Shown: positions 1 through 39,738 of the stretch, one piece after another
Layout: each line of letters begins with the position of its first letter
Numbering within the stretch: the first letter of the stretch is position 1
DNA from: Perkinsus chesapeaki ATCC PRA-425
Taxonomy: Eukaryota; Protista; Perkinsozoa
Length of the DNA: 39,738 bases
NCBI GenBank assembly: GCA_013115145.1
Contig: JAAPAO010000321.1
Coordinates: forward strand, 1 to 39,738
Reading direction: 5' to 3'
Made by a program: the position numbers and the translations under genes
Notes under the pieces: model-generated
Databases searched by the model: none
What the model was told of the DNA's origin: nothing
What the model saw: the letters and a program-made list of their open reading frames with translations, nothing else

Positions 1-428
1 TGCCCGGCGCGGCGACCATCGCCTTTATGCTCAAGAAGTTGTCCATGAGCGTATCTTTGCGTATCTTTCTGGGTTGTGCTTGTCTAGCTTGTCTCTGGTG
101 TACTTTGGCATCCTATTTTTCCTTACCAATAGTTGTAGCTGTTGCATCGTGCTTCATCTACTTCTTCCTTATACCTTGTTGGTGTATAATTTACGTTCTA
201 ACCCCTGCTGTCTACCCTCCTCGATATCGCGGATCAGCGTCTGGTCTACTCAGCGCTGTTGCCGGTCTGACGGGTCTGGTCTCCCCATTTTTATCCGCAA
301 TAATTTCCGAGTCATCCGAGGGTCGCCAATGGTTGTATATGGCAGTTTGGACGATCGTCGTTGGTCTTAATTTCGTGGTAGCAATATTATGGTTGAGAGT
401 CAAGAACGAGCAGCCACGGGACGCCTAA
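1..428 (+). CDS. MFS transporter, C-terminal part (5' end outside the window)
   Basis: Consecutive hydrophobic helices. YVLTPAVYPPRYRGSASGLLSAVAGLTGLVSPF matches the MFS sugar-porter/SV2 C-terminal 'E.fPt..R..g.G' motif. Confidence 0.8.
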   Translation, partial: PGAATIAFMLKKLSMSVSLRIFLGCACLACLWCTLASYFSLPIVVAVASCFIYFFLIPCWCIIYVLTPAVYPPRYRGSASGLLSAVAGLTGLVSPFLSAIISESSEGRQWLYMAVWTIVVGLNFVVAILWLRVKNEQPRDA

Positions 429-504
429 GAAGGTGATCATCACGATACGACTTTGTGGATTCCTGTTGCGAATACGATAATACTGCTGAAGATTCATAGC
501 TGGA

Positions 505-2022
505 ATGTTGTTTCGAATATTACAGAATGTTGCGTTATCCCCACTCATTGTTTCCGTTTCAACTTTGTTGGGTCAATTTTCCAATGGTGTTCAGCTGATT
601 AGTTTTCTACCAAATTTCCTTCAAATGTCGTCATGTGTGGCTGATGAGCATTCAGTGTTCGACATTCAATCTTTAGTAATGCACCGAAGGTACACGTATC
701 TATTACTTCTGCTATGTGCATGTGGTCAGTTTGCTGCAGCCACCGAGTGGGTTATAGTATCAGTTATACAACCAGACGTCGTAGATCACTTCAATCTATC
801 TTTTACAAGTTACTCGTTATTGCCGAGCATGGTGTCACTTTCTGCGTTGCTGGGATCTTTCTTTGCTGGTTATATATCCGATCATCTTGGTCGTCGTATC
901 CCCTTCGCACTTGGAATATCGGTAATTGCGGTTTGTGGACTGATAAGCGTTGGTGCCTGGCATTATTGGGTTTTGGTTCTTTTCCGATCTCTGGCTGCTA
1001 TTGGTACTGGTATGGTAAGCACAGTCGACTATATACTTTACGTTGAATTTATCCATCAATCACAAAGGAACTCATTGGTCTTGTTTATGTTCATCGGTTC
1101 TCCCTTGGCCGCGGCTTATATAGCAGGTCTGAATGCAATACCGATGGAAGGCTCTACCCTGCTCCCCAAATGGCGTATCTTACAGTTCTTGGCAATTGTA
1201 CCTATCATACCAGCGGCGATCTTACGGTGGTATTTCCCGTTTGAATCACCAGGTTATTTACTTTTGCGTGGGCGCTATCATGCTGCTTATGAGCTTATCA
1301 AACGATTATATAACCAAAATGGTGATATGCCGTCCCTCGAAGAGTTTACCTTACAAGCTCAGCAACAAATTCATAACGATGATACACAAGGACTGAACAC
1401 GAGACGACACCTCCTCAGTGCCATTTGGCGTGTAGAATTTCTGACCACTGCGCTACCGCTTTGGTTTATCTATCTTACCCTGTTTGCAGTCCTATGGATT
1501 ATACTGCTATATTTGCCTCCTTATCTTGCCCAGGTTGTAACTGATACTTCTCGTCATATTATTCTCTTTATTATATTAGCTAGCTCATCGCTAGCTGTAC
1601 CCTTACTGGCCTTAGCACTAAAAGCGGGTCTTTCGTTGACCGCTACATTATGTCTCGCTTTTGCCTGCTCTTTCATATCTTCCCTGATCTGTACACTTGC
1701 CGCTGCTTTCGCCCCAATGAGCTTCTTTTTGCTCGTATCATACTGTACGACCCTAGCTTCTATCCAAGCATCCGCATTCTCCCTTTATCTTTTCGCGCCA
1801 ATGGCTTTCCCTATTGAAATCCGAGGTATCGGAACTGGTTCATGCTATGCAATGGCGTCCATATCTGGTATCTTTACGCCTTTTCTCTCAAGCTTACTGC
1901 TCGAACATACAACACCTCAACAGGAGTGGATTATGCTTTCTGCATTGGCAGGGCTATTATTCCTTCTCTTGTGCATCTGTATCTATCTTTTTCATGCGTT
2001 TGGTAAGAATCCCGAGCAGTAG
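505..2022 (+). CDS. MFS transporter (sugar porter/SV2-like), intronless
   Basis: 505 aa with about 12 hydrophobic segments. Motif A GYISDHLGRR, PFESP after TM6, and FPIEIRGIGTG. Confidence 0.9.
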   Translation: MLFRILQNVALSPLIVSVSTLLGQFSNGVQLISFLPNFLQMSSCVADEHSVFDIQSLVMHRRYTYLLLLLCACGQFAAATEWVIVSVIQPDVVDHFNLSFTSYSLLPSMVSLSALLGSFFAGYISDHLGRRIPFALGISVIAVCGLISVGAWHYWVLVLFRSLAAIGTGMVSTVDYILYVEFIHQSQRNSLVLFMFIGSPLAAAYIAGLNAIPMEGSTLLPKWRILQFLAIVPIIPAAILRWYFPFESPGYLLLRGRYHAAYELIKRLYNQNGDMPSLEEFTLQAQQQIHNDDTQGLNTRRHLLSAIWRVEFLTTALPLWFIYLTLFAVLWIILLYLPPYLAQVVTDTSRHIILFIILASSSLAVPLLALALKAGLSLTATLCLAFACSFISSLICTLAAAFAPMSFFLLVSYCTTLASIQASAFSLYLFAPMAFPIEIRGIGTGSCYAMASISGIFTPFLSSLLLEHTTPQQEWIMLSALAGLLFLLLCICIYLFHAFGKNPEQ

Positions 2023-2403
2023 CACTATTAGTATCCAACCATTACCGATTCGGTTTTCTAACAAAGAGAAAGCTCTGAGTTACGCAGTCCCGAAAAAAGT
2101 TCATCATTTATCATCTACTCGTCCTCTCCGATCATCATCAACGTTAGCAATAATACCACACAGTGCTATGTAGCGACAAAAGCTAGTAGCTGCTCAATTG
2201 ATAAGATATTTTAGTACACTGAAGTCGAGTAATGAGAGACATTTCTCATAGTTGCTGAGCATTCGAACATTAGTGAGCATCATTTATGGTACGAGTTTAT
2301 CCCTTAGACGGATGACACGTAACGAAAGATCAGCAATTGTACGGTAAAGGCTGTTCGCTTTCGCAAGTGACGAGAGGCTCGCCAGCTCATCACGCGTTAC
2401 TAG

Positions 2404-3993
2404 AGGAATAGAGAGAAGCAATTTAAATGGGGACAGCGAATTGTGTGCATATTTGAGCAAATCGACAGCTCGATCTCATTTACATTACTGGCTTTGGTTT
2501 TCCCGTTTTCCTATGGGACGCCGGCCCGTACTCCCACCGACGTGGGAATCTTCAGGGGAAAGAGCTTGGTACTTTCGTCGCCTGCACAACTCGGATGGAC
2601 GGCGTTTGAGATGGTAAGAATGAACGCGAACGCATCCGCGCCAACAGCAGTCTTTCAGCTGGGCGGTGGTTTTACTTTCCGATGGTGATGGTCTTACTGA
2701 GGAGGATGCCACCGCTGTAGTTGTTGAACCAAGTGAGGAGGATCTAATTGAGTAACATCATCACGAGAGTGACATCAAGTCATCATATTTTTCAGGTTCA
2801 TTCATTCCCATTTTATGGAGCTTGTATACGGTCCGACTGGTGACCACTACAAGAGTCTACCTTATCGTTTGATGCTTATTACGTCTAATAACGAGATCGA
2901 TTGGGATAGAATGGCCAGCATTAAGGAAGCTATCGAGAGCTCTAGTTGGCAGCAGCCTGTGTAGCCGCGAGAGTTTACCTCGCAGTAGTGCTTCATTTTT
3001 AGGTCGCCAATCGCGCTGAAATATCCTTCGTTGGTATTGGCGCGTCACGTTACCACTAAAGCACCTCGGCCCTATCTCGTTTGGTCAACGGTTCCTGATG
3101 CGACGCCAAGCAGTGTGTTTGTGGAACGTGATGCTTGGAGTTCGAAAGGAACCAATACGGAAATGATATCTTTAAAAGATTTGTACAAACAGAAATATCA
3201 ACTCGACACAGATGCTTCCCAGGAAGTTTTCATTGCCTCGGCCAGTCCAGCGCCGTTGAAGCCTGGCGGCAAAGCAAAACCACCGAGCTCGAAATCAACC
3301 GTTTATTTGCTGCCTCACTACGTGCAAGTTCACCCCGTTGAAGTGGGGGCATCTGATAGCGATGAAAGAGTTAAATCTGAGCTCCAAGAAGATGTTCCGT
3401 TTGGCCTTAGGCTCCTCGCGAGAGACATTGCTATTGCGCATGTGTGTGCGTGCTTGAGGATATCTCTGTCATCCACTTCGGCAATGTCAGAAGCTCTTTC
3501 GGCTTACGATGGTCTAAATGGTCGCCTGGCTTGGCTCGGTGATGCTTTTTGGCGAGTTCTTGTTAATGACCGGTATTATTGGTCCAACGATTACCAGGCA
3601 GATTCATTCGTAGAGCTTTGTGATAACTTTCCTTGTCTGGCCGAAGCAACACTTTACGAGCCTCTGACGTTGATGCCACCGAAGAACCCCCAAGCCGTGC
3701 GTAATAAACGTTACGCTGATACGTTTGAGGCGATACTGGGGGTTGTCGGGCTGCACCAATATAAGCAAACTGGCTCTATCGAACAAGCTGTCGATGAGAT
3801 GGATGATCTGGAATGCTTCATCACGCCAGATGTCCGCAAGGGTAATGTGAGGAAGTCACCCGAGACCATCGAGTGGAGGAATCTGAGATGTTCGTTGATT
3901 GTTTGGAAGGAGTTCTCCAATGAAGGTTCGCTAAGCAAAATGAACGAGCGAAGGAATGCTCTTTTAACATCAATTATCAATTCACCGCCTTAA
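2404..3993 (+). CDS. Minimal Dicer-like protein: platform + PAZ + connector + single RNase III domain (about 490 aa; start codon uncertain)
   Basis: By-eye model: exons 2404-2613, 2648-2751, 2796-2960 and 3003-3993, joined in frame by GT-AG introns. DVGIFRGKSL, LIEFIHSHF and IDWDRMASI resemble the Dicer platform. SLKDLYKQKYQLD..QEVF and VYLLPHYVQVHPV resemble PAZ (TFAEYYKTKYNL..QPLL / LVPELCAIHP). RLAWLGDAF and KRYADTFEAILG are RNase III signatures. Confidence 0.8.
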
Positions 3994-4067
3994 CCGTTTC
4001 AATACTTTATGGATCGGTGTTGTGGAGCTTCATAATAAGTATCTTTCGGCAGTGCCGTGGTCACTAA

Positions 4068-4485
4068 ATGACGGATTCTGAGAAGCAGCTTGACGATGTT
4101 GAGGAGTTGACAAAAGCCACTCCGTGCTGTCAATCGGCTGCTGCTGCTGAAGAGCCTTTACCAGAAGAATGTCGAAAATGTCCGGCCAATTGGGTAAGCA
4201 TGACAAAGGGATGATCTCATATCCTCGTTGGTTATACTTGCATTGTTGTAAGTTTGAGCGATCGCCTCGTTCATATTGGGAGTCATGCTCTTACCGGCTC
4301 TAAAAATTATGTCAGGAAGTCATCATCTTTGCCGTTTTTTTCTTGAAATGTTTTTATGTCAGGTTTGTCATTACAAGGGCCCGAATGGAGAAACGAGGGG
4401 CTGTAAAGACAACAGCTGGCATGCTTTCCATTGTTGGCAGAATCATAGAACTCAAGAACGGGACGATATTTGGGCGGGCCTCTGA
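4068..4485 (+). CDS. Small Cys/His-rich hypothetical protein (about 82 aa, 2 exons)
   Basis: ATG 4068, exon to 4193, GTAAGC...TCAG intron, exon 4363-4485 in frame: MTDSEK...CCQS...CRKCPANW/VCHYKG...GCKDNSWHAFHCWQNH...GL*. Confidence 0.55.
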
Positions 4486-4709
4486 TGATTTTCGTTACTT
4501 TACCCAAAGCGTTGTGTTATTTATTCAGTCAGGGTGGTTCAGCTATTCGGTCGTTGGTTACCAAGCTGGTCAGTTCTTGGCCGTGATGGTGTCAGCTTTA
4601 TACTGCAGGCAGCATTGACATTTTACACTCTCTTCTGTTTGCGGGAAAGGTGTCTCTGGTGACTCTATTAGGAAGTACTGAGGCACGTTGAAGTATCTTC
4701 CTGGTGGCT

Positions 4710-4738
4710 ATGATAAGTTATCAATGATAACTTATCAT
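4710..4738. repeat. Perfect 29-bp palindrome with 14-bp arms (ATGATAAGTTATCA-A-TGATAACTTATCAT)
   Basis: Read directly. Each arm is itself a TGATAA-N-TTATCA inverted repeat. Confidence 0.9.
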
Positions 4739-5048
4739 TGTTAAGCATTACTAAAACACTGCGATTTGCCAAGATGACTCTAATCTCAATTTAAAGCGAG
4801 TAGAGTAGTTGGTGAAGTGATCATTCGATGATGATGTTGCGATGTTCCATAAGACATCTCACGATAAGCCCAAGATAACGAATGTGATGTCTTGCTAGCC
4901 TTGTTCATACGGAACGGTTGAAGGGAAAGGCAAGGAAAAGGGTGTCACCATAGCTACGAGCCAAAGCGGTGCATCAAACGCATTCAAATCCACAAAGTCA
5001 CAAATGTCTCCCTCAAACGGAACTAAGACATCTCGATCAGGTCTCAGC

Positions 5049-6727
5049 CTATGTAGGGCAGTCGAAAAGTTCAGGTTCGATATTATCATCATTATCATCA
5101 TTATCATCATTATCATCATTATCATCATCATCAGCAGCAGCAACTGATTTTTCCTGTAAAGGAGGATGACGTAACGGATACTCAACTCGGCCAAGGATAC
5201 GTAACAAAGTTTAACCCATTTACCGACGTACATCTGATTACAAACAGACGACTGTCTCAACCTTCAAAGATGCTGTTTTGTTTAAATTGAGCTCCGAATC
5301 GGAGCTGAAACTGTGATTATCGGTGCTTTCGATAAATGACCTGGTAATCTGAGAATTGCCGTCTTGCTCGCCTCGATCGAAGGGAGCTTTAAAAAGGTAT
5401 AGAGTCAATCAACAACCGGAATTGTCCGATCAGAGCACGCAACTTTATCAATTCGATTATCGTTCCTATTTGAGTGGGCCGATAATTTTGTTGGATTATT
5501 ATTATCGCATTGCCTCTCACTATTTAACATACGGTCATCATCTATCTATGGACATAATAATATGAGATTGGACGGCAACAACAAATCACACACGAGGGAA
5601 GTCTCATCGATGTTGAGTTATTACTATACCATTTGAGGTGATAAAGGTCCGTTTGACACATGGTACATATTTGGATTCGTACCATTTCAGATGAAGTACT
5701 TGTTAACTCAATATCATCATAAATATTTTTAACAAAACACACACACACACACATCCATGGACGGGAACAACACATTATAAATATCTTCTCCCCATGCATC
5801 ATCAAGTAGAACTAGGTGCGCTTTTTCCATCCGCTAATCATTTCCTCAATGGCTTCTTCATTGGTAATCATCATATTTTCAACCCACATTGGATCACCAC
5901 GATGACCTTCCATGAGCGTGTCAAGAACAGCCTCACAATTCACATCGCCGGGCTTTGTGAAAATATTAGTCAAAGTCTTCATCATCTTCAAATCAAAAGG
6001 CATCAGCTTTCCAACCTTCTTGTACACCTCCTCAGCAGTCCCTTCTAACACTCGTTCGTCACGTGTTTTTCTAATATAAAAGCTAATCTTCGCTTTCCCA
6101 TTATCATAGAACCTAAAATTTCTATAGCGGACTAACATGACTTGGTGAATGCTACCAAATAACCGGGGATACGGTCTTGCTCGGCCAATACAAGAAAGTA
6201 TAAGGATCAGACAAATCTCTCGCAGCATGAAAGGAGTTGTAGAATCTGTCTTTCTTATTGGGAGGATGTATCGTGCACGATCTAGCCATCTTCTCAATCT
6301 GAAACACTCCCATTTTGATCTCTAACATATATGATATCCTTAAATACTACTTCAAACAAGGAATAATAATTTATTATAAATTGGATGATTAATGCTCGAT
6401 GAGAATGAGGAACACATTTGTTATTGGGTTAATTCTATATTACCATATCCAAGTTCAATACTACCTATTATTCCATATAAGAGGTCTATCATGCAAGATA
6501 CGTTAGAGGTCGAATTACTACCCAAAATAGTACAATATCACGATCTATAGTTAGTGATGCTCTGTACAAGTAGCTCTTATAAAGTGTTATGTCTAATAAA
6601 ACCTTCACGGTGATTAACATACCTCCCAGCCTGGATATTTTGAGTCTGGTCCTAAAACACCAGAAGCGGAGACTTGAGTGGTGATCCAACAGAGAAGTGC
6701 GTAACAATTCAAGTTGATGAGTCTCAT
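5049..6727 (-). CDS. Multi-exon hypothetical secreted protein with acidic (DDN)n tail; internal exons only partly resolved
   Basis: First exon MRLINLNCYALLCWITTQVSA... is signal-peptide-like and ends at GTATGT. An internal exon starts at the acceptor near 6113 (FYDNGKAKISFYIRK...). The last exon 5153-5049 follows TTTACAG and reads EKSVAAADDDDNDDNDDNDDNDDNIEPELFDCPT*. Confidence 0.45.
5082..5132. repeat. 9-bp tandem repeat (ATTATCATC)n, about 5 copies; encodes DDN repeats on the minus strand
   Basis: Read directly. Confidence 0.9.
5735..5753. repeat. (CA)n microsatellite
   Basis: Read directly. Confidence 0.85.
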
Positions 6728-7201
6728 GTTAGTAATGATGGTAAACTAAGACCGAATATATAACATTATATAATCAAACCTCTAAAACTCAGACGCTACG
6801 CCGCATTTGCAATAACTAGTTCCCATCACATTCGGAATGTGCGGGTTTTTCTGCGCACGCCCATATGATCGATTTTATCGTCGTCTGTTGTTGTTCTTAA
6901 CTTCGGAGGGTTTTTATATCACGTTCGTAACTTACTGATAAGGTCGTCATCTCAAGAAGAACTCAGACTCAAGCAGTGTGAGAGACCTCATCTTGAGGGA
7001 TTTTCCAAATTAGAGTTTCTTTCAGTAAATGATGCCCTATAATGCTGGTCTTAGGAGACTCGCAATTCCACTTTTTTACCGTTCGCTGACCTCAGGACCA
7101 CCGGCCCTTACAATCTTGAGATCTCTAAAAGGTGGGATTGTTTGATAAGAATCTCAGGTTACAGCATGCAAGGTTCGCAATAGGTCAGGTTGTTTCCACT
7201 A

Positions 7202-8614
7202 ATGGATTGTCCAATCTCCCCTACAGCATCAACTCCTTCTTCTACGTCTTTCTCTCAATTCGCCCCTCGACGGTCCTTCAATCCAAACTGTCCGCTACGC
7301 CCAAACGTCTATCATCTCTACGGCGTATCTTTGGTTCACGAACCCGAGCTTAAAAAATATTTTGGTGGAAATGATGTCACTATTGAATGGGTCGATGATG
7401 CCTCCTGCAATCTGGTCTACTCTGATGAGATCTCAGCCAAGTCGAATCTCACCAAACTGCTCGCCGACTCGGAGATGCCATCGCCGAATGGGGAATGGAA
7501 GGACTGCCGTCCACTAAGGAAAGTCGGCGTCGGTCTTGGCGGTGATAAAGCCAGTGTTGCGGCGACAGAGCTCCAAGTGCGAGCCGCTACCACTGGTGAT
7601 GTTAAGGACTTGCATCATCGAGGAGATGTTGATTCGACGTATTATCAACTCAACTGCGACCGTGTTGTCAGGAGAAAATTGTCTTATCACGGTCAAGAGT
7701 GGCATAAAAAGAAACAAGAACGACAGGAAAATTTCAGAAGACGAAAATCTGAGGATTTGAGCGCCGCGCCGAGAATCGGTTTAGATGGCGTCGGCGCTGC
7801 GGTGATGAATCCTTTGCTGTTTTTGAGGGCATCAAATTCAAGTGGGGAGGGCAAGGAGGATCTGCTTAGTATGGTCAATTCGGCGGAGGAATCTTTGAGC
7901 TTTGATAAAGTGGAAAAGACCAAAAGTCGAAAACGGCAGACGAGCGATGGCGGTCATGGCCAGCATGAAAAGCGAACAATCAACTTGCCGATTGCAGTTG
8001 TGAAATTCTGTAAAAAATATAAAGTTAAATATGAGGCTGTGAAATTGAGAAGAACCTACAGAAGTATCTCTTTCGGGCAGCAAAAATCTTTGAGGAATGG
8101 TGGGCCAGCCGAAGCTCCACCGTGGGAGGTATATATCTCGGCGAACGGCTTGGAGTCGTGTACGCTCGGTCATGCGGTATGGATAGCGCTGGGAGATTGG
8201 CGGAAAGAGGATGGAGTTGGCGAGTTGATGAAACGGCGAGTGGTGGTGTTGGTCCCTCATGTGGCGGGGACGGGGGTATCTTTGGAGATGATTTCGCGGA
8301 AATTTGGTATGGATGCGAAGACTGTGTCGGTTTCACATATGCAAAAAGAATTGGGGTTCCCACCGATGGTATGCCCGCCATTCGGTCATCAATTCGCTCC
8401 TAATGTTGTGAAATCTGAGGTTGATCCGTGCACTATCCAATCACCTAAGATACTCGTCAGTGAAGACCTTTTAGCAGCATCGACGGTCGTGTTTGATCTC
8501 GGTAATAATGCTATCAAAATTGCTGGTGGTGAATTGAGCCGTCTCGTTGACTTGGGCGCCAGTACTGGCTTACAGAAGGTGAGCTCGGATATCTTGCTCA
8601 AGAAGGAGACCTAA
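7202..8614 (+). CDS. NCBP3: NCBP3-like (nuclear cap-binding subunit 3 RRM) protein fused to a C-terminal YbaK/ProX-like domain, intronless
   Basis: YHLYGVSLVHEPELKKYFGG..VTIEWVDDASCNLVY matches the NCBP3 RRM motif (hlyGvd......YF....iEWidDsScNvvf). The C-terminal VVVLVP..VSLEMISRKFG..ELGFPPMVCPPFG..ILVSEDLL..TVVFDLG follows the YbaK pattern. Confidence 0.75.
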   Translation: MDCPISPTASTPSSTSFSQFAPRRSFNPNCPLRPNVYHLYGVSLVHEPELKKYFGGNDVTIEWVDDASCNLVYSDEISAKSNLTKLLADSEMPSPNGEWKDCRPLRKVGVGLGGDKASVAATELQVRAATTGDVKDLHHRGDVDSTYYQLNCDRVVRRKLSYHGQEWHKKKQERQENFRRRKSEDLSAAPRIGLDGVGAAVMNPLLFLRASNSSGEGKEDLLSMVNSAEESLSFDKVEKTKSRKRQTSDGGHGQHEKRTINLPIAVVKFCKKYKVKYEAVKLRRTYRSISFGQQKSLRNGGPAEAPPWEVYISANGLESCTLGHAVWIALGDWRKEDGVGELMKRRVVVLVPHVAGTGVSLEMISRKFGMDAKTVSVSHMQKELGFPPMVCPPFGHQFAPNVVKSEVDPCTIQSPKILVSEDLLAASTVVFDLGNNAIKIAGGELSRLVDLGASTGLQKVSSDILLKKET

Positions 8615-8885
8615 TTCGACCTCATTAAGAATCTTTATAACATTACGGCTGAAGGTTTCAAGTAACGTAACTCGATTTAGAGAGGCTTGCGTTGAAGAGA
8701 AATGATAGGATTTTTCATCATCTTGTATCAGGAGTATTTTACATCACCAGGAGCCTGTCTTGTAGCGAAGTTACGCGGATGGATATTACCAATATTGAAG
8801 CTGAATGGCTTCGTCATACCGTATTTTCCTCTAATCACTATTTCAGTTTCGCCCCACTATGTCAAAAATCTTCGCAGTGCGCAGC

Positions 8886-11693
8886 ATGATATCTTTGAGT
8901 ATCTTGTATCTGCTCATTGGATTGGTTGCTTGTTGGGATATAGATGGTCATGAAGCTGTTGGTATGGTGGCGATGTCAGCTTTGGATGGTCGAGCATCAA
9001 ATCAACTTAAAAGGCTTCTTCAAGGCAAGGACGCTGTAGAGGATGCCGGTAAGGAAGAGGAGCGATATTATATAGTGATAGCTTACCTGCGAGTGAAAAG
9101 TTGACCTTATAATCAGAGCTAGTGGCAATCCAATTCTTTCAAAGCCTATCGAATCTAGTGTATATAGGAAGTGAAGAGTATCGGCAAGAGTTCTTCCTGT
9201 CTGGTTTTAACAAATGATCTCAAGCTGTTATTTTTGATATTTCCATTGTTCCGCTTCAGGATGGGCTCATAAAGCAGAGTCGGCTATACCGTGGTCAAAG
9301 CCTTTACATTTCATCCAGCAACCTGAGCCATATTCGAACGCTCTGGTAGCTAACGAAATTACATGTCCGCGCGGTGACTGTCTTTTGGAGGCTATTAAAT
9401 ACTTTTATGATCAAGCTAAGGGGGATACCTCCAAGGTAGTACGGACAGCTAGAGGTGTCAGAAAAATGGTGGGTATTAAGTTTTAGAGGATGCTTTCAGT
9501 ACGATGCGATGTGAGGTTTTTTTGTAAATGCTAGAGGTGTCAGAAAAGTATGTAATATAAATCAGTATAGTTAAATGGTATTGCTTTTACTCCTATAGCA
9601 GCAGAGATGCATGCATTTTGGAGATAGGAGATTATTATTACCTGTTGTTAGCTTGGCAATCATTGTTGCCGATGCTATGGCCTTCCACTAGTAATATATC
9701 CTGAACTGTTACTTGGCAATGTTGGGGGCTTCCGCGGATAGTACAGAGTACTTATTGCCGTCATGAAGGGGTTGTTCTTGGAAGAAAAAGGAGGGGGGGT
9801 CTATGTCGCCAGCTGGACGTGGTATCAAGCATCTCAGGCGGGATCATGCTTGAGTATCATCTGATAGTGTTTGTGATGCCGCCCATCCTATTGGGAATTA
9901 AGGTTGTAAGATATATATCATTATAGACGCAAATCAGTAGTATTTATATATTAAAGTACACATTTAAATGGTATTTGAATATTTGGTCAATTGCCACTGC
10001 TGTTGTAGACATCTCAAAAAGACCGTTTGATGAGATCGTCGACGAGGCTACCGACGCAGGTCACAGATGCTGACGCAGTCAGGTTTCTGATAAACTTGAT
10101 AGGAGATATGCATCAACCCCTACACGAGGGTTTCGAGAGTAAGAGTATCTTAGGTTAAAGTGCGCATGTGCCTGATAATATTCAGGTGATGATTTCGGTC
10201 GAAAGACTCTCGTGGAGCTGCCGGACCATTCGACTTTATCTCTTTATGATGTAGTATAGGAATTAGAAGTCACGCGCCACAAAATAAGACTCGGAAACTC
10301 TCTGACACTTTTGACAAAGTCCTGTTGAAAAAAAACATATTTACCGTTGCTCTTTTCGATTTTATTTCGACCTTGAAAGGAAATAGCATTTCACTGCATC
10401 CGTGTTTATATATTATTATTATGTCAGCTATGGGACCATGAGATCATACAGAGTACCATAAAGAATCATCCTCAGTTTTGGTGGAGTGGTTGGACTCATA
10501 TTCAAAGAGTAGATGCTAATGTAAGAATACAATCTCACATATTTTGTATCCTGCATGCTTCGAGCTAAGATATTCTTATCGTTTAGAGCTATGCCGCTGA
10601 TAAGAAGCTTTGGCATGAAGATAACACTGCAGCTCTCACCAAATGGGCGAACGAAAACGCGGAAATTGCGAATAATCTGTAATAGCTGGGGATCGAACCG
10701 GGGACCTTTTGATTGTGAGCTGTTTCAGCATATACACCAACCCGCTGACCAAAGAGCGCCTCCCTATTGGCACCGGCAATCCCATTCCTGTCGACCACGC
10801 TTTGCTGGACAAATGGCGTCAATTGATAATTCAGCAAATTTTATTAGCCGGCTCGAGGACCGCTATCGTTCTCAACGACATCCTCGAATCCAGCGCTGCT
10901 CCTGGGCTCAGATCTGTAATGATTCGGGGAAGGAGTGGTAGGGTGGTTGAAAGTTGATAATATATTGTATAAAGCAGTTGCTAGCTTATATTATAATTGG
11001 GCCATGTTTTATTAGTTTTTCTTTCATTTATGAAATATCACAGCGCGTATTAGTATATTATACGAATGAATAGATCAGTATATAAAATTAGTAATATGTG
11101 CTGCCCGACATGAACTACGACTAGTAGATATATAATTATATTGGCATTGTGGGTCATTCTTAAGAATTGCCGGGAAAGGAGGCTCCGTGGATGAGGAGTG
11201 CATGCTCCCGCTCTAAAGGAGAAGAGTAAATGGTCACATTCCTCAACATGAGTGGGGCTGTGGAAAACTGAGCATTAGGGACATAGAGGACCGCGAGCGT
11301 CGGAAATTATACGGCGGAGGGAGATCTATGAATATCAGAGTAATTTTTATGGGTCAATTTTAAAAGGAGACAGCGACACTGTTAGGACTAGTGGTATAGG
11401 GGATAGATTATCATGAATTTGCTTTGCAGGGAAGTATCGTAACAGCACCGGCTGGAAACGACATCGAAATTGATGATGTTATGTCGGACGATCATGCAGC
11501 GAGACGTCCTCGGAAATTGGATACCAAAACCGATATAATGTTGCAGCTGGCGATTATGGCCGGAGTTGTTGTGATCGGTCTGGGGGCATATTTGGCATTT
11601 ACGTTCGTTTCCAAACGGAAGTCCGGTGGAGGGGAGAGCGGTGGGATAAGGCTGCCAACGGTTGTACAGAGCAAGAAGGAAATGATTGATTGA
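8886..11693 (+). CDS. S1/P1 nuclease-family protein with signal peptide and C-terminal TM anchor (8 exons)
   Basis: Signal peptide then WDIDGH (Trp1/His6). In-frame exons give GWAHK..PLHF, CPRGDCLLEAI, FLINLIGDMHQPLHEGF, SLYD/LWDH, KWANEN and QQILLAGSRTAIVLN. The TM segment is IMAGVVVIGLGAYLAFTFV, followed by SKRK. Confidence 0.88.
10679..10728 (-). repeat. Degenerate tRNA-like 3' half (antisense) filling a 50-nt intron
   Basis: The reverse complement reads GCTCACAATCAAAAGGTCCCCGGTTCGATCCCCAGC (anticodon-loop-like, variable-loop AGGTC, B-box GGTTCGATCCC). It is 22/23 identical to 32194-32216. Confidence 0.7.
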
Positions 11694-11910
11694 AGAAGAT
11701 ATTTTATAATATACGAAAATCTACATAGTGCGGAGTAGGAATCTTTTCGCTAGAATTGGTTAGCTATCTGACGCTGTTATAAGTTAACCTATTTTGTATC
11801 TTTTCAATGGTACTGCTGGGTTAGTTGGGTGGCTATTGTTTCCTCTTTTGAATGGTCTTGTGTTACAGGGAGGTTGACGTATCTTTTCGATATTTAATAT
11901 GTTAAATTTT

Positions 11911-12012
11911 AACCTCGAGAATCTTCCAAAAATGAAAAACTCTAAACTTCAACCTCGAGAATCTTTTGAAAATGAAAAACCTTAAATTCCAACCTCGAGA
12001 ATCTTTTGAAAA
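11911..12012. repeat. 40-bp tandem repeat (about 2.5 copies), core AACCTCGAGAATC; extra core copy at 12163
   Basis: Cores at 11911, 11951 and 11991 (exact 40-bp period). Confidence 0.9.
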
Positions 12013-12202
12013 CGGTAGTACTTTGAGTAATACTAGCGAGGTTGATTATTGTTTGATGGAAATTAACAGTATGAAAATATTTACCTTTTCGGTTATCCCC
12101 ACGGTGATTTGAAGCGCTGAATGAGAACTGATATCTTTCACCGATTGATACTCGTGAATTTCAACCTCGAGAATCCTTTTAGTTTGCGCATGCGTGCAGA
12201 TA

Positions 12203-13342
12203 ATGAATAGTCTCTTTTTATCGGCTGCGGCTCTTCAGCAGCATCCATCTGATCAAGTGATGGAATCATCATCGAATGGGGGTAATACCAAATTGGGGGG
12301 GAGTTTTGAAAAAGTCGGTATGAGTGGTGATACTGTGCGAGTGCATTTTATTGATAACACTTATCGGGACATCAGGAATCTGTCCCCCGACACAACCGTG
12401 TCAGAGCTCCTCTTCAAGCTCCAGCAGAAAGATTCAAAAGCAGGTCGAATGAACATTTATTTCGTGGCGAGCGGTCGGATAGGGGTATATGAGAGGAAGC
12501 TCGAGGAGTCGGAGAAACCTCTGAATGTCTTCCATGAAGGAACCACCGGTAAATTAGTTGTCCATTCGCCTGGAGAAAAGTTAACCTCGAAAATATCTTT
12601 TGTCGATCAACCTGAAAGTGCTCGTGGAGATGTCCTGAGGCGCGGCTGGCTCGACAAACTTTCATCTGACGGTAAAAAATGGAAGCCGAGAATTTTCACT
12701 TTGCGGTCGAACACCCTGACATATGGTGCTGAAGGCAGGCCGGAGAGGACCCTCGATTTGGTGAATTGTGAGAAAGTTGTCGCCGGAGATGGGCGGAGCG
12801 ATGCGGGAGAATCTAAGAGAATCTTCAGGGTTGTTATGGACACACGGACGTTGACTTTGCGCGCCACTACTGCGGCTGATCGAGACATGTGGGTGCTGTC
12901 GGTGGCGAAGAGCGCGGCAATTTTGAAAGAGAATAAGATTCTGGAGCAAGCTTCGGTGGCGATGAGAGAAAATAATAAGAGGAAGATGAATTCGGAGATC
13001 AAAGGGCTGTTTTCGTTGACGCAAAGTGTCGACTCACTGTTGAGTTTTTCCTGTGAAGCTCGAGATGTTTTTTTAAGCCATACGATCGATTGTGTGGAGA
13101 GCAGTCAGGAGGCCGAGGGGGAGGATATCGATTACCAGGGCGTGCGCGATTATGTCATGGGGTATGGAGAGCCTGGCTTGAGGGAAAGAATTGGGGAGAA
13201 AGAATTTGATAAGATTGACGGGTGGATGAAAAAGAAAGCTTTCCCAGTTATTATTAATAGGGAAAGCTTTTTGACACGCTTGGCGCAAATTTACGCGGCG
13301 AAGCCGAGGCGGTCTGAGAGCTATTCTCAGTATCTTGACTAG
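12203..13342 (+). CDS. RA/ubiquitin-like + PH domain protein, possibly with a degenerate RGS-like C-terminus
   Basis: VRVHFIDNTYRDI...DTTVSELL is RA/FERM-F1-like. LRRGWLDKL...KWKPRIFTLR...TLTLRA....DRDMWV is a PH domain. Confidence 0.8.
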   Translation: MNSLFLSAAALQQHPSDQVMESSSNGGNTKLGGSFEKVGMSGDTVRVHFIDNTYRDIRNLSPDTTVSELLFKLQQKDSKAGRMNIYFVASGRIGVYERKLEESEKPLNVFHEGTTGKLVVHSPGEKLTSKISFVDQPESARGDVLRRGWLDKLSSDGKKWKPRIFTLRSNTLTYGAEGRPERTLDLVNCEKVVAGDGRSDAGESKRIFRVVMDTRTLTLRATTAADRDMWVLSVAKSAAILKENKILEQASVAMRENNKRKMNSEIKGLFSLTQSVDSLLSFSCEARDVFLSHTIDCVESSQEAEGEDIDYQGVRDYVMGYGEPGLRERIGEKEFDKIDGWMKKKAFPVIINRESFLTRLAQIYAAKPRRSESYSQYLD

Positions 13343-13634
13343 AAGCGTGCAAGATGCAAAATTGGTCAACTTGGCAGTATGTAATATAGTAGTATCCTAG
13401 TGGTATCCTTGCTTGAATCGCACACGGTGAAGATGGGCTAATCTGGAGAGGAGTGTGTAGTGGTGAGAGTATACTGGTTCGGGATTTGAAGATATCTTGG
13501 CTTGAAGCGTGCAAGGCACAAAACAGGCTAATTTAGAGACCAGTGTTAGCTTGGTTTATGGTAAAATATATGTGTTTGTGATTTGATCGTATCTTTGCTT
13601 GGAGCGTGCAAGATGTAAGGTAGCTCAACTTACG
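13330..13634 (+). repeat. Four degenerate ~46-bp direct repeats (GTATCTT..TTGAAGCGTGCAAG...GCTAA..AG) with unique spacers
   Basis: Units at 13330, 13403, 13492 and 13589; spacers 25, 43 and 52 bp. Confidence 0.8.
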
Positions 13635-13720
13635 TACCATTCATGTATCTTTCATCCTCCTCCCATTTCTCTTGAATTAACCTTCCCTCACCTTTGCCAG
13701 GATTGTTTTCTTCTTTTCAA

Positions 13721-16397
13721 ATGGCAAATGTCTCTACAGAACCATCATCATCTCCTCCTCCCCATCAAATAACTTTCGGTCCCTCCGAAGACCCCCATCG
13801 GTATCGCCTAGGCAGGCAGATCGGCGCCGGTGCCACTTCAAAGGTTTTCGAATGTGTTAGAATCGCCGACGGGCAAGTGCTTGCCGTGAAAATCATGGCA
13901 CTGGGTCAGGTCAATGCCGACCCAGATCGAAGCGAAGTTTCTATCTTGAAGCGTTTGGACCACCGGAACATCGTCAAGGTGTTCGATGCCATACCTCGAG
14001 GACCGCTCATTTACATGGTGATGGAATATGTGGGCGAAGGAGAGCTATTCAATTCGATCATTACCGATGAAAGATTCTCCGAAGAAATGGTGGTGAAATT
14101 TATATTCTGTCAAATTGTCGACGCCCTCCTCTATCTTCACAGCAATGGTGTCATCCACCGCGATCTCAAACCTGAGAACATCCTCATTGCTTCGACCCAC
14201 ACCGGGACATCTGAGGACCCTCTGCCGCTCGGCTACCCCCTCGTAGACGGTATGACTTTCTATCCGATAATCAAACTTGCCGATTTCGGCCTTTCCCGAG
14301 TGGTCACATCAGCCACGCTCGGTCGAGCCACGACAGTTGTGGGAACTCCTCAATATTGGGCACCAGAAGTGATCAAGAGCAAGGAGACTGGTGCTGGTTA
14401 TGATGGTCGGGCAGACAACTGGAGCCTCGGAGTCTTACTCTTTGTCATGCTAGGTGAGAAAAGCGCGCCATTACGATCGATTTGGGTCGAGGGGAAATAT
14501 TGGTTAATGCGAGCAACAAATAGCATGTTCCTGAAATCATTTTTTAACTATTTTCCCGTATTTTTTCCATGCAGAAAAACTGTGAAATGATTATTGGATC
14601 GTGCTCTATGATCGGTCAGTTATAGTTCTATACCAAATGTTAATAATAAATTTGATGGATGTAGAAGTGTGGTACATGGTAGGTTTTATGATCGAGACAC
14701 TTGAAAATTTTTAGGGACGGAAATTCTGTATGCGAGCTCACGGCAGTGTGGCAGATTTGACCAATAAAACGAATTAATTTTCCCTATGGTTATACGTTGG
14801 ATTGAACCAGAGTCCTCCGGGTTCAAAGCCGGACATCTTATCCTTTTCAGCTAAGCGTTACCCGTTCACAGCGAGCAAGAAGAATGGCTTATCTATTAAT
14901 GATCGTATTCGTCGTGGAGAGTACTCCTTCAATAAAATGGAGGATGTCTGCCCCAAGGCCAAGGATCTCATCAGTCGGCTTATAGTCGTCGACCCAGCTA
15001 AACGCATCACTCTCGAAGATGCGCTTCATCACCCTTGGCTGGCCGACTTTCCTCTAGCAGTGAAGCTTGCTCATACGTGGACGCCGACGATGCCGCAGAC
15101 GCTTGTTGCGGAATTGCCAGGCATACTGTCAACGAAATCATCGGTGGTGATGCCGAGCGCGGTCGAGGAGGATCTCAGCCCGATTGCTAGTGAGGATGGA
15201 AGTGTACGGGAGTACCCAGTAGGCGTTAAAATTGTGGACGGAGGGAAGTGCGAACTGCCAACAATAAGGTCGAAAGATTCTGCGAAACGTGAGCTCCTCA
15301 GGCCAAACGCAGATGACGGCTTCGGTGCGAAGGCCGCCGAGAAGCTGAGACTTGATGAGCTTTGCAGCGCTCAGATGAGCGCTTGTGATTTGCTTCGGCA
15401 GGTCTACTTCTTGCTTCAAGATAAGCCTTTGGTGCAGGACAAGGTCGGGGCATTCATCTTGGACGCCCGCCAACTGCGCCACTCTACGACTGCCATTATG
15501 GGCAGATGTGCTGACATCGCCGAGGTTGTCGAGACGGATATCTCGGACATGACCCTTTTCGTTGAGGAAGGGGTGCCGGAGTGCGCGGTAGATTGTATGG
15601 CTTCGGTGAACTCGAAGTTGGTGGGGATGACGGAAAGCTGTGAAGAGCTTCAACAAGGACATGCACGGTTGGCTGCTCGAATGCAGAAGATAATTTCGGT
15701 TTTGCCCGGCGCGGCAAGCCGGTTGTCTCAGAAGCAACTACAAGCTATCAGCTACTACGAAAACGAATTACTCGACGGAGCTTCGACGGACAAATCCGCC
15801 CAAACTCTGGCGCTGCTCTTCGATCAGCTCGGTAACGTCTCTGAGGGAGGCTCACCGCTCGATTCCAGCTCGGACATTGCAGATGTTTACGACTTGCCGT
15901 TTTTGGCAGCCGGTCATGTCGTGTCCAAACGCGCTGGTAGCGCCGATACGACCACAACTACAACCTCGGTGAGTTCAGAGGCGGACAGTTCTACCGAGAG
16001 CAGCTTCGGCTCCTCCTCCTCGTCGTCTGCCGATCCTACTCGGTTGGTTGCGCGAAGCCTTGCCAAGCTGCGGAGAGTCGATGAAATCCTCTCTAGGATG
16101 TCTAATTTTTGGGCGAGTGTCGACCAGTCTGTGGCGAAGCTGTCCGACATGAGGGAGAACACCGAGAGACTTTTGCGGGGAGCGACGAAGTCTGACAGGA
16201 TCCTCAATCTCTTCAAGTCTCGAGCTGTCGAGTACCAAACTTTCTGGAGGGAATTTGGGCAGTCCTGCCGACGGTATGCGGAAGTGATGAGCCAAGGCAG
16301 CCAGAAGCTGACGGAACCTTTGGAGGTTACGAATCTTCCCGAAGCCGCCTCCCCGATCTCTGGGCGTTTGCCGGCGCTGAATGAGCAAGAAGCATAA
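13721..16397 (+). CDS. Ser/Thr protein kinase (CAMK/CHK2-like catalytic domain) with a long helical C-terminal region; 2 exons
   Basis: GAGATSKV, LAVK, HRDLKPEN, DFG, WAPE and DNWSLGV are all intact. Intron 14454-14850 (GTGAG...TTTCAG) joins ML/AKRYPF...RITLEDALHHPW. Confidence 0.93.
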
Positions 16398-17142
16398 GTT
16401 TGGTGATGTCTTGTTGTTGTTGTTTCTGTACTATGTGCACTATTCCACCATTCTATTTATCCGTGGATGAATCGCTATTAACTACTCTTGTCAACTACAT
16501 ATTAGCAACTACTACTGTCTCTGTGTTTCGGTCTGATGCTTATGTTTTCTGGATTTTCTAACTTTTCTTTGGGATTGTGTTGTCACAGTTCGCCGCCAAC
16601 TACAACTGCCTCGCGTGAGATTTCTCTGAGCGTGTTGATTTCTGAGAGTATGAATATAACTGATCTCGAGAAGTGGATATTCCGCTGGTTTTAAAATCGT
16701 GAAGGCGACTATTCTGACCTTTGTGGCTTCCTTTTCCAACGCCATCCAAACAATTCGGTTAGACTATCATCGCGATGGACTTTTTTGTGATCGGTCTCCA
16801 CCTCCACACACTTCTATCGTCCGTCCAACCAACTCGATGATGAGGTTGCATTCTGGGCTTCTACTGATAAATGTGGTAAAAGATTTTTTCAGTGCAGGGA
16901 AGAGACTAGTGCTTTGATGTCGTGTTAAGAATGGGTACCAAGAAGAGGCCTTCAAGATGGAACAATGCGATTCTGGAGGATTGTTAGTTTTTCTATCAGA
17001 ATATCTCCCCGTTAGATCTCACGGTGTGTGCATTACGTTGAAACACAGGACAAAAAAGTATGCATTTTTTTGGATGACTTTTCAGCAAACTGATCATTTT
17101 GGTGAACACTGCTGCTGGGTGACCGTGTAGTTGTCCGTTTTG

Positions 17143-19610
17143 ATGGCAAGCTTGGAAGAAATAAGGAAGGCCAAACACGATGAGTGGCTCCGTCGGCAAG
17201 AAGGGGACAAAGAAGGCAAAAAGCGTGCTCGAGATGAATCTATTACCGGTAAGGAGTGGCAAAGTTCACCAACTGCCATCCCACTTCGTATTCGAGATGG
17301 CCTATATCACCATAGACTATCCTTTCTGGTCACGAAGTGGCAAGAAATGCAAAGCAAACAATTTCTTGTGTGTGTTTCTGCCTTAATGTATTAGTGTGGG
17401 AATTTTACTGAATCTGTATAGAGTTCATGTCAACGTAAGATACTCACGCTAAGCCAAGTTCGGTCGAGGTTGACATCTCCGAAGAATCCCCGGCAGCCTC
17501 AGCAACAGCACCGAAAAGACTGAGGATTGGCAAAGGTGAGTTCTATACAGATCGTCATTTGGTCGTCCCACAGATCAGGCAATAACTCATTGAAATTCAT
17601 TCGAACCATTTTTATCAACAGCGACAGAACTCGCTGGCTGATTAGTTGTCGTCTTCGAAGAGTGTTTTATTATTCTGTAAAATGCTCAATGGTTCAGCAG
17701 CCAGCTGATATTGGATGATAATTCCGGCGGATTGTGCAATTTGTCTCCATTACGTGCCACGAAAGAATCTCCAAAAAGTGTTCACTCAACCGTTACGATT
17801 CCGACCATCCTCCTTCCTTCCAGTTGCCCAAAGCCTCACTGCGATATCATCAACGTTGAAGATCCTGACGTGGAATGTGGACGGCTTGGACCAGCATTCG
17901 GATGAAATCGACATGACAGCTCGAACGATGAGTGTCGCTGCGCACATAGCCGAGCAGCGGCCTCAGATTGTCCTCCTCCAAGTGAGTTAACTTCTCCGCC
18001 TCCCCCGCCTGCCCAAGGGGTCGAAGACCCTTCCGAGCTATCTTGGCAAGTGTCCCTCTGTACACTGCCGCCAGGAGAGGATACTATCTTTCAGGAGTTG
18101 GTCGACTTCAATCTTCAATGGTTCAAGAGGCTCCTTTCCGAGTTCTACGATTTCTACATTCAATCCTCACCAGCTCTCCCCTACTTCGTTGGCATCCTCA
18201 TCGATCGTTCAGCAGTGTGCGTGAAAGGCCCTCTCATCACGGACAATTTCTCCACCACTAAAATGGGCCGCGCCTTGGTAAAGCATGACGTCCTGCCTTC
18301 CGTGAATTCCGGTTCAGGTTTCTTTGACCGGCGCAATCCTCCTACCTGGTGGAAATCGAATAAACCTGCATGTGGCAACGGCGCATTTGGAGTCAACAAA
18401 GAGCTTCGGTAAAGCGAGAATCGAACAGCTTAAGGTGAACACCGCCGGGCATCCAATAGTAGAAACCAGAATGACCTCATGTGCTCATCAAAACCTGGGG
18501 CGTATCTTTCAAAGAGATTCTCTTTTGGTAGCTCTCGAAGTGGTCGAGTTTTTGGAAGCCTATTTTAATAAAGTACAGGCTAGCTGTAGAACGAATTCTT
18601 CTAAACCTTCGAAGCATGGTTCGAATGAGTTGCTGCTGATGTCACTCCGGGCGGCTTGTATTATGGACTCGAACCCTCCATGAGATTGGGTGTGACTCCG
18701 GTCGCTTTCCACTGGGCTCCTCGACGCGGATTGGTCTTCGATGACCCTTCAGGAATCCTTCGCCGATCTGCGTCGCTCCGTCGCCGAAAATGGCGCCTCA
18801 TTGGCAATCTTTGGGGGAGATTTGAACATCAGAGACAACGAGGTTCGAGAAGCACTTCAAGTGGGATCTGGTGAGGTTGACATTAAAGATTCTTGGGAGG
18901 TTAGTACAGCGACTACTGCGATGGAAAGGGTATCATTCCAGGCGTGCGGTCGACCGAAGGACGCTGAGTTTACTTGGGATATGAGAAGGAATGACAATCT
19001 GGGACTTAAAGGGAAGCCGAAAGCCAGGTGAGTTCCGATATCGGAGCAGGCACTGATGCGTACATAGAAAGTTTGGGTGGCGTTGTTCAGGCTTCATTAT
19101 TATTTGATTCACGTTTAATACTTTCTCAGTTTATTTCTGCTTACCACCATTGAGCGAAATTAACGTGAGTTTCGGTTCGTAAACCTTCTTAAAGTCCGAT
19201 GCGAATGACACTATTCTGTCAGAGTAGTTGATTATCCAAAAATCGCCTCTTAAATGGAAGGCCCCCACGGCTTGACTTACCCTTTGTCATCGCAAATGCT
19301 GAAATGAGCACCCTGCCGAGCAGCAGCACCTTGATTGCCTTGCACAGCGTTATTATTAGATTTCATGGAATTAATTTATTTAACGAAACATTCAACCAGC
19401 TGCATTTTTATTCATCTCAGGTTCGATCGGTTATATTTTGCGCACTGTGAAGAATTAAAGATATGCCCGATGAGCTTCAAGCTGGTCGGGACGGAAAGAT
19501 GCGACCTCGATGAGATTAAGGGAAAGAAGAGATTTCCAAGCGATCACTTCGGAATTGAATTTGAATTAAAAATCGATAAGAAAGTTATTGATTTAAGTGA
19601 TGACAGCTAG
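17143..19610 (+). CDS. TDP2: Tyrosyl-DNA phosphodiesterase 2 (EEP family), multi-exon
   Basis: Exons give LTWNVDGL, VLLQ/E, TKMGRAL, TAHLES, GGDLNIRD, DSWE, FTWDMRRNDN, RFDR and FPSDHFGI, in canonical TDP2 order. Confidence 0.92.
18662..18720 (-). repeat. Degenerate tRNA-like sequence (antisense) within a TDP2 intron
   Basis: The reverse complement GGAGCCCAGTGGAAAGCG...GGAGGGTTCGAGTCC has an A-box-like D arm and an exact B-box at tRNA-like spacing, but the stems pair poorly. Confidence 0.55.
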
Positions 19611-19693
19611 TACGTTTCTAATCGATCAGCTGATCTATTTGAGTTACCAACTCAGCACATAATGCATCAGAAACCATGACAGTCAATAATACA

Positions 19694-20671
19694 TCAGACA
19701 TGCCGATGACCGCCGCCGATAAGGGTTATGTTCTCGTCGATCCAATCGAGGCCTTCTTTGATCTCCTCCGGACTCAAAACTCTCTTGGGCCGAAAAGGTC
19801 CATCTGTCGACATCAGCCATTTTTTCAAGGCAATCATAGCCGACAAACTCTTAGTGTTACCAAACGAGCAAAGATAGCGAAATGACGACATAACGTCATC
19901 AACTCTTCCACAGGCGTTCCTCAGAATCTTTCGAGGATCGTCGGGCCTTGACTCTGGAGGGTGACTGCTACCATCAGGAAACTGATGGCACTCTCCGTCG
20001 GTTGACCAGACCTGAACATTACGGCCCAAGCGGTTGAGCGCCGAGTGTGTGATAGGATCGATGGGAGTGTTTGTGGCTATCTCGATAGGACCACCGACGG
20101 GCGAGGAACAGAGGGCTTTAAGGATCGGATGGTTGGATGCCATCAGCGCCTTTAAGTCCGACCGCACCAATTTGACACCGAAGCAGTCACGTAATTCCTG
20201 CAGTGTTAATTCAGTCGAACCGGAAGGGGATGTGACGAGTCCGGTGGATGAAGCAGCCGCTATGCGGACCAGATGCCGATGAGTCCATGGCACACTAAGG
20301 GAAGGGTTAAAGATGGCGTCGAGAAGAAGGCCTCGAGCAGTTCCGATGGGGAAGGTGTCCATCAACACATCAAACGACTCGGGTTCGATCCTCACCAGCG
20401 GGAACTTCCTCATCAACTGTCCACATACGATAAAGCGCCAACTATCCTCCTTCTCGAGCGCCTTCAAACCAACTCGTATGCTTACTTGAGACAGACCTCT
20501 CGGATGGCTTCTTTCCAATACACCAAAACACCTTAAGGCCTTCTGGCATTCCCCGATTTTGCCGTACAACTTCACCGCGAGCGTCATCGCTCGAGAATCG
20601 GCAAGTTCTATTGAAGATTCAAACAAAGCTAGCGCTTGTTCTTGGCGACCCTTCAGCATCAACTGCTTCAT
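19694..20671 (-). CDS. Hypothetical protein with PPR-like helical repeats (frame open upstream to about 20854)
   Basis: ALALFES...DSRAMTLAVKLYGKIGECQKALRCFGVL resembles a PPR motif. The first in-frame ATG is at 20671. Confidence 0.55.
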   Translation of the reverse strand: MKQLMLKGRQEQALALFESSIELADSRAMTLAVKLYGKIGECQKALRCFGVLERSHPRGLSQVSIRVGLKALEKEDSWRFIVCGQLMRKFPLVRIEPESFDVLMDTFPIGTARGLLLDAIFNPSLSVPWTHRHLVRIAAASSTGLVTSPSGSTELTLQELRDCFGVKLVRSDLKALMASNHPILKALCSSPVGGPIEIATNTPIDPITHSALNRLGRNVQVWSTDGECHQFPDGSSHPPESRPDDPRKILRNACGRVDDVMSSFRYLCSFGNTKSLSAMIALKKWLMSTDGPFRPKRVLSPEEIKEGLDWIDENITLIGGGHRHV

Positions 20672-20991
20672 AGTGGACACCAGAGCAGGAGGTGGAGGAG
20701 GCCGCCGCCATTGACCGCCGCCACCGGCGTGCGCATGCGTGCTGGCAAAACTTCGTATCAGATAATTGCTAAGTGGCACAGAGCAACGGCGCCGATACTT
20801 CAGAGGGCGACCGAGGTAGGCAAGCAGAATCAATACGTCGTTGATAAGAAACAATAACTGGGGCTAAGAAATTAAACACTTTGACAAACTCAAATCGATT
20901 CAAGATAAAAAGGATATCCTCTTCATGACGATGGTGACCAGTCCCAAACCCCCAAGGGAAAGGGTGTGCGTAAATATCAACAACCATTACA

Positions 20992-22424
20992 TTAACCCAA
21001 AACAATAGTATCATCATCAATAAACTCATATCTGAAAAAAGGTACAGAAATCGCATCGAGAGAATTGGTCCTCCGCAGCGGCTTACGTGGGGACTTCCAT
21101 ATTGAGAGGAGCCGGACCTAGCCTGATTCTCCCGGAATGATCGTAATGGCTTCCATGGCACGGACAGAAGTAGCCACCATAGAGACCTTGGTCGGGGTAG
21201 GGGACACAACCAAGATGAGTACAGACGCCCAACATAATTAGCCATTCAGGCTTCTTTACACGGTCCTTATCGCGCTCGGGATCTCTCAAGCTGTTCACAA
21301 TGGCATCATCAGCCACAGCAGCATCGATCATAGCCTGGGTACCTGAGCAGGTTGAGTTAGTATATATCATGCAAGCTTCAAGGTAAGATATCCTTCTTAC
21401 GTCTTCTCACAAACACTGGTTTCCCTCGCCACTTGACCACGAAGTTTTGCCCCGGTTGAATCCCTCTTAAATCGACTTCAATGACACCAGCAGCAATTGC
21501 ATCACGCGCCGGCCAAAGCCCATGGACAACCTTCACAACAGCACCTGGAAAAGATTCCCTGCTGAACTGGAAGGATCAACTTCGTACTTCTCAGGAAGGC
21601 CAGACCGATGAGACCAAACATGCCAGTCGCGAAATAATGAAAGGGCCGGCGATCAGCATGCCAGGTCGGCAGACGCGTGTGGCGGAAGTCTAGGTGTCCC
21701 TCCGGAACGCAGGTATCGGGACAGGGAATGTTCTCGGCGTACCCGACCGGGCGGAAGTTATCAGGGTTGAACCTGACTTATACGTAAATGTACTGAGGAA
21801 GGATGATTCCGACCTTGCTATGGACAAGATGGCTGGCTCGCCCTCCTTCTTCCAGACATCAGTACGAGTCACGTTGGCACCTAAACACTTCACAGTGGAG
21901 GTTATTAAGTTAAGGAATGCCTACCAGCGGCCAACTCTCCCTTGGCAACATCTGGCTTCCTCGGGAACACGGGCTCACGGAGGTGCTCGTAGTGACAATA
22001 AACGTATCTTAAAAAAATATAGTAAGATATAGCAAGCCGGTCGTAGCGGACATACTCGCCCCAGCCCCTCATAATGTGGGGGTCGCCTCGGGTCTGCATT
22101 AGCTTGCGAGTGTCGTCAACCTAATGGAAGTTTCAACTGCACTAGTGTAGGGAGCATAGGGCCTACTGGAGGGTACTTCTCCGTCTTCTCGGGATCGGGG
22201 AACTCGGAGATGTGGTCGACTTGATCAAATCTGATAAATAATGATATCCACGCAAACAGGGATGAGCCTTACCTGTTGTACCACATGGGCTTCTCACTGG
22301 ACGGTTCAGTTCTCCAAGAATCGATCATCTTAACTGTTGTTGGGCGATGAAGGAGAACCGATGAAGTGTGCAGTAGACGGCTGCATGGGCTGTTGGACGG
22401 CCAGGACCGACGAGAAAGCAACAT
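20992..22424 (-). CDS. UQCRFS1: Mitochondrial cytochrome bc1 Rieske iron-sulfur protein, multi-exon
   Basis: CTHLGCVP and CPCHGSHYD boxes, KWRGKPVFV, terminal [12 protein letters not shown]. Presequence-like exon 1 (MLLSRRSW...). [27 protein letters not shown] matches the apicomplexan-type N-terminal extension. Confidence 0.96.
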
Positions 22425-22719
22425 CTTACTCAAAAATGGTATGGCAAATGCTGCCTAATAAAGTCAAGCGTCAACCTAAGATACCATCCGACCGAATAAA
22501 ATGCATTTGTGTCTGCGTTCACGGTATTTTCGTGTTTCAAGTCGATTACTGCAATGCCTTACCATTTAGAGTGTGCCAGATGTAAAAGGAACCTCCAGAA
22601 ATGAAAGGAAGTTAAGTTGGTAGAGCGCAAGCCTATCCCAGAGTCTCATATTCGATACGCACATAATCGATTATTCGGGCGGTCGCTAAATCAACAAACT
22701 GCGCATCTTAGGTTGACCC

Positions 22720-24529
22720 ATGCCATCAACTTCGAAAACTCTTTGTCTAACAGCTGCCAAGGGAACTCCAGTGGAGGTCCTTGAAGCATTGAAGCATCTT
22801 TCTAGTGCAGAGCTCATCGCTCGACCATATGCCTTTGGGAAGGCGCTGGGAACCGTAAGGCTTCCTTCACCTGTTCGACCGTTATGATTGTCAAAATTCA
22901 TCCGGCCTTGCTCGAGGCTCGAATGGCGTTAGTAGGTCGGAAAACATTCACTCAGTGAAATTCTAACTGTTGCTCCTTCATTCCATCTGCCTTACAAGCA
23001 CCTTTAGTGAAATGTTTAATCCATCGCTGTGGCTTAGGGAGTAGATGCCACTACCAGCCTCAGAACCGCATCTTAAGACATTTTACGGAAATACTCCTGA
23101 GTCCACCGTCAGTCCTTATAGTGTTATTCCTGGTGTACAGGTATCATACCGAAGTCGGCTCTCCTGGCGCCCCCTCGGCCAGGCATTTTTCAGCATTATC
23201 GGTTCAATCGAATGCAAGAAGTTGCCTGTGGACTTCCTTCAAGGCTTTATCGATGCAAGTGGCCCGGCTGGTCTTGTAAAGATAATCTCCGACGTAAGTC
23301 CGCAGCTGGATTCTCATACCGTATTTCCCTCCGATCAGCACCACATCTACTCCCCCCTCCGCCCACTTGCCCTCGACTGGCTCCTCTTCCACCCAGTATT
23401 CATTGAAAGCCTCTCACTGCCGGACAAGCAATCTCTGCTACGACAGTCGGAGGTTCTCTCTGCATTTCGAAGCAACACTAAGTTCTTCTCTTTGGTCATG
23501 TCGCATCATTTCAATGGCATCACGATGCCCCTACAGACGGTCGATAGCGCTATCATGCGTCTGAAGCCCTCGAGCGGCTTGGTATCTTTGGTTCACCTCC
23601 TGCTCCTGCGCGCTCGAAGGCTGTCATGGCCGGCAGAGTTGCCTGCGAACGCTTTGGTACTTCTTTCGAGGCACGCCGAAGAGCACGGTGGAGTGTGGCT
23701 GTCATTCCTGCTTGGAACTTGGAGATACCGTAAAGTCGATTCAGGTTTGCTATGGAAGGCCTGTCGCCATTTCCACGAGTACAAGGCGAAGCTGTGGTCT
23801 CATGGTGAGGCTGCTGACAGTGTGGCTGCTGAACTGGTCGGACGAACTGACGATGATATCCTCAACGGGCTCTATCGGTGCATGGTTAGGGTAGCCTCGC
23901 AGGAGCATGAGTGTCCAGGACAAGGAGAGCGGATTGGTATCATCAGTGTTATTTTGAACTCGACCGCGGCACGCGATGACAACTTCGCCGAGGTTTGTGA
24001 GTTAATTGGCAACGGACACTGTGAATGGCTCAGAGATGCTGTAAGGGACCATCCTTGCATTGAAAGGATTCTAGCGGATGAGCTCAAAGCCATCGAATTG
24101 ATCCACCGCGTCGGTCTTAGGCAAGAAGTGCTAGCGTTCGGCACGGAAGCAATCGTGCATGCGTACAGACAAACGCATTGGGCATTCCTGCGCTCTTTAC
24201 TGCTCAGCCATCCACTACAGGTTCTTGCAAAGTTGACTCCTCTACGAGTTCTCGGCCGCCCGATTGATCGGGATTTCCGTTTGGAGTTCTTGCGGGCAAT
24301 GAAAGCCTCGCCGGGCTTGTGGGATCCGTATGTGGTTAATGAACTCAGCGAAGATGAGGCAACCTGTGAGTCGGAATCTGAGCTTGAAGCGTGCATTCAG
24401 AAGTCAAGGTCGAGAGTGCCATTTATCGTATCTTCCCCAGCACAAGATGCTGAGCTGCTGGAATCGGCCGACTTCCGTCGTTTGGTTAGGATTATCAATG
24501 AGAATGCCATGAGAGCTTTGCGACAATAA
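22720..24529 (+). CDS. Hypothetical alpha-helical protein; main exon 23045-24529, putative first exon 22720-22854
   Basis: 494-codon ORF. The upstream ATG exon MPSTSKTLCL...KALGT ends at GTAAGG. No recognisable motif. Confidence 0.6.
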
Positions 24530-25131
24530 TGATGTCATTTTACCACACAAGCTTGTTTAGTTTGTCAGTAACATTGACTCTCAACTGAGTCGATTGTCGT
24601 AGTATCACATCGTCAAGTCTCATGAACGAGAGCACACAACACAACTTACCAATACATTATAGACCTAGCAGATACTGTAAATCCGTCCCATGAGCTAGCG
24701 TGGTGGAATCTTTAGTAGTAACTTGCATAATCACGTAATAGCTCTGCCTTCTGTGGAGCAGATTAGGATGGCCGAACAGCGAAAAGTGAGAGAAGTGTGT
24801 CGCGGAGAGACCCAAGATGTATGACAGGGTTGAAGTACTTCAGTGGAGAGTGCTGCGGTATAACCTAAACTCGGCACAATATAGAATGCACGAATGATAC
24901 GCAGCTTGTGGGTAAGAGTAAATGACGATTGTTACCAATTCTAAAGAGACTGAGTAGGTGTGATGTGACACGATTCCGGACGCAGTGATGCAACACACAA
25001 GAACGTACACGTTTGTGTCGAGAATCTTGCGAGTGCGAAACACCGTTAGCAATCATCAATGAACGAGTGCACTTTAAGCTTACTGTAAGTCTACATTATC
25101 TTGTTAGTTGATATATTTTACGTTATAATCA

Positions 25132-27285
25132 ATGTTATTTGCCCCTCTCTTATATCTCGTTTTATTGGTATCGCCAATCGTCGCCCCCTTCCCGGATAGG
25201 CCGGTTAGGGATGTGGTATTCGCCTTGTTTGATGCACTGCCTGGTCAAGTACAAACCGATGATATTCCTCCACCTTACAATACTCGTTTTGATGAATCTA
25301 ATGGATACCTACCAAAGGCTATGGTCTACGTTAAGTCCGTCGAGGACATTATCACTGCCTTAAAAATCTGTCATGATGGGCCTGCTCCAGTAGCTTTGCG
25401 CAGCAACGGTGGTCATTCTTATATCGGCCAGTCTACCGTACATGGTGGCATTATCATCAACTTTAGTCAACTGAAAAACTTTGAAGTGACAGTTGAAGGT
25501 GGTCGTTATATCGCTAAACTCGGTTCAGGTCTCAAAGAGCTTGAGGTTTATTCAAGACTAGCTCGTCATGATCCACCTCTAGGATTCGCTGGTGGTTCGG
25601 GCTCGACTGTTGGTATTGCTGGGTTGATTTCTGGTGGCGGTCATGGTCTATCTTCCGCTATGTATGGGCTTACCTCTGATAGGGTTGTTGCTGCTGAAGT
25701 CGTTGTCTATAATAGAGAGGAAGATAAGTTCGAGTTGGTTACTGCAACTCCGTATAACCAGCATTCTGAACTTCTATTTGCCATTCGCGGTGGCATGGGC
25801 GGTAATTATGGTGCTTTGGTCTCCCTAAGCTATGATGCTCCTGTCGTCACTAACGTCGTCACGCTCTCTAATAAAAACTTTGAGGTTAATCCAACCCTTC
25901 AAGCCCAAAGGATAAAGGCCTTCCAAGACTTCATGCACTCTGCCGAATCTGGTCCTGAGATATTCGGTATCGGTAAGTTCCTCGGCGGTGGTGGAATTCA
26001 ATACAGTGCACAATGTATTTGTGACTTGACTGGTGATTGTACTTCTTGCCACGCCAAACTTGACAAGATGGAGGCAGCTGTTGGCCTGTCTACTACCGCT
26101 CTCCGTGTAGAGCAAGATTACGGTAAAGCTATGTGGTATTGGGCTGACTGTACCGTCGACTCCTGGAATGATTTCTACCCTCCTGAAGGGATTGCCAATT
26201 GCAGTGAAGAGGATATGCAAGAAGCGATGGAGAGGTGTTGGGAATTCGACAGAGCTTTCTATGGCGGTCCTTATAAGGCCAAGTCAATCTACTTCCCTGT
26301 TGACATGAGAATGGAAGACCTTGAGTCTCTTGCTCAAGCACACGTCGATCCTCTATGCCGTTCACCGGGTGATTGTGTTACTCTTCTTGACTTCTACGGT
26401 CATGCTATGTCTGTCGAGCCTGATGAATGTAACGGCACCCATGGCAAATGTACTTCTTTCGATCACAGGACACCTGGTTGGCATATGCAAATGCTTTCCA
26501 TTTGGGAGGAAGGCGAACCTACACCTACCGACAAGCTGCAGTGGTTGCAAGAATCTTATGAGGCTGTCCTCCCGGGCTCGCTTGGTACTGCTTATCAAAA
26601 CTATATCGACTCTGATTTGGCTGAAGGCCGTCAGTGGGTTAACCAGTACTTCCCTGATGCGGATACTTATCCTCGACTTCAACAGGTGAAATGCAAATAT
26701 AATGGAATAGATATGTATAACTTCTACGCGATTGATTTGATGACAGTTGATATTGACGACGAGATATGTGGCTTTGAAACTGATACTACTACCCCAGTGA
26801 TTGATACTACTACCCCAGTGGTCGATACTACTACCCCAATGATTGATACTACTACCCCAGTGATTGATACTACTACCCCAGTGATCGATACTACTACCCC
26901 AGTGATCCATACTACTACCCCAGTGATCGATACTACTACTCCAATGATAACTACTCACGTAACTGACACGACGGTTCATCCTTCTGACTTTATTACTACC
27001 AGTGGTGGAGGCTGTGATGGAGCTGACAGGAAGTGTGCTGATGGATATCCGGGCTCGTACTGTATGTCTTACAAGAGTCCGTCAGTCTGTTGGGGGAATA
27101 ACATTCCATGTTCATGCTCATCAATCACAACAGTATCGTCTTCATCCAGCACTCATTCCATTGCCGCCACCACTTGTGATCGTGAGGACCTTCGGTGTGC
27201 TGGCTTGAGAGTTGGTTCTTACTGTAAGTATTGGTCGTCCCCTCCACACTGTTGGGGGACCTCAGAACCATGTGACTGCAGTTGA
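25132..27285 (+). CDS. Secreted berberine-bridge-enzyme-like FAD oxidoreductase with Thr-rich linker and two Cys-rich modules, intronless
   Basis: Signal peptide; RSNGGHS (FAD His); STVGIAGLISGGGHG; LFAIRGGMGGNYG; BBE motif AYQNYID...YPRLQQVKCKYN; then (DTTTPVI)x8 and two C-x6-C-x5-GSYC-x8-CWG-x4-C-x-C modules. Confidence 0.92.
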   Translation: MLFAPLLYLVLLVSPIVAPFPDRPVRDVVFALFDALPGQVQTDDIPPPYNTRFDESNGYLPKAMVYVKSVEDIITALKICHDGPAPVALRSNGGHSYIGQSTVHGGIIINFSQLKNFEVTVEGGRYIAKLGSGLKELEVYSRLARHDPPLGFAGGSGSTVGIAGLISGGGHGLSSAMYGLTSDRVVAAEVVVYNREEDKFELVTATPYNQHSELLFAIRGGMGGNYGALVSLSYDAPVVTNVVTLSNKNFEVNPTLQAQRIKAFQDFMHSAESGPEIFGIGKFLGGGGIQYSAQCICDLTGDCTSCHAKLDKMEAAVGLSTTALRVEQDYGKAMWYWADCTVDSWNDFYPPEGIANCSEEDMQEAMERCWEFDRAFYGGPYKAKSIYFPVDMRMEDLESLAQAHVDPLCRSPGDCVTLLDFYGHAMSVEPDECNGTHGKCTSFDHRTPGWHMQMLSIWEEGEPTPTDKLQWLQESYEAVLPGSLGTAYQNYIDSDLAEGRQWVNQYFPDADTYPRLQQVKCKYNGIDMYNFYAIDLMTVDIDDEICGFETDTTTPVIDTTTPVVDTTTPMIDTTTPVIDTTTPVIDTTTPVIHTTTPVIDTTTPMITTHVTDTTVHPSDFITTSGGGCDGADRKCADGYPGSYCMSYKSPSVCWGNNIPCSCSSITTVSSSSSTHSIAATTCDREDLRCAGLRVGSYCKYWSSPPHCWGTSEPCDCS
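26782..26949 (+). repeat. 21-bp coding tandem repeat x8 (DTTTPVI)
   Basis: GATACTACTACCCCAGTGATT units read directly. Confidence 0.95.
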
Positions 27286-28305
27286 TTTGATATTTGATTA
27301 GTCTCTCTCTCGAGGTTGAGAATCTTGTCTCTTTGATACGTCCGTTCGGCGAAGCTGAACTTTTAATGTAATGCGGTGATACCCAATCTAATTTTTCTCT
27401 TTCTTTTATCGTTGAGTTAATACTCAAGTGAAACTGCTCCATACAATGATGTGCCCGTGATTTCTTAGCTATCCGTTTTCAACTGTAGAGAAATATAATC
27501 TTCAGTAGGGAAGCACAATACCATATAGCAGCCATATGCATGTGCGTCTAATCGATCTCGTGCCATCTAAAAGCTGATGAAGCTGCTTCGAGCGATCGAG
27601 GTATCGCTAACCCAGTAACTACATTATTCTCCTGACCGTTATTGATCAAGTAACAATTCTTTGTGAAGTGTGACAATGCGGAGTGGATAGCTATTATAGT
27701 GTTAACTTACAGAAAACGGTATACTCCGCTGAAGTTGTCATGTCTGGAACATTGCTGGCCTCAAGAACACCGCCTCAGTAGCCGAGCTAGCTGCAGCGTC
27801 CTCGGGCCCGTACTCATCTTTCCGACGAGGAAAGGTTGCGTCTTTGCAGTCTGTAATCTTCAGACAGCCACGAATTGATATTTTACCGTTCCAGGAAGCT
27901 GGGAGCCCAGAGAGCCCCAGTTGGTTGGGACTTCCAGCCAACCTGCTGAATATTCTTCCATGTTGGAAGGGGCTAATAGCTTCTTTCTGAATTAGGAATT
28001 CTAGTCCTTGATTTCTCTTTGCTAGAATCACACGAGGGCGCCTAACCCAGAGGTAACAGGCAAGCATGTCATACCTGTCACACAGGCAACTGTGACACTT
28101 AAAACTGCCTACTATGTCGAGCTTCAGTATTAGTGAACTATCATCCCTCCATGCATACTCAAACCACTAGCTCTTTACCTTCTCTTAAATATGCTCATAG
28201 AATGTAATCATCGGTTACCGCGTATCGCCAATCATAATAATTGGGCTACACTTGATCTATGTAGCAAACGTAAACGAACCAGCTGCGCACGCATGTGCAA
28301 GTTAT

Positions 28306-28324
28306 CGACACTGACTCAGTGTCG
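28306..28324. promoter_or_regulatory. Perfect palindrome CGACACTGA-C-TCAGTGTCG centred on TGACTCA, upstream of the subtilisin; TATAAA at about 28387
   Basis: The sequence is read directly. A regulatory role is inferred from position only. Confidence 0.3.
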
Positions 28325-28451
28325 CTGAGCTTCGAGGCATACGAGAGATCGTTTGGACAATGAGGGGCCCTGAGCTTTACGTAGCCTATAAAGAACACTT
28401 CTATGCCTTTATACGAGGGTTTTATGCAGTTCTTCGGGCTACACTATCGCA

Positions 28452-29402
28452 ATGTCTTGCTTCCGTGTGACTCTGGTCCTCGTTATTGTTATAAAAGCTC
28501 TCTACGTGGCTTATCCGGATGACGAATACTATGAAAGCAAGCAGAAAATCTACTTTGAAGCGATAAGAGTACCAGATGCGTGGAAGCAGCTGGAAGGACA
28601 TGAAAGATCCCCTAAGACTATCGCCGTCATCGACACTGGTATGGACTCGACTCATCCCGACTTGAAGGACAACGCTGTGGTTGGATACAACGTGGTCGAT
28701 AAGAGCACGGATACTCGTGACAAAGATGGCCATGGAACCAGAATGGCTGGTATTGTCGGGGCAGTCATTAATAATAAGATTGGCATAGCAGGAATCACAG
28801 ACCATGTCAAGTTGATGCCAATCTACGACGGTGACACCGAAGAGGACACTTACGTTGCAGCAGCAATTGAATACGCTGTGAAAGCACATGTAGATGTTAT
28901 ACTCTACACGTCGGTACAAGAAGAACCATTCGAAGATGCGGCCGTTGCTGCTCTTCAGAGCGCTTCTAAGGCTGGCATCCCCTTCATCTGCTCGTCCGGC
29001 AATGATGGTCTTGATATATCGAAACCGGGAAATCAGCGTTACCCTTGTGAGTATGCTAAAACGATCGATGGTGTCATATGCGTGGCAGCCACTGTCATTA
29101 AAGAGATGGAGCTCCTAGAAATAAGCAACTATGCTCCCTATATCAATGCCGCCGCCCCAGGGTATGCTTTCTCTACTGATCTCAATGGCAAGTATGTTGC
29201 TCGCGCTGGTGCGTCTTGTTCTGCTGCTATGGTAGCTGGAGTAGTGACCATGATGAAAAGTGTGTCCAAAGAGCCTTTAAGTGTCCAGGCTATAAATTCT
29301 ATCATCAAAGAGACTAGCACTCCTGGGATTGAAAGGAAGGGAGTTCAAATGGACTTTGGAAGGCTGGATGCCTTGGCGGCAGTGAAACGTGTTCTGGGCT
29401 AA
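28452..29402 (+). CDS. Secreted subtilisin-like serine protease (S8), intronless, no prodomain
   Basis: Signal peptide; Asp IAVIDTG, His DGHGTRMAG, oxyanion Asn SSGNDG, Ser GASCSA; thermitase-like mature start YPDDEYY...IRVPDAW. Confidence 0.92.
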   Translation: MSCFRVTLVLVIVIKALYVAYPDDEYYESKQKIYFEAIRVPDAWKQLEGHERSPKTIAVIDTGMDSTHPDLKDNAVVGYNVVDKSTDTRDKDGHGTRMAGIVGAVINNKIGIAGITDHVKLMPIYDGDTEEDTYVAAAIEYAVKAHVDVILYTSVQEEPFEDAAVAALQSASKAGIPFICSSGNDGLDISKPGNQRYPCEYAKTIDGVICVAATVIKEMELLEISNYAPYINAAAPGYAFSTDLNGKYVARAGASCSAAMVAGVVTMMKSVSKEPLSVQAINSIIKETSTPGIERKGVQMDFGRLDALAAVKRVLG

Positions 29403-29938
29403 GGCTTAGCCTCCAAGCTCGGCTCGTCGAGAGCAATACTTCGAACGCTTCGCGTTCAAGTGGCCTGTACTTGACAGGCCCTTCAAAGTGCTATCGTTCT
29501 TCATAATAGGTAGCAGAGACTTTATTGTTCGGAAAGGAAGTAGTTGATCGTAACCTTCTTTTCGTCCTTACCACCACTTACTTGGTCAATTAGAATTGGG
29601 GCTATTTAACTGAGGGGGACAAATGCTATTACCAGCTGTCTATTTAGTAGTCTACATTTATCATTCAGATTTCCCGCCAAGTCTACCCCCGCCTGAGGAC
29701 GATTCTGTGCCAAACAAGCGACGTTCGACTCTGGTGAATATCGTTCCTCGACACCAAGGAAGGTGCCCACAAGCAGATTCCGACAGCGTTGAGATGGATG
29801 CAGGAACAAATCTATCTCAGCAGGTCCACTGTTATGTGAGGACTAAGATGCCATCTCCACGAAAGATAGACGGATAGCACAATAAAGAAATACGTTCTGT
29901 CGCAGAATCTTACGAATTACGGGAGTGGTTCCTAACGT

Positions 29939-30346
29939 ACTACTACCCCAGTGATTGATACTACTACACCAGTGATTGATACTACTACCCCAGTGATTGA
30001 TACTACAACCCCAGTGATTGATACTACTACCCCAGTGATTGATACTACTACCCCAGTGATTGATACTACTACCCCAGTGATTGATACTACTACCCCAGTG
30101 AANNNNNNNNNNNNNNNNNNNNNNNNNNNNNNNNNNNNNNNNNNNNNNNNNNNNNNNNNNNNNNNNNNNNNNNNNNNNNNNNNNNNNNNNNNNNNNNNNG
30201 ATTGATACTACAACCCCAGTGATTGATACTACAACCCCAGTGATAACTACTCATGTAACTGATACTTCATCTTTCTGCAGATGAGTGTTCTGGCTCGTAC
30301 AACAACATCGGTTTGTTGGGGAAGCACAAAACCTTGTTCATGTTAA
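29939..30346 (+). pseudogene. Orphan copy of the oxidase tail: 21-bp DTTTPVI array spanning a gap, followed by a frameshifted Cys module
   Basis: Same repeat unit and same ITTHVTDT exit as 26782-26970. GSY and SVCWGSTKPCSC* lie in different frames. There is an in-frame TAA just upstream of the array. Confidence 0.55.
30103..30199. other. Assembly gap (97 N) inside the tandem array
   Basis: N run. Confidence 1.
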
Positions 30347-31069
30347 GCCTTCGATCGAAAATTATTGTTCACCGGGCTACTGTGTTTACTATATTGTTTT
30401 ACGGGAGTGAAACGAATCGTTTCAAACGATGGCCTCGGAAGCCAAAGATGAACAGAAATATACAGTATTTCACAATATGTGAATACATCGAACTTTAAAG
30501 GTTGACTGAACATCGCATATGTCGAGCAGAAATATTGCCTGGGAGTGGTTGCGCTGCGCAACCAGTGCCACACATCGTGACAACACGTCTGAGATCCCGG
30601 CTTTCCGGCCGGGAGACCGAAAAATAAGCCGGGACAGGAGCTTAATTCACAAAGTCGGGATATTGGTCGGGTGGCACGGGGTAGTCAATTGCAACCTACC
30701 CGGACTTCTGGCCGGCCGGGATCAGCCCCCATACGAAAATGCCCGCCCCTGGTTGCGCAGAGTGCGGGGACGTGTTGCGGGCACGAAGACTACGGTTGTA
30801 TGGGCATATCCTCGATTTGCGAAGAGTACACCCGTGAGGGAACTACTTGTGTGGAATCCTGGTGTACATATGGAGGACTAAGCGAATGACGTGGCATGAC
30901 GTCATCTCACCAGATATGTACTGTATGCTTCTGGACTGGAGGGAGAAGACGGCCAAAACAGAAGTCTCTGGGAGAGGAAAGTATCATCCTTTTGCAAGCG
31001 CCCTCGACCGAGGAGGGAATAAATCTGACTGTGCTTCTTTTGATTCTGTTTCTTTTGTTGTTTGAACGG

Positions 31070-31190
31070 CAGGAGGAGAAAAGAGAAAAAAGAATGAAAA
31101 AAAGGAAAGATGGGAAAAAGAAGAAAAGGGAGGAAACGACGGAAAAAAGACAAAAGGAAAAACTTTTTTCCTTTTTTCAAAAAAGAAAAC
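31070..31190. repeat. Low-complexity polypurine (A/G) tract followed by a T-rich run
   Basis: Read directly. It produces the spurious K/E-rich and F-rich ORFs. Confidence 0.8.
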
Positions 31191-32093
31191 ATGTACCATT
31201 CTGGATGATAGTATGTATACTGTATACTCCAATAGGCCGTGACAGAGCTTTTGAGTCGCCTAGCCGTACGGCGGCGGAGAGCGAGAGAGAGTAGCTGAGG
31301 ACGATTGCAGGCTGAGTCGACTTTATTCCTTTCGAATTGGCAAATCGGTTGAACTTTTATAGTCGAATGAAATGTGGCCTAATTGAAAGCCTCGTGTTTT
31401 CAGTCCACTAATAGCCTTTGTTTCGGTCTATTGATTCACCTCATATTTGGATGCCCGATTCCTCGCCGCGAGGACCTCGCGGTCTTGTCGCTCGAACGGC
31501 GACGATCTCAGAACAGGCATTCAAGTTTTTGTGATAACTATGGCGGACCTGCATAAGTCCGACTTCTCATCCACTTCGTGTATCGTTGAGTTTGTCATGA
31601 CTTGACGAAGAGAAATGTCTTGCTTTCCTTCACACAAGAAGCAAGATCAATACTGTACTACAGATTCGGATAAATGGACTGTAGAGATTCTTATCAAAGA
31701 GAGATGTAATCGTTGATAATGAAAATACAAGTAGCTTGTAGCGCACTGACCAACAGTTGCGTTGATACTGAGGCAACGGAGCAGCTTTGTAACCGTCGAC
31801 GAGCTTTGAAGATGACCATATTTAATTCGAGCCGAAGAATAGCGACTCAATCTTTGGCAGCGTTTAGCCTACTAGACGATGATGCTATTCAGAGCGCCCT
31901 AGGGTTACAATTAATATTATACCTCCTCGCCTTCTGTTCATCTTATACTGCACGGGGCATATGTACATCATACGCCCATCTTGCCAACGGACAAATTGCA
32001 TGAAAATATGAAACACCTAAATGCAAGAAAAAGTCGAAATGATCGGCACGGTGGTCAACAACCCGAGCTGGAAATAAATTTGCATAGTTAATT

Positions 32094-34503
32094 ATGATGC
32101 CGGGGTTGCGTAAACGTTCTGACGAGATGTTAAGCAGAGATAAAGGCGGGCAGTTGATCATTGAGATTGTAGGGAAGGATACGGTACAGGTAGTGGGGAT
32201 AGAACCGGGGACCTTTAGGATAAGATAATTTGGCAGGTCCGCAAACCAGTTGGGAAAACGGACATATCGGATGCTGCTAATAAGGATGTCGCCGTGGTGC
32301 CTGTCAGCGAATTCAACAGGTATCTTAGGTTAACGGTGCAAGATTCGGAATAGGTCGTCTTGTGCGCGTTGCGCATATTGTAATGAAATATAGTGATGTT
32401 CAGGCTGAAGGAAGGCTCAACGATGACGGAGAAAGAGAGGGAAATCGCTAGGCGTCGCCAAGCTCGAGAGGAAGTATCTTATCTCGAATCACGCATGATA
32501 CGCACCAGCTAACCTTGCTTAGTACGAAGAGAGAATGCAGAAGTCGAAAGACCGCAAAGAGAAGATGGTAAAAATGGAGGAGGAAAGGAAAAGGAATGCA
32601 TTGAGAAGCACGAACGAAGTTAACGAGAGGGCCGCCCGAAATTCAGTAATATCCCAGACGGATGGCTTCTCCCAGTTTCAACCCATTACACTTAAAACAC
32701 TCTTCCCAATCGATTTCAGGTACTCCAACGGGCTCGGAATAAATTAGATGAGGAAATGGACGATGTGAAACATATGAATCAGATGATGCTCTACTCCAAA
32801 GTGGCTACCATCAGGGATGCTCAAGTCCAGGAAAAAAGGTACCGACTTGGACAATTGCGAAGTTTGATGAGGTTTGGTAGGTATATGCACGCCGAGAGAG
32901 AGGAGGAAGAGCAACAATTAGATGCTATGGCAGAGATAGAGAGGCTTAAGGCCTTGCAAATGTACTATAATGGAGGCTTTGGGATTCGAACCAGGGTCGT
33001 TTGGATGGAAGGTATGAGGAACGCAATCGAAAGCGGGCGGTTGACCAACGCCGTGGAGCGTCTGTTATTGTGGAGCAAATTAAGGATCGTCAACAGGCTA
33101 AATTGAGGGAGGTGATGGCCTTATCAAAGCTCAGGGCTGTTGAGGTATGGATTTAGGAAGAACAAAGGGACCGTGAGAGGCAGTTTATATTGAAGCAGAT
33201 TGAAGCTTTGAAGGATGAGGAGGTTCGATAAGATGAGGCTCACGTGAATGAGAAACTGTAAATGTCAGGTTGCGCAGCAAATATCGAAGAAAGAAGCCGC
33301 GGCCAAGCTGGTGAAGGAAGTTAATTTGTCGAACGCAGCTGCATTGAAAAGTGATAATATATTGACGTTAGCCGGGATCGAACTTGGGCGGTTCAGTCAA
33401 GGAAGAGAGGTTGATGGCTGATAAATTGGAAGATCAGAAGATAATAGAATATCAAAGGAAAAGGGAACAACAAGAGAAGGCTAGAGAGGAGCAGCTCGCG
33501 GTAATGTATTTTAGGCTAATAGGGAAGCATGTTGGACTCGCATCCGAAAGGTCGCTGGTTCGATGCTAACGGGTCGCTTTTTATCAGGCCGAGGCTGCTG
33601 CTAAGGAAGCAGAGTTCGCCAGACTTCGTGCTCAACAACAGCGTGCTCAGGACAAGGCAGCCGATATGGATGCATTGAGAGCAAAGAGAGCGATTGAGGC
33701 AGCTGAGCGACAAGTAGGCAAAAGAGGATTGGTTTATAGGGGCGGGGGTCATAGAGGAAACTCGCCGAATGTGATATAGAGGAATATGCTACAGCGTCGG
33801 TAGGAGCAAGTTTTATATTATATCTCCGCCTGCACACTGAGCTAGTTGTGTATTAAAGCTTTCTCGGTCTATGGTTACTGCATCAGGCACGACAGAAAGA
33901 GCTGAATGAAGCAAGAAGGCTGGAAGCTATCAATGAGGAACTAGCCGAGGCGAGGAGACAGCAAGAGGAGGAGAAGGAGAGGCGCTTAGCAGAGCAAGCA
34001 ATGTAATGTACTGTGCTGTACTATCGGTGGTGGATTATTTTAAGTCAGGTTGGAGAGAGAGGAATTTGAAAGAATAGTTTTGGTACAAATGCAACAAGAG
34101 GAGGCTGAGAGGGTCAGGGCAGATGAAGAGAAACAACAGAGGTTAAATCACTGTGAAGAGCTGAAGAAACAGATACAGGTAAGAAGGAGATCTTGCAATC
34201 TTGAAGTTCCTTAACGCTTTGACTAGGCCCGGGAGGAGGCCACTCTGCAAGCCCGCCGTGACTTTTTGGAGGAGGGCAATGTGATACGAGCTCAAATAGC
34301 AGCTGAGAGGAGGAAGTTGGCATCTATTAAGCAGAAGAAGATCGAGCAACTGAAGGCTGCAGGAGTACCTGAAAAGTAGGTTAACTGGTTATGATGTTGG
34401 TTTGACATTCTGGAGGTTCTTGGTTCGAATCTATGGTCGGTGTTTTATTTGTTTTTCCATCAGATATTGGGCGGAGCTTGGCAAAATGAAGCTATCTGTG
34501 TAG
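32094..34503 (+). CDS. CFAP45: Cilia- and flagella-associated protein 45 (CCDC19), about 14 exons; 5' end tentative
   Basis: In-frame exons give LDEEMDDVKHMNQMMLYSKVATIRDAQVQEK, QQLDAMAEIERLKA, DKAADMDALRAKRAIEAAER, EREEFERI, FLEEG and IKQKKIEQLKAAGVPEK/YW, collinear with CFAP45 motifs. Confidence 0.88.
33501..33587 (+). repeat. Intron resembling a degenerate full-length tRNA (sense)
   Basis: TAGGCTAATAGGGAAGC (A-box-like), TTGGA-CTCGCA-TCCGA hairpin, AAGGTC GCTGGTTCGATG (B-box-like). Confidence 0.6.
34376..34463 (+). repeat. Intron resembling a degenerate full-length tRNA (sense), beginning at the GT donor
   Basis: GTAGGTTAACTGGTTATGATG resembles GTAGCTCAACTGGTTAGAGCG; then GAGGTTCTTGGTTCGAATC. 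Confidence 0.6.
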
Positions 34504-34636
34504 AGATACTTCACCAGCATGTGCATGATGAAACCCTCCTCATCCCCGTTGCCCCACTAGTCGTCGTCTTATGATACTCCTACTTGTTGTTGCGTTGGTT
34601 GAGTCCCGTCTAGATTGAGCTCTCAGAATTCATGAG

Positions 34637-35188
34637 ATGGAGTGTCTTTCTGTCGTTATACTAATCTTCAGCGGTATCTTCGCCCTGGCAATTCTGGTTA
34701 CCCTGATCGTGTTTATTTTTTCCAGACGCTCAGTCTGCTCATTTCCCGGAAGAGCATCGGCGTCAAGGAGACCAAGGGAAGTCGGTCTCACTGGCAACAA
34801 TATTTCATCAATCACGGTTTGTTCAGAATCATCATACGACTCATCAGCTGGCAACCGATGACTTCTCTCGGCGGCCTAATAGTATTATATTTGATTTTGC
34901 CACTCATACATCATACGACCTGACACGAGCTGGCGGTAGCTTCAAAAAGGAGGTCCACCCAGTAGAGTATGGAGCACATGAGGTACCACGGAGATCCATA
35001 GAAGATGTTGGCGACAGTCGGCCACAGGCAGGGGTAAGCCGGCTCTTATTGCGTTATTCTGAATGTGTGTCATTTAGGAACTGCCGGAGAGTCTTTCTGG
35101 CTCATTAGCTGATGGCTCTGGTGATGGTAGCGATAAGACCGAAGTCTACATCGACCCATCTGCTGACCGTTTCAACAAATTATCGTGA
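34637..35188 (+). CDS. Small single-pass membrane protein (tentative 3-exon model)
   Basis: N-terminal TM VVILIFSGIFALAILVTLIVFIF then RR. The last exon after GTAAGC...TTAG reads ELPESLSG...RFNKLS*. Confidence 0.45.
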
Positions 35189-35762
35189 TGCCTTTGGCAG
35201 ATTGTCGTTTATAACCAATCTCACTCGATGAGGAAGTATATTCTGTTTGGTTCAACAGGAGTGTCTTGAAGCAGTGCTTCGGAAAGATCACCATACGAGC
35301 GTTTCAGGGCAGAACTTTCCAGTATAACTATCAAAAGGTCGTTCTCAACACCTATGCGAAACCGAAATGAGTGTTCATTTTAACCCACTCCTGTCAACAA
35401 GGGATACGCGAAAGAGAACGTCGGCTACAACTGAACTCTGTACGCGCGCATAGGAACATCCTCGGTTCAGGAGTTACTGCTAGTGGCGACATTCGCTGAA
35501 TCTTCTAGCACACAATTATATTGCTACGGATAAACTAGAATACTCGACACTACCATTTTCGAAATGGGGGGTATTTCACACCGCGACAGACAAGTGCGTT
35601 GTCAACAGTCACCCTGCAGCTACGTGAACAAGCGGAGCCACATAGCGTTCTGGTACCCTGTATCATAATGAGCAGATGAGGAGTGAGGCATCTATACTAA
35701 CGCTAGTTTTCGAAGAGCCCTCGGAGAGCAAGCACGATACCACCTTTTACATTATATTGGTC

Positions 35763-36347
35763 TTAGGAGAGTGCGGGTATGTACGGTGGTCGAGATAGAC
35801 GATCGAGATAATTTGGGGTCCAGAGGATGATAATCTTGTCCGATTTTTGGAGATAATCAGACAACTTCCAAGTCCCTCGTGCCTTCGCTGCATGACTAGT
35901 TTGATCTATACAACACTTGTCGAGAAAGACTGTAGTGTTGCGATGTTGATATAGTGAAAATAAAAGTGTAGAGATTACAAATGTTAATAACCCGAGTATC
36001 ATAACGGCATTTCTGTACCAGAAAGATTTATGGAAACGATACAGTGTGAGGCATACCCCTAGTAGAGACAACAACACCGTAGTTTTATACGCTATAGGCG
36101 GACTGCAACATAATAGAAGGGCGACTTGCTTCCAGCAACCGCTATCGCACCATGCGTGGCTCAAGAAAATGTCGAGCGAGCAGACTGGAGCTGACATACT
36201 GTGGGCAGCAATAGGGTCATCAGAGCTCCGAAGTAGAGACCGATTACATTGTAGATTGATAGCAGCCTCGCATAGACTTTTCCGACTGGGATGCACTCGC
36301 CACCTCTGAATTGGCACTTCATCGTTACGTAGGCAACGGAAAGACAT
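35763..36347 (-). pseudogene. Truncated paralog of the TM-TIR gene (194 aa; ends after YLDRL)
   Basis: About 96% identical to 38545-38998 by my count. Homology stops at 35795, immediately before WCVYEL. ATG 36347 (the track's 36356 start is TTG). Confidence 0.75.
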
Positions 36348-36510
36348 GCGAGCCAAAGAGTAGCGCCTGTGATAAAAGAATCATTTATCCACAATAATAT
36401 CTCGGTTTTCTGAGTGACCCGATTTCATCCATTAGACTCAAGACGTTCTTCTCGAAGAACGGAGAGCAATCTCCTCCGAGACTCCTAGAACGGTACTACA
36501 ACTGTACCCA

Positions 36511-36591
36511 CCCGGAGCTTCCGGGCGGAGCAGAGTCACCGACCCCTCCTCGTCTCCAATACAAGCCAGTAATACTAGCCTAATATACGCG
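36511..36591. promoter_or_regulatory. Upstream motifs conserved between the TIR paralogs (CCCGGAGCTTCCGGG ... TAATATACGCG)
   Basis: Counterparts at 39377-39391 and 39425-39435, in otherwise diverged DNA. Confidence 0.45.
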
Positions 36592-37612
36592 ATAACACCG
36601 TTCCTCAGAAGTTCGGGCACATGCGGAGAAACTCTGATGCTCAGGAGCACTATGCTCAACAATTTCATAGTATTGTTATTTGTTTTTCTAAGACGCTTTC
36701 ATTGGCTCCTTTATTCTCTCGAGTTCCCCAGAACGTGCCTGTAATGTACTCTAAGCTATGTGGCTTAGTGGTATGCCTTCCCTCGCTTCCCGTAATGGGT
36801 TCTACATACTCAGCTCTGAACGGTGATAATGCTTCTCTGAATGAGCGGATAGAGTCAATAGCTCCAATCATTCGGCGAGATCGCCGCCAACAAGCGTTTA
36901 TGTACATCGGTCAGGCAGGCTGACACAGCCTGCACCGGTAAGCTACAGTAAAAGAAGCCCCTCGGGACTGTTGAAGCAGCGTTGTCTACAAGTGTCGCTA
37001 GAAGAGGTGCCCAGTGAGCATTGCTCAGCACCAGATATTATGGAGTTTAGTATTTCAGGTGACAGAAAGTTACCCTTCGGAACAGCTTCACAGTATGAGC
37101 ACGATATTTCCCAGTGCGAGACTCCCACTGCAAGTGAATGTATTAGCTTGAAACTTTGAGAGCAGGATTCAGTCTGTGACTCACGGTTGGTAATGAGTCA
37201 TGACTTTTCATGGGCTTGAGCGCGCAGTCTTTAAAGTATCGTGCTTCAAGTATCGTTTGATTGATGTTAGGAATCCTAGTTCGGACATACTGAACGGTTC
37301 TGACATGCTGCATTGCGTAGTCGCGGCTTTTGAGCTTTTGACGGTGCAAGATATACATAAAGTGAGTGAAGATATCGTATAATACCGGGAAGTGAATATA
37401 TGAACCTATTTATCAATACTTTCATATAACAAAACTCTGACACTTTTGAAAAGTTACGGAAATATGCTGCGAGACACCATATGGGAGTCAAGGCAGAATG
37501 GTGCTAGTCTATTCGACCATTAATAATAGGTTTCTGCTGAGCTCGGTGTAGCTAGTTTCCCATCTGAGAGGTCGTTGTTAGCCTCAACCCATGGGGTATG
37601 GCCCTTCGAGAG

Positions 37613-39097
37613 TTAAGATATAATACTAGGTAACTGATGAGAATAGAGCCATTTGGATACAGACCAAACAAAACCTAGCTCGGTCAACCCGGCCAAAAGC
37701 AACGAACCTTCATACCATAATCCTCCTTGCGGATCTTCATAAAACGGTCCATGGAATAAACCTAGGCCGCAAGTGAACTGGGACAAGCTTGTGAGTATAA
37801 TAAATGCGAAGGCATAAAGGATACCCAGGAGCAAATGACCGCGTGGCTGAAGCTTCTTCCCCGCCAGCTTATGGACAAAGAGCAACATCAGCGGAACTTG
37901 AAAAGAACGTATGAGCACAGGTAGGAGTCGCGTACGAATTGCCCATGGGAAGGTCGCTGAAGCACACGGGAATTCCGGAGCTGACCCGATTGAGGCAATA
38001 TTCGCCATTGGCCTTTCCCACTCCGTGAACATAACCAGTAGTGCTGAGGCAGCACCATAAGCTATACTGGGTACAAATGAGGCTGACATGATCCTCAATG
38101 ACGTCGGAGATAAGAACCACATTGGTGCGTGTTCCTCCGTCCCTCTCCCGACGCAGAGACGTTTCACCACTGCAGCAAAGTTGGCCTCCGAACCATACAT
38201 TCGGCGGATGAGCTTCGTCAGCTTCTTATGGTCTTCACGCGATGTACATTTGGCGCGTCTCAGACTGAAAGACTTCACCTTCGACGCAAAAGTTGTCCAT
38301 TCGTCGAAGCAGCGATACGCTTGACGGCCCACCAGTATATAGGCGGTCAGATCACCAAGGACACTGCAAAACATAAAAGTACCAGATTCGCGGTCAATAT
38401 TAAATATGCGTATCCACTGGATGAACATTTCGAGTAGATGAAATACCAATAGAGATACACATAGCTTCACGTGACCAAGATTAACTACGATGACATCCTC
38501 CTTGTCGTGAGTTTGCATAAAGACAGCTAACTCGTAAACACACCATAGACGATCGAGATAATTTGGGGTCCAAAGGATGATAATCTTGTCCGATTTTTGG
38601 AGATAATCGGACAATCTCCAAATCCCTCGAGCCTTCGCTGCATAATTAGTTTGATCTATACAACACTTGTCGAGAAAGACTGTAGTGTTGCGATGTTGAT
38701 GTAGTGAAAATAAAAGTGTAGAGATTACAAATGTTAATAACCCGAGTATCATAACGGCATTTCTGTACCAGAAGGATTGACGGAAACGATACAGTGTAAG
38801 GCATACCCCTAGTAGAGACAACAACACCGTTGTTTTATACGCGATAGGCGGACTGCAACATAATAGAAGGGCGACTTGCTTCCAGCATCCGCTATCGCAC
38901 CATGCGTGGCTCAAGAAAATGTCGAGCGAGCAGACTGGAGCTGACATACTGTGGGCAGCAATAGGGTCATCAGAGCTCCGAAGTAGAGACCGATTACATA
39001 GTAGTGTAGATAAAGAGCAGCCTCGCAGAGGCTCCTCCGGTCGAGATGCACTTGCCACTTCCTCGTTATGGCGTGAATGTAGGCAACGAGAAGACAT
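37613..39097 (-). CDS. Polytopic membrane protein with a TM-interrupted TIR-like domain, intronless
   Basis: DIFLSHAW (betaA), two TM helices, VFLDKCCIDQ (betaB), SDKIIILWTPNYLDRLWCVYEL (betaC/alphaC with the Glu), then several further TM segments. Confidence 0.8.
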   Translation of the reverse strand: MSSRCLHSRHNEEVASASRPEEPLRGCSLSTLLCNRSLLRSSDDPIAAHSMSAPVCSLDIFLSHAWCDSGCWKQVALLLCCSPPIAYKTTVLLSLLGVCLTLYRFRQSFWYRNAVMILGLLTFVISTLLFSLHQHRNTTVFLDKCCIDQTNYAAKARGIWRLSDYLQKSDKIIILWTPNYLDRLWCVYELAVFMQTHDKEDVIVVNLGHVKLCVSLLVFHLLEMFIQWIRIFNIDRESGTFMFCSVLGDLTAYILVGRQAYRCFDEWTTFASKVKSFSLRRAKCTSREDHKKLTKLIRRMYGSEANFAAVVKRLCVGRGTEEHAPMWFLSPTSLRIMSASFVPSIAYGAASALLVMFTEWERPMANIASIGSAPEFPCASATFPWAIRTRLLPVLIRSFQVPLMLLFVHKLAGKKLQPRGHLLLGILYAFAFIILTSLSQFTCGLGLFHGPFYEDPQGGLWYEGSLLLAGLTELGFVWSVSKWLYSHQLPSIIS

Positions 39098-39738
39098 GCA
39101 AGACAAAGAGTAGCGCCTGCGATGAACGAATCACTTGTCAACAATAAACGAGACGAATATCTCGGTTCCCTAAGTGGACCTATCTGGATTTGAGGGGTTT
39201 TTCTCAAAGCTAAACCCTCTACCATACGACTCATTTGGAGGCCAAATATCGGAGAAGGGAAAACTAAAATGTTCGCCTACATCTAGATGATGCGGATGAC
39301 CTTCGCGCGTCACCTTGGCTGTCTCTTTTCTTGTCACGTGGAGCACCCTGCTCCGAGACCCATGAACATGTAGCCACCCGGAACTTCCGGGCAGGAAATA
39401 GAGCGACGCGCCGCTCTTCGGCTGTAATATACGCGTATCATATTATATGAATACATTGTCACAAGAGGCAGCTTAGTTCTCGCAGTAGTAGACAAATATT
39501 GAGCGGGATTCCGCTCGAGCCGGGCTATGGTCACGGCTATTTAGTATGCTCGCGCTGCTGTAGGTTCTGCTTGGGATTCTCAGGTGGGAGTAAATACATA
39601 TTCTCACGGAAAACGGTAAATCGTTACGGAACAGTCTCGCTCGCCCTAATCTATTCTCTGCGCGCACTTTCGGTTAATTCTCACGGAAACCCTGTAATGG
39701 TCCCCTGTTGCATCGGGTTTCTGGTTTACCTTTATAAC

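Follow-up and report, generated by a model that had tools for sequence, protein, structure and literature searches.

The four-exon gene FOL47_005815 of Perkinsus chesapeaki, annotated as encoding a "hypothetical protein" on contig JAAPAO010000321.1, yields a 449-residue product that corresponds, in profile comparisons and in its predicted fold, to the N-terminal half of a Dicer of the minimal type known from Giardia, with putative activity. The protein carries a PAZ domain, a connector and exactly one RNase III domain, with nothing more; this architecture, claimed in the original prediction, is upheld and is conserved across several lineages. Judged by its sequence, the gene is genuine and belongs to a small family with one layout, represented in P. 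chesapeaki and P. marinus as well as in several uncultured protists whose genomes are compact.

Gene structure and boundaries

Removal of three GT-AG introns (45, 44 and 42 nt), which a plain list of open reading frames overlooks and the original prediction had recognised, gives a spliced product identical to the NCBI protein P0001 (Table 1). However, the start at 2404 and the length of about 490 residues proposed at the same time have to be replaced: the frame from 2404 lacks an ATG and has no conserved counterpart in P. marinus, and the coding sequence begins at the ATG at 2513 and encodes 449 residues. An exon opened at 2404 lies in another frame than exon 1 and runs into a stop codon when joined to the conserved intron-1 acceptor (2658/2659). 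The frame from 2513 is kept among homologues, with MGRRPVLPPTWE in P. chesapeaki, MGRSPSPPTW in P. marinus and MGIGRIFYEDWE in distant relatives. An assembly frameshift in the G-run after the ATG at 2427, hiding a start of MGQRIVCIFEQ (similar to MGIGRIFYEDW), was considered and rejected because both P. marinus and the distant relatives align in the 2513 frame, Trp-Glu falling at matching positions.

Table 1. Features of FOL47_005815 and the acceptor site of the following gene in the window.
Feature	Position	Strand	Description
Exon 1	2513..2613	+	from start codon at 2513; codes for residues 1-33 plus 2 nt; carries the N-terminal motif MGRRPVLPPTWE
Intron 1	2614..2658	+	45 nt, GTAAGA...TTTCAG; P. 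marinus intron 46 nt, position and phase identical
Exon 2	2659..2751	+	N-terminal region with acidic stretch; WAV(V/L)LL motif kept in P. marinus
Intron 2	2752..2795	+	44 nt, GTAACA...TTTCAG; P. marinus intron 42 nt, position and phase identical
Exon 3	2796..2960	+	possible platform remnant; PAZ region opens near residue 115, about 2944
Intron 3	2961..3002	+	42 nt, GTAGCC...TTTTAG; P. marinus intron 49 nt, position identical
Exon 4 part 1, PAZ domain (begun in exon 3)	3003..3348	+	residues about 115-235; VIA-align, profile, Pfam
Connector helix	3349..3459	+	residues about 236-272; model helix and collinear DCL1 alignment
Single RNase III nuclease domain	3460..3849	+	residues about 273-402; Pfam Ribonuclease_3, VIA-align
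C-terminal two-helix tail and stop	3850..3993	+	residues 403-449; stop codon 3991-3993
AG acceptor for spliced-leader trans-splicing of next gene	4051..4052	+	cDNA contigs, 2 libraries

The P. marinus orthologue (444 residues, 50% identity) has four exons with matching intron positions and phases, and in tblastx exon 3 is 54% identical to P. marinus L007 5884-6039. The metagenome relatives are intronless, uninterrupted open reading frames of 443-497 residues with an identical layout, flanked by unrelated genes, among them PDZ-like and ATAD3 genes.

Both borders of the gene are closely set. Upstream, an MFS transporter gene ends at 2022, 490 nt away. Downstream, the following gene gives its own spliced-leader (SL) trans-spliced mRNA, which starts at 4053, only 60 nt past the stop codon; in cDNA contigs from two libraries, a DinoSL-type leader of 22 nt is attached at its acceptor. 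The acceptor therefore places the 3' end of the FOL47_005815 mRNA at most 60 nt from its stop codon, and the two neighbours together leave no coding room for lost domains. SL-primed 454 contigs cover the downstream gene, and no reads fall on FOL47_005815 in these tiny RNA libraries. The stop codon is conserved in P. marinus and the intronless homologues end alike; together with the trans-spliced neighbour, this bears out the earlier proposal that no second RNase III exon follows. Across the window, that is, the whole 39.7-kb stretch of DNA analysed, there is one linked pair of RNase III signatures, located entirely within FOL47_005815. No RNase III or dsRBD partner gene was found among the neighbours of the homologues in their contigs, nor was a partner found in the window.

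The family alignment comprises nine sequences (P0001 and eight relatives). P0003 as a query found three further members, a word-index search with the family profile gave no new ones, and a scan of JGI metagenome contigs with the family alignment matched 533 pattern stretches, none of which was upheld by tblastn.

Overall fold and relationship to Dicer

The fold model, computed from the nine-sequence alignment, has a mean pLDDT of 62.5 and a pTM of 0.50, with residues 1-58 unreliable; a single-sequence AlphaFold model (pLDDT 35) was discarded. The leading fold matches are Dicers or Drosha. In the Foldseek comparison suggested with the original prediction, the best 35 PDB matches are Dicers, as are 30 of the 30 Swiss-Prot matches listed. 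Using VIA-align, the whole model reaches Z 13.9 for Drosha versus 13.4 for Dicer. The family profile matches Arabidopsis DCL1 with an E value of 1e-14, running collinearly from the PAZ domain through the connector to both halves of RNase IIIa. From this profile match and the modelled fold, the nuclease domain is judged most like the RNase IIIa of Dicer or Drosha.

PAZ domain, connector and N-terminal region

Residues 115-233 of the model superimpose on the PAZ domains of human Ago1/Ago2 and Hiwi (Z 9-9.6, rmsd 2.1-3.0 Å, VIA-align), so that the predicted PAZ fold ahead of the nuclease is recovered. A Pfam PAZ match is present in seven of the nine family members, every one under the curated cut-off, and the family profile matches the PAZ domains of DCL1 and human Dicer (E 1e-5 for the latter). 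Four residues of this domain, K184, Y185, H230 and P231, are invariant across the family, and K184, Y185 and H230 belong to motifs with aligned counterparts in the Dicer PAZ, which speaks for a capacity to bind RNA ends.

The connector is formed by a model helix at 238-270, which is collinear with DCL1 1310-1390, located between the PAZ domain and RNase IIIa, and falls inside the stretch matched by human Dicer 839-1082. Of the collinear platform, PAZ and connector that had been claimed, the latter two hold, whereas the platform is not detected by sequence and is weakly supported by the fold model. The Pfam platform family has no match in the family proteins, even at an E value of 10. The aligned part of the Dicer fold matches, AlphaFold DB entries among them, starts at model residues 54-63, and in a few at 14-17, and residues 1-58 have a pLDDT below 35; the poorly resolved N-terminal region of the model may represent a platform remnant.

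RNase III domain and active site

The nuclease domain contains one pair of RNase III signatures, RLAWLGDA at 3526-3546 and YADTFEAILG at 3715-3741, and superimposes on bacterial RNase III with a Z of about 10 and an rmsd of 3.0 Å over 120 residues (VIA-align). The Pfam family PF00636 (Ribonuclease_3) matches P0001 with an E value of 2e-4 and 22.5 bits, under the cut-off of 27, which it passes in P0002 and P0011 with 32 and 30.2 bits, respectively. Exactly one such domain was detected by Pfam in all nine family members. Helicase, DUF283, dsRBD, Dicer-platform and second RNase III domains gave no Pfam matches in P0001 or its eight aligned relatives; together with the signature-pair scan of the window, this agrees with the earlier statement that helicase, DUF283, dsRBD and a second RNase III are all missing.

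The active site differs among lineages. Both Perkinsus proteins read RLAWLGD, in which the equivalents of E. coli E38 and E41 are replaced (by G/T and A, respectively), with Ala296 at the E41 position in both species, while the non-Perkinsus lineages carry the canonical E(R/K)LEWLGD signature. Of the metal-binding carboxylates, corresponding to E. coli E41, D45, D114 and E117, the Perkinsus proteins keep three of four (D300, D359 and E362 for the last three) despite a sequence divergence of about 50%. Five other aligned sequences possess all four, and P0013 has an Asn at the D114 equivalent. The E38A and E41A single mutants of the E. coli enzyme each have weak activity (PMC8708148), so that with both glutamates gone little catalysis may remain. 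The missing signature glutamates therefore weaken the case for the Perkinsus protein as an active dicer, and by its active-site residues its cleavage may be weak or partner-dependent.

W297, at the position of E. coli F42, is invariant across the family, which speaks for a capacity to dimerise. This position is presumably the ball of the dimer interface. In E. coli, F42W is active, and F42G, F42D and F42R are inactive (PMC8708148).

Comparison with known Dicers and RNase III enzymes

In Giardia intestinalis Dicer (PDB 2FFL), built as platform-PAZ-connector-RNase IIIa-RNase IIIb, the domain order is identical, and helicase, DUF283 and dsRBD are absent on both sides. Residues 32-461 of the Giardia enzyme align to residues 15-428 of the model, and 2FFL also appears in the Foldseek results. 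However, Giardia Dicer goes on to a bridging region and RNase IIIb, giving an intramolecular processing centre, whereas in the Perkinsus protein nothing but the tail follows the one RNase III domain. The plant DCLs, Arabidopsis DCL1 (7ELD) and DCL3 (7VG2), are the best profile matches (E 1e-14 and 4e-8), aligned in order over PAZ, connector and RNase IIIa, but these are proteins of 1600-1900 residues carrying a helicase, DUF283, a second RNase III domain and dsRBDs.

In the case of Drosha (PDB 6LXE and 6V5B), which gives the top whole-model Z, model residues 254-449 superimpose on Drosha 866-1191 at 3.3 Å, but the sequence matches are confined to the nuclease domain. The PAZ-like domain of Drosha is not known to have an end-binding pocket. 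Bacterial RNase III (Aquifex aeolicus and E. coli) shares the nuclease fold and the aromatic residue at the F42 position, and by analogy a homodimer would be expected for the Perkinsus protein as well; the bacterial enzymes differ in possessing a C-terminal dsRBD, in lacking a PAZ domain and connector, and in having four catalytic carboxylates compared with three in Perkinsus.

Budding-yeast Dcr1 and Entamoeba histolytica RNase III resemble the Perkinsus protein in having one RNase III domain per chain, an arrangement that requires dimerisation, and both work as dimers (PMC7827160). All single-RNase III non-canonical Dicers are described as lacking PAZ, with product length set by the spacing of adjacent dimers (PMC7827160). 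The present family differs in possessing a PAZ domain and connector and in lacking yeast-type dsRBDs, and its conserved layout contradicts the rule that single-RNase III Dicers have no PAZ or ruler (PMC7827160). In the family-profile comparisons, no sequence match to yeast Dcr1 or the Entamoeba proteins ranked above the Dicers. A layout joining PAZ and connector to a single RNase III domain is not listed in the Dicer reviews consulted, and a Thalassiosira protein considered as a precedent was set aside, its papers describing PAZ with two RNase III domains. The literature search found no experimental RNAi studies in Perkinsus.

Proposed assembly and alternative explanations

A single RNase III domain cuts one strand, and the protein must therefore pair with another RNase III domain. 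The best explanation overall, a tentative one to which we give slightly less than an even chance, is half of a Giardia-type Dicer whose nuclease is paired in trans, as a homodimer by default, with the PAZ domain and connector measuring the product. By analogy with single-domain RNase III enzymes, the homodimer would be the default pairing; the PAZ domain would grip the 3' end of the dsRNA and the connector would fix the cutting distance in a Dicer-like manner. Such a dimer would be two-fold symmetric, with one PAZ domain at either end. In a symmetric homodimer, the second PAZ domain would stand in the path of a long dsRNA, which counts against this form of pairing.

An unlikely alternative is a heteromeric Dicer, in which the PAZ domain, the ruler and a IIIa-like half-site reside in this protein, and a separate RNase III protein, perhaps together with a helicase-DUF283 protein, would act in trans to rebuild an asymmetric centre. 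Kinetoplastid editing endonucleases, in which catalytic RNase III domains are paired with degenerate ones, provide a parallel. The partly degenerate Perkinsus active site argues for such a division, as does the domain's best alignment, which is to the place that RNase IIIa occupies in DCL1, Drosha and Giardia Dicer, but the non-Perkinsus members have the full catalytic set and would need no partner, no linked RNase III partner gene occurs in the window or the contigs of the homologues, and homodimers are the rule for most known single-domain RNase III enzymes (PMC7827160). The protein might instead bind RNA ends without cutting, the Perkinsus RNase III domain serving as a dsRNA-binding or dimerisation module while the PAZ domain binds, sorts or passes on small RNAs or hairpins. 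This is doubtful: the loss of both glutamate equivalents in the two Perkinsus orthologues, the weak activity of each E. coli alanine mutant (PMC8708148) and the independent change from D to N at another metal ligand in P0013 fit it, but some activity remains in E. coli E41A (PMC8708148). Retention of three of the four metal carboxylates in Perkinsus despite its divergence, and of all four in most other members, likewise speaks against a purely binding role.

Eukaryotes generally need a processing RNase III of the Rnt1 or Drosha type, and the fold match to Drosha over the whole model is as strong as that to Dicer. A processing enzyme for structured RNAs (pre-rRNA, snRNA, snoRNA or SL RNA), whose PAZ domain would locate a defined 3' end, is nevertheless improbable, given that the best sequence matches are plant Dicer PAZ and RNase IIIa, that the residues aligning with Dicer PAZ motifs are conserved, and that nothing links the family to rRNA processing. 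The least probable reading, largely refuted and very hard to sustain, is an artefact, either a truncated pseudogene or a mis-annotated piece of a two-domain Dicer. The sub-threshold Pfam matches of the protein and the lack of reads in the tiny RNA libraries would accord with it; however, the reading frame is intact, the four-exon structure and the stop codon are conserved in P. marinus, metagenome relatives of similar length and layout are uninterrupted frames lying between other genes, and the flanking genes leave no space for lost domains.

It is conceivable, though on present evidence somewhat unlikely, that the family constitutes a distinct class of Dicer-type enzymes, acting either as a symmetric two-PAZ homodimer that measures a short duplex or hairpin from each end, or as one component of a Dicer divided in Perkinsus among separate genes for its helicase-DUF283, PAZ-IIIa and IIIb parts. 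If so, a PAZ-measured dicing centre can be assembled from separate chains. The family may furthermore be a living analogue of a stage preceding the duplication of RNase III, and it provides a natural case in which to ask if a PAZ ruler is able to serve a nuclease centre built between chains.

C-terminal tail

The nuclease domain is followed by a helical tail of 47 residues, with helices at 409-424 and 430-445 (pLDDT 80-92). A vestige of RNase IIIb was ruled out for this segment by an hhalign probability of 0.1%. Three residues of the tail, L414, S417 and R437, are invariant across the family.

Gene model of the half-Dicer

The half-Dicer is a new architectural variant within the Dicer/RNase III family. 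In a protein search, the ORF at 3010-3990 gave a 100% match to FOL47_005815 (P0001, 449 aa, "hypothetical protein"), whose source contig, JAAPAO010000321.1 (39,738 nt) of GCA_013115145.1, is identical with the window. Perkinsus is a mollusc parasite basal to the dinoflagellates, whose mRNAs receive a spliced leader by trans-splicing (PMC3101222). The coding sequence was rebuilt with its translation forced to equal P0001 and with GT-AG ends required, and a single solution was obtained; hence, the three short GT-AG introns of the original prediction are real. Its start at 2404 had to be abandoned, as that frame lacks an ATG and hits a stop when the conserved intron-1 acceptor is used, and its length of approximately 490 aa is corrected to 449 aa.

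The question of the start and frame is settled by the P. marinus locus (L007, GG685288.1), which conserves the frame from 2513 (MGRSPSPPTW, against MGRRPVLPPTW in P. chesapeaki), and the earlier first-exon frame was thus wrong. The P. marinus introns of 46, 42, and 49 nt match those of P. chesapeaki in position and phase, and the rebuilt product of 444 aa shares 50% identity overall and 45% within its first 122 residues. As annotated (XP_002767381, 340 aa), this orthologue is missing its N-terminal part. The distant relatives start with MGIGRIFYEDWE or MAIGRILFEDWP, sharing a Trp at the same aligned position. In both Perkinsus species, all introns of the gene are 42-49 nt GT-AG introns with a pyrimidine-rich 3' end, easily overlooked by an ORF-based reading.

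Features of the half-Dicer locus, its relatives and its neighbours (window positions unless a contig is named; L007, P. marinus GG685288.1; L003, L005, and L006, metagenome contigs)
Feature	Position	Strand	Basis or detail
FOL47_005815 exons	2513-2613, 2659-2751, 2796-2960, 3003-3993	+	Splice reconstruction equal to P0001
FOL47_005815 introns: 45 nt (GTAAGA..CAG), 44 nt (GTAACA..CAG), 42 nt (GTAGCC..TAG)		+	Same reconstruction
Half-Dicer introns, both species	2614-3002; L007 5708-6096		GT-AG, short
P. marinus orthologue	L007 5601-7072		Four-exon model parallel to P. chesapeaki, giving 444 aa
Shared mini-Dicer/PDZ-like/ATAD3 order	L003 8001-13149; L005 603-2834; L006 99-3115		
Downstream gene CDS	4068-4193 + 4363-4485	+	Spliced-leader cDNA contigs, 169-nt GT-AG intron
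Kinase with PH and RA domains	about 12194-16397		Pfam
FAD-binding/BBE oxidase + subtilase	25132-27285 and 28452-29402	+	Long ORFs, Pfam
Weak TIR-domain match (E 4e-5, below cut-off)	37613-39106	-	Long ORF, Pfam

End of the protein

Four lines of evidence agree that the half-Dicer protein ends after one RNase III domain, which bears out the prediction of a stop without a second RNase III domain before the next gene. The stop codon lies at the same aligned position in P. chesapeaki and P. marinus (...NSPP* and ...NSPL*, respectively). In two 454 metatranscriptome libraries primed on the spliced leader, cDNA contigs agree with the window letter for letter over 4051-4192 and again from 4362, as far as 4465 and 4497, respectively, omitting an intron of the downstream gene. 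Preceding 4051 are 22 unmatched letters, AGTCCGTAGCCATTTTGGCTCA, a dinoflagellate-type spliced leader, and the acceptor AG at 4051-4052 is 60 nt past the half-Dicer stop codon. Because the leader-bearing contigs join at 4051, the downstream gene is a separate trans-spliced mRNA. A six-frame motif scan of all 39.7 kb of the window turned up a single linked pair of RNase III signatures, and the relatives from other organisms are unbroken ORFs ending at the equivalent point. On the other side, the upstream MFS transporter gene ends at 2022; therefore, no room exists upstream for helicase or DUF283 exons.

A conserved family

Searching 1.84 billion representative proteins exhaustively by HMMER, with the single sequence P0001 as the query, returned four matches besides P0001 itself: the P. 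marinus orthologue, two metagenome ORFs (497 and 443 aa), and a 2031-aa TPR protein, a repeat protein according to Pfam, which was set aside as unrelated. A word-index search with the metagenome relative P0003 added three further members of 489, 405, and 482 aa. The metagenome relatives are single ORFs within gene-dense eukaryotic contigs. P0003 has a gene for ribosomal protein S10 on one side and, on the other, a PDZ-like gene in convergent orientation, and the order mini-Dicer (+), PDZ-like gene (-), and ATAD3 (+) recurs in the contigs carrying a second relative, P0005. This common local gene order points to related uncultured protists as the sources of P0003 and P0005, with genomes that are compact and poor in introns (GC 0.49-0.54).

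Pfam detected Ribonuclease_3 in all nine aligned sequences and PAZ in seven of them, with every PAZ match under the curated cut-off; none of the nine gave a match to a helicase, DUF283, platform, or dsRBD, in line with the predicted absence of helicase, DUF283, and dsRBD. The layout of PAZ plus one RNase III domain is thus a conserved property of the family and no annotation accident.

Dicer homology and fold

Of all PDB sequences, Arabidopsis DCL1 (7ELD, E 1e-14) is the one that the family profile matches best. Profile positions 120-323 are collinear with DCL1 1214-1395, a stretch that runs from the PAZ over the connector into RNase IIIa and takes in the first half of that domain; its second half (DCL1 1498-1542) is matched by profile positions 375-419. 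Next came DCL3, Drosha, the PAZ of human Dicer (950-1031, E 1e-5), Giardia Dicer, and bacterial RNase III, and Piwi PAZ domains also matched with marginal E-values.

An AlphaFold2 model of P0001, built from the shallow nine-sequence alignment, is of middling confidence (mean pLDDT 62.5; residues 100-449 mostly 60-90, residues 1-58 below 35). The 35 best Foldseek matches in the PDB consist solely of Dicers (E from 2e-6), among them those of mouse, human, and Giardia, DCL3, DCL4, Dicer-1 and Dicer-2 of the fly, and the platform-PAZ-connector cassette of human Dicer. Dicers likewise make up all 30 matches listed from AlphaFold DB Swiss-Prot, where model residues 15-428 correspond to Giardia Dicer 32-461, and model residues 59-275 to human Dicer 839-1082. 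The AlphaFold DB clusters gave both named and nameless matches, the named ones being without exception Dicers, Dicer-like proteins, or proteins with an RNase III domain. By VIA-align, residues 115-233 superpose on the PAZ of human Ago1, Ago2, and Hiwi (Z 9-9.6, rmsd 2.1-3.0 Å, 89-97 residues), residues 254-402 on Aquifex and E. coli RNase III (Z about 10, rmsd 3.0 Å, 120 residues), and the whole model on Drosha (Z 13.9) and mouse Dicer (Z 13.4).

The original prediction largely holds: through the DCL1 profile match and VIA-align, the PAZ, connector, and RNase III parts of its layout stand. The platform placed before them is unproven: no sequence model detects it, and its sole support is the Dicer fold alignments, which start at residues 54-63 in a low-confidence region.

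PAZ and catalytic residues

In the PAZ region, Lys184, Tyr185, His230, and Pro231 are invariant across the family, and Tyr181 is present in eight of the nine sequences. These residues sit in the motifs (D)LYxxKY and LLPxxVxxHP, aligned with YYKTKY and LVPELCAIHP of human Dicer, two human motifs that contribute to the 3'-end pocket. A Cys replaces the conserved PAZ Tyr in the family member P0013.

The non-Perkinsus members carry the canonical E(R/K)LEWLGD signature and, in all but one, the ADxxEA motif. Both Perkinsus species possess (G/T)RLAWLGD in place of the former; the residues corresponding to E38 and E41 of the E. coli enzyme are gone, and those corresponding to D45, D114, and E117 (Asp300, Asp359, and Glu362) remain. 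Among E. coli RNase III mutants, E38A and E41A are weakly active in vitro, D45A is of low activity in vitro and inactive in vivo, and E117K/A/Q are inactive (PMC8708148). Based on these mutants and the loss of both glutamates, the Perkinsus enzyme is plausibly a weak nuclease and perhaps not a nuclease at all. P0013 (L008 1421-2869) has an Asn at the D114-equivalent metal ligand (IANVTEA) and may represent a second, independent case of active-site decay. Trp297 is the counterpart of F42 in E. coli, a residue whose exchange for Trp (F42W) is tolerated, in contrast to F42G/D/R (PMC8708148). This Trp is invariant in the family, consistent with a conserved contact between RNase III domains in a dimer.

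Proposed mechanism and comparison with known Dicers

A single RNase III domain cuts one strand, and a processing centre consists of two domains, supplied by two chains or by one. Known single-domain RNase III enzymes homodimerise (PMC7827160). In the likeliest mechanism, the half-Dicer would pair through its own nuclease domain, with the 3' end anchored by the PAZ and the distance to the cut set by the connector. A homodimer of this kind would have two-fold symmetry and would flank its catalytic valley with two PAZ domains, a geometry that should suit a duplex or hairpin of approximately two ruler lengths better than dsRNA of unlimited length, unless the second PAZ can move aside. Alternatively, pairing with an RNase III protein from another gene would bring back the asymmetry of Dicer and would be consistent with the partly degenerate Perkinsus active site. 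Both pairings were offered in the original prediction, and this functional interpretation is reasonable as a hypothesis.

Two RNase III domains are stated to be the only universal feature of Dicers (PMC2724275), whereas the half-Dicer has one. The single-RNase III non-canonical Dicers of budding yeasts and Entamoeba all lack a PAZ (PMC7827160), in contrast to the half-Dicer, and in another account yeast Dcr1 is the one single-domain Dicer mentioned (PMC10328071). Dicer-like proteins in P. marinus have been remarked to be detectable by BLAST (PMC6027434). In the literature covered, which is incomplete, neither a description of the PAZ plus one RNase III architecture nor experimental work on Perkinsus RNAi was found, which is absence of evidence only.

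Neighbouring genes

None of the TIR, oxidase, subtilase, and kinase loci of the window is tied to RNA silencing. The downstream gene (4053-4497) is absent from the called genes of the NCBI record and encodes an 82-aa, Cys/His-rich product with the core ...ECRKCPANWVCHYKGPNGETRGCKDNSWHAFHCWQNH...; neither exon matches Pfam. It is kept at the same position in P. marinus, with 71-89% identity by tblastx. For 4147-4487, the spliced-leader-primed marine metatranscriptome libraries include one contig identical to P. chesapeaki and a second approximately 90% identical (17 differences in 172 nt). This variant, which also occurs in a small library labelled P. chesapeaki, may be allelic, paralogous, or derived from a sister strain.

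Follow-up and report, generated by a model that had tools for sequence, protein, structure and literature searches.

A predicted membrane TIR gene adjoining a probable pseudogene fragment in Perkinsus chesapeaki

Introduction

Catalytic TIR domains have been described in SARM1, the plant proteins RUN1, RPP1 and ROQ1, AbTir, Thoeris ThsB and SPARTA TIR-APAZ. The protein described here, the product of the long gene below, differs from them in that its predicted domain is non-contiguous, with two hairpins inserted and four additional membrane helices on the C-terminal side, and that its Pfam TIR and TIR_2 scores are below the cutoffs. It is like TLRs, the IL-1R family and TirC in having a membrane-held TIR; however, in those proteins a single helix lies outside a complete TIR, whereas the long protein has helices within the domain and shows no evident ectodomain. 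Dictyostelium TirC, a TIR NADase whose N-terminus carries a membrane helix, shows that membrane anchoring of an active TIR NADase occurs in a protist (PMC13142454). The openly accessible literature gave no paper on Perkinsus TIR proteins, nor any on a TIR domain interrupted by transmembrane segments.

In plant NLR clusters, truncated paralogues and pseudogene fragments occur within tandem immune-gene families, and may be compared with the present case, in which an intact gene of an expanding tandem family has a partial copy as its neighbour. MyD88s is a true example of a TIR decoy or negative regulator. To our knowledge, the known TIR negative regulators keep the whole TIR domain, whereas the short ORF of the present locus stops partway through it and is frameshifted at its N-terminus.

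In this study, we analysed a stretch of 39,738 nucleotides (the window). The first-pass annotation, made from the letters alone, had placed it in a protist, and its source is indeed Perkinsus chesapeaki. This species is a parasite of clams and oysters. The annotation had also proposed a membrane-embedded, NAD-cleaving signalling or immune receptor with a linked dominant-negative or decoy partner.

Results

The two ORFs of 494 and 194 amino acids reported earlier were present on the minus strand, as judged by the ORF list and tblastn (Table 1). They share a start ATG, at 39097 in the long copy (494 aa) and at 36347 in the short copy (194 aa). Versions that start at a TTG extend over 37613..39106 (497 aa) and 35763..36356 (197 aa). 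The spacer between the two copies is 1.26 kb long and single-copy. The flanks on both sides are unique in the genome, the flank 34600-35800 being single-copy in the genome search. Scans of the whole window for tRNAs and Rfam families gave no matches.

Table 1. Features of the locus and fragmentary copies of the family in the genome.
Feature	Position	Strand	Details	Basis
Long gene	37613..39097	minus	494 codons + TAA, intronless	ORF call
Probable spliced-leader acceptor	39104..39118	minus	AG at 39118-39117, then first 13 nt of 5' UTR	
TIR segment 1 (betaA, DIFLSHAW)	38891..38938	minus	residues 54-69	paralogue alignment, model
TIR segment 2	38480..38683	minus	residues 139-206	
E189 codon	38531..38533	minus	GAG, position of the TIR NADase catalytic residue	alignment, direct reading
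TIR segment 3	38084..38260	minus	residues 280-338, helices closing the TIR fold after the second hairpin	
Short ORF	35763..36347	minus	194 codons + TAA	ORF call, DNA alignment, tblastn
Upstream homology	36348..36460 (short), 39098-39215 (long)	minus	~76% identity with indels, AG acceptor included	
Out-of-frame codons of short ORF	36250..36329	minus	codons 7-33	alignment, translation of other frames
Shared block	35795..36249 (short), 38545-38999 (long)	minus	codons 34-184, 455 nt, gapless	
Unrelated tail of short ORF	35763..35794	minus	SRPPYIPALS + stop	direct reading
Fragment	C309		350-aa ORF, in-frame deletion of profile positions 159-358, Glu-less	
Fragment	C3300		profile positions 1-220	
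Fragment	C2183		profile positions 241-462	
Fragment	C498		profile positions 205-455	
Interrupted copies	C781 (two), C1631, C1566		stop codons	
Small family pieces	C1424, C1348, C3430			

Expression data had been called for by the first-pass annotation, and for the long gene they were found: cDNA-type contigs of both runs cover it at 100% identity over 37616-38861. The runs were classed as cDNA-type on account of a GT..AG joint of 44 nt and a contig end with spliced-leader sequence. Contigs of both runs end exactly at 37616, the last sense base of the long gene. The 5' UTR is 19 nt long; its first 13 nt are GCGCTACTCTTTG, and the ATG at 39097 is located downstream. The loose end of a contig of run X2 reads AGCCATCTTGGCTCAAG followed by GCGCTACTCTTTG. 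The first 17 nt of this end are identical to the 3' end of the Perkinsus spliced leader, ACCGTAGCCATCTTGGCTCAAG (PMC3101222). The 13 nt GCGCTACTCTTTG are also found in the short copy, so the copy from which the X2 end originated is ambiguous. The short ORF retains both the AG acceptor and the 5' UTR. No contig lies on 35158-37527, which includes the short copy and its unique tail, in the two cDNA-type runs that cover the long CDS; these are two small assembled runs, probably from one culture condition, and they show presence but not absence.

Hydropathy indicates that the long protein is an eight-pass membrane protein with hydrophobic segments at residues ~75-103, 108-135, 200-234, 238-258, 336-359, 389-413, 416-450 and 466-484. 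Its AF2 model has pLDDT 79 and pTM 0.79, and the family profile matches it at positions 1-463. The predicted TIR domain falls into three segments (Table 1). In the first, F61, S63, H64 and W66 are invariant among 29 aligned paralogues; betaA is modelled as strand E58-64, and the structural TIR matches (VIA-align) begin at residues 54-57. The second comprises, in this order, betaB (VFLDKCCI), alphaB, betaC (IIILW), alphaC (RLWCVYELA) and betaD, with W185, C186 and E189 invariant in the same 29 paralogues. The third carries the motif AxCT...D...YGS...F with the conserved columns C284, D289, G302 and F307. The TIR is interrupted by two membrane hairpins, of ~65 residues after betaA and ~75 residues after betaD, and the four further membrane helices are C-terminal to it. 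The model has a flavodoxin-like alpha/beta fold with parallel strands betaA to betaD/E, and the structural TIR matches reach model residues 333-341. The AF2 model thus gives TIR matches spanning residues ~54-341, across the membrane insertions, which was one of the checks proposed earlier. It is therefore supported, at the level of the model, that the cytosolic pieces of the long protein assemble as a predicted TIR fold in which the alphaC Glu is kept. The TIR core with a membrane hairpin, the WCVYEL motif and the later transmembrane helices described in the first-pass annotation were all recovered.

Pfam scores of the long protein were 24.2 bits for TIR_2 (cutoff 28) and 19.8 for TIR (cutoff 21.3). 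The match was confined to residues 145-232 because the insertions break the profile. Paralogues P0005, P0006 and P0011 have precomputed matches to PF01582 or PF13676, so some paralogues pass the cutoff. The alphaC motif of the family profile, WCvFEl, is best aligned in sequence with WCKYEL of TLR2 and FEL of IL1RAPL, whose TIR sequences also carry the alphaC Glu. For this reason E189 is not diagnostic of catalysis: the alphaC Glu is necessary for TIR catalysis, yet not diagnostic of it.

The profile search of the genome gave 46 matches. About 30 of them, the long gene included, are intact paralogues, mostly in tandem arrays, and ~14 are fragments or stop-interrupted copies with differing breakpoints (Table 1). 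This is the genome-wide count of truncated copies that had been suggested, and the breakpoints are not recurrent. UniRef entries named 'TIR domain-containing protein' include FOL47_010170 of P. chesapeaki (53% identity to the long protein) and FOZ61_001629 of P. olseni (42%), the identities spanning 94-100% of the long protein. These entries are of the same family and length as the long gene, which is thus an ordinary member, and none of the Perkinsus database proteins listed is shaped like the short copy. Short P. olseni entries begin with MVFLDKCCI and retain WCVYEL, unlike the short copy.

Homology between the long and short copies ends one base past codon L184, directly before WCVYEL. By alignment and direct reading, both copies read ...AAT TAT CTC GAT CGT CTA T up to the break. 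The long copy continues with GG TGT GTT TAC GAG TTA (W C V Y E L), whereas the short copy continues with CT CGA CCA CCG ... TAA, that is, 10 unrelated codons and a stop. The first 5 nt of this tail (CTCGA) recur as a motif 13 nt upstream (TATCTCGA...TATCTCGA), and this repeat may be a junction scar. The short ORF retains betaA (DIFLSHAW), two hydrophobic helices, betaB (VFLDKCCI) and betaC (IIILW), so the order betaA-TM-TM-betaB-betaC read by the first-pass annotation was borne out by tblastn, hydropathy and AF2. Its divergence at YLDRL with loss of the Glu and the later transmembrane helices also agrees with the break after L184 and the absence of residues 185-494. The cut had been described as lying exactly before the catalytic Glu. 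It does precede W185-C186-x-x-E189, but the emphasis on exactness is post hoc, because a break anywhere before residue 189 (38% of the gene) loses the Glu and because other fragments of the family break elsewhere.

A remnant of residues 185-494 was not found downstream of 35795 when the long protein was compared with the entire window by tblastn with an E limit of 100. A hidden C-terminal exon or an intron at the break was rejected, since tblastn gives nothing ordered downstream of 35795. A transposon at the breakpoint was rejected on account of the single-copy flanks on both sides.

Within the shared block, 439 of 455 bases (96.5%) are identical, and the 16 substitutions are 9 synonymous and 7 non-synonymous; the shared part of the two proteins has 95% identity. 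The nearest relative of each copy is the other copy, the remaining paralogues having at most 71% DNA identity. The short ORF differs from the long copy and the family by two compensating 5-nt indels, which displace codons 7-33 from the family frame. Read in frame 2, the short copy still spells SEVASASQSEKSMRGCYQST, the counterpart of EEVASASRPEEPLRGCSLST in the long copy (residues 12-31). The family-conserved LRGxSL motif, in which G26 is nearly invariant among the 29 paralogues and which forms a confident strand (E24-28, pLDDT ~91) in the long-copy model, is lost from the short ORF by this frameshift. The family profile matches the short copy at positions 32-179 only. The earlier statement that there is no internal frameshift therefore holds in that the ORF is open to its stop, but not for codons 7-33, which the indels shift. 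By a rough estimate, the chance that two indels restore the frame free of stops is ~10%, and the open frame is in this respect a point against a relic.

Homology between the copies fades gradually on the 5' side, beyond 36460. Because it extends upstream of the acceptor, the duplication took place at the DNA level, and a retrocopy origin of the short ORF was rejected. Identity is mosaic: 16 of 455 positions differ in the block, whereas immediately upstream 34 of 143 do, with a further 10 gap columns (Fisher p = 5e-12), and this upstream divergence exceeds the block dS of 0.09. A 109-nt run at 100% identity is not claimed as a separate younger conversion tract; with 16/455 differences such a gap has a chance of ~0.2.

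Discussion

The pair is likely to be an intact membrane TIR gene adjoining a probable pseudogene fragment, the short ORF being a relic and no partner. Like a pseudogene fragment, the short copy lacks residues 185-494, is frameshifted and has similar debris elsewhere in the genome. A DNA duplication of ~665 bp would have taken the 5' end only, starting ~110 nt before the ATG and running as far as codon 184, and the duplicate would have landed beside single-copy sequence unrelated to it. In the short copy, the older part may then have decayed, with indels putting codons 7-33 out of frame, and the 455-nt core may later have been re-homogenised by gene conversion with the live gene. Such a renewal of the core would be the reason why the short ORF still reads open. 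Its product would contain at most betaA, the membrane hairpin, betaB and betaC, which is under half of the predicted TIR fold, and is therefore probably without a function of its own. As an intact gene with a truncated copy, the pair proves to be the usual debris of birth-and-death evolution in a tandem family.

The foremost alternative is that the short ORF is translated as a Glu-less half-TIR, which joins oligomers of its long paralogue via the hairpin and betaA-betaC and blocks or tunes their assembly. We regard this as unlikely. Reading from the homologous ATG meets no stop for 194 codons and the spliced-leader acceptor is kept; however, the conserved N-terminal strand motif is gone, and an open frame is to be expected of any duplicate that is 96.5% identical to a live gene. 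Self-contacts made by the shared part would be common to both proteins at 95% identity, but only three sheet strands are left and alphaC is absent, which makes an independent fold doubtful. The AF2 model of the short copy has pLDDT 78 (residues 1-5 and 8-23 under 50), a confidence that is uninformative on the stability of the half-domain because the family alignment carries it. Prediction of the complex of the long and short proteins gave a score of 0.00, which counts neither for nor against binding, and in the complex run with ESMFold the pLDDT of the partner was under 50 in at least one run.

Selection on the short ORF was also considered. The pairwise dN/dS of the shared block, 0.22 (7 N : 9 S, dS 0.09), speaks for a translated partner, and neutrality of both copies jointly was rejected (p = 0.004). 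The same data fit constraint on the long copy alone (P = 0.07) and constraint on both (P = 0.08), and neither was rejected; the block dN/dS is underpowered and does not settle the function of the short ORF. In a relative-rate test with five outgroup paralogues, each lineage had 7 derived changes and no acceleration was detectable. The polarised changes were ~5 N : 2 S in the short lineage and ~3 N : 4 S in the long lineage, a split that is not significant, though its direction would suit a relaxation of constraint on the short copy. One change in the short lineage, I159T, hits a site conserved in the family.

Another Glu-less family ORF with an intact frame, on C309, is in favour of a partner role, but breakpoints of the fragments do not recur and the short copy has neither a cDNA contig nor a conserved counterpart. 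A word search of 5.8 billion database proteins (candidates of 107-340 aa) gave no match of the short-ORF form. Exact-product look-ups of P0001 and of the short and long proteins gave no record in a database that may omit the source genome. The linked dominant-negative or decoy partner of the first-pass annotation is thus not supported, in view of the frameshifted motif, the missing cDNA contig, the lack of a counterpart among Perkinsus proteins and the ~14 fragments. The pair serves mainly as a caution: to call a copy a decoy takes more than a frame that stays open and a break placed neatly ahead of the catalytic residue. There is a slight chance that, under an unsampled condition such as host contact or stress, a spliced-leader-capped short product caps the full-length oligomers and serves as a built-in brake; the Glu-less copy on C309 could likewise brake its own array.

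It is still less probable that the fragment matters as DNA, as a donor or acceptor of gene conversion that adds variation in the N-terminal half to a fast-evolving receptor family. The mosaic identity (96.5% in the block and ~76% just upstream) and the tandem arrays with many fragments would fit such a role. However, there is one conversion-like tract only and its direction is ambiguous, the number of differences (16) is small and most of them are conservative, and neighbouring repeats convert without a selected role. That the short copy is an assembly artefact, a second haplotype or paralogue piece misjoined in a draft polyploid assembly of 3544 contigs with a contig end 640 bp upstream of the long gene and an N gap at ~30100-30200, is very improbable in the face of the 1.26 kb single-copy spacer and unique flanks, the 16 substitutions plus indels, which are more than a pasted-in allele would show, and the gradual fading of 5' homology.

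Returning to the intact gene beside its relic, the long gene appears to be a live member of a large tandem Perkinsus family of eight-pass membrane proteins. Its three same-side loops (residues 54-69, 139-206 and ~280-338) would join into one TIR domain. By analogy with other TIR proteins, the long proteins may cluster in the membrane plane and their TIR domains may pair. The paired TIRs may cleave NAD+ through E189, or else the assembly may act as a scaffold, and the outcome would be signalling or cell death. An NADase, immune or signalling role of the long protein is accordingly a suggestion from sequence.

The family is of more interest than the pair, since it threads a TIR domain twice through the membrane and has ~30 tandem copies in Perkinsus. 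If it cleaves NAD+, it would be a new way of coupling TIR chemistry to the membrane and, in a parasite of commercially important shellfish, a candidate system for self-defence or cell death. The census of fragments points to rapid turnover of the split-TIR family. The whole-protein architecture recurs: ESM Atlas clusters with 104-154 eukaryotic members match the long protein at TM-scores of 0.73-0.77 over 444-453 residues, and whole-protein look-alikes of the family occur in clusters from other marine protists.

Long gene and its family

The long copy is transcribed and encodes a membrane protein for which a split TIR domain is predicted, with the Glu at the catalytic position (E189) present. 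The first-pass annotation had described an intact gene of this kind paired with a second ORF cut before WCVYEL, and both the ORF pair and the cut were confirmed at their coordinates by ORF calling, DNA alignment and direct reading. The two ORFs are 2,750 bp apart on a complete contig (39,738 bp) of the 41.7-Mb draft genome.

Features of the contig and of one related locus
Feature	Position	Strand	Description
Long ORF	ATG 39097, stop 37613-37615	-	494 aa, intronless
Short ORF	ATG 36347, stop 35763-35765	-	194 aa, intronless
Core block	35795-36249 (short), 38545-38999 (long)	-	codons 34-184
Short-copy junction	35782-35807	-	TATCTCGATCGTC TATCTCGACCACC
13-mer upstream of long ORF	39104-39118	-	GCGCTACTCTTTG, after an AG located 19 nt upstream of the ATG
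P0001 (database protein)	37616-38518	-	301 aa, starts at internal Met194 of the long ORF (MQTHDKED...)
Intron of convergent neighbour gene	35032-35077	+	44 nt, GT..AG, near the 3' end
ORFs in neighbour gene region	32535-33106		Glu/Lys-rich coiled-coil
Tandem repeat	29938-30251		21-nt unit, 7.8 copies, encodes TTPVID repeats; adjoins N run
N run	about 30100-30200		assembly gap
Other ORF	23045-24529	+	494 aa
Family ORF with internal deletion	C309:65942-66700 (locus L038:1179-2232)	+	350-aa open frame, profile 10-158 fused to 359-452

Hydropathy analysis of the long protein gives eight hydrophobic segments: one pair separates betaA from betaB, a second pair follows betaD, and the other four come behind the third TIR piece. 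Since each insertion has an even number of helices, the three TIR pieces would lie on one side of the membrane. At residues 145-232 Pfam gives only sub-threshold matches, to TIR_2 and TIR (E 4.9e-5; 24.2 bits, where the cutoff is 28). When 29 full-length paralogues, all from the P. chesapeaki genome, are aligned, three islands are conserved: DxFLSHSW, in which F61, S63, H64 and W66 are invariant; VFLDKCCIxQ...ILW...RLWCVFELA, in which F141, D143, I147, W176, W185, C186 and E189 are invariant; and AxCT..D...YGS..F. The AlphaFold2 model built on this alignment is confident (pLDDT 79, pTM 0.79), and Foldseek ranked plant TIR domains and BcThsB first, with weak E-values of 0.1-1. When the family profile was compared with PDB sequences, WCvFEl aligned with WCKYEL of TLR2 and the FEL motif of IL1RAPL, both of which have the same alphaC Glu as the long protein. 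Prediction thus supports the TIR fold across the membrane insertion and a Glu at the catalytic position, as the first-pass annotation had proposed. The entire architecture is seen again in ESM Atlas clusters, which comprise 104-154 eukaryotic proteins and match over 444-453 residues at a TM-score of 0.73-0.77; their few labelled members are haptophytes. Perkinsus family members are labelled 'TIR domain-containing protein' in UniRef, and a literature search on them found no paper. Paralogues that are nearly identical carry FOL47_ locus tags, those of P. chesapeaki.

Two database entries deserve mention. The gene call P0001 lacks betaA to alphaC, Glu included. The P. olseni protein P0018 (681 aa) carries the annotation mRNA-capping enzyme subunit beta (PF02940); its match to the family spans 49% of the query, and it probably represents a gene model fusing two adjacent genes.

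Transcript data came from X1 and X2, two small public runs of one study that contain parts of the window. They were taken as cDNA-derived because an X2 contig skips the intron of the convergent neighbour gene and a contig end carries the spliced leader. Contigs of these runs match positions 37616-38861 of the long CDS with zero mismatches, so the long gene is transcribed; those of both runs end precisely at 37616, the last sense base, with the stop codon and 3' UTR uncovered. One X2 contig has at its end AGCCATCTTGGCTCAAG joined to GCGCTACTCTTTG, placed at 38830; AGCCATCTTGGCTCAAG is the 3'-terminal 17 nt of the Perkinsus spliced leader (ACCGTAGCCATCTTGGCTCAAG; PMC3101222). The same 13-mer also stands ahead of the short copy's ATG. 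These data suggest spliced-leader trans-splicing of the long gene at 39117/39116. The join between the leader end and position 38830 resembles a k-mer chimera, and position 38831 is a site of difference between the two copies. The spacer, the short copy and its unique tail had no X1 or X2 contig; since contigs drop rare variants, this is weak evidence that the short copy is silent.

Origin and state of the short copy

The short ORF is probably a pseudogene fragment that arose by partial duplication and whose similarity to the long gene was kept by gene conversion. The duplicate is about 665 bp long: it starts about 110 nt before the ATG, includes the acceptor AG and ends one base after codon 184. 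Because homology continues upstream of the acceptor, this was a duplication of DNA, and a retrocopy origin is ruled out. The two copies are mutual closest relatives (other paralogues have at most 71% DNA identity, and the best P. olseni protein is 42% identical), so the pair is young and species-specific.

Both copies read ...TAT CTC GAT CGT CTA T up to the break. The long copy continues with GG TGT GTT TAC GAG TTA (WCVYEL), and the short copy with 10 unrelated codons (SRPPYIPALS) and then TAA. A tblastn search of the entire window with the long protein (E up to 100) found residues 185-494 nowhere in ordered form downstream of the short copy, indicating that the cut is real and not an intron. 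A transposon does not explain the break either, since the sequences flanking the short copy occur only once in the genome. The first 5 nt past the homology, CTCGA, repeat a CTCGA 13 nt upstream (estimated chance about 1 in 1000), perhaps a scar left by slippage or template switching during the duplication. The short copy retains betaA, one membrane hairpin, betaB, alphaB and betaC and lacks alphaC, betaD, the third TIR piece and six membrane helices.

The core block is gapless and differs at 16 of 455 nt, whereas the 153 alignment columns directly upstream contain 34 mismatches and 10 gap positions (Fisher p = 5e-12), a divergence far above the block's dS of 0.09. In the simplest reading of these alignments, the duplication would be older and the core later homogenised by gene conversion. 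Partial duplication of the long gene's 5' end would have yielded the fragment, and later conversion would have kept its core similar to the long gene. That the short ORF contains no internal frameshift, as previously described, is true in that the frame is open, but two compensating 5-nt indels in the upstream part put codons 7-33, near the 5' end, in another frame. Frame 2 of the short copy keeps SEVASASQSEKSMRGCYQST, the counterpart of EEVASASRPEEPLRGCSLST in the long copy. The frameshift destroys the LRGxSL motif, whose G26 is nearly invariant in the family and which forms a confident strand in the long-copy model (E24-28, pLDDT about 91). Accordingly, it is only at positions 32-179 that the family profile aligns with the short copy.

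Is the short ORF functional?

Its openness says little about function, because an open frame is to be expected in a block that has 96.5% identity with a live gene. A tail of 10 codons to the stop is ordinary for random sequence, and two indels restoring phase with no stop in between have, by our own estimate, a chance of about 10%. Pairwise dN/dS of the block is 0.22 (7 N : 9 S), and neutrality of both lineages jointly is rejected (p = 0.004); the data reject neither a constrained long copy with a neutral short one (P = 0.07) nor constraint on both (P = 0.08). Polarised with five paralogues as reference, the derived changes number 7 in each lineage: about 5 N : 2 S in the short one (omega about 0.7) and 3 N : 4 S in the long one (omega about 0.2). 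Among those of the short lineage is I159T, at a site conserved in the family. The direction fits a relaxed constraint on the short copy, in numbers too small for significance.

A profile search of the genome contigs, the count that the first-pass annotation had suggested, gave 46 matches. Intact genes of 425-550 aa account for about 30 of these and lie mainly in tandem arrays (C309, C3300, C2117, C1631, C14, C299, C3247 and others). The remainder is debris. C3300 has an N-terminal piece that retains the Glu (profile 1-220), and C2183 (241-462) and C498 (205-455) have C-terminal ones. Also present are the 350-aa frame on C309, a copy split over two frames (C1654), copies interrupted by stop codons (two on C781, and C1631 and C1566) and small bits (C1424, C1348, C3430). 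In the Glu-less C309 frame, an in-frame deletion (profile 159-358) has removed betaC, the Glu helix, the second hairpin and the third TIR piece. No two fragments share a breakpoint, so truncation directly ahead of WCxxE is no recurrent, designed feature. A collection of 5.8 billion proteins contained none of the short-copy form at lengths of 107-340 aa. In P. olseni, the short family proteins that are annotated represent middle segments, starting at MVFLDKCCI and keeping WCVYEL.

The interpretation in the first-pass annotation, which also saw in the short ORF a dominant-negative or decoy partner of the long gene, is half right. Such a partner is improbable: no positive sign of it was found in expression, conservation or an intact N-terminus. 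Somewhat less probable still is that the short copy serves the long gene as a conversion partner at the DNA level, and an assembly artefact is very unlikely.

Elsewhere in the window, the ORF at 23045-24529 matches no Pfam family at E up to 0.01 and does not match the family profile. Its length, equal to that of the long TIR gene, is a coincidence.
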